Shown: in pieces, positions 1-64,000 of the stretch | How the letters are laid out: every line of letters starts with the position of its first letter | How positions within the stretch are numbered: the stretch's first letter is position 1 | Origin: Piedraia hortae CBS 480.64 | Taxonomy: Eukaryota | Assembly: GCA_010093745.1 (NCBI GenBank) | Contig: MU006003.1 | Coordinates: 1 to 64,000, forward strand | Direction of reading: 5' to 3' | Length of the DNA stretch: 64,000 bases | Position numbers and translations under genes: made by a program | Notes under the pieces: model-generated | The model's input: only the letters and a program-made list of their open reading frames with translations | Database searches by the model: none | What the model was told of the DNA's origin: nothing

Positions 1-887
1 GCATTCCATGTTTCAAAAGCTGCTTACTCACCCATCTTTTGATCGAAACCGCGCACCGTGGAGTGCTGAATCGAATCAGCAAGGGGGAGTGTTGTGAATA
101 TGCGGTATATTACGCGCATTATTAGTAACCGGCGCTCGGCCCTCGACTTCACGCGTCAACTAGTTTTCCGCAGAGATTTGTATGCAGGTACACATCTGCT
201 CACAATTATAATAGAAATGACACCTACATTCACTATCACATCAGCCTTTAACTGTTGCAATCAACCAGGTTTGTGGTTCCATCCCAGAGCAGATAGGTAT
301 CCCAGAAGCAAGTTTGGGTCAAGCACTCCGCCCTGGAACAATGAGGCGCTCTACACAACTAGTTGTTGTTGCGAAGTATCGGTGCCATACCTCGGCCTGA
401 TAACAAAGACCATACAAAGAAAAATCCTGTATAGCAAAATACTCAAAGAGCATAATAAAGAGGACAGTGGGGCAATGGCGTAATGTTTGAAATTGTTTGA
501 ACAAGCTACTTGTATATAAGCTCACAGCTGATCAACAGAAAAGAATAATTTTGTTGAAAAAACTCAATCTTCAGAACGATTACGCTACGCAATAACTATC
601 TTCCAACACTAGCATGGTTAGCCTTGTGACATTGTATTCACCATTCTCCAGGCAATCTAGCCTTCGAGTTCTTCCATCGTAGTAGTATGAACTTCGAATT
701 TCAACAGCGGACTCGTGGATCAAAAGTCAAAAGCTTGAAGTAATTAGCACAGTCGGAAAGTTGGTTCAAATAGTCATTTGTAGCATCCATTGCCGATCCC
801 GTCCATGTTAACAATATCGCTACAGACTATTGATACATATACACTGAAACACCCAGGTACACAAACAACCATCATCCACACAGAACA

Positions 888-3689
888 TCACCTCCCGTCC
901 TCTTCTAACACCCTACCTGCCATCTTAACCGCCTCCTCTGGCAACCCCGCCAGCCTTGCGACCTTAAGCGCATGACTTTGTCTATTAACCCCCCTCCGCA
1001 ATCTATGCACATAGACCCAGCCCCCCTCCCTCTCCTGCAAATCCGTACACCAAAACTCCACCCCCCCCTCAGGCAGAAACCTCCTAACCAGGGTTTCAAC
1101 CCCATGAAAATGTGTCGCAAACAGGACTCTCGCCCGATTAACCTCATGCAGATAACGCAAACACGCAAATGCGATCGCGAGCCCATCCTCAGGCGTTGTC
1201 CCCCTCCCAACCTCATCCATGATGACAAAGCTCCTTCGGGTCGCGTTTTTGAGTATGGATGCCGTTTCGAGCATTTCGACCATGAAGGTTGATTGGTCGC
1301 GGTGGAGGCTATCTGATGAACCGACGCGGCTAAAAATTTTGTCGACGAGGCCGATTCGGGCAAAGTCACAGGGGAGGAAGAGGCCCGTTTGGGCGAGGAT
1401 GGTGAGAAGCGCGTTTTGGCGGAGATAGGTGCTTTTTCCGGCCATGTTAGGGCCGGTTATGAGGTAGATTTTATTTGGGGAGCCGACGTTGCAGTCGTTC
1501 GGGGTGAATTGGCGGCCGGAGGATATGAGGTTGAGGGTTACGGTTGGATGGCGCCCGTTGATGATTTGGTGGGTTGTGCTGTTGTCGAGGATGGGACGGG
1601 TGAGGTTTTGTTCTCGGGCGAGGGTTGCGGAGGAGGTGGCGACGTCGAGTTCGTCGAGGATGGAGGCATTGCGGCGGAGGGTGGGGAGGTTGGTGAGAAT
1701 ACGGGTTCGGAAGGTTTCGAAGATGGAGTCTTCTGCTGCGCGGATAAGGAGCTTGGCGCTGTCGATTTGACTGCCTAGCTGGGTCCAGGAGGTTATGTAG
1801 AAGCTTAGGGTGGATTTGGTGGAGCCAATGGATCGGACGCCCGAAAGGCTAGATAGGCGGCCTTTGGTGTCTTTGCCTTTGATGTGACAGAAGTGGCCTA
1901 GCTGGCCGCTCCATTTCAATGTCAGGGTTTCTGTGCCTAGGGCTTTGCGTAGGGAGTGAGATAGGGTATCTTTGGAGATGAGAAGTTTGTCGACTTGATC
2001 ATGGGCTTGTTTGAGGGTGGGAGATGCATCTCTTCGCATGATCCAGACTCCATTCAAAGCACTGTCTGGTACAGGTCTGGTATTTGTTGTCTTTCGAGGT
2101 GGTTTGACCATCTCTGATTCTTCCCCTTCTGAGCTTTCGATCTCAGCTACCAGACTTTGATTCAGACCATCGACATCTATAGCCTTTTGAATGTCCCGTG
2201 CCAGTTTAGATGGACCCTCCATATCAAGCCGACTGACGGCAGCAAGCGTAGCAGCAGTTCCATCACCACTCCCGCGAACAACATCGGTGATCTCGGTCAT
2301 CACATCAATCGACTTTGCCAACGCCAAAAGGTCGTCAGCGTCACCTCTGCCGACAGAAAACTTTTGCAGCAGACGTCTTATGTCTGCCGTTCGACGAAGG
2401 AGCGCCCTGATATCCTCACGCATGGCATCATTTTCTTTGAATTCCTGCACGAGATCTAGCCGGTTGTTAATGACTGAAAATGACATGGACGGGGCGACTA
2501 GACGCTGATCCAGTAGCCTCGCGCCGCTCTTGGTTACGGTGCGCCGCACGGCATGCAGAAGACTGCCCTGGAAAGTTCCGTCTCGTAGGGTACTTCGAAC
2601 CTCAAGCCCACGAAGACTGTGGCTGTCAATCGTCATGGCATCGATGTTTGAGCGTCTGATGGGCGCCTGCAACTTGATCGGGGCATCAATGAGCCTGTCA
2701 CGGGAATATTCCAGGACAAGATGGCCAGCTGCTACTTCAGCTTCCTTGAATGTGGCAGCCTCAGTGGCAGTGACGGCACGTTCGAGCGTCGGCGTCCATT
2801 CTGCTACAGGCTTGAGTGGCTGTGTCAATGTGTGAAAATGCAAATGATGCGATCCCTCGCCAAGAAGCCGCTGCATGCCGTCTTGGGAAAGGTCCTTGAA
2901 GCGGGAGTCCAGAACGACTTCGCTAGGACTCACACGGGCTAATAACGACGGAATCGAGCCAAGATTGCATGTTTGAGTGTAAAAATCACCGCTCGACAGA
3001 TCAACCCAGCTGATGCCGGCTTCATCGTCTTCATTGCAGGAGTTCTGTTCAAACCTGGAAAGAACAGCTGTATCCAGATGGATAGCCATGAGAAAGTTGT
3101 GCTCGCTGGGATCGATAAAGGTCTCATCAATCAGCGTTCCAGCCGTAACGATGCGAGTTACTTTGCGATCGTACATTGGGCCACCAGCTTCATCTTTGTC
3201 TGTATTGGGCAATCGGAACTGCTCGGCGATGGCAACTGGTTGCCCGAGATCCCGAACAAACATCTTCAGATAACGATCTAGCTGCGTGTGCTGGAAACCC
3301 GCCATGGGGACATCGCCCAAGGCTGTGGTGCGTTTGGCCTGCTTGAGGTTGACCAAAGGAGCGAATTTCGGGACTTGGTCAAAGTACATCTCGTAGAAAT
3401 CTCCCACTCGCGTGAGAACGACGCAGTCTTGATATTTGCGGACATTATTGAGGTGTTGCTGTAGGACCGTTGGATAAGTTTTGGCCTCAGCTGCGTCTAC
3501 TGGTTGCAATGGTGCAAGGGCGCCAAGCGGAAGGCTGCTCGCCTTGAGAACTGTCCTTCTCTTTGCGCCTCTGCTGAAGAATAGAAATGGCCCAGTTGCC
3601 AGCGATGGGCTGAGTTGTCTATTGAACAGTGGGTTGAAGAGACTTGATCGATTACAGGCTGCAAAGTGACAACCTCTTCGAATGCACAT
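888..3689 (-). CDS. MSH1: Mitochondrial MutS homolog (DNA mismatch repair)
   Basis: 933-aa ORF with MutS domain I (RVGDFYEMY), Walker A GPNMAGKST, STFMVEM, MDEVGRGT and FATHF. The basic N-terminus resembles a mitochondrial presequence. Confidence 0.9.
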   Translation of the reverse strand: MCIRRGCHFAACNRSSLFNPLFNRQLSPSLATGPFLFFSRGAKRRTVLKASSLPLGALAPLQPVDAAEAKTYPTVLQQHLNNVRKYQDCVVLTRVGDFYEMYFDQVPKFAPLVNLKQAKRTTALGDVPMAGFQHTQLDRYLKMFVRDLGQPVAIAEQFRLPNTDKDEAGGPMYDRKVTRIVTAGTLIDETFIDPSEHNFLMAIHLDTAVLSRFEQNSCNEDDEAGISWVDLSSGDFYTQTCNLGSIPSLLARVSPSEVVLDSRFKDLSQDGMQRLLGEGSHHLHFHTLTQPLKPVAEWTPTLERAVTATEAATFKEAEVAAGHLVLEYSRDRLIDAPIKLQAPIRRSNIDAMTIDSHSLRGLEVRSTLRDGTFQGSLLHAVRRTVTKSGARLLDQRLVAPSMSFSVINNRLDLVQEFKENDAMREDIRALLRRTADIRRLLQKFSVGRGDADDLLALAKSIDVMTEITDVVRGSGDGTAATLAAVSRLDMEGPSKLARDIQKAIDVDGLNQSLVAEIESSEGEESEMVKPPRKTTNTRPVPDSALNGVWIMRRDASPTLKQAHDQVDKLLISKDTLSHSLRKALGTETLTLKWSGQLGHFCHIKGKDTKGRLSSLSGVRSIGSTKSTLSFYITSWTQLGSQIDSAKLLIRAAEDSIFETFRTRILTNLPTLRRNASILDELDVATSSATLAREQNLTRPILDNSTTHQIINGRHPTVTLNLISSGRQFTPNDCNVGSPNKIYLITGPNMAGKSTYLRQNALLTILAQTGLFLPCDFARIGLVDKIFSRVGSSDSLHRDQSTFMVEMLETASILKNATRRSFVIMDEVGRGTTPEDGLAIAFACLRYLHEVNRARVLFATHFHGVETLVRRFLPEGGVEFWCTDLQEREGGWVYVHRLRRGVNRQSHALKVARLAGLPEEAVKMAGRVLEEDGR

Positions 3690-3738
3690 GGGGGCTCTAA
3701 TATGACATTAATGCGATAAATGAGCGACTGGAAATGCC

Positions 3739-3768
3739 AAATGCAGAGACTGTAAATGCAGAGACTGT
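3739..3768. repeat. 15-bp perfect tandem duplication (AAATGCAGAGACTGT x2) in the ~150-bp divergent MSH1/HEM12 promoter
   Basis: Seen directly in the sequence. Confidence 0.8.
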
Positions 3769-3837
3769 TGATACAGTGTCGGTGACGCTAACCCTTTGCC
3801 ACTGTGAACAACAAGGCGAAAACACAGAGGTACAATC

Positions 3838-4983
3838 ATGTCCGCCTTTGAGCCGTTGCAGAATGACCTTCTTTTGCGCACTGCTAAAGGTCTCAAGGTG
3901 GAACGTCCGCCCTGTTGGGTCATGCGACAGGCGGGTCGCTATCTGCCCGAATACCACAAGGCAAAGGGCAACCGAGATTTCTTCGAATGTTGTCGCGATC
4001 CAGAAATCGCTTCGACATTGACGCTTCAGCCGGTTGAGCGGTTTGAAGGCCTTATAGATGCAGCCATTATATTTAGTGACATTCTTGTCATTCCACAGGC
4101 AATGGGCATGGATGTGGTCATGCTTGAGGGCAAAGGCCCCCATTTTCCCCATCCATTAACTGATCCCGACGATGAGCAGTACCGAGATATCATGAAAAGA
4201 GAGGTTGATGTCAAGCTGAAGCTGGACTATGTCTACAAGGCAATCACTTTGACGCGCCAAAAGCTCAAAGGACGAGTTCCCTTATTCGGCTTCACGGGTG
4301 CACCGTTCACGCTACTCTGCTACATGGTCGAAGGCGGAGGATCCAAGATCTTCAAGCAGACAAAGACTTGGGTGTTCAAGTATCCGGCTGAAAGTAAGAA
4401 ACTGCTGCAGAAAATTGCAGAACTGTGCGTAGAGTATTTGGCACAACAAGTTGTGGCCGGAGCGCAAATTGTTCAAGTCTTCGATTCATGGGCATCGGAG
4501 CTGAGCCCGGCGTCCTTTCGAGAGTTTGGACTGCCATACTTGACTTATATTTGCAATCACTTGCCCAAACGATTGCAAGAGCTGGGCCAGGAAACTGTGC
4601 CCATGGTGGTCTTTGCAAAAGGAGCGTGGTATGCTCTTGAAGAGCTTTGTCAAACAAACTACGATGTGATTGGCCTAGACTGGTTGCAGGAGCCTAAGCA
4701 GGCCTACGCAGTTGCCCAAAAGTACCGCAAAGTAGTCCAAGGCAATGCCGACCCTGGAGTATTATACGGCATCCACGAGTCTATTACCAAAGTAGTCACC
4801 GAAATGGTGAATGGGTTCGGCGGCGGCAAGCAAGGATGGATCGCGAATCTCGGCCACGGTCAGCTGCGTCTGCTGCGGAGATAACTATCAGCTAACAGAC
4901 CCCTAGGTATCACACCATTTGTAAAGCCCGACGATCTGAAGTTCTTTTTCGAGGAGATACACCGCATATCAGGTAGATTGTGA
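3838..4983 (+). CDS. HEM12: Uroporphyrinogen decarboxylase; intron 4859-4906
   Basis: [28 protein letters not shown] and NLGHG|ITP, joined across a GTCAGC...GCTAAC...TAG intron. Confidence 0.95.
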
Positions 4984-5468
4984 TGCCCCCCCTGTGGAGT
5001 CAACCTGGCTGATCGAACTAGGTAGCTATGAAGGCGACTCAAAGGCTTTGAACTCGGGTTACAGTGCAGCTGAGAAAGAGATGCACAAAAGAAACTTGTT
5101 ACATAGCGATTGGTAGATATGAACAACGGCCTTTCAACAATCCTCGGTGAAGCATCTGATCCTGACCGGACAATGTGACGAATGTGATGCCCCGAGCGGC
5201 TTGGCATTGCTGAGTCAGCACGCGGAGGGAAGTGGGTCTCTCCTGGTAGGACGTCATCAACATCCGTCGCGGTCGCACACATTGTTGTCAGTGCAAATCC
5301 TGAACTGCACGCCGCTCAGAGATTGACCGACACTTTACGCTTTCTCTGGCGCAGTAAGGAACAAGTTTGCTCCGGGTGCGCACATGCGCTAATCATTTGC
5401 AGGAGCGCAGAACTCTTTGCAACATTGTTTGGTTTCAGGACGAAGAGAAAAGAAGCTTCAATCAGGCC

Positions 5469-8400
5469 ATGGCACATCGCGGATGGCAAGCCATGGGCGG
5501 AGCATCAGGAAACCAGGCGGATTCGTGTCGATCGAGGACTGGAGGCCCGCCGGGACCGCCGCCGTTCGGCTACCGCAGCCCAGAGAACGCCCGAAGGGGC
5601 CCAGCAGCTGCTGATGAGGTGGCAGTGAGCAGCTCTGCACCGCACATTACTGCACAGACACCGCCTCAGGATCCGGCAGCTCCGTCATATCCTTTCCAGC
5701 CAGCGCAACACGGTCTTGCCCACCTCGCCGGCGTCAGCCATCCATCACCACAACAAGGACCCAACGCACAACGTCCTGAACCGCATCAGCAACCTCCCCC
5801 ACCTCCGCAGGGTTTGGCATTTCCAGGCATACCCCAGTCCGGCGGTCCAGCCACGCGCGAATTGGAGTTGCAGAAAGAAGAGGAAGAACGGCGTCGAATG
5901 GAGCAGGCGCAGCACGGAGGGCCTTTGCTGCATCAGCCAGTCGCAGTCGGACCTCCTCGCGCCCACGCGCCCAACGGAATCCTCAACTCTGGCGTCGCAC
6001 CACACGCGCGACCACCGGTGCCGCTCACAAGCGGCTTCACGAGCGGGCCAGTACAGGCACCCGGGCAGCTAATGGCGTACGGGCCTCCGATGGCTCCAGG
6101 CGGCAGCCAGCAGCCTATTCTGAACGATGCGCTGAGTTACTTGGACCAAGTCAAGGTGCAGTTTGCCGATCATCCAGACGTGTACAACCAATTCCTGGAC
6201 ATCATGAAGGACTTCAAGTCCGGCTCCATTGACACGCCGGGCGTCATTGGCCGTGTCTCGGCGCTTTTTGCGGGTAATCCGGCGTTGATCCAGGGCTTTA
6301 ACACCTTCCTGCCGCCCGGGTATCGCATCGAGTGCGGCACCGGCGACGACCCGAACTCGATACGTGTGACGACTCCTATGGGCACCACGGTAGCTGCCAT
6401 GCCGCAGCCGAGGCCACTGAGTCGCCAGGACGGCCGTATGCTGACGCCGCCCGCCGGTGGGCCACATTTTCTCGCATTCAGTCCCAGCTTGCGGCCCGGG
6501 CCCGGCGTGCCCGTAACTTCCAATCCACAGGGCTTCAACGCTCTCGACGCCGCCCGACAGGAGCAGCAGGCTCAGGAGCAGCGCAATGCCCTGGCCGCGG
6601 CATCGGCTGGAGCGGGAGCGGCGACGGGCATCTCTCCGCGGGCAGGGGCGGCGGGAACCTCCCCGCGTGCGGCGACTCCGAATGCCCAGGCTGGAGATGG
6701 CGGGGCAGACGGAATGGGGGCCGGTGACAGGCGCGGGCCGGTCGAATTCAACCACGCCATCAGCTACGTGAACAAAATCAAAAACCGATTTTCCACGCAG
6801 CCAGACATTTACAAGCAGTTTCTTGAGATTCTGCAAGTTTATCAGCGAGAATCAAAGCCGATTCAGGACGTTTACGGCCAAGTTACTGATTTATTCAAGA
6901 CGGCGCCTGACCTTTTGGACGACTTCAAGCAGTTCCTTCCCGAATCGGCAGCAGCGGCCCGGGAAGCCGAACACAAGGGCGACATGATCCCCATATCACA
7001 TATGCGCGGCGACGTCTCGTTCCACAGCCCCATGGTGCGCGAGGCCCATCTTGGCACCCCAAGCAACAGTCGTGGAGCTGACTTGCCGCCCGTGGGCAAC
7101 TTTGCGCCAACGTCAACTGGTAAAGACTCCAAGAAACGCAAATCTGAGCGTCAAGCGGCCGCTGAAGGCCCCGGCGGACGCTCAAATCACCCCCAGCCAG
7201 GCAAGCGTCTTAAGCAGACCCAACCGAAACCAGCCAACGATGCACCGCCGCCATCTCCCAGCCTCGTGCCGCCTCTTCCTCGACCGCTGAAGCCGCAGGA
7301 GACGGTGACTCCAACTACGGCTGACATGGCGTTCTTCGACCGAGTCAAGAAGTCGATTGGCTCCAAACACGGCATGGCCGAGTTCCTCAAGCTGTGCAAT
7401 CTCTACAGCCAGGACATCATTGACGCCCAGACTTTGGTGCACCGCGCTCGCTTTTTCATCGGTCACAACGAAGAGCTGCTGAACCATCTGTGCAACCTGG
7501 TTGCCTGCCAGCCAGAGACGGGCCCTCTAGAGCTGAAGCCGCGTGACGCGTTACAAAAGGTCAATCTCTCTCACTGCCGCGCTCTTAGTCCGAGTTACCG
7601 GCTGCTTCCCAAGAGGGAGCGGCTCAAGCTGTGCAGTGGTCGGGATGAACTCTGCAACTCGGTCCTGAACGATGAATGGGCTAGTCATCCAACGTGGGCT
7701 AGCGAAGACAGCGGTTTTGTTGCCCATCGGAAGAACACGTTTGAAGAATCGCTTCACCGTATTGAGGAGGAGCGGCACGATTACGACTTCAACATCGAGG
7801 CATGCAGCCGCACCATCCAGCTGCTCGAGCCTTTTCAGCAACAGCTCGAGAGGATGTCTGAGCAGGACAAGCTAAACTTCCGTTTGCCGCCTCGTCTGGG
7901 TGGGCAGAGCAATGCCATCTACCAGCGCATCATCAAGAAGATATACGGCCCTGAGAGGGGCACCAAAATGATTGAAGAGCTCTACAACTGGCCTTATTCG
8001 GTCATCCCCGTGCTGGTTCATCGCATGAAGGAGCGGCTTGAAACCTGGAAGACTTCCCAGCGCGAGTGGGAAAAAGTGTGGCGGGACCAGACGGAGCGCG
8101 TCTTCTATCGCTCTCTGGACCACCAGGCTGGCTACCACGTCCGCAACGACAAGCGCCTGTTCCAGACCAAGTCGCTGCAGGCCGATATGTCGGTCAAGCT
8201 CGAAGAAATGAAGCGCATGAGCAACCACAATCCGGACATTATGAAGCAGCCACAGATGACGATTCGTGTGGACGACATGGACGTTGTATACGATACTTTG
8301 GTCTTGCTACATCAGTTCAGCGTGCAGAACGTTGAGTCCGATCAACCCAGACTCGGCATGTTCATCAAGGAGTTTGTCACTCTCTTCTTCAATCTCAACA

Positions 8401-9874
8401 GCGATGTCGTGCGCAAGAGGCTGGAACAGCGGAACTCTGGCACACCGGCAGCGGATAACGTAACTGATGAGCTCGCATCTGTTAGTGACGACGGTTCGTC
8501 GAAAGGCCGCAACCGTTCGGGCAACCTGCTGCGCTCGGCCCTTGATCCTGCTCGCGGTAGGCGGACGGCTCGGCGCGAAAGCAACAACGCTTCACGTAGC
8601 CGCGGTAACACCCCGGAGGCGTCGTCAAAAGCTGCCGACGAAGACGTTGCGATGGAAAACGCCGGGAATGAGACGGGAGATAAGCCCTTTCGTCGAACCT
8701 TCCAGCACGTTCCTGCGAAGGATAGCTCAACCGGGAAGAACGTCGAGTCCAACGATGCGCGTGAATCTGGTCGTTTATGGGCGGGCCTGAATTTCTACAC
8801 CTTCTTGCGCGTGTTCCTCATACTGTACGAGCGCCTGCAACGGGTAAAGAACGCAGAGCCAAAGGTGGCTGAGATCATCCGTCGGGCAATGAAGATGAAG
8901 GCCTCAATCAAGCTCGGCATCGCAGACAAGCCCCCGACCGACTTCTTCCCCCACGTAGAGTCGTATCCGAGCGATCCACACTTCTACTATAACCAGCTTC
9001 TGCAAAAACTGGAAGCTGTGAGTCTTGGGGAAGAGGACTTTTCACCCAACGTCGAGGATATTTTGCGACGCTACTATCTACAGACGGGATACTACTTTTA
9101 TGGCTACGATAAGCTGGGCAACGTGGCCTGCAAATATGCCCAGAACGCGGCCAGCGGTGAAGGTAAAGACCGAAGCACCGAAGTATACCAACTATTCAAG
9201 AGATCCAAGACCAGGGACCCCGTGGCTGGATCTCAACGCTTCGACTACAAGAAGGCAGTAGGGAAGCTTGTCAAGGACGGCGAAATTTACCGCATCGACT
9301 GGGTAGGTCTTTTGATGCTGCTATGGGGAGAGTTTCTAACCTCTGATAGGACCCCAATGCTCACGAAGTGCGCTTCTACCTTATCAAAGCCGATGATACT
9401 GATGAAGACCAGCCTGATCAGCTGGATGCCTTCAATGATTGGGCCGTTAACTTCTGTAGCGCTGAGCCCAGCACAGCAGAACTGCCCAACCCTGCCTATC
9501 TCGAGCGTAGCCTGCGTACCCTCAACGCGGCGACTACAGAAGGCAATAGCATGTCGAGGGTGGAAGCTCGCATGCAGAACATTGAGACGCCGGAAAGGCT
9601 GCAAGTCAGAATCACGCTTGGCTACAAGATGTTCTTTGTGCCTGGATCAAGGGAGTATTTCACACAGCCGTGGAAGGAACGCGTGGGGACAAAGGAAGAT
9701 GTGGAACAGGCTGAGCAGGTTAAAAAGTCAAGGGACGAGGAGATGCAGAATGTGATAAATAAACTGGAGGACAACCTCCCCGAAAAGGAGAGGGAAGAAG
9801 GCGATGCTTTTCTGAAGAGCTTCGTCGAGACAGGACCGGTGAGGGACCAGGAGGCTATGGACACGACAGAGTAA
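5469..9874 (+). CDS. SIN3: Sin3 histone deacetylase corepressor scaffold; intron ~9303-9350
   Basis: PAH1 (DALSYLDQVK), PAH2 (VEFNHAISYVNKIK), PAH3 and HID (PSYRLLPK...CSGRDELCNSVLNDEWASHPTWASEDSGF). The C-terminal exon lies in ORF 9368-9874. Confidence 0.92.
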
Positions 9875-9957
9875 TTTCGTACCTTAGGGAGCTTGTAGGA
9901 GTAGAAGTCTTTGACCCAAAATTTTCTTATCGGTGAGCAACGCCAAGGAGGACCTCG

Positions 9958-9998
9958 GCAGCAGCTGCGGCGGCGGCGGCGGCGGCGGAGGCGGCGGC
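9958..9998. repeat. (GCG/GCA)n microsatellite upstream of the mannosyltransferase
   Basis: GCAGCAGCTGCGGCGGCGGCGGCGGCGGCGGAGGCGGCGGC. Confidence 0.8.
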
Positions 9999-10062
9999 TA
10001 AACCTGATTGAGCCACGTATATATGATAACGAGCATTCACTGGCATATGACACGACAGCAAG

Positions 10063-11657
10063 ATGAACTCCATGATTAGGCGACCGCTGATTCGGTGGGC
10101 GCTGGTCGCGTCGGTGGTGATCTTGCTGGTAACTTGGCACGTCAATACATCAGGGACCATCCATGCGCCAGAATGGCTCCCGCAGACGATGCGCCTCGGC
10201 AAGCACGAGTACCAGACGGCCGACGACTACCTAGCCGACTTTGGGCCCATCCTGCAAGAGAATCCGATGACGGTGCGGCAGACCAAGCAAGCCTGCAACT
10301 TTAATCCAGAGGATGACATCGATTTCCAGTTCGACAAGGGCGCTGATTGGGTCGTGCAAGACCGCAGCGATCAGGAAATCGCATTGAAGCAAGCTGCATG
10401 GCACGATTTCATGCGTCATCACCTTATCCCCTTTGAACGAGTCAAGAACCGGTTCAGTGGGAGGGGTATCGTCGTCTGCGCGGGCAACGAGCGGTCGCTT
10501 CTACGACTATGGGTGCTCTTGCGCATGTTGAACCAAGTGCGCACATCGCTACCAGTGGAAGTCCACTACTACGGCGACGAAGAGCTCTCTCCCAAGAACC
10601 GCACCGACCTATCAGCCGAATACAAAAACCTCTACTTCAGCGACCTCTCTGGCCCCAATGCCTTTCTCAAAACCGGCCACGAAAACTTCTGGATCAACTA
10701 CAACGTAAAGCTCGCCTCCCTCCTCAACTCCCGCTTCGCAGAACCCCTCCTCCTCGACTCAGACAATACCGTCGTCTCTGACCCCGAAACCCTCTACAAC
10801 TCAGCCACCTACCTCGACTACGGCACAGTCTTCTACCCCGACATCTCGCGCACCCGCCCCGAAAATCCCATGTGGGCGATCACCAACACACCGTGTCGCA
10901 CAGACGAATACGAGATGGAATCAGGCCAACTACTCATCAACAAGGTCCGTTTCTGGTACCACCTCCAACTCGCCGCCCATTTCGGCCACGACAAGTACTA
11001 CCAAGACTTCCTCCTCGGCGACAAAGACTGTTTTCGCTTTGCCTGGCACGCATTACGCACGCCATTTGGCCAGCCCGACCGCTGGCTCACTAGTATCGGA
11101 TTCGTAGCCAGACCGCAACGTTTTCCGAAATTCCCTAACCCAGAGGGGGAGATGATAGCAGAGGTTGACCTCCACGGGAATGAGTTCCAGGGTGGGAGGA
11201 ATAGTTATTACTGTGGACACTCGTTTGGACAGCATTATCCCGATGGGGCGAATGCGTCGGTTTTGTTTGTTCATGGGGGGTTGGTGAAGACGCTTAGCCA
11301 GGAGGAGATTACACATGTGAGGAGTCAGGCAGGGAGACTGTTTGCCGCGTATAAGAGTAGTGAGAGAGCGAATTTGGTGAGTTTTTTCTGCCCCTTTGGG
11401 GAGGGTGTTTCCGCTGATGATGATAGATTGGGAGGGAGGTTGAGTCGGTGCATATTAAATGGAATCCGGCGGGAGAGTTGGGGTTTCATTCAGCGTGTAC
11501 GGATTTGGGGAGGGTCGTGCCGAGGTTGTTGGGGGATGAGGGTACACCGGAGATGGTGGGATTTGAGAAGAGGTTTGAGGATGCGGGGGGGTTTTGGATG
11601 TTGAATGCTTCGCTGTGGAATGCGAAGGAAGTTACACCGCCGAATCTTGGGGGTTGA
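10063..11657 (+). CDS. Golgi alpha-mannosyltransferase, GT71 (MNN2/MNN5-like); intron 11377-11426
   Basis: N-terminal TM anchor, GRGIVVCAG, LLLDSDN (DxD), ESGQLL and GDKDCFRFAW. Splicing GTGAGT...CTGAT..TAG joins ORF 11448-11657 in frame. Confidence 0.85.
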
Positions 11658-11679
11658 ATTTGGGTGGTGGGAGGTAGAA

Positions 11680-11748
11680 TGGTAATGGTAATGAGGTTGG
11701 GATGAGGATGGAGATGGAGATGGAATTGGAATTGGAATTGGAATTGGG
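11680..11748. repeat. Hexamer microsatellite (GGTAAT/GGATGA/GGAATT)n
   Basis: Seen directly in the sequence. Confidence 0.75.
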
Positions 11749-11885
11749 GTTCCTGTGGGATATCTGGATGTTGGTGGTGTGGTTTACAGTACGGATAGCT
11801 GGTTCACTGTGTAATGATTTGATCTTTCGAAACAGATTGACTCTCAAGAAGAATGGTGGCAGAAGGGCGCTGATGGCTGGATGGA

Positions 11886-12510
11886 GTGACAGTCAGTGAC
11901 CGTCACTGCACTTTCTGGGTGACCGCCAGTGACAGTCACTGCAGTTGCGAGTGACAGGCAGTGACAGGAGCCGCTCTTTTCCAGCGACCGTCACTTTATC
12001 TTCTTGTGCATGAACTAGCGCGACGCTGGTTGCAGCGGCTCTGGTTGGCCGATTTTTGAGTCTGAAGTTCCTCTTACCCTCCGTCACTGATGGCCACTGA
12101 CGACCACTGCCAATTTTCGAGTGATCATGACAGCTTTTTTAAGTGACCTTCGCTTATAATTTGCTAGGACATTGACTAGCGCGGCGCTAAGATACAGTAG
12201 CTTTTATTGGTCGATTCTTTAGCCCGAAGTTTCTCCGGATCCGCTTCACCGATATTGACTGACCTCTACCATTTTCCAAGTGACCGTCGGTGAACAGCAG
12301 CACTGCCTCATTCAACTGACCGTCATGGATTAGTGTTTGGATTAGGATTCGTCAGTGGTATCGATTGAACATTTTCTAGCGCAGCCCTAGCTATGACAAC
12401 TCTGATTGGCTGCTCTTCATGACCCGAAATTTTTCCGCATGACCCTCATGAAGGACGACATAATTTAGCGTCACGCCAGCTATGACGGTTCTGATAGGTC
12501 GACCTACCCG
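11886..12510. repeat. Array of CAGTGAC-N-GTCACTG palindromes followed by four diverged ~60-bp CTAGCGC...ATTGG units
   Basis: Perfect palindromes at 11894-11908 and 11927-11941, with degenerate copies at 11959 and 11982. The ~60-bp units start near 12015, 12176, 12376 and 12465. Confidence 0.8.
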
Positions 12511-13111
12511 GACCTTGTTCAAACTTCATTGTTCAACTGTGTCAAATCTGAATACCTATCATTCACAGGGAGACGCGATGCATGTCGATGTTTTCACGTA
12601 TGGAACGAATTGTGTCATACGAATTGATTATCAAGGTTGATCGAAAGGCTGATACTGCGCACGAATGCAACGACTTTTGCCCAAAATATGAACGATTGGG
12701 AACTGGATAATGGAAGGTGAAAGCGCAAGGAAAGACGTCCTGCTGCTAATGTAATGGCACACATGCAGGAAATGGCCTTTAATTTTCGACACGCTACAAC
12801 AATGGATTATCTAATTGCAACATGCAACTTTCCAAGACAATATTTTGAGTGAGCACGTCCATATAGATGTTACTGACAGCTATTTATTGTCAAAATCGAT
12901 TGGCAACTGCTTGAAATATAATGGCATTTCCAGACCCGCTATCGTAAACCGTGAAAAATACATGATGGTACGACACCGTGTAGAAAACCACCACGAGACA
13001 TTGTGGTCGATTCTGGTTTTCCTCGAAAGCGTCCACCTCACTCCAAGATGGCAGAAAAACTCTGCCTACCAGCATACCCATTACTCACAGCGGCTATTCA
13101 ACTCACTAAGT

Positions 13112-15115
13112 ATGTCTTCCTCAGCTACGACTGGGACGGCCAAGTTTCCGGAACTTAACACTACCAAGCCTTCGAATAAATTTGCATTGGCATCTAAGGA
13201 ACAGAAGGTTAAGGCCCTCCACACTGTCATATGTGCCGCCAGAGCCAAGATCAAAGAGCAGAAAACCAACCTTGGCAAGGTGGCCAAAGTGGTCAGATCT
13301 GGTGCTAAAATGGAAAAAACCTCAATTGAGAGCCTAGCCCAAGCTTGGAAGAACGCTATAGCAGCTTACCAAGCCATTTTTAAAAAGTTGGATACCAACT
13401 TCGCAGATGTTCGCTAGCTGGCAAGAAGCGCCGGTTTCGCTCATCGTATCATCGTTGGAAATCATGCCGGTCCAGACGCTACTGTAAGCTCCAAGTAGCA
13501 TGTCATGGATTCGTATGAACCTGTTTCTCCTGGCAAGCGTGGGAGGGCATGCGAGATTGAAAGTGATAAGACGCCCGCGGCGGAAGCTGAAGCTGACAAT
13601 TGCAAGGGCGAAGCCAAGGTCAATCCGCAAGATAAATCTTCTCCGGCAAAGGAAGCTACTCCTGCCAAAGACAAAGCCCCAACATCGGCAAAATCGTCTT
13701 CAGCTGCTCCCACCAATCCGTCTTCAGCCTCCCGCTCGGAAGCTCCTGTGCGTAAAGACGAAGCCTCAACCAAGAGGCCTCAAGCAAACCAGACGGACAA
13801 GTCTTCTTCAGCTGCCGTCAATACCACACCGCAGGTGGATGTGAAAGTCAACTGTAAATCGTCACCTAAGGAGCGCATACCCCAGGCCAAGTCATCCGCG
13901 GTCAACCCATCGAACAAGAGTTCGGTCCCAGCTGGCACCGGGTCGTCCACTTCGACGCCGGTACCGCCGAAGGAAAATGTTAAGATCAGCTCGGAGTCTC
14001 CCTCGGCTCCAGTTGATTCGCCACTTTCCAATTTTGCAACGCCCAAGGTAAATGCTAAAGTCAACTCGGACAAAGGCACCAACTCTTTGTCTCCATCAGC
14101 TCCAGTCGATTCGCCTCTTGCCAGCTGTGCAACTCCTAAGGTAAATGTCAGCGCTAACCCTGATAAAAGCGAAGCCTCGACCAAGTTGCCAGACGCAGTC
14201 CCTGTTACACCTGGGAGCCATGGTAAAGCAGACACATTCGCCAAAGGACAGGAAACTGATGCCCTTCTCTCACCTTTACACACAGCATTTACCCAGAACC
14301 AAGAACAGGGTTTCCAGTTGAGCAAATCAGGTAAGATTCTTCGATTCGGTGGTCAAGTGGACATGGGAATGGTCATGAGCATCGCCGAAGTATTGCAGGG
14401 TGCGATGGAAGCCTACTGAGCTATCTTCGAACAATTAACTGACGGATCCCCAGTTGGTCTTGCCGGACGAATCCTGGGTGTGTGATCTCCTGGCAAACCT
14501 TCTCCCCTGGGCTCGCAAAAGGACCCAAGAGGTGTCTATGCCATCCCCAGGAGCCGACAGAAATTCTCTACCGATCCAGTTAAGCCATGCTCCCCTCCCG
14601 AACCGATTGTCGAGAAACCCAAATCGAGCGCCCCTACCGTGACGGTCGTCGACAAGCTGGAGGCCAAACCGAGCTCCCTTCCGGAAACAATCAAACAACC
14701 CAAGCCAAACCTTCCTCACCCTAATACCCCCATCAACACCGATGGCTGGTCCGCCGAACGCAAAGAATTCTTGGCAGAAGTACAGTCCCCTATCTCCGCA
14801 CGCCGCGAACGCGAGTGCAAGGTTGCGAAGAGGATGAAAAACCCGCTAACAGAGGCAGAGCAGAGGAGGCAGCTCCAAGAGGAACGCAAATCCCGTCTCG
14901 CAGCTAAAGAAAAGCTTATCGAGGAGACGATCAGGGCTGAAAACGTGGTCAGAGACGAGTTGGAGCGCGTGGTGCTTGAAGAAACTGATGGTACTGAGCG
15001 AAAGAGGAAGTTTCCTACCAAAGCTGAGGAGGAACGGGAAGAGAAGCGTATTCGTGTGGGGTTGGAGAAGGCGTTGAGTTCTCTGGCTGATTTGTTTGGC
15101 AAAATGAAGATTTGA
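13112..15115 (+). pseudogene. ~667-codon single-frame gene remnant of unknown function with four in-frame stops
   Basis: ORFs 12815-13417, 13505-14419 and 14639-15115 share one frame. They are separated only by TAG 13415, TAG 13496, TGA 14417 and TGA 14483. Confidence 0.7.
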
Positions 15116-18100
15116 TGGGAGAGTAGGGATTGAGTCAGGCACTTTGAACTATGTACTGTATGTTCTGCTTTCCTATCACATTCTCCAAGAGGGTACGGTT
15201 TCAGATATCTTTCTCCCACGGCCCGACCACAGGCAGACAGGTTTGTGGGTTACAATTTTGTTTTCCCACCAACATATCAAAAGAATCTCCTCAAAGTCCA
15301 TCGGCTTGTGGGTGCAAACACATCCCTAACATCGTGGCGTATCAGAAAACGATACGATCAGCCATACCTCTACTCTCTGAGTACCGCATGGTGTACATAA
15401 TCACATCTCCGTGCAACCGACTGTCTGACTCGCAGTGGAGAGTAGAACCGCATTCGTCCCTTGCCCATATTTATCCGATGTCCGCGTGCTCTTCACCCGC
15501 CGTTTCGAGAGACGATCCCTAAGCATCGACGAAAAGCTCATGGATCGCGAGAGGCGTGTAAGGGTGTCTAGCAACGTTGGCCGTGCCGTAAGAAAATGGC
15601 ATGTGGTTGTGAGATAGCTGGTATTCTGTCGGTCGTGGTAAGGATTGGCATTTTTTTATGAGTATGGTTGGATATATGCAATACTGGCCATCCCTTCCGG
15701 TAACGGAGGCGATCGTCGATGGCCATAATTTCTGTGCCCATAGATGATCTTCCTGTGCTCTTTTGTGTATATTCTTGGTTGTAGGCATGTATATACCCTG
15801 TGCTGCATCTGTACCCAGAAGTTTTAGGTTGTCGTGTAGGGAAGTCTTCGCATGATATATATACGCCTACAAATACGGCGTGGCGCGATGCACCCCCATA
15901 TTAAGACATCATGAGAGTGGCTATACTGCTTCAGTGAAAGTCTCCACTGCTATATGTCAAGGAGCGGATATTCTCTTCCTGACGACAGATATCATTGTCT
16001 CACCACCTGAGATAGAGAGGCTGTATCTACACTCCTTCGCCCTCGGGGGACTAAACATTCCTTCTTACCCTCGACCTTGTTAGCAGGAAGTATGATTGAA
16101 CCGTAGGACATTCTCATAACTTTTAATCCAACACTCCCGTCGCAATTGTTTGTTGTAAAGTGTGTTTTCACTTTGAAAGTCTTGCGCCACTACAAATCCC
16201 ACATCCAAGGGGCCAAAAAATAATGGCAAACATTCGACAAGCAAACAAAAGATAGATTCAACCACAAAACTGCCATGGATTTGCTGCGAAGCAATTTGCT
16301 AGCTACTTTGAGGCCATTTGTCTTCCAGCGGACGCAAATGACGAAAGTTGCAAGGAGTCTACGAGGGCAAGCTTCCTGGGAAGTTAATATATAGCGCTCT
16401 TCTCATGGACAACCGACTTTATCACATCAACCTCCACTAATATGTAAGCTTCATACCGGGTTGGTACATATCCAAGCGACATGGCTTTGATTCTTCCAGC
16501 GAGCAGCGAGATGTTTTATAGTGTCACCCTTGGTGACTTTATTCCGGTTTGGATGCGGGCACACTACTGAAGATGAAATTAGACTGCCGTATCCCGAGAC
16601 GAGGAAGTCTCAAGCGGTAACAGCCCTTGCTTGCATTAAAACCTTACAAGTTAGAGTGCACGGAAATGGCAGCCGATCATGTCCTCGCCGCAGGCGCCCA
16701 TTCAACTCCATGCAGCAGTCAATTAACTCGGATGATCCCTGATGGATACCTGCTATAGTACCTAGCCTGAACAAGCTGACCGTAGCGACCAATGACCCCT
16801 GATGACTGTGAACCAACTCATAATGTCTGCTTGAGGGACGATCTTCCCTCTGCTCTCTGCGGGTGAAGAAGTCCTGATAACAGAAATGTGGATGTGGCGG
16901 TCGCCAGAAACCCACTATCCTGTCCGGAGCCAGCAAGTCGCACCAGCTGAGCTGGAACGGCCAAGGAGCAAGATCAGCGGCCTAGAGCGCTGTTAGGCGA
17001 GCCCACAAGCCTGTCCCACAAAAACCTTATACGTTCACCTACTTGAACCATCCATGTGGACATCACGAGAAGAAACCTCAAGCAGTTCCACAGCTACTGC
17101 CGCAGTGGAGGCACCCACTCACCGAGCGTGCCATCTAAACCCATACCTTGGGCTGCCAGAAACGATGCCCAGCCCTTTGAGTGGATCGCAAATCCTCCGC
17201 CGCTACGACTAGAAACTGGCCTTCCCGTGCAAGGAGCAAGCTCAACAGACAGCCCAAAGGAGGAACAAGATTTTTCGCAAAACGAAGGATGTCTGAAGCG
17301 GCCATGAGAAACCGAATGCGTGGATAACGCCGTCCTTCAAACAGGGCTCAGCGATGAGTTTACATGTTCCAGAAAGAGTACCTAGACATGGATCCTCACA
17401 ATGTGGAGAAACTTCCCAGAGCGCAGGAGGTCAGCATCATTATGCTTTCCTAGGCCACCATGGAAACGATGATCTTTCAAGATATCAGATACCAGGCTCC
17501 ATAGCCCAAGATGCGTTGAGAGTTCCACAGTCGGGAATGCACACAAACTGGCTCGTGGCCATCTGCAAAGGCAAAACTTCTCACAAAGGGTCAATGATTT
17601 TTTCTTCGGGAAGGCCGCCACGGAACGATATAGGCACCTGCACACTGAATTCTGGTAGAGGCTCCGATAAATCCCACCGTGTTGTGCCTTCTACCCATTC
17701 CATGATTCCTTATGGTGGCCAAGATGGAAGATCTGCTCCATTGATTACGAAGAGGACATCGAAACCGGACTCCAAATGAACGCTAAACCGCCCTCACAGA
17801 ATCCATATGTCTTACTGAAGATGTCGCAGAGCAGAAAAACGAAGTTATGGAGCAGATGAACCGATGTTAATGATCGCGCTGGCGGATCAAAACACCCCTC
17901 GCTGTGTGGTTTGTTCTCACCGGGGTTAAGCGTCCAGATACACCGGGGGGCGAGACTAATTCCGAGAACAGGGCCGTGCGGGGTGTGAAGATGTGATGCG
18001 GGATGCATTTCCAGGTGCTTTGTTATCGCTCTGAGATAGTTTGACCTGGACTTGGACAAAGTTTGATTTAGATGTAGATGGAGTGTTTTAACTGGGAATG

Positions 18101-18433
18101 ATATTGGTAGGGATCTGTCTATTCGTTTGTCTCACCGCCTCCTCTTCCCGATCTCATTTCTTGAGCTCTCTGTAGATGCAGTCGAAGCTCTATGCGGCCT
18201 GGTGGACGGTCAAGCTTCACTTGTTTCCTTCCTGATGCAACTGCCGCACGGGTGACCAGATATCTTGACATGCTGAATGGAGAGACGGGAACACGATCAC
18301 CGGGGTATGTATATATAGTCACATGATGAAGGCAAAAGTCTACATCCACCTTCACAAACTTTCTGTAGTGTTCACTACACGTTAAGAAATCTCAGACGAC
18401 CTCACACCCTCCATGCGTGGGTGCATCGTAAAA

Positions 18434-19135
18434 CTACGTCCACCCAACTCCCAACTGACGCATCCTAACCGCCAACTCAAACAAATAGTCCAGACTCTCC
18501 GCCTGGGTCTTCGCCTGCTCCACAGTTTTCCCCCAAACATAAACCCCATGTCTCCTCACCAGCACAGCGCACGCATCCGTGTCTTCCCTCATCGCCTTCT
18601 CCATTGCGTCCGTAAGATCCTCCTCACGGGCCGTATTCTCAATAATGGGCACCGACAACGTATCAAAATAACTTAAATTTCCACTTTTGCGACCACCCTC
18701 TTTGATCTCCGCGCCGCCGATCCCGCCGTGGGAGATTCCTTTGATTTGTTCAATCTCGCGAATGGTGAATTTGGTGAGGTTTGAGGCTTCGCAGATTAGG
18801 GTTACGAGGACGGCCCATTGCGAGTGCGTGTGGATGCAGCAGTTTGCGTCGCGGAGACGGTAGGCGGTTAGAAAGAGGGGTGTGCATGCTGAGGGCTTTA
18901 GACTGGGTGGGCTGTAGATGTAGTTTTGGCTGGACCAGTCGAGGACAAAGATGTCAGAGGATCGGATTTGTTCTTTTTGCACGCCGGATGGTGCCAAATA
19001 GACGTGCTCGTTGTGGCGGATGCTGATCCCGCCTCCGGTTCCCGTTACCCAGCCGAGGGTGTAAAAGTGTTTGCAGAGGCTGGGGATGAGGTTAGCGGGA
19101 TGGTTGGGGTCTGTGGATTGGATGACTTCTTTCAT
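18434..19135 (-). CDS. MDE1: Methylthioribulose-1-phosphate dehydratase (methionine salvage)
   Basis: [50 protein letters not shown] and [12 protein letters not shown]. Confidence 0.93.
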
Positions 19136-19258
19136 GGTGGAGTGTAGTGGGGAAGGATGACTTTGCAAGTAATGGATATCGTATTCTCTAAAAGACCAAT
19201 CTTGTTTAACCTCCCGAGTGTCAACGCCGCAGTGCTATGCAAGACCCAAACTGTTCTA

Positions 19259-22200
19259 TCATGCATCTCCCCCATACCTTCCCACAGTAATGAGGGCTTC
19301 TCTTTTCGGCGAATCCTTGACCGCCGGGCCAAACCAGGTGAGGCGGGTGACCGTGGCAGAATCACCGTCCAAGCGACCCAATCCACCATTACGAAGCCAC
19401 TGTTGGCAAAGTTCAAGAATGAAGGCGAGCTTTTGAGGAATCATGTTCGCCCGGGCAGCGCGGGAACGAATGCGGCCTCCTCCATGCAGCAGCGAGATTA
19501 CACTGTCGTTGTAGACTTCGCGCGTACTGACATGGTGTGCTGTAAGGTCATGCTGGGTCGCGAGATATGTAGCTGCTTCGGTGGTGAGACAGGTAGCTGA
19601 TATGTGCGTTCCGGTGGGTGAGAGAACGATCTTGGTGTGATCAGGGAAGTGAACCTGCATCCTCGTTAGCATTGTCTATGCCTAGAGGCATATTTCTTAC
19701 CTGAAAACAGCCATCTGCAAACCCCCAGATGCCGACATTTCCAACACGTTGATAGAAACGAACATAGTTGCCGCCTGTCTTCCACCCTTCCAATTCATCA
19801 CTTTCCAGCGACTGGCACATGTACCGTCCAAATTTAGCCCACAACACTTTCAGAGTCTTGAGTCTGAGTGCCTCTGTGGGATTAGGGCCGTGTCGACCGT
19901 ATTGCTTGAGCACAATCCCTGCGTCTCCGCAATCCTCTGCAACTTCCAATGGCACTTTGTCCAGTCCTTCTAGCCCTGAGCCAATCTCCTGTAACCAGTC
20001 GGTGCCCTTTCGAGCGTGAACATGGGTAACAGGTGTCTTATGCTTGGCCGAAGCGTTGACGATGCACCCGATTGTACCGTCTGACATTACATATCCAACG
20101 CCATGCTTGCGACTGTAATCGACCCAGCGAACGACAAACGGCAGCTGGTCCGCCTCACGCGCGGGAGTCAAGGTAGACTTGTTTGCAAGCGCTGCCGCCA
20201 GATTGTCACAGAAGAGGCCTAGCCGCTGCAAGACGGACTCTGGATCTGTCCCGGCCACGTTCCCTTCCGGTCTCTGTGGTTTCTGCGGCACCGGAAGCTT
20301 CTTACTCCGCATAGACGGCGGCGGGGGCAGTGACAATGCAGGCTTATTGTCCTCTTCGTGGTCTGACAGAATCTCAACAACAGCATGTCTGGAACGCTTG
20401 ATTGGCGGGACTTTGGCCAGGTCATTCAGCGTTACCAACGGACCCAAAGCGTCTGTTGTGGCTGTCTTGGGGTTTGCACGCAGAGATGAAGGCTTTGCAG
20501 AGGGATTTGCAGGCATAGCAGCAGAGAGCTTTGCAGGCATGGTTGACTGCGGCAAAGCCTCCATGGAAGACGGGGGTAGAGGGCTCACATTAGGTGGAGG
20601 CTGAGCGTTCATAGCAGATTGTGGCTTAGGCCCCAAGGTCGTCGTGACCTTTCTCAGCGATCTGGCTGGTCCACGTGGCCGTCTTGCAAGACTGGCATCA
20701 GCACTGCGCTTGACAGGAGGTGCATCATCAACTTCTGGTTGTTTAATCCGGACGCTCTTAGACTCCGGAGCTGAGGAACTGACGAAGCCTCTCAGAGTAG
20801 TGGTGGATATAGGAGCTGGTCGAATCTTTGGCACCAGCAAATTATGTGATGCCGGTGCTTCTGTAGCGATCTTAATGCCTCTGGCATCTGCAGTCTCCTC
20901 GCTGATGGTGCGAGCAGATTTACGGATCGTAGCGGTGCCTGCGCGGGATGACGGACGGATCGGAGGCTGCATCAGCTCCGCATCTCTTGCTGGGGCCATT
21001 TCACGTCTCTGGCCGGCCACTTCGTTGTTGGAAATCTCCTTCAAGCCGGTTCCTCTGCACCTTGGCCTAGCCATGAGCGTGCCTGAGCGCGAGGCCTCGG
21101 CGGACTGCTTAGGCACATCCCAACTGTTAATGGTTGAGATATACACGGTTTCTGCAGGAAGGGGCATAGATGGCTGACGACCAAGCTGGACTTCAACTGC
21201 CATGTCATGGACGATACTCCTCACCTTCCTGCCGCCATTAAATCGGAAGGCCTTACCATCCAACTCCCCGACGCCCGTCTTCATGCACAAAGCAAACCAC
21301 GACTCACTGTAGCCTCTGCTCAAGGTACCGGGCGAAGGCACTCCGTTCTCTGACCACACAGGCGCAACTGTACGAGCTGAAGATGGGATCTTCGGTGGCA
21401 CCCAGGCGAGTCTGAAGAAATCCTGACTGACAATCTGATCTGGCGGAGGACGTTGCTCTTCGGGCACCAAGAGACTTGCGACCAAATTGCGCAGATCAGC
21501 GCTTTGGTTGGTGGTCGCATTGAGTTCAGGCCACGTATATGTGCCCGATTTTAGCTTCTTGTAGATTTCCTCCTTTGTGCTTGCGTGGAAGGGCGCTTTG
21601 CCAACAGCCAGAGTGTATGCAATGACTCCAATCGCCCACAAATCAACCTTTTCGTCGTGTCCTTTTCCCTTTTCAAGGATCTCAGGAGCCAGATAGTTCG
21701 GTGTGCCACACATAGTCGTCCGTCGTCTGACTTCCATTTCCTTTTCAGTCACCAGCAAAGCCGCAAGCCCAAAGTCCCCGACCTTGACGTCCATGTTTTT
21801 GTCTAGAAACAGGTTTCCAGTCTTCAAGTCTCGATGCACGATATGCCGACAGTGCAGGTACTTGACGGCGCCGCAAATCTGGACAACAATGCGCCGAATC
21901 TCGGGCAGAGACAGGTATCCCCGTCGCTTGAGCATGTCGGCCAATGAGCCATTGGGACACAGCTCCAACACCACATACGTGCTGGTCTCGAACGGGAATG
22001 CGCGGTAGAAAGCGACAATGTTTGGATGCGCCAGCTTGGAATGGATTTGAAGCTCTGTAACAAACTGCACAGGTCAGTATTCGCGCAAAAGTTGCCTTGG
22101 ATCACGTACCTTTTGCGCCAATTTCGCTGGCTCCATCTTCGTCTTTACAATCTTCAACGCGACCAGATGGCCCGTTTGCTTGTTATTCTCTATCCTTTCG

Positions 22201-22316
22201 GCGCGGTGGCAGATTGCAAAACCGCCCTTGCCCAGCGCCGGGCCCGTCGCGTAAGAAAACTGCCCTGTCGGCTCCATAACAATTGGCGGCGGAGGCGCCG
22301 CATGGATTGAAGACAT
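19259..22316 (-). CDS. CDC5: Polo-like kinase; introns ~22066-22109 and ~19655-19700 (start codon uncertain)
   Basis: LGKGGFAIC, HRDLKTGNLFL, VGDFGLA and CGTPNYLAPE. Polo boxes FVVRWVDYSRKHGVGY and FQVHFPDHTKIVL. Confidence 0.88.
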
Positions 22317-22711
22317 GTTGGCGCCTTGTTCAATGTTGCTTGAACGCAAGTCCAAGGTTCGTGGATGTTGTAAACGTGATGCTGGTCCCGAAGTTGCCAC
22401 GGCAACGAGACCGCACTAGACAGGGGTGGGTGGTCAACCCCGCAATTCCACATGACATTCACCGAGACTTGGTTATGTGAGTCGCGCTTGGAGAAGACAT
22501 GAGGGTTGTCTTGGACTGGTCTTGGATGCCGATGTGAGTCGCGCTGGCACAAAACATTGCCAGATAGTGTAAGTCTTACCGAACGCTGAGGAATTGCGAC
22601 ACGCTTTGCAGAAGCCGGATCTGCTGCTGGGATGTAGAATTGGATCGCCGTTGACAGACGGTCAGGTAACAAATATGACGTAGCATTAACTACAATTTCT
22701 CACTCGCAGCA

Positions 22712-23390
22712 TTAAACCGCATTGTCTTTGAGCCACTTCTCCCAGTCATCTTTGGTGAAGCTGCTCGAGATGCCGTTCTCGACAACGCCATTGAACAGCA
22801 CTGTGGGTGTAACATGCACGCCGGTAAGTCGATTAGCCTATGTCAAGACGGTCAACAAATGCGGCACGCTCCCAATCATCCTATCATACCTTGACCATCA
22901 ACTTGATGTCATTCGTAACTCCGTTTCCAGAGTTCTTGCTACCGTCTTTACCCGGCTTGTCGTCAATCTTCAGGAGTTCAAACACTTTCCCTTCATCGAT
23001 CCCTGTGCTGCCTGCAAGCTTCGCGAGACGCTTGTAGGTCTCATTCCTTGTCTCATTAACCACACCCACATCAAAGTAGTCATCCTGATTCTCGAACAAC
23101 ACTCTGCTAAAATCCCAAAACTTGGATGCATCAACCTTCAAGACAGCTGCTCCTGCTTCGTGGACGAGTGTTGAAGACGGATGCCACGGCTGGATTTGCT
23201 GGCGGAAAATGAATTGTACCTTATCAGCGTACTTGGCCTTTACTATGGGAAACACCTCATTGTAGACGGTGTTGAACATCTTTTTGGAAAAGGGACAAAC
23301 GTAGTCCAGGTAGAGTTCGAGAGTGTTCAACGATCCATGCGACACAACGGCCGACAGTTTTTGACCTGCGAACCTGGGATTGAGTGTCAT
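22712..23390 (-). CDS. DsbA/thioredoxin-fold protein; intron ~22838-22889
   Basis: LELYLDYVCPFS, QQIQPWHPSS and C-terminal GVHVTPTVLFNG. Confidence 0.8.
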
Positions 23391-23571
23391 GTTGCTGTCG
23401 TGGATGGGCTGACGTCACACAGTGAGAGTGCGGTGTAGTGATGTCATTCCTATTTTCTGATGCTGTCATCCCACATGGGCATCTAAACGCAGTGGGGCAC
23501 ACGGAGAGAACCCTAAATTGACACGTCCAAATTTATCATGTCAAAGGTCAAACGCCATTTATAATGACGAA

Positions 23572-25965
23572 ATGGTTATTCATAAGCTCGAAGATTCCAC
23601 CATCCGAACGATCGGCGCATCCCAAGTCATCACAGATCCTGCAGCTGTTGTCAAAGAACTGATCGATAATGCAATCGACGCACATGCCTCTGTAATCACT
23701 GTTGAAGTGCACAACAACACTCTTGATACAATCCAAGTGAGGGACAACGGCCACGGCATCGCCCCAGAAGACCGACCATTGGCGGCAAGACCGAATTGCA
23801 CCAGCAAGATTTCCAGTATAGACCATCTAAGATCTATAGGTGGCACGTTTCTAGGATTCAGAGGCCAAGCACTGGCTAGCATAGCCGAATTGAGTGGCTC
23901 TATCACGCTCAGCACACGAGTAGAAGGGGAGCCTGTTGCTGCAGTCTTGCACATTGATGAACGAGGCGAAGTGGTTACTGAAACGCGCGCTTCGTTGCCC
24001 GTAGGCACGCTCGTAAAGGTCACAGACCTTCTCAAGAGCAACCCTGTCCGTCGGCAGTTGGCCTTGAAGAACCGTGAGAAGTGTCTGAAGAAGATTAAAC
24101 ATGTCCTTCTCTCCTATGCCTTTGCGCGACCAACTATCAGGGTTTCACTCAAAGTTTTGAAAGCTCCAAAGGACAAGAATAATTGGATGTATGCACCCAA
24201 GGTCAATGGCACCATCAAAGATGTAGCTCTCAAAATCGTTGGCTCAGCCTGCGTTCAGCAATGTATTACCTTTGATGTAGAGGAGAATGGCTATGCTGTG
24301 CGTACGTTGCTACCTAGCCGCGATGCTCAGGTAGATAAAGTATCCGGTATCGGTGCGTTCGTATCGATAGACGGAAGGCCGGTTTCCTGTGCACGAGGCA
24401 CAATCAAACAAGCAGTAAAACTATTCCGGGATTCCTTGAAGTCCGCCAATCCCACTTTTAAAGGCATCAAAGAGCCCTTCCTGTATTTGAACATCACTTG
24501 TCCGTCTGCTGTGTATGATGCAAATGTTGAGCCTGCCAAGGATGAAGTGTTGTTCGAAGATACGGATGCTGTTATTGCAATCATCGGGAAGGTTTTTGAA
24601 AGCGTCTACTCGGAGAAGGATACTGCAGCTTTATCTGGCGACGAGATGCTCATTGACGACAAGATCGACCTACCGTCGAAATTCAGAGCGAATATGTCAG
24701 AGTGTCCGGAGGAAGAGCTTGACATCACGACGAATCGTCTCTCCAGTGGCTCTACAGCCACCCTCACAGGCGCAACTCCACCACCGAGCTCAGACATTCA
24801 AAATGTACCTATCTTATTCTCAAGACCGGATCAGATGCCAACCCCAATTTCATCCCCTCCACACCAACCGACAGGCGACTTCCATCCTTCCAATTACGTC
24901 CCTCCAATAAAGCTCGCACGAGATGGTCGTATAATTGACTATTCGGCATCCCAATCTCTAATGCCACCTCCCCCTTCCCCTACCCGACCATCAGCAATAG
25001 CAGCAGAGAGAACCTCGCCCTCCCACCAGCAAATTCAATACGGCCAAGAAGACAACATCCCCCTACACACCATGCCGGACATCACCCAACGCCCACGCAA
25101 CGAACGAGAACAAAGACCATCCCCAGTCTCTCGCCCACGTCCAAGCAACCTCATGCTCTCAGACGACCAGCCCCGCTCCAAACGCCCCCGTCGAGACCTC
25201 GACAAGCCAAGACCCCTCTCCCCACCCCGAAACAACCGCACCATCCGCGACTTCCTAGCCCAGCGCGAACCGTCCCTACCCACAACAGCCCTACCCACCA
25301 CTCCAACACATATTGAAGATCAAACTTCCGACCAACCTACCGTAACAGTAACTCCAGAAATCCTCAGCGGACGGGGCTTCATCCCCGCAAGCGAGCTCCC
25401 CGCGCTGGAGGCTCGAATGGAGCACCCAACTCGAAACGAAAACCCCGCGGTGGAAGAACATATCCCTAACGAACAAAACCTAATTGGTGTCCAGATCGGA
25501 CCGCCGGTTCGACGCAAGACTCGCGTGCGCTCAGCGCTCGAAGGGCTCGGGCATCGGGAGCACGATGCCCCCGACAACAAGGTTGAGATCCTCCCGTTAG
25601 ATGACCCTTCCACGCTCAGACAGCCGAGCGGGGGAAAGTTGCGAACTCCTGAAGGGGGTTGTTCTGTGGGGAAGAGGAGGGTTAAGTCGGGAAATTTACC
25701 GCTTGAACGGATTCCCACCGGACAGGGGACTGTTAATCTTAGACTTAGGATCGGGGTTTCCTTGGAGGAGATTGGAGGATTGGAGGAGGAGGAGGGGGAG
25801 ATGCGGATTGTTCTGACGGAGAGGGAGGTGGAGAGTATTGTTGTACGGCTACGTGCGTTGTTGGGGGACTGTGTTGAGGCTGGGAGGGATGTGCGGGCGT
25901 TTGTAAGGGATGAGGTTGCGGAGAGGGGATTGGTTGTGAGGGAGGAGATACTTGATGGGGGGTGA
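23572..25965 (+). CDS. MutL-family protein (MLH2/PMS1-like)
   Basis: GHKL ATPase motifs VVKELIDNAIDA, VRDNGHGI, TSKI, LGFRGQALASI and YDANVEPAKDEV, followed by a low-complexity C-terminal half. Confidence 0.8.
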   Translation: MVIHKLEDSTIRTIGASQVITDPAAVVKELIDNAIDAHASVITVEVHNNTLDTIQVRDNGHGIAPEDRPLAARPNCTSKISSIDHLRSIGGTFLGFRGQALASIAELSGSITLSTRVEGEPVAAVLHIDERGEVVTETRASLPVGTLVKVTDLLKSNPVRRQLALKNREKCLKKIKHVLLSYAFARPTIRVSLKVLKAPKDKNNWMYAPKVNGTIKDVALKIVGSACVQQCITFDVEENGYAVRTLLPSRDAQVDKVSGIGAFVSIDGRPVSCARGTIKQAVKLFRDSLKSANPTFKGIKEPFLYLNITCPSAVYDANVEPAKDEVLFEDTDAVIAIIGKVFESVYSEKDTAALSGDEMLIDDKIDLPSKFRANMSECPEEELDITTNRLSSGSTATLTGATPPPSSDIQNVPILFSRPDQMPTPISSPPHQPTGDFHPSNYVPPIKLARDGRIIDYSASQSLMPPPPSPTRPSAIAAERTSPSHQQIQYGQEDNIPLHTMPDITQRPRNEREQRPSPVSRPRPSNLMLSDDQPRSKRPRRDLDKPRPLSPPRNNRTIRDFLAQREPSLPTTALPTTPTHIEDQTSDQPTVTVTPEILSGRGFIPASELPALEARMEHPTRNENPAVEEHIPNEQNLIGVQIGPPVRRKTRVRSALEGLGHREHDAPDNKVEILPLDDPSTLRQPSGGKLRTPEGGCSVGKRRVKSGNLPLERIPTGQGTVNLRLRIGVSLEEIGGLEEEEGEMRIVLTEREVESIVVRLRALLGDCVEAGRDVRAFVRDEVAERGLVVREEILDGG

Positions 25966-26339
25966 TGATGATGGTGGGGCGGGGATCTTCCGGTGTGCTG
26001 GGGGATGGTGATGTAATTTGATGGAGAAACTTTGCTGTACTCGGTGAGCAATATATCTTATTCGTGGGATGGCGGATTTTTCATTTCCATCTCGCTACAT
26101 TCTTCGCCAAAGCCATAAGCTGGTGCAATGAAGACACCCTCCAAAGATGAGTGGTGGTATCAAGGTTTTTTTTTTCAGACTACAGAAATTAGTGGTATTT
26201 TTCCTGGTAGGTTTTTGTGGAGAAAGGATCTACTCAGCCGATTTTCAAGCCATGCATGCTATAGCGCACAAGTGAGAGTGTTTATAATGAGACAGTTCAG
26301 ACGACAGCTTCGACATTATCTACCTATCCTGAGCCATTG

Positions 26340-27609
26340 GTGTGCTGTGCCTAGAAAAAGTCCGAAAAAAGTCATCAACTCTACAAAACGTCTTTGCAAA
26401 AAACTCACCAGAAACATTCACAGGCATCTCCTCAATGTGCATGCTATAAAATTGCTCCAGCTCGCGTACCATGCGCTTATCCTCGGCGGTAACAAAGTTG
26501 ATCGCCACACCCTTGCGTCCGAAGCAACCTCCACGGCCGATGCGATGGACATAATTCTCATGGTTGAAGGGAAGGTCATAGTTAATGGTCAAAGACACCT
26601 GCACATCGATACCACGAGCGAGCAAGTCGGTCGCGATGAGGACACGAGAGGAGCCCGAGCGGAATTCCTTCATGATGGAGCTGCGCTCCTACTGGGTCAT
26701 GTCACCATGCAGGGCGGAGACGGCAAAAAGTCGCGAGACTTAAGGGCTTCGGAGAGACTGTCGACCTTGGCGCGGGTGTTGCAGAAGATAACCACTTGTG
26801 TGGTGGTCACGGTCTCGTAGAGGTCGCAAGTTGTGTCGAGCTTTCAATCTTCTCTCTTAACGGCAATGTAAAATTGCTGAATCCCCTCGAGGGTCAACTC
26901 ATCTTTCTTCACCAGAATGCGCACCGGATCACGCAGGAACTTGTTCGTCACCTGGAGGACATCCTGGGGCATTGTGGCAGAGAGCAAAGCTGATTGGGTT
27001 GTTTTAGGAGCAGCTGGAAGACATTGTAAATCTGCTCCGTGAACTTACGGGAGAGGTTTCATCAAGTATAAAGATCTTGATGGCATCAGCCTTGAGGATT
27101 CGACGCTTAACCATGTCATGAACACGATCAGGAGTGCCGACAACAACCTGAGCGCCTTCCTTTAAAGCTTTCATGTCATCGCGGATGTTGGTGCCGCCGA
27201 TGCATAGGTGGCAATCAATATTTATAAAGTTACCAATGGTGATGACAACCTTTGGGGTTTGCTGGGCCAGCTCACGGGTGGGAACTAGAATCAGTGCCTG
27301 GCATTCCTTAGCAGAGGCATCGATGCGTTGCAGGACGGAAGTGGTGAATGTAGCAGTCTTGCTGGTTCCGGATTGTGCCTGTGCAATTACATCGTCACCA
27401 CTGATAATGGGCTTGATGGCACGTTACTGAATAGCAGACGGACGCTTGAAACCGTAGGCATAGACGCCTCGGAGGAGGTCGTTCTTCGGGCCCATCTCAT
27501 CAAATGACTTGACGGATTCATTGTAGTTGGTTCTCAATTTGATCTGGACAAATTAGGATGCTCGCAAGGGAATGGGATTTAATTACCGTCGTTAATCTCC
27601 CGGTGACAT
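26340..27609 (-). pseudogene. TIF1: eIF4A (DEAD-box) pseudogene
   Basis: [53 protein letters not shown] and [15 protein letters not shown]. Lesions include a stop at 27424-27426, frameshifts and a deleted DEAD motif. Confidence 0.9.
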
Positions 27610-29168
27610 TTCTTGATAACCATAGTGGGCAGTTTTCGATTGTGGTATATTGGGTTAGTGTGTGTTGTGATGGTTGTTGTGTGTGGAATCATTTTGAACG
27701 GGGTATGTGCAGATTTTGAAGTGTAAATTCGTGCGCTAAGGACTAGTTTCTGTCATATGTCTTCCCGTTCTGGACCCACTTCAAGTGAACTCTAATGAGA
27801 TTTTTGACAGTTGACTTGATGCGGGCCAAGAATGCTTGACCAAAATACACAGCACCGCGCACAAAATGCAATTAGCCTCTTCTCATTAGATCGTTATTGG
27901 GTCCAACTACCTAGCTGTGTTCTCACCGACTACCATGGCGTCCAGAATGAGTCATAAGGCCAGTCAATTACTCATGTCGCCCCGCACTCCATCCAGCCCG
28001 AGTTAGGTTTTTAACAATTAATGAAAGTGCACCACCCGTACATGTGGCTCAAAACCCCACATCCAACTCGCAACACCTCACAATATTGGAAGACACCCCT
28101 TGCCACACCAACTTGGACAATTCCTGCCTGTCACCATCCCATGTTTTTCGGCGCAATTTAATCATAGCTGGAAACAGATCAATATCTTGCCCGCATTTTC
28201 ATTAGTCATAGCTGGCATCAGATTGATTTGTCGTTCATCTATTCATACCTTCATCTTGTCCATTGGTCCACTTACCTCATTTTACTTGCTCTCCGGTAAA
28301 CATGCCTGACAATTATTTCATATGCCCAGCTCGCTACACCAAAGAGAAGATACACCGTAGGGGTTGAGTTTGACAGCGTTTCCTTAAAGTATGTAAAAAT
28401 GGATTTGTTAGCATACTCAAATTGGGATATGGGCAAGCATTCCAAGCTGGGGGTCGCGCATACATAAGGAAGGAAAAACAGCACCATTGCTGAGAACTCC
28501 AACCCAGGAATTCACCAAGGCTAAATATCCATCCGAGATTCAACGCTCACGAGAACCAGCGTGAAAATTGTGTAGCGTTAGGACTCTCGTGGATGGGAGT
28601 GCGTAGCGGCCTGAACTAGGAGGACGTAGCGATAGACGGAGATCAACGACAGGGACAGGAAAGACGCAGGTGGAGGGGAGTCAATACCAGTGTCGATATG
28701 ACAGTGTGAGTGACTATCTCTCTACGAGGGGACGTCAGAATAGATATTCTGTACGTGCATTTGCCATGCCACATCTGACATGGCGCTGAGGGGAAACCGA
28801 TGTGGGGGGAAAAAACCTAAGGTGCAGCCGGTAGTGTAGGGGGTATAGCTGACTTGCTGTTCAAGTGTCCCGCATACGCACTAGCGGCGATGCTTGACTC
28901 CAACAAATTGATCGACATTGCAGTCAACCCACCAGAAGAAGGCGCGATTCTAGTGTACCTAGAGTCAAAAATGCTCTAACAGGCCGTAACGGGCTCGAAC
29001 TGGGCATGTACCGGGCAGGTTTGAGCCGGTATCGAGCCGGTCGAGCTTTGTGCCGAGCCGCATCGAGCCGAGAAACTGTAACGCCATTCCTGCAGCTTAC
29101 GGCAGTCACCTCTTTCCGCACTCCCAACCTCGATCCCACATCAACATGGAGCGCAAATCCCATGCACG

Positions 29169-29396
29169 ATGTCTCAGATTCGACTGTACCCTTCCCTTAA
29201 AACACAGTGCATCATTGACACCGTGGTGTTCAAAGACGAGCATATCGAGAGATTAATCGTCGAGCATATGGAGCGTGTTTTCACCAGAGGTGAGATGACA
29301 CATATTCTTCTGGTGCGTGGATGGACGGAAGCTCTTGATGAGGTATATGAATGCAGTGTGAAGGGCTGCATACACCTTTCATTTCCGCTACGGTGA
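29169..29396 (+). CDS. Small hypothetical protein (75 aa)
   Basis: ATG-initiated ORF with globular-like composition and no recognised motif. Confidence 0.3.
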   Translation: MSQIRLYPSLKTQCIIDTVVFKDEHIERLIVEHMERVFTRGEMTHILLVRGWTEALDEVYECSVKGCIHLSFPLR

Positions 29397-29500
29397 GGAC
29401 AGGAGAGTGGACGCATCGTTCCCAATACGACATTCCAACTTGAACCTGCATAATAAATCATCTTATTCCAAGAAATATCCAGTTAACAAGCATCATTAAC

Positions 29501-30205
29501 CTAATTCAATCTGACCAATGCCTCCGCAGCTCGTCTCATGAGAGCACTCGTCATGGAAGAGCAGGAAGACTGGTCATCATCTCTCGCTTCCTCACCACGG
29601 TACCCGAAATGGCTAAGATCCAAAGGTCTCTGTTCGTGACGACAAGGGGATTTCTCGAGCGGAGGTAGGGCCGGTTTCATATCATATCGCCGCTTCTTTG
29701 CTGGAGGAGAGACATCACGTTTCCTATACCGATGAGCACGCTCAGTCAAAGGCAGCTGCTTCATCGGCATTGCCTTCTGACGATTATCATTCTCATCCCA
29801 ATGCGGCATAGCATCTCTCGACTTCTTCTTTTGCAGTGGAGGAGGATTTGCCGACCACCTCAATTCGTCTCTCAGAAACTTCATCTCCGTAGTTGCCAAA
29901 TCAGGCACACCCTCTCTCTTCCCATGTCTTCCATGAGCAAACAGTCCTGTTGCAACGGGAGGCGCCAACTAACGAGTCAACATCCCTGTCCCAGGGAAGG
30001 GACGTCAACTCACAGTTAGTCTCTTCCCAGCTTTCTCCTCCTTGATCTTTCGATTCAACTCGTCGTTTGCCTTCGTCCTCTTCCGAGGCTCATACCGATC
30101 AGGTTTGGTTTTGTGGCGGGGGCGTTTGGCGTAGGAATCAGAAGGTTTGGGTTCGACGGTTGTCTGCAGCCAGGTTTGGACATCCATGTGGTTGCGGGGG
30201 TCCAT
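29501..30205 (-). CDS. Hypothetical basic, low-complexity protein; probable intron ~29956-30012
   Basis: Two ORFs (30005-30205 and 29501-29968) flank a GTGAGT donor; motif RHKTKPDRYEP. Confidence 0.5.
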
Positions 30206-30762
30206 GGGATGGGTGGTTCACATGGTATTGGCTAGTTGAGGATCTGAGTTGAAAAGGGAAGGAACACAGGGGGTGTCAGTTGGTCATCTAAGCGAGTGAG
30301 GATCCATGTGATGGTGGGGTTTCATAGTACTGGCTACATAGTTCGGGATTTGCGGCGAAAGGGAAAGGAGCATTGGAGGATTAGTCATTGTGGAGCTTGG
30401 CCACACGATTTGATTAGCGATCAATGAGGAACCAAATTACACAGCATCAGTTCTTCATTTATTCTTCTACATTGCAGCTTCATGCATTCTCTCCATCAGA
30501 TATCCGAATACAGTCAAACCTGGATACAGCGAATTTCTCCTTATAGCGAAGGTTCAGCATCCCAATCGGGTCCCCACTCACCTGTACGTACCTGCATACA
30601 GCGGATCCTTGATATAGCGGACAAGATTCTTGCGCCAGATCGACCCGCTATAACCAAGTTCGGTACCATGAAGCTGCATTTCTAGCGGAAAGGTTCCGTC
30701 GGCAATAGCAACCATTCAGCTTTCCGCACATTGGAGAAAAATTCCAACAACCAAGACCCAGT

Positions 30763-31794
30763 ATGGATGCACCCGGCCACGAAGCGGTGTTTCAAAAATC
30801 TGAAACCCTTCCCAAAGATGCCATCGCAGTCCAAGGCCTAGATTTCGACCGAAACCCAGCAAATGATATCAAACTTCCCGACTTTGCAACCCATCTATCT
30901 CGGACCGGTTACCAAGCATCTGCGTTGGGACGGGCCGTGGAAATCGTCAAAGAAATGCAGAATTGGAAAGACGTCGAAACAGGAACGGGAACGACAATTT
31001 TCCTGGGCTACACTTCTAACTTAGTCTCTTCTGGGCTGAGGGAGACAATTCGATGGCTTGTGCAGCATCGTTATGTCTCAGCAATTGTTACGACGGCGGG
31101 CGGTGTGGAAGAGGACTTGATCAAATGTCTAGCTCCAACTTTCCTGGGCGGTGGTTTCGACCAAGCCCCTGGTGAGAGTCTCAGACGGCGTGGAATTAAC
31201 CGCATCGGAGATCTTTTGGTCCCGAATGATAATTACTGTGCATTTGAGGACTGGCTGATGCCTATTCTCGACCGTGTTGTTGCGGAACAGGAGGAGAACA
31301 AGGTGCATTGGACCCCCAGCAAACTAATCTCTCGTCTTGGAAAGGAAATCAATAATAAAGACTCAATTTGTTACTGGGCGTGGAAGAATGATATCCCAAT
31401 CTTTTCTCCAGCACTGACAGACGGTAGTCTGGGTGATATGCTCTACTTTCACACGTTTAAATGTGATGTGGATCGGCATATACGGATTGACATTGTAGAA
31501 GACATCCGGAAGATTAACACCATTGCGGTGAGGGCCAAGAGAACTGGCATGATTGTCTGCGGCGGCGGTCTAGTGAAGCATCACATTGCAAATGCAAACC
31601 TCATGCGTAATGGCGCTGATTCTGCCGTTTACATAAACACGGCACAGGAGTTTGATGGATCGGATGCTGGCGCCCGACCCGATGAGGCTGTCAGTTGGGG
31701 CAAGATCAAGCCAGATGGTAGCAAGGTCAAGGTATGTGCGGATGCCACGATTATCCTGCCAATTCTGGTAGCAGCAACGTTTGCAAAAGAGTAA
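30763..31794 (+). CDS. DYS1: Deoxyhypusine synthase
   Basis: [43 protein letters not shown] and [20 protein letters not shown]. Confidence 0.96.
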
Positions 31795-32291
31795 TGCACC
31801 ATCTGTCCTCGTCAGTTCTCATCTCCTTTGTCTTCTTTTTTTTCGCCCTATACATCCAGTCCATTGATATTCTACCACTCTCATGACTTCCGTTGACAGC
31901 TGAAACATTCCCCTTGCTCTCTTGGGGAAGGAGTCTCGGAATATGACGGTCTCATCTGTTACAATGAAACTACCTGAATTTCTCATCCAGATGTCTGGGT
32001 GCCGTGAAATTCCATTTTCCAGCGAATAGCGATACCTGTGCATTGAGTGACCGCTTGATCGGTAATGAATGGATGGATCATGGACTATATGGCTAGATAG
32101 AAATCACTGCTGAGTGAATAGAAACCCGAGGACGAACTTGGTTGTACCATTGAGGTGTAGTGGCTAGCGCGAAGGCGCAGGAACCATTGACGTATGCAGG
32201 ACGTCATACCTTGATGGTTCACACAAGCGGAAATGTCATAAATATAGGTTTTGCACTGTAATTCAAATTCCTGACTTTCTAAATCCCAGCC

Positions 32292-33319
32292 ATAGATGCA
32301 CCGGACCATGAAACCGTTTTTAACAAATGCGAAACCCTCCCCAAAGATGCCATCACAGTAGAAGTAATAAATTTCGACCGAAACCCAGCAAAGGAGATGA
32401 AAGTCTTTGACCGGGCGACCTATTTCTCCTGAATCGGATTCCAAGTATCTGCGATGTGACGGGCCGTGGAAATAGTAAAGAAATGCAGCAATGAATAGAC
32501 GCCAAGACAGGAACGGGTATGACGATCTTCCTAGGCAACACTTCCAACCTGGTTTCTTCTGGGCTGGGGGAGACGATCAAATGGCTTGTACAATATCGTC
32601 ACGTTTCGGCAATTGTCACAACGGCAGGCGGTGTGGAAGAACATCTGATAAAGCGCCTTGCCCCAGCCTTTCTCGGCGGCAGCTTCGATGTAGCTACTGG
32701 CGAGAGACTCAGACGTCGCGGGACTAACCGCATCAGAGATCTTTTGATACCAAATGATAATTACTGGGCGTTCGAAGACTGGATCATGCCTGCCCTTGAC
32801 CGTATTGTGCTGGAGCACGAAGAGAAGAAGGTGCGCTGGACCCCTAGCACATTCATCGCCCTCTTAGAAAAGAAATCAGCAACGAAGACTCAATCTGTTA
32901 CTGGGCCTGGAAAATGATATCCCCTTTTTTGCCCGGCAATTACAGACGGTAGCCTGGGCGATATGCTCTACTTTCACCCTTTCAGGTGTGAGGAGGATAG
33001 GCACATACTGTTAGACAGTATGAAAGATACCAGGGATTTTCATGCTATCCCGCTAAGGGTCAAGAGAACGGGCATGATTATATGCGGAAGTGGATCGGTG
33101 AAGCATCACATTGCAAATGCAAACCTCGTGCGAAATGGGGCTGATTCTGCCGTTTACATAAACACGGCACAGGGGTTTGATGGGTCGGATGCTGGCGCTC
33201 GACCCGATGAGGCTGTCAGTTGAGGAAAAATTAAGCCCAAAACTAACACGGTCAAAGTTTGCGGCGATGCGACGATAATTTTCCCAAACCTAGTAGCGGT
33301 GACGTTTGCCAGAGAGTGA
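32292..33319 (+). pseudogene. DYS1: Tandem-duplicated deoxyhypusine synthase pseudogene
   Basis: Colinear with 30763-31794 over its full length. The start is ATA, there are frameshifts, and TGG>TGA occurs at 33221-33223 in SWGK. Confidence 0.92.
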
Positions 33320-33499
33320 TCTAGGTATGAAGTTGAGCTGACCTGAAGCGGCATCAGCTGCAATCCAGACCGATTGAACTAAATAATTCAATGTAGGCAA
33401 CGAGACCCGCTAAGCAATGTAGATCAGATAAACCCTGCTTCGGTTAGCCCGCAGTGATATCAGAAAAGACTTGCACCACAGTGAAACACATTAACTAGC

Positions 33500-35138
33500 C
33501 TAATACTGCTCTTCCGGGCAATCAAAGGCTAAATGACCCTCCTTCTCGCACAATGCACACCACTTGTCCTCGTCGGTCTTGTCCTTCGTCTTCGTCTCCT
33601 TTGTTTTAGCCCCATTCGTTTCCAACCCATTAACGCCATTTTTATGACCGCCGTTCACAACAGAAACATTTCCCTGACTCTTCTGATTCTTGACCAATTC
33701 CTTGAGACTCTTCAGCTCGGCTTCTTTACTCTCCAACTCAGCCCTGTTCTCAGCTTTGTTCCTCTCGACCTCTCCCCGTAGAAATTCCACCTCGCCTCGG
33801 GCCTCGGCCTCGCAACGACGACTCTCCTCCAGACCTTCCTCAAGCTCAGCGACTAATTCCTCAAGCTGCTTCAGTTGGGCCGTGATGTTCTCCAGCTCGC
33901 CGTTCCCAACATCAACACCATCGGCGGTTGAACGCAACTCATCGTTCTCCGCCTGTAGGTCAGCAATCTGAGAGAGAAGATGACGCTTTTGCTCCTCATA
34001 AACGCGCTCCGTCTCGGTCGACGCCATCTCCAGGCTGTCCAGAGTGCTACGGAAGTCTGCACGGTGAGAGTCAAAGTCTTTGGTCATGGCCGCAATCTTC
34101 TCGTTCTTCTCCCGCAGAGCCTGGCGCAGTTGGGCCGTTGTGCGCAAGTCTTCGTCGTCGCCCTCGGCGTCTCCTTCTCCACCGTTTGGAACCAGTGCAG
34201 ACAGCTCTTTGAGGCTCTTTTCCATCTCCGCCAGGGTCTTGGCCTGATCTGCGAGCCGCTTGTCCCGATCAGCGATTTCTTTTTGAAGCAGCGCAATCTC
34301 TCCGACGTTGGTTTTGGACGGCGAAGCGCGTAGTGTCTGGGCAAGATGGCCTCTGCCTTCAGTATCGTTGTGGCCGAGCCGGGAGCCTGTGCGAGAGAAC
34401 GGCCGAGGCGTCTGGCTTGGAACTCTGGACGTGGAAGCCTTGAAGCTTCCTGGACGACCAGGCGTTGTTCCCGGACGCGGACCGCGCATGCTTTGTGAAA
34501 AGCCACGGGTAGGCTGCGGCGCAGGGTTCGCTGCAGTGCGGTGGATGGGAGATTCGGGGCGGCTAAGCGATGGACGTTTCGGCCTCAGCACAGGGCTTGC
34601 GGCACGCGCTCCAGGACCTATTGTCTGCGAGAACGAATGGTGCTTGGCTCCGACAGCGGTGCCGGGGGATGTCGAGGCCTCCTGGTTGAAGCGAGCAGTA
34701 AGCGGAGTGTTGGGAGGGTCAAACGAGGCGGTATAGGATTGCTTCTCGGCACGGTGAACGGGTAGGAAGATGCCAGACTTAGGGATCGTCGTCTTGAAGT
34801 AGAATTTGCTGTGTTGCGTCAGCCCCCATCGTTGTTGTTGTTGTTGCCGCCAAGGCTACTGACCCATCGACATCGCCGTCGTTCTTCCCTCGCGCAGCAA
34901 ACTCACGCGATAATTCGACGCCAACAAAGCGTCCTGGCTTGCCTGCGACGTTTCCGACGTAGCGCACAGTGCCCAACATGTCGCCAGGCACTTTGACGCT
35001 GTCGCCAACCTCCAGTTCCGACGATGCGTGGCCATTGGCGCTGGCGTTCATCATTGACGTCGGCTGAATGCTTCCCCTGCGAACGTTTGCGGTCTGGCTC
35101 AGTGAGGGCCGAGCGCGGCGGATTTGCGGAGCGGCCAT
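33500..35138 (-). CDS. CLIP-170-like plus-end tracking protein (CAP-Gly, coiled coil, CCHC knuckle); intron ~34810-34864
   Basis: GTVRYVG...GVEL...GKNDGDVDG, then a coiled coil, then C-terminal WCALCEKEGHLAFDCPEEQY. Confidence 0.85.
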
Positions 35139-35735
35139 GATCGGCGGTTCAGGGGTGTGTCAAGCAGAGTTCGGACGTCAAGGGTCAGCTGCAGGGATTT
35201 GGTTGATGACACGACGCGCCAGGACGCGCCGTTGCTGTGGACATCGCAAATATCAACAAACAGCCGACTGTCCGCCTGACCTTCAGACACATCACTTTCG
35301 AATATACATGCGTCATGTCTATTTTCCATGTGATGGTGACGTCGTCGAAACTGTTCCGCGGGTAGGTAATCCATTCTGAACAATCAACTCATACCATAGT
35401 CATCGCCCATCCCTATCATTGGTGTAATGTATGCAATTACATGACAGTCAACATCTACAGTACAAGTGGAAGCTGTTTGATGCCCGACTAAACAGTCACG
35501 TATAAATGCATAGCATGTGTTGTTGCAGGCTGCCTGCAGTAGGTACGTAGACCGTTAATCAAATGTCCCTCCATTCCTCCACGAAATAAGAACAGCACTC
35601 CTACAAGGTGGACTTACCTTCAATATGCCATATAAGTGAAAACCAGAGACAATGCTATACCGCGACTTTGGCCGAACCAGGGTCCCCCGCAGCCGTTTGG
35701 ACAGACCTCGGCACAAGTTCTCCGGAACAATCACA

Positions 35736-36836
35736 ATGGCAGGTCCTGTTCGTCAACCACTGGACATTCCAAAGCTCGAGGCATACCTGCGGAACAATTT
35801 ACCTAACATAATCACCCCATTGGACGTCAAGCAGTTTGGATATGGCCAGTCTAATCCAACCTACCTCCTTACAACAGCCAATAAAGAACAATATGTCCTT
35901 CGAAAGAAACCTCCAGGAACGCTAATATCCCCAACAGCCCACCAAGTGGACCGTGAGTATAAGATAATGGCAGCTCTGCAACAAACCTCGGTCCCCGTGC
36001 CACGCACAATATGTCTCTGTCAAGACACTTCAGTTGTAGGGACGTCATTCTACATCATGTCATTTCTGAAAGGCCGCATCTTCGAAGACCCTGCCATTCC
36101 GGGTGTTGCGCCCTCAGAGAGGGCAGCCATGTGGAAAAGCGCAGTGACAACACTTTCGAATTTGCACAGCCTTGACTTCGCTGCTGTTGGACTTTCTTCA
36201 TGGGACAGGCCAGGGGCATTCTATGCGCGGCAGCTGAAGACACTCTCAACCGTTACGGATGCCCAAGCCAAGGCTGTGGACGTGGACACCCTTGAACCGG
36301 TCGGTCCTCTACCCCATCAAAAGGATCTCGTTTCCTTTTTCGGTGACAAGAACAGGCAGCCGCGCGATAAACGGACGCTCGTTCACGGCGATTACAAGCT
36401 TGACAATCTCGTCTTCCACCCTTCCGAGCCGTATGTTATTGGAATTCTGGACTGGGAGATGGCTACAGTGGGTCATCCCCTTGCGGATCTGGCCAACTTA
36501 ATCGCCCCGTGGACGCTGGCTACATGCACTCCAGCACGCGAGGCTGAGGTTGCACATGCAGGCTTTATCCCTGGTGCCACTGCAGGTCTGCCCACTTTAG
36601 AGCAATGCATCAAATGGTACGAAGAGGGCATGGACCGGGTAGACAGAAGGGAATTGGAATGGGCAGAGGCGTTCAACGTCTACCGGAACACCGTCATCAT
36701 GCATGGAATCGCGGCGCGGTATGCGAGACGACAAGCAAGCAGCGCACGTGCCATCAAATATGTGAAGCAACTGAAGCCGTTTTCAGATGCAGCATGGGAG
36801 CTGGTTAACGCTCAAAAGACCAAGGCCAAGTTGTGA
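35736..36836 (+). CDS. APH/choline-kinase-family phosphotransferase (ACAD10/11 N-terminal-like), peroxisomal
   Basis: QFGYGQSNPTY, VLRKKPPG, LVHGDYKLDN and ILDWEMAT. C-terminal AKL is a PTS1 signal. Confidence 0.87.
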   Translation: MAGPVRQPLDIPKLEAYLRNNLPNIITPLDVKQFGYGQSNPTYLLTTANKEQYVLRKKPPGTLISPTAHQVDREYKIMAALQQTSVPVPRTICLCQDTSVVGTSFYIMSFLKGRIFEDPAIPGVAPSERAAMWKSAVTTLSNLHSLDFAAVGLSSWDRPGAFYARQLKTLSTVTDAQAKAVDVDTLEPVGPLPHQKDLVSFFGDKNRQPRDKRTLVHGDYKLDNLVFHPSEPYVIGILDWEMATVGHPLADLANLIAPWTLATCTPAREAEVAHAGFIPGATAGLPTLEQCIKWYEEGMDRVDRRELEWAEAFNVYRNTVIMHGIAARYARRQASSARAIKYVKQLKPFSDAAWELVNAQKTKAKL

Positions 36837-37511
36837 AGTGCAGCCTGTCGATGGACATTGTCTCTCGTATGTAATCTGTTAATCTTGGACCTTGTGGAGG
36901 CGCGGTTCCCTGCGTCGCTCATCAGCACGTCACTGCATGGTAGGTATCTACAGTTTCATGCAGGTACGAGTCGTTTGTAACCTGGGAGTTGGTCAGTTTT
37001 ACATAATTCTGGCAAATCACGCTCCCATCACCACTCACTCCTTCCCTGTGCGGTTTAGTCTTATCAGATATACTAGACCGAACTTCCCCACAGAGACTAG
37101 CGTTTCAAGGCTGCGCCGCAAAGCTTAATCAGCACGCATACACCGATATCGGTCCAGACCATGTTTGTAGTTCTTAACCTGTTGTCTTCCAAGACCGCAT
37201 CAACAACATCAACCAATTAATTCCATCGAACTTGTAATTGTACAGCCAGCTTCTCGTTGTGCAACCGCGTCCATGTAGATTGCTGCAATTTGTGTGGGGC
37301 CAGCTACTGGAGCACGGCTCTCAACGGAGTTGAGTTTGACCGTGACAAGCGAATGCACAGTCCTGCCAGCTCGAGGCGAGTATTGGAGATGGTTGTCTAA
37401 ATCGCCGGTGGACGCGTGTATAGAGTCAGGTGACGGCTGATCAACCGTCTTCAGCCGAAAGGACTATTCGTTGATTAAAATTCAGCTGGATCCAACGTTC
37501 CTTAACTTACA

Positions 37512-39074
37512 ATGCCCCCTGCCGTGGATTCACGGCCAGCAAACGGTGACCATGTCCCTCCCAGACTGACCGTTGATACCGTTGCCAAACGCCGTGCTGC
37601 TGCTGGTTACATCAAGTATGGCGCGGCCGCCGTTGCTCATGTTGAGCTCTACAAAGGCCGCACAAGCCATTTGCACAAGCCATTGGCTCGTCGGTGGGAT
37701 GATCGTCTCACGCCCGAGGCAGCTTCCCGCATGGGAAGCTCTCTAAAAGAAGCAGCCCGCTATCTCAAAGTCCCCGGCCTCGTATCCCTCGGTGGGGGAT
37801 TACCGTCGCCAGAGTATTTCCCTATTGAAGAGATTTCCTGTGTCGTTCCATCTTTTGGAGACAAGGGAGGCGAAGCAACGCGTTTAACAGCCACAAAGCA
37901 GGATGTGATTCTAGACCAATCGATGCTGGACGTGGCTACTGCATTGCAATATGGTCAGGGCCATGGAGCAGCTCCTCTGCTGCGTTGGATCGTTGAGCAC
38001 ACTGAGATCATCCACAACCCGCCCTATCAAGATTGGAGCTGCACTATGACAGTTGGATCGACTTCGGCCTGGGACATGGCGCTGCGTATGTTTGCACGGC
38101 CGGGACAACGCATCTTGACGGAGCATTTTACATTTCCTTCGGCGGCCCAGACTGCTGCTCCGATGGGAGCGCTCATGAAGGGCGTACCAGTGGATGAGTA
38201 CGGTCTTCGTGCCGATGAGCTAGACGAGCTTCTCTCGAACTGGCCAGAGGGCGAAGGCCCTAAACCATTCCTACTCTACACTGTGCCGACGGGCCAGAAT
38301 CCGACCGGATCAACACAAACGTTGGAACGACGAAAGGCTGTGTACGCCGTTGCACAGAAGCATGACCTCTTCATCGTCGAAGACGAGCCTTATTATTTCC
38401 TGCAAATGCAGCCGGTCGGGCAGGAAAATGCTATTCCAAAGACGCACGAAGAGTTTCTAGACTCGCTAGTCCCTTCGTACCTCTCCCTCGACGTCGACGG
38501 TCGTGTGATGCGCATGGATTCGTTTTCCAAAGTCATTGCCCCTGGAAGCCGCGTGGGATGGATCACTGCATCGGAGCAAATCTGCCAGCGTTATATGAGA
38601 CACGCAGATTTGTCGACGCAGGGACCGAGCGGAGCAAGCCAGCTGCTCCTCTACAAGCTCCTAGACGAGCACTGGGGACACAGCGGCTACCTGGACTGGC
38701 TGATGCATATTCGCAAGGAATATACCGGCCGACGAGGCGCCATCCTGAACGCATGTGAACAATCCCTCCCCAAAGATTATGTGTCCTGGATTGTTCCCAT
38801 GGCGGGAATGTTCCTCTGGCTGCGTGTTGATGCGACGAAGCATCCCCTACGCGCATTGGGAACCGAAGCAATGGAAGATGATATCTTTGAAAAGGCAATC
38901 GGCCACGGCACGCTGCTGATCAAGGGAAGCTGGTTCCTCGCCGTGCCTGGTACAGGCTTGGGCAAAGATATCCACTTCAGGGCCACATTTGCCTCAGCAC
39001 CTTTCAACCTCATCGAAGAGGCGATCAGGAGGTTCGGTGACGCAGTGCGGGATTCGTTCAAATCCCAGCCATAG
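37512..39074 (+). CDS. ARO8: Aromatic amino acid / 2-aminoadipate aminotransferase
   Basis: SLGGGLP, LQYGQGHG, YTVPTGQNPTG, EDEPYYFL and DSFSKVIAPGSRVGW. Confidence 0.88.
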   Translation: MPPAVDSRPANGDHVPPRLTVDTVAKRRAAAGYIKYGAAAVAHVELYKGRTSHLHKPLARRWDDRLTPEAASRMGSSLKEAARYLKVPGLVSLGGGLPSPEYFPIEEISCVVPSFGDKGGEATRLTATKQDVILDQSMLDVATALQYGQGHGAAPLLRWIVEHTEIIHNPPYQDWSCTMTVGSTSAWDMALRMFARPGQRILTEHFTFPSAAQTAAPMGALMKGVPVDEYGLRADELDELLSNWPEGEGPKPFLLYTVPTGQNPTGSTQTLERRKAVYAVAQKHDLFIVEDEPYYFLQMQPVGQENAIPKTHEEFLDSLVPSYLSLDVDGRVMRMDSFSKVIAPGSRVGWITASEQICQRYMRHADLSTQGPSGASQLLLYKLLDEHWGHSGYLDWLMHIRKEYTGRRGAILNACEQSLPKDYVSWIVPMAGMFLWLRVDATKHPLRALGTEAMEDDIFEKAIGHGTLLIKGSWFLAVPGTGLGKDIHFRATFASAPFNLIEEAIRRFGDAVRDSFKSQP

Positions 39075-39171
39075 ACTGGAAAGAGAAAACTGTCCTTCGG
39101 GAAGAAACTGTCCATTAGAGTAAAACAGTCCATGAAAAGAAACCCATCACAACATGTAATATGACTCCCGC

Positions 39172-39455
39172 TCACCGCTTATCATCAATCCTATCCAACG
39201 CCTCCATCATGACAACCGAATTTCCGCGCACAACACACATTCCTATTCGCACTTTCTCGTCGCCCTTACTCTCGGTAGCTTCGTCGAGGACAAGGTTGAA
39301 GAAGACATCGTAACCGCGCAACGTGCCCATGACTTTTCGTGATCCGTTTAGCTGCACTTCCACCCTCTTATCCAGATACTTTTACATCCTGTCAGCTTGA
39401 CTTTACCTAAGGGAGAAATACGCACGCGTTTGAGTTCAGGTTGAGCTTGAGGCAT
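39172..39455 (-). CDS. SMX2: Spliceosomal Sm protein G; one intron (GTGCGT...CTGAC...AAG)
   Basis: MPQAQPELKR|YLDKRVEVQLNGSRKVMGTLRGYDVFFNLVLD...VVRGNSVVMMEAL. Confidence 0.93.
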
Positions 39456-39610
39456 TGCTCCCACTGATTGTTCCCTCTTATGACTGATGTGTAACTGCTC
39501 CACCAAGTTGTTGCGAGGTGTGGTGCGCACCCGCTCCGGCCCGACCCATCTCCACATGGAACGACGCCACCCCGACAAACCTCCACCTCAAACCATCGCG
39601 TCATGCAAGC

Positions 39611-41518
39611 ATGACAGACGACCCAGACCAAGACCTCCTCCTCGCCCGTCGCGCGAATAAAGAGCGCCTGCGCAACTCTTTCGAAACTCTCTTTGACAAA
39701 TACAGCCGCGACTTTACTGGCATCGGCGATGAGATCGACCTCGTCACCGGCGAGATTGTTGTTGATAATGGGCATGTGTCCAATTTACAGCCGGAAGGGG
39801 GCGATGGGATTGTTGCGGCTTTCAGCGCTGGGTGTGAACCTGGAGATGATGAGTCTGAAGAGGAGCACGCGGTTCAGTGGGATGAGGTTAGGAATTTGAG
39901 GATTGGGGAATTGTTGGCTGGGGAGGGAAATGGGGTTTCGGAGTTGGGGGTTAAGATTGCTAGGGCGATTTTATCTGGAGGCGCTTTCGCAAGGGAGAAG
40001 CGCCCGCGGAGTGCCAGCCCGTTGGATGATTCTCTTTGGGAACCTGGGCGTGCGCCGAGGGTTAAGAGGAGGAGAAAGACGGTTTCTGTACCTGTAGTTG
40101 CTGAGGAGGAGGATGCGGATGCTGCGAGGATGTGTTCGAACTGTAAGGCCACTTCATCCAGTACCTGGCGACGAGATCCTGAGGGGGGAATGTTGTGCAA
40201 TCCTTGCGGGATGTATTTCTACCGGTACGATCAGATGAGGCCGGAACCGGAGTTTGTGCCTGATAATGAAGCGCCAGAGGGCGAGATGATGCTTGATCCT
40301 GCACTGTTCTCATCTCGAGAAGGGACGCCGACACGCCCTACACATCATGGCAAGTTTACGGTCGAGGAAGATGCGTTGATCGTCTATCTTAAAGAGGCGA
40401 AACGTATGTCCTGGGAATCCATCGCGTCACACTTCCCACAGAGATCCTCGTATGCTATTCAAGGCCGCTATGCGAAGCATCTGCACAAGAAACCTTGTGA
40501 GGGTCGGGAATTTTTCGACCGCGAGGGTCCGGAGTATTTCTCTCACCTTTTCCGCGGCGAGGATACGGATGACCAGGAGCAGTCGCCTCATATCCAGCCG
40601 AAAGTACAACGGCTGCGCCAATCGTGGACGCCTGCGGAGGATAAGAAACTCGTTCGGCTGAGAGAAAAGGACGGGCTCCGCTGGGATCAGATGACATTGC
40701 AGTTCCCTGATAGGACCATGTCGGCCCTACAGAAACGGTTTGTCAGATTGAAGAAGAGCCCGCTTGCAAAGAGGACTTGTCCGAGTAATATCAAGAGGAA
40801 AAGGAGGAGATTGCCTGATGAGGAGGAGGAAGAGCTTGTGGAAGGGTCAGAGGAGGAAAGGGAACGGGAGATGGAATTAGAAATGGAGAGGGAGATTGAG
40901 GAGGAAATGCAAAAGGAGATGGAAGAGATGACGGATGATGATTCGGATGATTACAAGGAAATGTTAATGGAAGAGGATGAGCAAGATGAAGAAGAAGAGG
41001 CAGATGAACGCAAATTAGAGGTTCAGGATTCGGAAGCAGAGGATGGTTCGGCTGTCATCGATTGGCCTCGAGCGGAGACGGCGGTTATGCACAAGCCACC
41101 AGTCCAACCCACGGAACCTGTGCAAAGGACACCTGCAAAACCTGCGGAGAAGAGCGACACTCCATCTATATTCCCTCCCGATAACGAATACACGTCGATG
41201 GAGGATGTTCAGCAAATTCCGCCTCAGGAAAGCAGGCCCAGCATGGCCGCGATAGCAGAGACTCCACTAGAAGAACAGCAAAATAAGCCCTCACCACCAG
41301 TGGAGCCTCAACAGGCTCCGCCCCGAGAAAGCCGCCCCGGCGTCAATGTGGTAGCAGGAAAGCAGCAAGCCTCCCCGGCTGTAGAACCGGTAGTGAAGAC
41401 GCCACTGCCAAAAAGCAGACCGAGTCTTCCGAATTCAAACATGCGAAGTGGGAGTAGAAGGAAGACCCTGACAACCCTCCTCCCGACTGATGGGTCAGAC
41501 GATGAATTAGGATGTTGA
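39611..41518 (+). CDS. SCM3: Scm3 (CENP-A chaperone) domain protein with GATA zinc finger and two Myb/SANT repeats
   Basis: RLRNSFETLFDKYSRDFTGIGDEIDLVTGEIVVDNGH (Scm3), CSNC-x17-CNPC (GATA), and FTVEEDALI and WTPAEDKKL (Myb). Confidence 0.78.
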   Translation: MTDDPDQDLLLARRANKERLRNSFETLFDKYSRDFTGIGDEIDLVTGEIVVDNGHVSNLQPEGGDGIVAAFSAGCEPGDDESEEEHAVQWDEVRNLRIGELLAGEGNGVSELGVKIARAILSGGAFAREKRPRSASPLDDSLWEPGRAPRVKRRRKTVSVPVVAEEEDADAARMCSNCKATSSSTWRRDPEGGMLCNPCGMYFYRYDQMRPEPEFVPDNEAPEGEMMLDPALFSSREGTPTRPTHHGKFTVEEDALIVYLKEAKRMSWESIASHFPQRSSYAIQGRYAKHLHKKPCEGREFFDREGPEYFSHLFRGEDTDDQEQSPHIQPKVQRLRQSWTPAEDKKLVRLREKDGLRWDQMTLQFPDRTMSALQKRFVRLKKSPLAKRTCPSNIKRKRRRLPDEEEEELVEGSEEEREREMELEMEREIEEEMQKEMEEMTDDDSDDYKEMLMEEDEQDEEEEADERKLEVQDSEAEDGSAVIDWPRAETAVMHKPPVQPTEPVQRTPAKPAEKSDTPSIFPPDNEYTSMEDVQQIPPQESRPSMAAIAETPLEEQQNKPSPPVEPQQAPPRESRPGVNVVAGKQQASPAVEPVVKTPLPKSRPSLPNSNMRSGSRRKTLTTLLPTDGSDDELGC

Positions 41519-41711
41519 GCACTTGTAGATTGTATTCTAGTTGTACAAAAGAGCAAGCCTCTGCAAGCAGGGATGACTAGCGAATCTATACGCTTAAGCT
41601 TAATCTATCAAGCCTCAACATAGACAAGTCCCTCTATCTCCACCGCTCCTGATTGCAACATGCCTACAAAATCGTCAGTTAACCCTTTACCTCCACAACC
41701 TGCACATAAGG

Positions 41712-41804
41712 TAATTCAGAACCCCGAAGTCTAAGCACAGACCAGCAAATGCTGATCCTTTTCCGGCTCTTCCTGAAGCGAATGGGGAGATTTCATCATG
41801 ATAA
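41712..41804 (-). ncRNA. Candidate box C/D snoRNA within a spliceosomal intron (41826->41664) of a non-coding transcript
   Basis: Minus strand: GTAAGT donor at 41826, C box ATGATGA at 41799-41793, D box CTGA at 41719-41716, then branch ACTGAC and a TTTTGTAG acceptor ending at 41664. Confidence 0.6.
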
Positions 41805-42196
41805 TCTTCTCCACGGGGAAACTTACGGAGTATTAGTATTGTGTTGGTGTTGGTGCGGTCCGGGGGACCTTTTTTTTTTTTAGGAGGGCTACACGCGGCT
41901 CGGGCCGAGAACGACAGACGGAAAGGTTCCGCATGGCGCATGCGGTAACCCAAAACCTGCAGGAGATTTGCTTCGAGCGCAGCAGGAGAGTCCGCTTCGC
42001 AGAAGGTGTATGTAGAATGCTCGAGGTTCAAAAGCAGCGGTGCAGAGATCCCCATTTCGTGTATAGGTTTAGCCAAGTTCTCGAACCTTCGCTGCGCCAC
42101 CGGGGCTGAAGCACAACGTGTTCGTGACGTTTAATTCCCGCCTTTGTTCCTGGCATAATAATTTCCCTTGTTCAGAGCTGCGCTCTTCCTTCAACC

Positions 42197-43990
42197 ATGA
42201 CGAAAGCCTTCTACCTGGCCGTTTTCACTCTCTTAGGAGGACAATGTCTTGCGGATATCTCGGCTCCGACGGCGCAGTTTGAGCCCAGCGCAAAAGTCAC
42301 GGATACATGCGCGACGTACGGAGAGTTAGACATCCTCAGTAACAAGGTGCAGCCGTATGTGCGCGACCTCACAAAAGCGTCGGATTTCTTTTCCTACTAC
42401 AGACTGAATCTTTTTAATAAAAGGTGTCCGTTTTGGAACGATGATAATGGCATGTGCGGCAATATTGCCTGCGCGGTGACGACGATTGATAGGGAAGAGG
42501 ATATTCCGCTAGTGTGGAGGGCAGAAGAGTTGAGCAAACTCGAAGGGCCAAAGGCTAAGCATCCAGGCAAGCAGCAGCAGCAGGAGAGGCAGCGTCCGCT
42601 GTTAAACCAGTTGGGAGATCATGTGGGAGAGAGCTGTGTGGTGGAGAATGATGATGAGTGCGATGACAGAGATTACTGCGTCCCAGAGGACGAGGGGAGT
42701 GGCTACAAGGGTGACTATGTCAGTCTGGCACAGAACCCGGAGCGCTTCACGGGATACTCGGGAGAGGGAGCGCATCAGATTTGGGAGGCAATTTATAGGG
42801 AAAATTGCTTCTCAAAAGATGCCTCGAGTCCCCAGTGTCCGCTGCAAATGGGACCCACTCGTCCCCAGAACACCCTGGCTTCGCTGGATTTCGAGGATGA
42901 GTGCATGGAGAAGCGAGTCTTTTACCGTGTCATCTCGGGAATGCACGCATCCATCTCGACACAGTTGTGCTATGATTACCTCAACCAGACGACTGGCAAA
43001 TGGGGGCCCAACTTGGAATGCTACAAATCGCGGCTGCACCACCACCCGGAGAGGGTCAGTAATCTCTACTTTGATTTTGCCCTTCTTGTGCGCGCCGTTG
43101 GGAAGTTACGTAACAGTCTCAAAAACTATACGTTCTGCGTAGGCGACCCAGAGCAGGACCGGACTACTCGGAGCCATATGCAGCAGCTATCGTCTGTTAT
43201 TCCTGCCGGGCCAGATACGTTTGACGAGAGTGTTTTGTTCCAAGATCATACGGCCGGTTTGAAAGACGAGTTCCGCAATCGTTTCCGCAACGTCAGCCGC
43301 ATCATGGACTGTGTAGGCTGTGATAAATGTCGTCTTTGGGGCAAACTCCAAACAAACGGGTTTGCTGTTGCTCTCAAGGTTCTTTTCGAGTTTGGCAACG
43401 ATGAGGTTGCCAAACAGCCCAAGATAAAGCGGACAGAGATTGTCGAGCTCATCAACACGCTCAACAAGATCAGCACATCGATCCAAGCTTTGAAGCATTT
43501 CCGGGCAATGCTTGCAGAAGAAGAACAGCAGACAGAGGGTCATTGCCACGGCTGCAACCGTAACCATCACCATCACGACCACAACCACAACCACAATCAC
43601 AACCACAACCACAACCACAATCAGCCCGACCACTGCCACGCCACAGACGGATCAATCCACAAATTAAACCCAGATGGCTCCATGGCCGAATGCCACTGCA
43701 ACAACTGTCCCCCAGATAACACAGCAGAGCTGGAAGACGACTTCCCCTCCGTCCCAAATGCCTTCCGCAAGAACCCGCCAACAGGCGAGACAGTCACCGA
43801 AATCTTCTGGGAAGAGCTCGACAACATGTATCGGGCAGTGAGGTTTGTGTTGCGCAGCTGGGCCGATACACCACGGAAATTCGGCACGATTGCGTACGTG
43901 GAGAGCATGCGTTTGATCGAGTTCTGGCTTGGAAGACCTGTTCGGGAACGGAGTTGGAGCATCAAGTTCCCTACCAAGGAGGATTTGTAA
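42197..43990 (+). CDS. ERO1: ER oxidoreductin 1
   Basis: Signal peptide, CPFW, NPERFTGY, SGMHASIS and RIMDCVGCDKCRLWGK. Confidence 0.95.
   Translation: MTKAFYLAVFTLLGGQCLADISAPTAQFEPSAKVTDTCATYGELDILSNKVQPYVRDLTKASDFFSYYRLNLFNKRCPFWNDDNGMCGNIACAVTTIDREEDIPLVWRAEELSKLEGPKAKHPGKQQQQERQRPLLNQLGDHVGESCVVENDDECDDRDYCVPEDEGSGYKGDYVSLAQNPERFTGYSGEGAHQIWEAIYRENCFSKDASSPQCPLQMGPTRPQNTLASLDFEDECMEKRVFYRVISGMHASISTQLCYDYLNQTTGKWGPNLECYKSRLHHHPERVSNLYFDFALLVRAVGKLRNSLKNYTFCVGDPEQDRTTRSHMQQLSSVIPAGPDTFDESVLFQDHTAGLKDEFRNRFRNVSRIMDCVGCDKCRLWGKLQTNGFAVALKVLFEFGNDEVAKQPKIKRTEIVELINTLNKISTSIQALKHFRAMLAEEEQQTEGHCHGCNRNHHHHDHNHNHNHNHNHNHNQPDHCHATDGSIHKLNPDGSMAECHCNNCPPDNTAELEDDFPSVPNAFRKNPPTGETVTEIFWEELDNMYRAVRFVLRSWADTPRKFGTIAYVESMRLIEFWLGRPVRERSWSIKFPTKEDL
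43561..43621 (+). repeat. (CACAAC)n coding microsatellite giving a His-Asn repeat in ERO1
   Basis: Translates to NHHHHDHNHNHNHNHNHNHN. Confidence 0.85.
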
Positions 43991-44099
43991 GGCGTTCACT
44001 GAGGATGATATGTAATACATTAATGGGCAGGGGCGTCAGATGGGTATGTGAATATGTACTGGGACGATCCAATTGAAAATGTTACAACTATTTAACAAA

Positions 44100-45079
44100 C
44101 TAAGCGTCCGCAGAGGCAGTGGCCCCAGTGATGATATCCACCAATTCCGTAGTAATCACGGCCTGTCGAGTCCGATTGAACAAGATCTGGAACTTGTTGA
44201 TCATGTCTCCCGCGTTCTTGGACGCATTGTCCATTGCGTTCCGACGTGCAGATTGCTCGCATGCGTGGCCCTCAGCCAGCGCCCAGTAGAGGCTGTTGGC
44301 CATGGCGTATTCGCGCATGTTGGCCAGGACTTGGTCGTCAAGCTCGAATGCGGCGAGGTTGGCTGTGGCTGTCAGTTGGCACTACATGGGATAAACAGGA
44401 AAACTCACGAGAAGCGGCAATGGCTTCTTCGGAATACGCCTCGAGAATAACAGGTTCATACGACTGTGCGTTGTTGAACTTGTTGTACATAATCTTGACG
44501 CTGCTGTAGTCGGTGGGGAGGAGGCAAAGCTGGTCAGCAATGGCCTGAGCATCAGCAAACGTCGGCACATCCTTGCCAATACCAGCGATCGAAAGAACCA
44601 TGTCGTTGCCATTGCTTCGACTCAGCTGCGCCTTGCACTTCTCGCCGACCACGGCCAGATCATAGTCGCCAGGGTGTTCGGCGAGAAGCTTTCGCACGGC
44701 ACGGCTGAGACCGGAATGGATACCGCCGCAGAGGCCCTTGTCGGAGCTGCAGATGACCAGCAACGTCTTGCCCTTCTCCGCCTCCAACGGCTTCGTCTCG
44801 GCCTCTTCGAACACGGCGTTGGACGATTGGCCGTACGTGCGCGACTCGGTCATGGCGCGTTGAGCGCGCGTCAGCTTGGTCGACGCCACAATTTTCATCG
44901 TCTTGGTGATCTTCTCAATGTTGCGAATCGATTTGAGGCGGCCCTCAATCTCGCGCAGCGTGGCATAGTTGGCGCTTTGTGGGCTATTCCGCAGTCAGTG
45001 ACGTCTGTCAATCAAGTCGCCGCGGGACTAACCGCTGAGCAAGCACCCTCACGGCCGGGCGGACGGTTCTCGACAGCAT
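44100..45079 (-). CDS. ATP3: Mitochondrial ATP synthase gamma subunit; two introns
   Basis: YATLREIEGRLKSIRNIEKITKTMKIVASTKL, SSDKGLCGGIH and EQSARRNAMDNASKNA...RQAVITTEL. Confidence 0.95.
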
Positions 45080-45381
45080 CTTAAGGGCACACGGAGCTTT
45101 GTCGTCGCAGCGGTCGGGGGAGAAGCGGTGGCGCTGCTTTGCCCAATCGGGTGAATATCACGTGCACAGGTCACGTGCAGAGCTCGCCAGGAGAACATTC
45201 ACCGCAATCCTGAATTCCTTCTTTCACCGTCCCTTTGGGCATCGTTCTCTTACATTTTCACATCATCAGTTTCTCATTGGTCCGTTTGCGCGTGCCCGCG
45301 GCGGCTCTGCGCGGCTCTCGTATAGCCTTGTGCTCTCCGCGCGCCAATCACCGCTCAGCCTTTCTGACACGCGTAAGGAAC

Positions 45382-48083
45382 ATGTCAGATTCTGAAGACG
45401 ACATACCTTTGAGAGGTACAGGTCCCAATAAGTTGCAATAGTTTTTCAGCTAACCCCAATAGTCGCTTCGCGACCCAAAGTTTCGCAGGAAACAATGAGC
45501 AACGCGTCTGATCACGTCGAGCCTGGCGTCAGCATGGCCATGGGACCGGTGTCGGTAGAGAACGACGCTCCCAACGGCAAGCGAAAGGCCACGATCAATG
45601 GCAAGGAAAGCCACAGTGACTCGGATGACGATGTTCCTCTGCAGAAGAAGCGCAAGACCAAAAAGGCGCCTTCAGACTCTGAGGAAGATGCTCCATTGCA
45701 GCGAATGGTGAAGCCTGTACGCGCTACCGCCTCACAGATCGGCGAGAGCTCTGATGAGGACGTGCCTCTGGACAAGATGCTGCAGAAGAAAAAGGCAGCG
45801 ATTGAAAAGGACGCTGAGAAAGAAGCTGCCGCACTGCGTCGTGAGGACAAGCGCAAGGCCAAAGCGGAAAGCGACGATGACGTCCCTCTTGCCATGAAGA
45901 AGCCGCGCAAACCAAAGAAGGAAGAGGCAGCCAAGCCCAGAAAGGCAGGAGCGGCCAAGGCCAAAAAGGAAGAGGACGTAAAAAAGCCGCCCAGGAAGGC
46001 CACCAAATCCAAGGCTGAACCGGCAGAGAAGAAGGCCAAGGACGCGAAAACGGCCGAAGACGAAGAAGCCGAAGCCGAAGAGGATGAGTACCGCTGGTGG
46101 GAAGATCCCGGTAAAGAGGACGATTCGATCAAATGGACGACGCTGGAACACAACGGCGTGGCCTTTCCTCCCGAGTACGTTCCCCTGCCGGAGCACGTCA
46201 AGATGCGCTACAGCGGAACGCCGGTCAGCCTCGATCCGGCGGCCGAGGAGATTGCCTTCGCCTTTGGGAGCATGTTGGACTCTACGCACAACGTGGAGAA
46301 TCCAACGTTCCAGAAGAACTTCTTCAACGACTTCAAGGAAATGTTGGACAAGACGGGCCAGGCCAAGGACACAAAGGGCAACAAAATCGTCATTTCAGAC
46401 TTTGAAAAGTGCGATTTCACGCCCATCTTCGAGCACTACGACGCCGAACGCACGGCCAAGAAGGCGCTTCCGGCCGCCGAGAAGAAAAGAATCAACGCCG
46501 AGAAAAAGGAGAAGGACGAACCGTTCATGTACTGCATCTGGGACGGCCGCAAGCAAAAGGTTGGCAACTTCCGCATCGAGCCGCCCGGCCTGTTCCGTGG
46601 ACGCGGCGAGCATCCCAAGACAGGCAAGTTCAAGAAGCGCGTGAGGCCCGAGCAAATCACCATCAACATTGGTAAAGAGGCGACGGTGCCTAAGCCGCCC
46701 GAGGGCCACAAGTGGAAGGAAGTTAAGCACGACCAACGCGGTACTTGGCTCGCAATGTGGCAGGAGAATATCAATGGTGCCTACAAGTACGTTATGCTGG
46801 CTGCAAATTCAGATGTCAAGGGCCAGAGCGACTACAAGAAATTCGAAAAGGCGCGGGAATTGAAGAAACACATCGATAAGATCCGCAAGGACTACCACCG
46901 GGACCTCAAGTCGGACGTCATGGCTGAGCGGCAGCGGGCGACTGCCGTCTATCTGATTGACCAGTTTGCGCTGCGTGCCGGCAACGAAAAGGGCGAAGAC
47001 GAGGCCGACACGGTCGGCTGCTGTTCGCTGAAGTTCGAGCACGTCACGCTCCGGCAGCCCGACACCGTCATCTTCGACTTCCTCGGCAAGGACTCGATTC
47101 GCTTCTACGACGAGGTCAAGGTGGATCCGCAGGTGTTCAAGAACCTCCGCATCTTCAAGCGTCCGCCCAAGAAGGAAGGCGATGAGATCTTTGATCGCCT
47201 TACCACCTCGGGCTTGAACAAGCATCTTTCCAGCTACATGCCGGGGCTCACGGCAAAGGTGTTCCGTACGTACAACGCCTCCTGGACCATGTCCAAGCTT
47301 TTGAAGAAGATGAAGAGCGCTGGCACCGTTGCAGAGAGAATCAAGGACTATAACGACGCCAATCGTGAAGTCGCCATCCTTTGTAACCATAAGCGCACCG
47401 TTGCTGCGAGCCACTCTGCTGCCATTTCCAAAATGGAAGACAAGATCAATGCATTTCGCTACCAGCAGTATCGTCTCAAGCAGCAAATGCTTGATCTGGA
47501 CCCCAAACTTGCCAAAAAGCGTGGAAGCGAGTACTTTGCATTACCAGAAGGTCTAGATACTGAATGGGTGCACAACCACCAGGATGCCCTGGTGGAAGAG
47601 CAAAAGGTGAAGATTAGGAAGAAATTTGAAAAGGACAACGAGAAGCTGGTGGCAGATGGTAAAAATGAGATGAAAGAGTCGGATTTGAAGGAACGTCTTC
47701 AGGTTGCATTTGACTTGGAAAATAAGTTTAAACTGGAACGCAAAAACAAGGGCAAGATAGAAGCCGAAGGCAAAAACCCCACGGTTGAGAAGCTCGAGGC
47801 ACAGGTCGAGAAGATAAACGACCGCATCGCCACCCTGCAGACCCAGACTGAGGACAGGGAGAACAATAAAGAAGTCGCTCTCGGCACTTCGAAGATTGTA
47901 AGCTTTACTACATCTGTCTGGAAGGAACACGTGCTAACTTGATGGCAGAATTACATTGATCCTCGCCTGACGGTCGTGTTTACAAAGAAGTTTGATGTGC
48001 CCATTGAGAAGCTTTTCTCCAAAACTTTGAGGGAGAAATTTCAGTGGGCCCTGAAGTCTGTTGATGAAACCTGGGAGTTTTAG
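45382..48083 (+). CDS. TOP1: DNA topoisomerase IB; introns ~45416-45462 and ~47898-47948
   Basis: [30 protein letters not shown] and [10 protein letters not shown]. The catalytic GTSKI|NYIDPR motif spans the last intron. Confidence 0.96.
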
Positions 48084-48632
48084 GTCACGTAACGATGGTG
48101 TAAATGAGATTTTCCACAGAACAGTGTAGAGTTAGTAGTTTGCGGGTGGGTTTATCCTGTTTCATTTAGATGCTGGTTGTACAACGAGGCTGGGGGGGGG
48201 GAGTTGCCATCACTAGAAGCATACAGCAATCACCCCAAGGCTGAGGGATTTAGGCCTTGCAAGCCTTGCTTGAAGACTGAAGACTGCTGCCATCTGGAAC
48301 TAAAGTTACTTGTGTAAGGAGAACTTAGAGGACCCGCTACAAGTCTGGAGCTTAAAGTTCTGAGTAGTGCGTGCGGTCCGCTGTTTCCCAAAGATTCTGG
48401 GGTCTATCAATCCCGCACGGACCTGATGTGACTATTATCAACTCCATGCAGCAGCAGCAAGAACAACTTTCAACAATCAATTAAATGAGTCCGCCCACCG
48501 ACCACGAGTAAGAACATATGCAAATGAACTGCGATTTGAATATGCGCATAAGAAAGATAGCCTAAGCCAGTTACACAATACCAATAGGATTACCCCCATC
48601 TCATCATACATCGCACTCAACCAACAACCGAC

Positions 48633-50123
48633 ATGGGGCGAATAGCAGAGTCGAAGCGTAAGCGCAACGACGAAGGATTATCAGAGCCATCCAGGCTCGC
48701 AAAACGGCAGGCTATAGGTTCTTCAAACGAGCCAACTACACCAGACCAAGAAAGTGTCCCTATTGCCCATTGGGTTTCCAAGTCCCGGTGGCCTTCCAAC
48801 ATAACTGAACCCTCCGGCAGCTTCACCCAGACTTTTCCTAATGTAGAGGGCGAAACATCTATAACTCTTCCCAGGCACCTTGAGCACCAGGTGGACTACG
48901 ACGACTTTGATGAGTACGAAAGAAAAAAAAAAAAAAAAAAAAAAAAAGCCAGCTGCAACCGCCATAGTAAAGACTCTTGAGGACTGGCCGGACCTCTTGC
49001 ATCGTTGTGCTTGAAGATTCGTAGACTATTTTGTGGAACACCTGACTGTGCCGTTGTTTTCCAGAGGCATGGGACGTATTCAAGAGCTGCAAAGTTGAGA
49101 CCAGTCGTATTCATCGTGTCAAATCGGCCCAGTGGGACCTCAAGATGCCAAACGCTACCAAGAGGCCAAAGCCCGACATCTGGTATGCCATGGACGTCAA
49201 CGCTTTCAGTGAGAACCAAATACGCCGATTGGACTCGTATGGTAAGTGCAGGCCAGCAAACATCATCAAGGGTTATCAGCACTTTTTCCCATTTCCCGTA
49301 ATTGAAGTGAAGGCTGCCAGCGGGAACGACTAGGTGTGTGGTATTCAAGCGAACGCAGCAGCCACGACGGCAGTCAATGCCATTGTTCATCTGTGCCAGT
49401 ATGTCAAACCCAAGCGTCTGGAAGAACTTGAGGGCAAAACAGTGCTACAGCGTGCGAAAGAACCCTACCACTCTGTAATTCTTTGGACATTTAATTCTCC
49501 GACAAGAAAACACAATACACTACTACGACACTCATTTATACGAAACCCTCCTCCGCGGCGATATCACCGAGGAACCAGACAGAGACAGCATCGTGCGACC
49601 TCACAGCAAGATATTCTCCATCACCCGTGCCATCCTGGGAAATTTCTACCTCCAACATGGAAAGCGCATACTTGCACTGGTAGTTGAGTTGCCAAATATC
49701 CCCCCAGTTGAAGATGCCAAAGAGCTTCCACTGGTGCCACCACCTTCAAGGACAGCATCCAGGAAATGGCGAGCAGCAGGCCCACTTACGACACAATCGA
49801 TTATGGATGATGAAGTTGTGGTCCTTACAGAAAAGCGCGACGAGTGGAAAAAGAAAGCTGCCGAACTTGCAATTGACCTTACCAAGTTGCAGGGTCGGGA
49901 GGCATTGTCTAATCAGGAAAAGGAGTCTCTGAAAGCTATGATTAAAGATTTGGAAGAGCAGATTGAAGAACACAAGGAGCGAACAAAAGTATTGGACGAG
50001 CAGGTCAAAGAGATGCGTTCGGAGACGAAAGTGATGAGCTTGGAGGGTAAAAAGAAGCAGGAACAGATTATCCATTTGCACGAGAAGCTTGAAGAACTCT
50101 ACAAGGGCCAGAGGATTAGTTAG
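48633..50123 (+). pseudogene. Disrupted gene resembling the fungal PD-(D/E)XK-like family, with a C-terminal coiled coil
   Basis: RPKPDIWY...AFSENQ...FPFPVIEVKAASG followed by TAG at 49331. Also frameshifts and an A25 run at 48923-48947. Confidence 0.55.
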
Positions 50124-50632
50124 TTGTGGGTGTATCATGGTGATATGTAACTAGTATCCTTGGCCCCCTGTCAGCACTGGGAACCGCTTCGTTAGATCTG
50201 TTGTCTGTTAGTCGTGGCCTCGAGATAGGATGATTCATGCAGAGTGGAAGAACTGATCAGAAGTCCGTTAAGATCATCGCAACGCAAGCGTTGCTGACAT
50301 AAGAGGTACCAGAATTAAATGTATATAGTTGGGTGTCATCATGAAGAGGAAAGAAGCGGGTGAACATACCTCGAACTGGACAGCATGAGGCCATATCATT
50401 ATGCCGCCTCATGAATAGTCGGGGTTACCCATTTCCACTTCAGTCTGCCGTGCCGAGCAGCCAGCACTGGAAGTGGACTGTGTCCGTGTGTGTTGAAAGC
50501 GTGGGCGACAACAGTCCTCTCACAGGTGCAGAGAACGGAATATCTCCGCTCTTTGCCAAGACTTTCAATTCCGCACTGCACCGCGACCAACGTCGAACCG
50601 CACCGTAACAGCATCGTAACAGTACTGCAACC

Positions 50633-51268
50633 ATGGGTCGTATGCACAGCAATGGCAAAGGCATCAGCGCCTCGGCGATTCCATATTCGCGCTCGCCTCC
50701 GTCATGGCTCAAGCTCACGCCCGATCAAGTCGTCGAGCAGATTTGCAAACTCGCGCGAAAGGGCACCACTCCTTCCATGATCGGCACCTACCTGCGCGAC
50801 AGCCAGGGTGTTGCCCAGGTCAAGGTTGTCACTGGTGTGTATCGCTCAGGCTCTTATAAATTGGAGAGGCTGACCGTCGCAGGTAACAAGATTCTGCGCA
50901 TCCTGAAGAGTAACGGTATGGATACCTGAAGCCCTGAAGACTCATAAGAGTCGTCATTTGTGCCTTTGCTCGGTTGAGAGACTGACAGAGTGACTGTAGG
51001 CCTCGCGCCGGAAATTCCCGAGGACCTTTACATGCTTATCAAGAAGGTAGCGGTTCGCAAAGGAGCTATGGACCAGAGTGCTGACCATGACAAGGCCGTC
51101 GCCGTGCGCAAGCACCTTGAGCGCAATCGCAAGGACAAGGACAGCAAATTCCGCCTCATTCTCATTGAGTCTCGCATCCACCGTCTGTCGCGCTACTACA
51201 AGTCTGTCGGTGTGTTGCCGCCGAACTGGAAATATGAGAGTGCCACGGCCTCGACCCTCGTGGCATAA
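50633..51268 (+). CDS. RPS13: 40S ribosomal protein S13 (uS15); introns 50835-50882, 50916-50999, 51047-51094
   Basis: [12 protein letters not shown]...[22 protein letters not shown]...[15 protein letters not shown]. Confidence 0.96.
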
Positions 51269-51378
51269 GATCGTTAATGAATGGGAGGGGATGCTGTATG
51301 CAATGAGTAGCGTCGAATCCTGTTCATCCCAAAGAAATACCGCTACGCCATGCTAATGCTAGGGAACCGACTTTCAAA

Positions 51379-53182
51379 TCAACCGTGAGCAGAATCGTCG
51401 CCCGTTCCGTAACCCATTCGTCTGACTCCCTCCGCTCGTCCAGTGAGGTCTTCCCATGTGGCTCCCATGCGACGATTGGTAGCGGCCAACAGACCTTCCT
51501 CTTCCTCATCATCGCGCTCGTCATCAAACTTGGGAACGCGGAACATCATGACAGCGCAAACAACAGCGTAGATTCCCAGGAAAGCAAACTGAGCCCAAAA
51601 GGTAATGGCACCAAGAAGCGGGTAGTTGACCGCAATACTGTTGAGAAAAGTTGAGGCAACAGAAGGTGTGCAAACCAAGCCCGCAACGGAATTTGACGCT
51701 CGCTCAGAACAAGGCCTCACAGCCGAACGGTGGTGAGAACAATCTGGGGCTTCGTCGGGGTGACGAGCTGGTCGATCGCAAAATGTCTGAGGACCAAAGG
51801 TTGCATATTGTGGTGCTACGATCATGGCAAGACTGTAGTTCAGCGCCAGGTTCATGAGCGTCAAGAGCACAATAGCCATGAGCATCGCGTTGGGCGTTGT
51901 TTTGCCCTTGCGTATGCGAAAGATTGTGACCCATAGGAAGCGCACGCCGATCGTGGAGAGACCGAGGATAGCTGACGAAAAGAACAGCAAGGTCAGCAGA
52001 AGAAACAGCACGTAGTCGACTGGGAATACGCGCGAGGCAACTGTCATGAGCCAGTTGACGGGCTGGAAGATCTGCGTGTGGCCAAGAATGTAACCACAGC
52101 GGGCGCCACAAATCGAGTTTTTGATCTTATCGATGCAAGTGATCAGCATGCTCACGAATATGATCCACGAGATGACCAGCAGCAGCAGTCCTCCGAGGAG
52201 TTCCAGGGGGCGGAAAACAGCGCACGCCTTGTGCCAGATGCTAAGCAACTTGCTTTCGTTGTTTCGCGCTTCGACTAATCGCTCACGCCTGGCAAGAGTG
52301 CGTTCATCACGCAACAAGCCCTCCAGTTCACGTTGATCGCGGGAGTCAAGACCACCGTCACGACCATTGGCGCGAGCCTCAAGCTGACGCTGACGCTCGC
52401 GGTTTTGTGCCAGTTGACTCGATGTTGTTGCAGCAAATTGAGGAGCTGAAACTGCCGGGGCTGACTTGATGAGAGAAAGCGGCCGAAGAGCGAGGCCAGG
52501 AGCCACATAAAAGCAGTACAGCACCGTCCCAATGGCAATGAGGACGCCAATACTAAAGGTTAACGCCCGCTCGCCGTCTAGATGGTGTTAGTGGCCTCGT
52601 CAGCTCATGTGGCATGTGAAACCCACGATTTTCGGTCAACAAGTGCTTGAAATAATCTAGATCATGATGTTTGTGTCGTGCTTTTTTTGCCACGGGAATG
52701 AAGAAGCCGACAAGGAAGAGAACCAGGACAAGGACCAGAAACCCGACAGAGTATTTCAGAGCCCCCCAAAAGCGGGACTTCGTCGTCTGTTCGCCTTCGC
52801 TGGCTTCCACTTCGTCGTACTCTTCGTACCAAAAGTACGCAAATGGTGTGACCAAAAGGCATAAGATCGCATCCAAGCTGTAGAGGAGATAATAGACGTT
52901 TTTGAGCTGAAAAGTGATACTGTCTACCGCATCTGGAGTCGCCCAATCCTTCCTCTGCCCAAGGTGTCGATTGACAGTGCTCGACGTCAGCGCAATGTCG
53001 ACAGGAGTCAGTAAGACAGTGGCTAGCAGGGCAAAAGTGGTAATGCCGGCTACCAAAGTGACAAAGTAATCGCGTTCACCTGGTTTTTCGTAGACGAAGA
53101 TGAACAAGGCGGCCACGAGCGCAAGTGCGCCAAGGCATGCGCCATACGTGACCCAAATCAACGAAGTCTCAAGGAGCGCCAT
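51379..53182 (-). CDS. LMBR1-domain membrane protein (LMBRD1-like, probable lysosomal cobalamin transporter); intron ~52580-52624
   Basis: Multiple TM segments; motifs [20 protein letters not shown] and [13 protein letters not shown]. Confidence 0.82.
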
Positions 53183-53325
53183 TGTTTGCGCACGTTAAGC
53201 TACTCAGATGGGCAGGAACGTGAGCTGGTGTGGGTCTAGCGATGGGGCTGTGGGGAAACTGACAGCGGAATTTATTCCGTCGGTAACCTCACGTTTATCC
53301 TCCGACGCAATTCTTCCACGGCAGT

Positions 53326-56300
53326 ATGGATTCATACGCCGAGTTGATACCTCCCACGGCAGTAACCCATGCCGTAGCCCTACCGTTTACGAGTTCAGGC
53401 ACCAAAAACCTCGTGGTTGCCAAGACGTCGTTGCTGCAGGTGTTTGAAATAAATGAGCCGGCAAAAGACGACCAGCCCCGACTGTCGTTCGTTGGCGAAT
53501 ATCCCCTATATGGAACCGTGGCGGCACTGGCCGCGGTTGAACTTCCTCACACACAGTCAGGCGGTGCTGCTCTGTTGGTGGCCACCCGAAATGCGAAGCT
53601 CTCGCTGGTCGAGTGGAGCCCGCGGGAAAATCGAATCAGTACAATAAGCATCCACTATTACGAGAACGAATACAAAGCGCGTCCATTTATCTCTGACTGG
53701 AAGGATGAGAACCCCGTTCTGACGGTTGATCCCAATTCTCGTTGCGCAGCTCTGGCGTTCGGAGGAAGTGCAATGGCTCTCATTCCTTTTCGTCAACAGG
53801 ATGAAGATCTGCCACAGGAGCTGGACTTGTCTTTGCAACAAACGAATACTAATGGCGACCCGGCCAGACAAGCGCCCTACGAGAAATCGTTTGTGATTCC
53901 GCTGATGCGGCTGGACCCGCGTCTGGTGCGTCCGATTGACCTGGCCTTCTTGCACGAGTACCGCGAGCCGACGCTGGGCGTGCTTTCCGGTACTCAACAG
54001 CCCTCTTCGGGCCTTCTTGCCGTCCGCAAGGATTGCTTGTCATATGTCGCCATCACATTGGATATTGAAGAGGCTGCCATGACGACCCTGATCGTTGTTA
54101 ATGGTCTGCCGTCTGACCTCTGGAAGGTTGTTCCCTTGCCTCTTCCAGCTGGCGGGGCTCTCCTTGTCGGGGCCAATGAACTATTGCATGTCAATCAGTC
54201 TGCCAAAGTCAGTGCAACCGCGGTGAATGAATTCGCTGAAGACGTTAGTGACTTTCCAATGCTGGACCAGAGTTATCTCAACATGAAGCTCGAAGGATGT
54301 GAAATCGGTGTATCGCTAGACCCCGACACAGGTGACAGGCTACTGACTCTACACGACGGCTCTTTGGCGGTCATCAAGTTCAAGATTACGAATGGTCTGG
54401 TTGCTGGGCTATCAGTAACACCTCTGGGACAGGTGCAACAGATTCCTTACCTGGCTTCACCTTCTTGCGTAGTCGCCATGGATAAGCAGAGGTTGTTCTT
54501 TGGTAGCGCTGAAGGCCCCTCGATCCTTGCGAGCTGGTCCAGAGACGAGTCGCGGATCAGTAGGAAGAGGAGTCATGCACAGATGGTGCAACAAGAGTCT
54601 TTGACGGTGACGGACGACGCACTAGATGACCTAGACGACGATGATATCTATGCAACTGCGGCCGAAGCTCCCAAAGTCAATCAGGCAGCTAACAGTCAAG
54701 ATGCTTTGCACGAGGACACGGGATACAGGTTTGAAAAAATTGACGAGCTGTTGTCGCTCGGGCCCATCAATAATATTTGCTTTGGGCGGTCGCCGCGAGT
54801 GGGCGATGATCGGCTGGAGATGGTCGCTGCTGTTGGACGGGGCCCCAGTAGTAAACTTGCATTCATGGGTCGACAAGTTGTTCCTGACCCTATCCAGCTC
54901 ATGCCATGGGTCAATGTTATGAATATCTGGTCCATAAACGTTGCGTCCACCAAGAACAAGCCTTGGAGAACGCTAATGGTCTATGACGGTGAAACGACGA
55001 AAGTGTACGATACAACCGCGGAAGACTATCCAGAACGCACTGGTACCGACTTTGAGCATGAAGGCGAAACTATGGCAGTTGGCACGCTGAATGACGGCAA
55101 ACTAGTTGTGCAGTGCAGACCCCACGAAATTAGAACGTATGACCGAGATCTTGGCCTCTCTCAGATAGTACCGATGGAGGACAGTGTGACCGGGGAAGAG
55201 TTAAGCATTGTTAATACGTCCTTTTGCGATCCTTACTTACTGGTATTGAGGGTGGACGGCAGCTTGCAGGTCCTACAGGTCCAGAAGAACGGAGAGGTTG
55301 ACCCGTTGGAGGCCACCGGGGCTCTGGCTGAAAAGCACTGGATGTGTGGCTGCCTGTATGCAGGTGTGACTTTTGCAGATGGGGCACCGACGGCCTTTTT
55401 GATCAATGACAGTGGCGCCCTTGTTGTCCTTCGCCTGCCGAGCACGGAGCCTGTGTACTATATACCGCAAATGGCATTTCTGCTACCATTTCTGATTCCG
55501 GGCGCACCAAATCGGCGTGGTGAAAAGGCAAAGTTGACGGACATCCTGGTCGCCGACTTGGGGCCTGAGCATTCGACAAAGGCATATCTCATTGTGAAGG
55601 ATTCGCAGGATGACCTGACTGTGTACGAGCCTTACTACTATGATCCCACAGGCCGCGCTGGTCATGGCGAGTTTGACCATCTGATGTTCCGGAAGGTACA
55701 CTTCCCATACATACCGTTTGATGACAGGGACTATGGGGACGAAGACAGCAGACCAGAGACTATGCGCGCCATCAAAGTTGGGAACCGCCATATGGTGTAT
55801 CTGCCAAGCTTATCGCCCAGTCTCATTGTCAAGGAGGCTATCGGCCCACCTAAAGCTATCGGACTACGGGTAGAGAAGCCTACCAAGACTATGCAGCCAT
55901 ATGATGACGATGGAAACTTTTTCTTGGTCTACCACGATGGAACCTGTGGCAAGTATGGCCCACAAGAGAATGCCACGTTTGAAACAGGATGGAGCATCAG
56001 CTTAATGTCTCTGCCTGCGGCGCAGCCCGAGGAGATACGGCATCTGGCGTTCTACGAGCCAAGAGAAGTCTACGTGATCGCCACTTGTCGTAATGAAGAC
56101 TTTTTATTCTCAGCAGATGACAAGAGACATGAAACGAATGATGGTAAGTCGCACAAGAAGGCCCTTCAATGCATCACGAGCATATACGTCTCTTCTTTAC
56201 TATGTGGAGCGACGTCTATAGTTGATGCTATATCGACCCTGTGAATTCTATTCAGCCATGCTGCCATTTCCATGTGGCCTGTGCTTTATATAACAGGAAC

Positions 56301-57474
56301 AAATCTCTCCTATTGGACTGTGCTAACGTAAGTAGATATCTCTATGCGACCGCAAATATCAAGGTACACGATACACTTGCTCTCTGCCAAAACGAACGCC
56401 ATCATTGAATCTATGCCATGGCCGTATTCACAAGAGACGTTCACTGGCCTCAAAGTAATGCCACTTGAAGTCTCTGAGCTGACACGAAAGCAGAGACCAA
56501 TGCTTGTCATTGGCTCTGTAGCCATTCGCGGCGAGGATATGCCTGCAAAGGGAGCCGTAACCGTCATCGAAATCGTGGACGTGGTGCCACATCCAGACCA
56601 ACCTGAGTCAGGAATGCGAATGAGAATTGTTTGCCATGAAATCACTCGCGGCGCCATCACTTCCCTAGAACCCTGGCCCGGCGGTCTCATATGCACCGGC
56701 CAAGGCCTACGTTTGATGATCAGAGGACTGAGGGAAGATGGGACATGTCTCCCAGTTGCTTTTCTGGACGCTCAATGCTTTACCACGCAGTTCAAATCAC
56801 TTCCAGAAAACAAGTTGTGGCTCGCAGGTGATGCGCTGCAAGGGCTCTGGTTTGGGTGTTGGACAGAGGAGCCGTATCGTCTCAATCTTCTTGGCAAGAC
56901 TAGATGTCCCCTGGAAGTTGTGACGGCAGAGTTCCTCCCCACCGGGGAAGACTTGGACATTCTTATAATCGATCCGCAGACGAATCTGAACGTTTATCGT
57001 TGGGATCCCCATGCCCATAAGGCCGAATCAGGCATGCGGTTGATCAAGAGATGCTCGTTTCACCTCGGACACTTTCCCACCAGCATGGTACGTGTCCCCT
57101 CAACGTTGTATGGTGACAATCCTGCAACCGACTACGTACTCGTCACATTTTCTTCCGGTGCGATGGGATGCATCGCACCGATTGAGGAGGCGTCATGCCG
57201 ACCTCTTACCGCCATGGAGGTGGCAATGACGGGGGGCATACTGGACCATACTTGCGCGTTGAACCAGAGAGCCTATCGGAGCGGTGAGCCAGAAAATGCT
57301 AAGGATATGATGATTGGACGGGGCGGGGTCGTCGACGGCGAAGTACTGAAATGTCTGGGCGATCTGGGGGTCATCCGACGGAACGAAGTTCTTGGCGAGG
57401 TTGGCTTTAGCAGCACATGGGGCTTTCGAACTGCCCTTTTACGCATCACTGGTGGGGGTTTGGGATTTGTATAA
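53326..57474 (+). CDS. CFT1: CPSF160/Cft1 cleavage and polyadenylation factor; intron 56144-56335
   Basis: ELIPPTAVTH, LVVAKTSLLQVF, ISTISIHYYE, VDPNSRCA, FLHEYREPT, GEDMPAKG and LPVAFLD. The splice restores the frame (..NDD|ISMRP). Confidence 0.9.
56170..56304 (+). ncRNA. Candidate intronic H/ACA snoRNA
   Basis: Two hairpins (GCATCA/TGATGC and CCTGT/ACAGG), an H-like hinge ATATCGA at 56230 and ACA at 56299-56301. Both pockets are complementary to conserved 18S segments. Confidence 0.72.
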
Positions 57475-58520
57475 TTATCCGGTTGGATGCTAGATGTAAG
57501 AGTAAGATGAGGATACGTAATTTAATGAATCACCTAGACAATGGGCATTGACTGATGGTTTCCCCTACGTAGGACATTTTGTGACTCCAGCCCCGAGCTG
57601 CAAACAGCATGGTGGACCAATAGCTATCCATCAGAAGTGTGAGGAATACTCTGGTCGACTGACCGCTGTCATCAGCCTCTCGGGCTGAGACACGCCAGGC
57701 TGTGAAACCTGAGACGCCATGGCTCAGACGAAGCGAGCTCGTTTTTCCATCGGCATCATCTGATGTGGATAGATATGCAACACGAAACGACCCCTTGCTC
57801 CATCGCAAAGTAGGGAGTTTTTTTGTAAAGACCCAACGTTACTGCCGACGGGAGGAGGCTACACAACCACCCTCCATCCTTCCACAGTGTGGAAAGATGA
57901 CCACGGCAAAGCCATCCATAACTCCCTACTCAACCAATCAGAGAGTGCGATAAGTCGGTGAGGACGGGGCGGCCCGATGTGCTTCTGTGCCGCACTGCCG
58001 CCGCACATTGAGGGCCTAGCGGACTAGCGTAGCGAAGTGGCTTTTCTTTTTCCCCTAATTTTCTTTTTTGTGAGACTTCGCTTGCGTGATTGGGACGGAG
58101 TTAGGAGATTTGTAGAGAAAATAGAAGCTGGTGGGTGCTCAGGGCGGCCGTTATGTGGGTTATGTCCACATCACGTGCCCACCCAATGAGGTGTGTGATA
58201 AGGTTGCAAAAGCGAGAAAGGATGAACCCTGCCAGATTGTGCATCAACCTGGTGAGACGGTTTCCTGTTTGGGAGATGGTCCCCGGGAGGTTTCACTGTT
58301 TTCTCGCAATCAGTCACAATCTCTCTCTGACATTCACACGCGCTCTTTTTGCGGCAAAAAAAGCCTGCCTCCTTACACTCTTTTGGGGAGGTAAATTCGA
58401 CACGCGAACGCGCCCGTGGCAGCGACGCATCTTTGCGCTCACTTGGACCATTTCTCTTGAAGAAAACAGACCCTCTCCTTTTGCCTGTTCAGTCTATTCT
58501 CTCGTTGGAAAGATCAAATC

Positions 58521-59270
58521 ATGTCAATCGCTCGGGCATTCACTACGCGACGCAAGGTCGACAAGATCGGTGGCCGCGCCATCGATATTTCTCAGATTTC
58601 GTCGCCCGTTGTACTGCTCTCGACGAGCAATCTGGGGCTGAAAGAGACTCCGCAAATCGCCGGCACACGGACAATCGAAGTGCGCAATTTCTCCACGTCG
58701 AGCGCATCATCCGAAGAAAGCGATGCGAGCAGCGCCAGCATTCACTCACATGAAACTGTGACGGACGCCTCATCAGTCGACGAGAGCCCACCGGTGTCGG
58801 TGAAGCCAGAGATGGGGCCGAACCACCTCAGTTGCTACTTCTCTCCTAAAGTCGATACGGTGAACAAGAATGGAGTCCCGCCGCCCACTGCCTGGTCGCC
58901 GGCGCCGGATGCGCCTCTGCTCCCCGCGCGTGTGCCATCGCATTCCAAAAAAGCCCACGAGACGGTCCACAGAATGCGCGCTCATCGTCAGCAGCTTGCG
59001 TCCGCAAGGCCACTAGACGTTAGCACTCCCGAAGAGGTAGTAGAAGCACCCTCGCGCAGTCCCTTTGACAGGGAACTGGCGCAGCTGGACGAGGTGGCTG
59101 AGGAGTTTGGCAACGTCATCCGCGACGCAGAGTACCACGTCGACATGAAGGCCATGCAGATGCATAACCTCGCTCAGTTCCAAGTCGTTGACTACCTGGC
59201 CGAGATTGAAATCTTGGTGGCTGACGTTTTTGCCGACGAGCTGCCGGATGATATGGGAGGGTGGATTTAA
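58521..59270 (+). CDS. Hypothetical Ser-rich protein
   Basis: 249-aa ATG ORF with coding-like codon use (ISSPVVLLSTSN, NHLSCYF, PFDRELAQLDEVAEEFG, C-terminal WI). Confidence 0.7.
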   Translation: MSIARAFTTRRKVDKIGGRAIDISQISSPVVLLSTSNLGLKETPQIAGTRTIEVRNFSTSSASSEESDASSASIHSHETVTDASSVDESPPVSVKPEMGPNHLSCYFSPKVDTVNKNGVPPPTAWSPAPDAPLLPARVPSHSKKAHETVHRMRAHRQQLASARPLDVSTPEEVVEAPSRSPFDRELAQLDEVAEEFGNVIRDAEYHVDMKAMQMHNLAQFQVVDYLAEIEILVADVFADELPDDMGGWI

Positions 59271-59755
59271 ATCAGGCCGAAAGGAGAGAGTGCGATGACC
59301 AGACGCGATACATACTTCTCCAGGAGAGACATGCGGGGAGGGGCTTTTATCATACATTCCTTTACTTTTCCAATGTAGCTTAGTCTGCTACCAGACGATG
59401 AATGATTTCCTTTTTCTTACCTGATTGCAGCAGTTCTGGTAACGCACTTGGGCGACCCTGGCTAGCGCCCGGTAGATTTCCGACTGCACGTGCGTTGAAC
59501 CCTTATTTAGTGCGTTGCCCCTCCCAACGGCCAAACCACACCCAGCAATTTTTCTTTGCCGTGACAAGACTTGAAAGTTCAGGAAAAGGCGCAGGGGCTT
59601 AGACAAACTATTTAGTGCAACTATCGCGAATCGTATCATCTTGCAAGCGACAGCTAGCGAAAGGTGTAGAGGAAACCTTCCCAGAGTGGAAAAGGCTACC
59701 GCTAGCGCAAGGAGGGGCAAAAAGGCACACGGGTAACAAACAAATGGAACAGGTC

Positions 59756-60180
59756 ATGGACATTGATTATACGCGTCGCAACAAGAAGCCGCGGCTGCTG
59801 ATGCCGTCGGAACGCGCAGAGCTTGATGAGTTCATTGATGCTATCCATTACTCTTCGCGGTGGGTATCCTGGCTGTTGCTGCTGCTCCTGGCAAAGCTGA
59901 TGGCTTCTCAGCTACAACGACGATACGTTCGAGTATAGACACGTGCAGCTGCCAAAGCAGATGCTCAAGAAGATCCCGCGCGATTACTTTGACGGAGCGC
60001 GTGGAACGCTGAAGCTTCTCTGGGAGGACGAGTGGAGAGGCATGGGAATCACCCAGTCCCTGGGCTGGGAGCATTACGAGGTTCACGAGCCTGAGCCGCA
60101 CATTCTGCTATTCAAGTGGGTTTCCTTTGAACTGTTTCACGTTCTAGACTGACAGCAGTAGGCGGCCGCTGCAGCAATAG
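59756..60180 (+). CDS. CKS1: Cyclin-dependent kinase regulatory subunit; introns 59860-59911 and 60116-60161
   Basis: [21 protein letters not shown]...[31 protein letters not shown]. Confidence 0.95.
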
Positions 60181-60313
60181 GCAGTGCAGCAGAGACGATA
60201 GACGTTCTTCATGGCCAAAACAGGACCCGGTCAATGGCGTGACGGTTCTTATATCCCTTTTTGCGTCAGACTGTGCTATGAAATCAATGTATGTGCACAA
60301 TGGAATCAAAACA

Positions 60314-61736
60314 CTATCGGTCAACCTCTCCAAATACAATGTCCATGGTGCCGATAATGGCCACGGCGTCGGCCAGCAAATGACCGCGCGACATTTGATC
60401 AAAGCCGCTGAGGTGTGCAAAGCCCGGCGCGCGGATCTTGCATCGGTACGGCCTCTCACTACCGTCAGACACAACAAAGACGCCCATCTCGCCCTTTGGC
60501 GCCTCGATGGCAGTATAAGTCTCGCCCGGAGGCACCGTGTAGCCCTTGCTGAACAGGAGGAAGTGGTGAATGAGCGTCTCCATGTTCTCCTTCATCGCCG
60601 CCCGCGGAGGCGTCGCGATCTTGTAGTCCTCGACCTTGACAGGTCCCGTCGGCATCTTGTTCAGACACTGGTGGATGATGCGCAGCGACTGGCGGAACTC
60701 CTCCATGCGCACCAGGTAGCGATCATAGCAGTCGCCGTTGATGCCAACGGGAACATCAAACTCCACCTGATCATACGCATCGTACGGCTGCGATTTGCGG
60801 ATATCCCACGGTATGCCCGACCCGCGGAGCATGGGCCCCGAGAACGAAAGGTTGACGGCCTCTGCCGCCGTTACGGTGCCGACGTCCTTTGTCCGCGCTA
60901 GCCAGATGCGGTTGTCCGTCAACATCTCTTCTGTTTCGTCAATGCGATCGCCAAACTGAGTAGCCCATTGGTAGATGTCATCCAGGAGACCAAGGGGCAG
61001 ATCCTGCGACACACCTCCTGGACGCACGTAGGCCGCGTGAAGCCGAGCTCCCGACACGCGTTCGTAGAATTCCTACTGCCGTCAGCTATTTTCGCCACCG
61101 CGGACGCTCCTGCCTTACCATAAGCTTCTCCCGCTCCTCAAAGCCCCACAGAAATGGCGTTAGAGCACCGACGTCCATGGCATGCGACAGGACAGACATT
61201 AGATGGTTTAGTATACGCGTCATTTCCCCAAACAGGGTCCGGATCCACTTAGCCCGCTCCGGAATCTCAATGTTAAGCAGCTTCTCCACTGCCAAGCTGA
61301 AGCATTGTTCGTTCGTCATCATGCTGACGTAGTCGAGGCGGTCAAAGTAGGGCAACGCTTGGAGATACGTCTTGTACTCTATCAACTTCTCCGTGCCACG
61401 GTGGAGCAGGCCAATGTGAGGGTCTGCCCGTAGAATCGTCTCACCATTCAACTCGAGAATGAGACGCAGCACGCCGTGAGTGGCCGGATGCTGGGGGCCG
61501 AAATTGACTGTGTAGTGGCGAACCTTGCGATGTTCGGGATCTGTGGCATCGTCGGTTGTGCGGTTAACGTGCTCGCCCTCGAGATAAGTGTCATGATTGT
61601 CTTCAGGCACCAACCGGGTCGCATAGGGGTTAATGTCGGCGAAGCGGGAACGTGTGGACGACAGCCATCTTGCCGAGAATCGCGGAGTCTGACGCCAGAC
61701 AGGGGAACGTCTGGCTAGGCGCGCAAGCGACGCCAT
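60314..61736 (-). CDS. NUO49: Complex I 49-kDa subunit (NDUFS2/NuoD); intron ~61073-61118
   Basis: [47 protein letters not shown] and FGEVDR. Confidence 0.95.
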
Positions 61737-61911
61737 TGTTGTGCAGGAGGGATAGGACACAGCGGAAAAGAGTGGAGTGCGTGAGCGTCGTCGACCTGAT
61801 GGCGTCGGAGGTGAGGTCGAGCTTCCCGATTCGCACTAGCGGCCCCACAACGTTATGCATTGACAAGAAAATAATTCCACACCGTGTCAAACATTACCAA
61901 TATTTAGCATC

Positions 61912-63093
61912 ATGTCGAAATCCTGGGCACCTCTCAGCCAAGAAGAGCTTGAAAAGAGGAGACTGGTTCGCTGCAACAAAGAAACAGTTACTGATGTATC
62001 TGCAACCGATGTTATCGGTCACTGGGGGCCCGGCGTGGACGAAAGTTGGGATATCGAAAAGTTCAAGAAGAATCTATCAGTCGTTTTCCATGAGAAAAGA
62101 CCCTACAACAATACTTTCTCTCTATTCGGCGTGGATGCATCAATTGCAAACGCCTTTCGACGGATAATGCTAGCAGAACTTCCCACTGTAGCAATTGAAA
62201 TAGTCAACATCCTCGACAACACATCCGTCATTCATGATGAAGTCCTCTCACACCGTCTTGGCCTGATACCACTCACGGCCGGCACAGAGGGATTAAACTG
62301 GCTAAAGTGGTACCGCAAACTGCCTCCCAAAGACGACTACGCAGCCCAAGCCAGTTGGCCGTACGATATCGATCTCACACCCAATCCTGATGGCGAGCCT
62401 GATCCACACAATAACTTCAATACGCTTATCCTGGAGTTGAACGTGGAATGCCGCTGGGCAACCCAGGCCCAAGACGGACGTGACGGGAAAGCACTAGCCA
62501 GAGCAGGTGAAAACGATCCCAAGATCCGCTACGTCAACAGCAGCGTCTACGCGCATCAACTCAAATTTCGCCCACAGCAAGGCCAAGAAGCTTACTTCTC
62601 GGGTGACAACGTCCTCCGCCCCGTAAACCCAGATATCCTCATTGCCCGACTGAGCCCAGGCCAACGCATCCAATTACAATGTTTCTGCATCAAAGGCATA
62701 GGATCTGATCACGCCAAATTCTCCCCCGTAGCCACGGCCACTTACCGTCTACTCCCCGACATCAAAATCACTGAGCCTATAACCGGCGCCGATGCCATCA
62801 AATTCCAAAAATGTTTCCCGCGTGGTGTAATCAAGCTTGTGGATGGCCCGAACGGGACCAAGCAGGCTGAAGTCGATGATCCTATGAAAGACACCGTCTC
62901 GCGCGAGTGTTTGAACCATTCCGAATTCGAAGGCAAAGTCCGCCTTGGTCGTATTAGGGATCACTTCATCTTCACCGTTGAGAGTACGGGTCAGTATACG
63001 AGCGAGGATCTGTTCCTCGATTCGGTACGTCTGTTGCGGCTAAAAGCACAGAAGTTTACGAATCATCTTGATGATCTCGAGGCGGGGGTTTAG
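61912..63093 (+). CDS. RPC40: RNA polymerase I/III shared subunit AC40
   Basis: DASIANAFRRIMLAELPT, DEVLSHRLGLIP, GIGSDHAKFSPV, DTVSREC and DHFIFTVESTG. Confidence 0.95.
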   Translation: MSKSWAPLSQEELEKRRLVRCNKETVTDVSATDVIGHWGPGVDESWDIEKFKKNLSVVFHEKRPYNNTFSLFGVDASIANAFRRIMLAELPTVAIEIVNILDNTSVIHDEVLSHRLGLIPLTAGTEGLNWLKWYRKLPPKDDYAAQASWPYDIDLTPNPDGEPDPHNNFNTLILELNVECRWATQAQDGRDGKALARAGENDPKIRYVNSSVYAHQLKFRPQQGQEAYFSGDNVLRPVNPDILIARLSPGQRIQLQCFCIKGIGSDHAKFSPVATATYRLLPDIKITEPITGADAIKFQKCFPRGVIKLVDGPNGTKQAEVDDPMKDTVSRECLNHSEFEGKVRLGRIRDHFIFTVESTGQYTSEDLFLDSVRLLRLKAQKFTNHLDDLEAGV

Positions 63094-63264
63094 TATATTC
63101 CGATAGTTGGAGTTGGTGATTGATACCCTTTGTGTTTGTGTGCATCCGTGTGATCCTGGGCAACATACAAAGTTTCCCTTTTCGGAATACAGCAAGATCG
63201 AGTCAACTAAACGGGCAAACTATGGCAATCGTCTCGGCGTATCCGTCTATGTATCTACCGCGCA

Positions 63265-64000
63265 TCAATATCCCCGCCTACGGTCCACAACATTTAACAA
63301 CTTCTTTCCCTTCAAGTTCCTACCCAGGTTTTCCGTAAAGACCTGAAAAGCCCTGTCCATATAATCAACACCCGAGCCACTCACATGCGGGGTGACAATG
63401 ACATTGGGAAAATCCCAAAGCTCGCTATCCTTGGGCAGTGGTTCGGGCTCAGTAGTGTCCAATGCGGCGCCCGCCAACTGTCCATCTTTAAGCGCCTGGA
63501 CGAGGGCAGGCTGGTCAATGATAGGCCCACGCGCAATGTTTGTGACGAATGCACCCTTTAAAAGTTTGAACTCGGGCCCAGAGAGAAAATGGCGCGTCTC
63601 TTTAGTCAGCGGGACAGATATCACCAGCCAATCCAAGTTCTGAGACAGGAAATGTTGCAAACTTTGCTTGTCTAGGCCGCTGTACCATTTCGATGGAATG
63701 TTCCCATCGGGATCACCCGTCCCAGGGAGGATGAAGCCATGGTCTTTTTTCTTTCCATCGGTGTCTTTTTCAGTGGCAGTGAAGGCTAGGACATCCATCC
63801 CCATCGCTTTGGCAACTCTGCCGACTTGCCTCCCTATGCTTCCGTACCCGAGGATGCCTACTGTCTTTTTAACCATGTCCCGCACGTCAGTGAGACCGTT
63901 GCTGTTCCAGTCATGGTTCATTTGCCTCTCGTGCAGCAACTTGTATTTATGATAGTGGGCAAGTAGGGTCATAATGCACCACTCCGCTATCTGAGGACCA
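63265..64000 (-). CDS. D-2-hydroxyacid dehydrogenase family (5' end outside the window)
   Basis: GPQIAEW, VGILGYGSIGRQV, NIARGPII, ALDTTEPEPL and VTPHVSG. Confidence 0.87.
   Translation of the reverse strand, partial: GPQIAEWCIMTLLAHYHKYKLLHERQMNHDWNSNGLTDVRDMVKKTVGILGYGSIGRQVGRVAKAMGMDVLAFTATEKDTDGKKKDHGFILPGTGDPDGNIPSKWYSGLDKQSLQHFLSQNLDWLVISVPLTKETRHFLSGPEFKLLKGAFVTNIARGPIIDQPALVQALKDGQLAGAALDTTEPEPLPKDSELWDFPNVIVTPHVSGSGVDYMDRAFQVFTENLGRNLKGKKLLNVVDRRRGY

Follow-up and report, generated by a model that had tools for sequence, protein, structure and literature searches.

A CFT1 intron of Piedraia hortae probably encodes a previously unlisted box H/ACA snoRNA predicted to guide two uridines of 18S rRNA

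The intron of the gene CFT1 in the fungus Piedraia hortae probably encodes a box H/ACA snoRNA that guides the conversion of two uridines in 18S rRNA to pseudouridine, this being the best overall explanation of its sequence, fold and conservation. That the element is a real and functional snoRNA of this class is highly likely, as judged from the comparison of orthologous introns. According to the proposed mechanism, a snoRNA of about 134 nt would be freed from the CFT1 intron by splicing, debranching and exonucleolytic trimming, and would then join Cbf5, Nop10, Nhp2 and Gar1. Its two pockets would put two uridines of 18S rRNA into the active site of Cbf5. Pocket 1 would act on U24, within the segment 20-34, whose neighbours are the duplex of 18S with U3 box A/A' and the site methylated as Am28; pocket 2 would act on the uridine that corresponds to U808 in yeast and Psi866 in human.

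The window, which is the whole stretch of DNA that was analysed, has 64,000 nucleotides and includes the following features of the host gene and of the predicted RNA:

53326..57474, + strand: CFT1, CPSF160-type subunit of the cleavage/polyadenylation factor, with exons 53326-56143 and 56336-57474
56144..56335, + strand: spliceosomal intron of 192 nt, phase 1 (from the sequence, a contig of run X1 and the protein model P0002)
56171..56304, + strand: predicted mature box H/ACA snoRNA, about 134 nt (from the two-hairpin fold, model R1 and the architecture table)
56171..56228, + strand: hairpin 1, lower stem GCATCA 56171-56176 / TGATGC 56223-56228
56186-56190 / 56211-56215, + strand: upper stem of hairpin 1, ACGTC / GACGT
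56177..56185, + strand: pocket 1, 5' guide strand CGAGCATAT (predicted 18S pairing)
56216..56222, + strand: pocket 1, 3' guide strand CTATAGT (predicted 18S pairing)
56230..56236, + strand: H-like box ATATCGA, starting 14 nt past the upper stem of hairpin 1
56238..56297, + strand: hairpin 2, lower stem CCTGT 56238-56242 / ACAGG 56293-56297
56254-56256 / 56283-56285, + strand: hairpin 2, basal pairs of the upper stem, AGC / GCT
56243..56253, + strand: pocket 2, 5' guide strand GAATTCTATTC (predicted 18S pairing)
56286..56292, + strand: pocket 2, 3' guide strand TTATATA (predicted 18S pairing)
56299..56301, + strand: ACA box, starting 13 nt past the upper stem of hairpin 2

CFT1 has a single intron in P. 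hortae. The protein contains the RSE1/DDB1/CPSF1 propellers and the CPSF_A domain of Pfam, and its public model P0002 (Protein CFT1 of Piedraia hortae CBS 480.64) matches the 378-residue query taken from the second exon with 100% identity. The intron, first noticed in the original prediction, carries a GTAAGT 5' splice site, a CTAAC branch site (56323-56327) and an AG 3' splice site; the exon junction in P0002 falls exactly at it (HETND-D-ISMRPQ), and a 4788-nt contig of run X1, the single run found and guessed to be an RNA-like assembly, omits exactly 192 nt, from GT to AG. The 192-nt intron is genuine and spliced. No contig of this run covers the intron itself. Another long intron in the window has a box C/D snoRNA inside.

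The layout of the predicted RNA was recomputed from the sequence and all the coordinates proposed for it stood, except that the second strand of pocket 1 is CTATAGT and not CTAT only. The 3' end was set by rule at 3 nt past the ACA box, and the 5' end is likewise a prediction. A hairpin-hinge-hairpin-tail structure with single-stranded hinge and tail was obtained as both the MFE and the centroid structure for the window and five relatives, and L066 and L067, folded by script, adopt it too. The 134-nt RNA of the window has a folding z-score of -1.98, with 10 of 200 shuffles folding equally well, and the scores of five relatives are -3.19, -0.67, -2.20, -2.23 and -0.97. The H-like box of the window reads AUAUCG followed by A, so that, as had been pointed out from the outset, G at position 6 breaks the ANANNA consensus; there is an A at position 7. 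For the H boxes of fungi, position 6 is described as the more variable one (PMC5824354).

Orthologous introns provide the main evidence for the class of the RNA. Nine of 71 CFT1 loci from metagenomes carry the element at the same intron position, and they amount to six distinct sequences (protein identity about 45%), which with the window form the set of seven considered here. One carrier locus is 100% identical to the CFT1 of Friedmanniomyces endolithicus over the last ~400 residues, the part compared; the nearest named proteins of the remaining five relatives are Teratosphaeriaceae-like or Cladosporium-like. Eight Cladosporium-like CFT1 loci are without the intron. Model R1 scores 82.4 bits on the window at 56171-56238, and in 764 kb (the window plus the 71 CFT1 loci) it finds the window and the nine loci at E<=2.6e-14, with no further match in that sequence below E=0.2. 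Every one of these matches sits in the CFT1 intron at an identical codon position. A scan of prokaryote genome contigs with the hairpin-1 core pattern gave 0 matches.

Conservation is concentrated in the first half of the element. Over hairpin 1 and its box, 44 of the 68 window positions are invariant across the seven sequences, and the mean pairwise identity is 0.78 versus 0.57 in shuffles; the flanks of the intron, with identities of 0.36 and 0.50, are no more alike than their shuffled controls (0.33 and 0.46). Hairpin 1 and the guide of pocket 1 are invariant in six of the seven sequences, and the invariance of the stems means that hairpin 1 gives no covariation support. Hairpin 2 does show compensatory changes: the listed pairs of its lower stem and of the base of its upper stem are standard in 7/7 sequences with varying pair types, although these stems were chosen by eye or MFE before being tabulated per sequence by script, and the pair counts lean towards pairing. 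For instance, the innermost lower pair is U-A, C-G or G-C, and the upper base AGC/GCU changes to AGU/ACU or ACG/CGU. Since the pockets differ in length, full-length alignment with MAFFT/RNAalifold put the 5' strand of hairpin 2 out of register. The spacing is also kept in all seven sequences, with 14-15 nt from the upper stem to the H-like box, 13-16 nt from the upper stem to the ACA box, and the ACA 0-2 nt past the lower stem of hairpin 2, followed by a 3-nt tail (the RNA 3' ends being placed by rule). In guides of the box H/ACA class, some 14-16 nt separate the target uridine from its H or ACA box, and the distances measured to the two boxes agree with this. The H-like box follows the pattern A.A..[GA]A throughout, with A1 and A3 invariant and an A at position 7 in 7/7; the canonical ANANNA is present in one sequence of the seven, L062 (AGAUCA), and the G at position 6 is conserved in the other six. 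The retention of hairpins, boxes and spacing thus supports the proposal of an intron-encoded, two-hairpin H/ACA guide RNA. Of the conservation anticipated for the guides, that of pocket 1 was observed and that of pocket 2 was not, since its strands differ from those of the window in five of the seven sequences.

Regarding its identity, the region 56050-56450 of the window had 0 matches in Rfam 15 at E<=10, and four ortholog loci gave only two chance lncRNA matches at E<=5. The Rfam search suggested in the original prediction therefore yielded no family, and the H/ACA class is supported instead by the ortholog comparison. No published description was found, although fungal snoRNAome family lists, from a survey seeded from five non-Dothideomycete species, might contain it. 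The predicted CFT1 intronic H/ACA snoRNA represents a family previously unlisted, present in Piedraia and in related rock and sooty-mould fungi.

The targets were sought in eukaryotic rDNA loci of other organisms (contaminant contigs), the 18S sequences complemented by the two pockets being those of other fungi, and the scan took in 18S and the 5' part of 25S, to about 2.2 kb (partial LSU, primer pattern); a better site may exist in the 3' part of 25S or in snRNAs, which lie outside it. Both 18S segments named in the original prediction are found in these loci: GUAG-UC-AUAUGCUUG in 59/59 of the eukaryotic 18S loci reaching there, 53 of which were selected by that primer site, and AUAA-UA-GAAUAGGA in L053 and L170, with variants in other eukaryotes. 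The pairing proposed around U24 (4+9) and U808 (4+8) was reproduced on recomputation. In pocket 1, the 5' strand forms 9 bp (one G-U) with 18S AUAUGCUUG, directly 3' of U24-C25, and the first four nucleotides of the 3' strand pair (one G-U) with GUAG, directly 5' of U24. This site, with 13 bp, is the best over all the rDNA loci, the runner-up having 10 bp, and its score is reached by 11 of 3000 shuffled guides. In pocket 2, the last eight nucleotides of the 5' strand pair (one G-U) with 18S GAAUAGGA, and the first four of the 3' strand with AUAA, directly 5' of the target U; the score of this 8+4 bp match is reached by 149/3000 shuffles and is weak alone. In the predicted pairing of either pocket, a U-N stays unpaired where the upper stem begins, as in the bipartite geometry of a guide. 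It is fairly likely that pocket 1 guides Psi24 of 18S, and the chances that, in Piedraia, pocket 2 directs the modification of the U808-equivalent appear slightly better than even.

The modification maps of other organisms give a context for both sites. Yeast 18S-808 is equated in PMC8522698 with human 18S-866, the target of SNORA28, and is called unmodified in yeast by that source, in agreement with what had been suggested for both the equivalence and S. cerevisiae; according to the same source, the yeast position can be modified by X. tropicalis SNORA28. In Neurospora crassa, U24 is absent from the targets given for 20 H/ACA snoRNAs in Table 2 of PMC2780460. An Arabidopsis table has no Psi at 18S U24, its first 18S Psi row being U35. 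Nanopore tables of Chaetomium contain 0/1264 calls for position 24 of ct18S and 0/142 for position 24 of cg18S, and at ct 803 and 806 (806 being the U808-equivalent) the calls do not exceed 1.5%. These values come from the nanopore sheets (the supplementary tables list LSU pseudouridines only), with poor 5'-end coverage, and from two species not known to carry this snoRNA. To our knowledge, no pseudouridine has been recorded at U24 of yeast 18S.

As to the double-guide character of the RNA, it is possible, but rather doubtful, that hairpin 1 is the sole guide of a real snoRNA, the match of the Piedraia pocket 2 being due to chance and hairpin 2 serving for snoRNP assembly only. Such a reading would agree with the frequency at which shuffles equal the score of pocket 2, with the low calls at Chaetomium U806 and with the divergence of this pocket in the other five relatives. 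Four of them (L063, L064, L065 and L066) have no convincing rRNA site in 18S and partial 25S, and the relative represented by L068-L070 complements UAAA-UC-AGUUAU, at U105, with a score reached by 996/3000 shuffles and hence not above chance. Against it, pocket 2 of L062 pairs 8+7 bp at exactly the 18S site complemented by that of the window, with the G-U wobble shifted to the neighbouring pair and only 2/3000 shuffles doing as well, which supports the target proposed for pocket 2; moreover, guides are known to reach this position, which is Psi866 in human 18S (PMC8522698).

Some H/ACA-type RNAs, such as snR30/U17 and snR10, act mainly as folding or processing chaperones of pre-rRNA and not as modification guides. 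RNAs of the snR30/U17 type have m1/m2 motifs in the loop of the 3' hairpin which pair with two ES6 sites. A role of this kind, with hairpin 1 keeping 18S nt 20-34 in place next to the duplex of U3 and 18S at an early stage of 40S assembly, is unlikely for the CFT1 element. Its canonical guide geometry, with an unpaired U-N at the upper stem base and 14 nt to the box, speaks for modification, but the invariance of the whole first hairpin, its stems and some of its apical loop included, against a drifting hairpin 2, and the absence of U24 Psi from the N. crassa, Arabidopsis and Chaetomium maps, would suit a chaperone, as would the predicted helix, which adjoins the U3 box A'/A-18S duplex spanning 18S nt 6-22 (PMC4340053). 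Nonetheless, the mapped species are not known as carriers of this snoRNA, and the invariance may also stem from a shallow sample of six lineages. The U3 box A'/A duplex on 18S blocks the central pseudoknot. Given that hairpin 1 does not vary and that the duplex predicted for it with nt 20-34 shares 3 nt with that of U3, a role of a lineage-specific H/ACA snoRNP in timing U3 release or central-pseudoknot folding is conceivable; and because the snoRNA would be made only on splicing of CFT1 pre-mRNA, 40S assembly would be coupled to a core 3'-end processing factor and tied to CFT1 expression. We consider this extension very unlikely. Even less credit is given to a conserved intronic structure that would regulate CFT1 splicing or expression in cis, without a stable trans-acting RNA. 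Every copy found does lie in the corresponding intron of CFT1, and a stable product was not seen among the contigs of run X1, one RNA-like assembly; but regulation in cis leaves unexplained the ACA and H-like boxes at constant distances in 7/7 sequences, as well as pockets complementary to 18S beyond most shuffles (11/3000 for pocket 1 and 2/3000 for that of L062), and the eight Cladosporium-like loci do without the intron.

Several known systems resemble the putative snoRNA in part. Vertebrate SNORA28 (human 18S Psi815 and Psi866) is likewise an intronic H/ACA guide with two hairpins, and its 3' pocket hits the yeast 808-equivalent, as pocket 2 of the window and L062 would do (PMC8522698); its other pocket, however, is directed to yeast 759, whereas that of the CFT1 element points to U24. 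Common descent of the two is not supported, because no Rfam family matched the CFT1 intron even at E<=10. The 'H/ACA snoRNA intronic' of Pezizomycotina (Gao, Jones and Rivas, 2021; PMC8216456) is likewise newly found and fungal, with a long-term residence in an intron of a single host gene, a conserved first-hairpin guide and a predicted SSU target for which no modification is known, and it was assessed by a similar shuffle control. It differs in its host, a vacuolar sorting protein gene, in its target, SSU-743/744, and in its distribution, described there as across Pezizomycotina, while the CFT1 element was found, among the loci examined, in Capnodiales-like CFT1 loci only. Another intron-encoded fungal H/ACA guide of the 18S 5' domain is snR44, or ACA1 in N. 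crassa (18S Psi106/Psi105; PMC2780460), whose site is the complement of pocket 2 in L068-L070, at the chance level given above; the pockets of the window point elsewhere. Finally, the box C/D guide snR74/U27 (18S Am28), named CD21 in N. crassa (PMC2780460), belongs to a different snoRNA class and directs 2'-O-methylation, but its pairing partner is that very segment at the 5' end of 18S, which shows that snoRNPs reach it. Am28 is also present in the Arabidopsis table.

With this candidate, fungi would gain an unlisted H/ACA snoRNA family, with members in Piedraia, in one locus matching the CFT1 of Friedmanniomyces and in five relatives. It would bring a predicted pseudouridine to 18S U24, beside the strand involved in U3 binding and the central pseudoknot, a position not recorded as modified in the N. 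crassa, Arabidopsis or Chaetomium tables, as well as a predicted fungal equivalent of Psi866 in human 18S, a modification that budding yeast does not have. Regarding the evolution of guides, the family may illustrate how one pocket stays frozen while the other switches target between close lineages, one lineage having lost the whole intron. As a practical rule, the rare long introns of compact fungal genomes may be good places in which to search for snoRNAs.

The CFT1 intron at positions 56144-56335 (+) starts with GTAAGT, carries CTAAC at 56323-56327 and ends with AG, 192 nt in total by sequence inspection. The frames flanking it encode, according to a domain search, RSE1/DDB1/CPSF1 propellers and a CPSF_A domain. 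With the second exon as query, a protein database search returned P0002, the Piedraia hortae CFT1 model, at 100% identity ('hypothetical protein K470DRAFT_259479 [Piedraia hortae CBS 480.64]'; UniRef name 'Protein CFT1'). This protein reads ...HETND-D-ISMRPQ... precisely over 56144-56335, and its N-terminal residues agree with the first-exon frame; therefore, this is the sole intron of CFT1. The only public run covering the region (X1, whose kind was guessed) contains a 4788-nt contig without exactly these 192 nt, GT..AG, and thus the intron is removed in RNA.

The stems, pockets and boxes of the H/ACA snoRNA originally predicted in this intron were all found at their coordinates. The fold of the intron core (56171-56304) comprises:

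56171-56228, + strand: hairpin 1
between hairpins 1 and 2, + strand: hinge of 9 nt
56238-56297, + strand: hairpin 2
after hairpin 2, to 56304, + strand: tail of 7 nt containing ACA

The folding z-score of this core is -1.98, with an equally good fold in 10 of 200 shuffles, and that of the entire intron is only -0.83. The H/ACA case could not rest on thermodynamics alone.

To find relatives, CFT1 proteins were aligned and 71 CFT1 loci were then taken from metagenome contigs. Among the 17 closest loci covering the site, eight are intronless (L054-L061) and nine (L062-L070, six distinct sequences) have an intron of 229-409 nt at the same codon position as in the window. The comparison of CFT1 introns that the original prediction had called for bore it out, as the same element is present in every one of these long introns. 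A covariance model (R1), built on hairpin 1 and the hinge box and searched on both strands of the window and the 71 loci (764 kb), matches the window at 82.4 bits and the nine loci at 65-90 bits (E<=2.6e-14); the only two remaining matches are weak (window antisense, E 0.21; L084, E 3.3). Over hairpin 1 and the box, 44 of 68 window positions are identical in all seven sequences (the window and the six relatives), with a mean pairwise identity of 0.78 vs 0.57 in shuffled controls. For the two intron flanks this identity stays at the level of the controls (0.36 vs 0.33; 0.50 vs 0.46); for the adjoining exons it is 0.65-0.68 vs 0.59-0.60.

The hairpin 1 stems are invariant, so covariation neither supports nor contradicts them. 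Hairpin 2 diverges in sequence, yet its listed stem pairs are all standard in 7/7 sequences, a count biased towards pairing because the stems were picked from MFE folds. The pair types vary: its lower stems are CCUGU/ACAGG, CCUUC/GAAGG, CCUUG/CAAGG and CUCCU/AGGAG, and its upper stem is based on AGC/GCU, AGU/ACU or ACG/CGU. An independent constraint is the ACA that follows each lower stem after 0-2 nt. The spacing from upper stem to hinge box (14-15 nt) and to ACA (13-16 nt) is likewise kept in all seven. The hinge box follows the pattern A.A..[GA]A; the deviation from ANANNA at position 6, already conceded in the prediction, recurs as G then A in the window and five relatives (6/7), L062 alone being canonical. 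PMC5824354 reports greater variability at the sixth position of H boxes in fungi. The pocket 1 strands, 56177-56185 and 56216-56222, are partly self-complementary (CAUAU with AUAG; CUAUAG is a palindrome), and therefore MFE folding closes this pocket in 7/7 sequences.

The intronless loci show ~95% identity to the metagenome proteins P0013 and P0026; L055, L060 and L061, whose top three matches include a named protein, show ~90% to Cladosporium fusiforme CFT1. Among the intron carriers, L066 shares 100% and L067 99.7% identity with Friedmanniomyces endolithicus CFT1 over the last ~400 residues, L062 and L063 ~79% with Meristemomyces and Oleoguttula, and L068-L070 72% with Vermiconidia CFT1; the best matches of L064 (P0013) and L065 (Cladosporium fusiforme CFT1) lie at ~80%. 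No copy of the element was found within up to 6 kb on each side of the site in the Cladosporium-like L054-L061 (e.g., L055:8922-8926), a lineage in which intron and snoRNA gene are lost or moved jointly. Of 14 more distant loci inspected (among ~50), 12 are continuous through the site; the other two, L075 (~7555-7606) and L084 (~9138-9188), have a ~50-nt GT...AG intron-like gap at the same codon position and lack the snoRNA-like element, and therefore the intron position may be older than the snoRNA.

The proposed Rfam search gave no Rfam 15 family at E<=10 on the intron, nor did any match the element in four ortholog loci. No published description was found in the accessible literature on CFT1-intron, Dothideomycete or filamentous-fungal H/ACA snoRNAs, including a fungal snoRNAome survey in its main text, whose seeds were five non-Dothideomycete species. 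Only one Rfam match in the window passes the gathering threshold: box C/D snoRNA Afu_264 (50255-50346, -; 64.5 bits), which lies between GTATGT and CTAAC...AG on the minus strand and so inside a second unusually long (~175 nt) intron-like interval, ~50370-50197 (-).

Target sequences were eukaryotic rDNA contigs contaminating prokaryote assemblies, not Piedraia's own rRNA, pulled with the primers NS1 and NL1. Each primer pattern matched more than 50 eukaryotic 18S or LSU contigs in isolate and MAG assemblies (L001-L053, L125-L175), and therefore such contamination is common. The scan counted contiguous pairs from the pocket apex, allowing G-U and leaving U-N unpaired, and covered rDNA up to about the first 2.2 kb (the 5' two-thirds) of 25S. 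The predicted pocket 1 target, GUAG-UC-AUAUGCUUG (9+4 bp), was recovered in 59 rDNA loci among the matches listed, 53 of them chosen by NS1, i.e., by that very primer site; of the remaining six, only L154 and L170 are new contigs chosen by the LSU primer, the other four lying on contigs already selected by NS1. The runner-up site anywhere in the scanned rDNA has 10 bp. On the 4.5-kb rDNA stretch of L170, 11 of 3000 shuffled guides reach the pocket 1 score. The pocket 2 target, AUAA-UA-GAAUAGGA (8+4 bp), does exist in L053 and L170, but its score is reached by 149/3000 shuffles. Pocket 2 of L062 pairs with the same site as GGAAUAA-UA-GAAUAGGA (8+7 bp; 2/3000), partly using the lower stem and with the G-U wobble shifted to the neighbouring pair. 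This second 18S site differs among the eukaryotic loci examined (AAUAAUGAAAUAGGA, ..AAAAUAGGA, ..GGAAUAGGA), and therefore Piedraia's own 18S sequence matters. In L068:163-309, L069:4057-4203 and L070:6398-6544, pocket 2 complements 18S UAAA-UC-AGUUAU (target U105), the site of N. crassa Psi105 and yeast snR44, with a match no better than chance (L069, 996/3000); this hints that hairpin 2 may have changed its target from one lineage to another.

Xenopus 18S-828 corresponds to human 866 and yeast 808, and yeast U808, normally unmodified, is pseudouridylated upon expression of X. tropicalis SNORA28 (PMC8522698, accessible text). Near the second site, Us lie at 803, 806 and 811 (L170 and C. thermophilum numbering), and we infer that U806 is the sole one fitting yeast 808. 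The 3' pocket of SNORA28 parallels pocket 2, whose predicted target is the equivalent position. No record of pseudouridine at U24 was found in the accessible N. crassa, Arabidopsis, Chaetomium or PMC8216456 target data: in N. crassa, the 18S targets of the 20 H/ACA snoRNAs are 105, 463, 996, 1509 and 1733 (PMC2780460, Table 2), U35 is the first Psi row of the available Arabidopsis 18S table, with no 'U24' entry (PMC8351944 supplement), and the targets of new fungal H/ACA RNAs seen in PMC8216456 are SSU-203, SSU-743/744 and LSU-1951. Nanopore tables (PMC12723226) give 0/1264 pseudouridine calls at ct18S position 24 and 0/142 at cg18S position 24, with tiny 5'-end depth; at ct 803 and 806 the calls do not exceed 1.5%. 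They argue against Psi at both sites in Chaetomium, which is not known to carry the element. The predicted pocket 1 duplex spans 18S 20-34; it abuts the U3 box A'/A-18S duplex, placed at nt 6-22 in the accessible part of PMC4340053, and contains A28, the methylation site of snR74/U27.

Taken as a whole, the conserved element is very probably a real, intron-encoded H/ACA snoRNA. It probably guides a predicted Psi at 18S U24, and the balance tips slightly towards a second at the U808/Psi866-equivalent, in Piedraia and the L062 lineage. Its predicted function is that of any two-pocket H/ACA guide, and the element is an addition to this known class.
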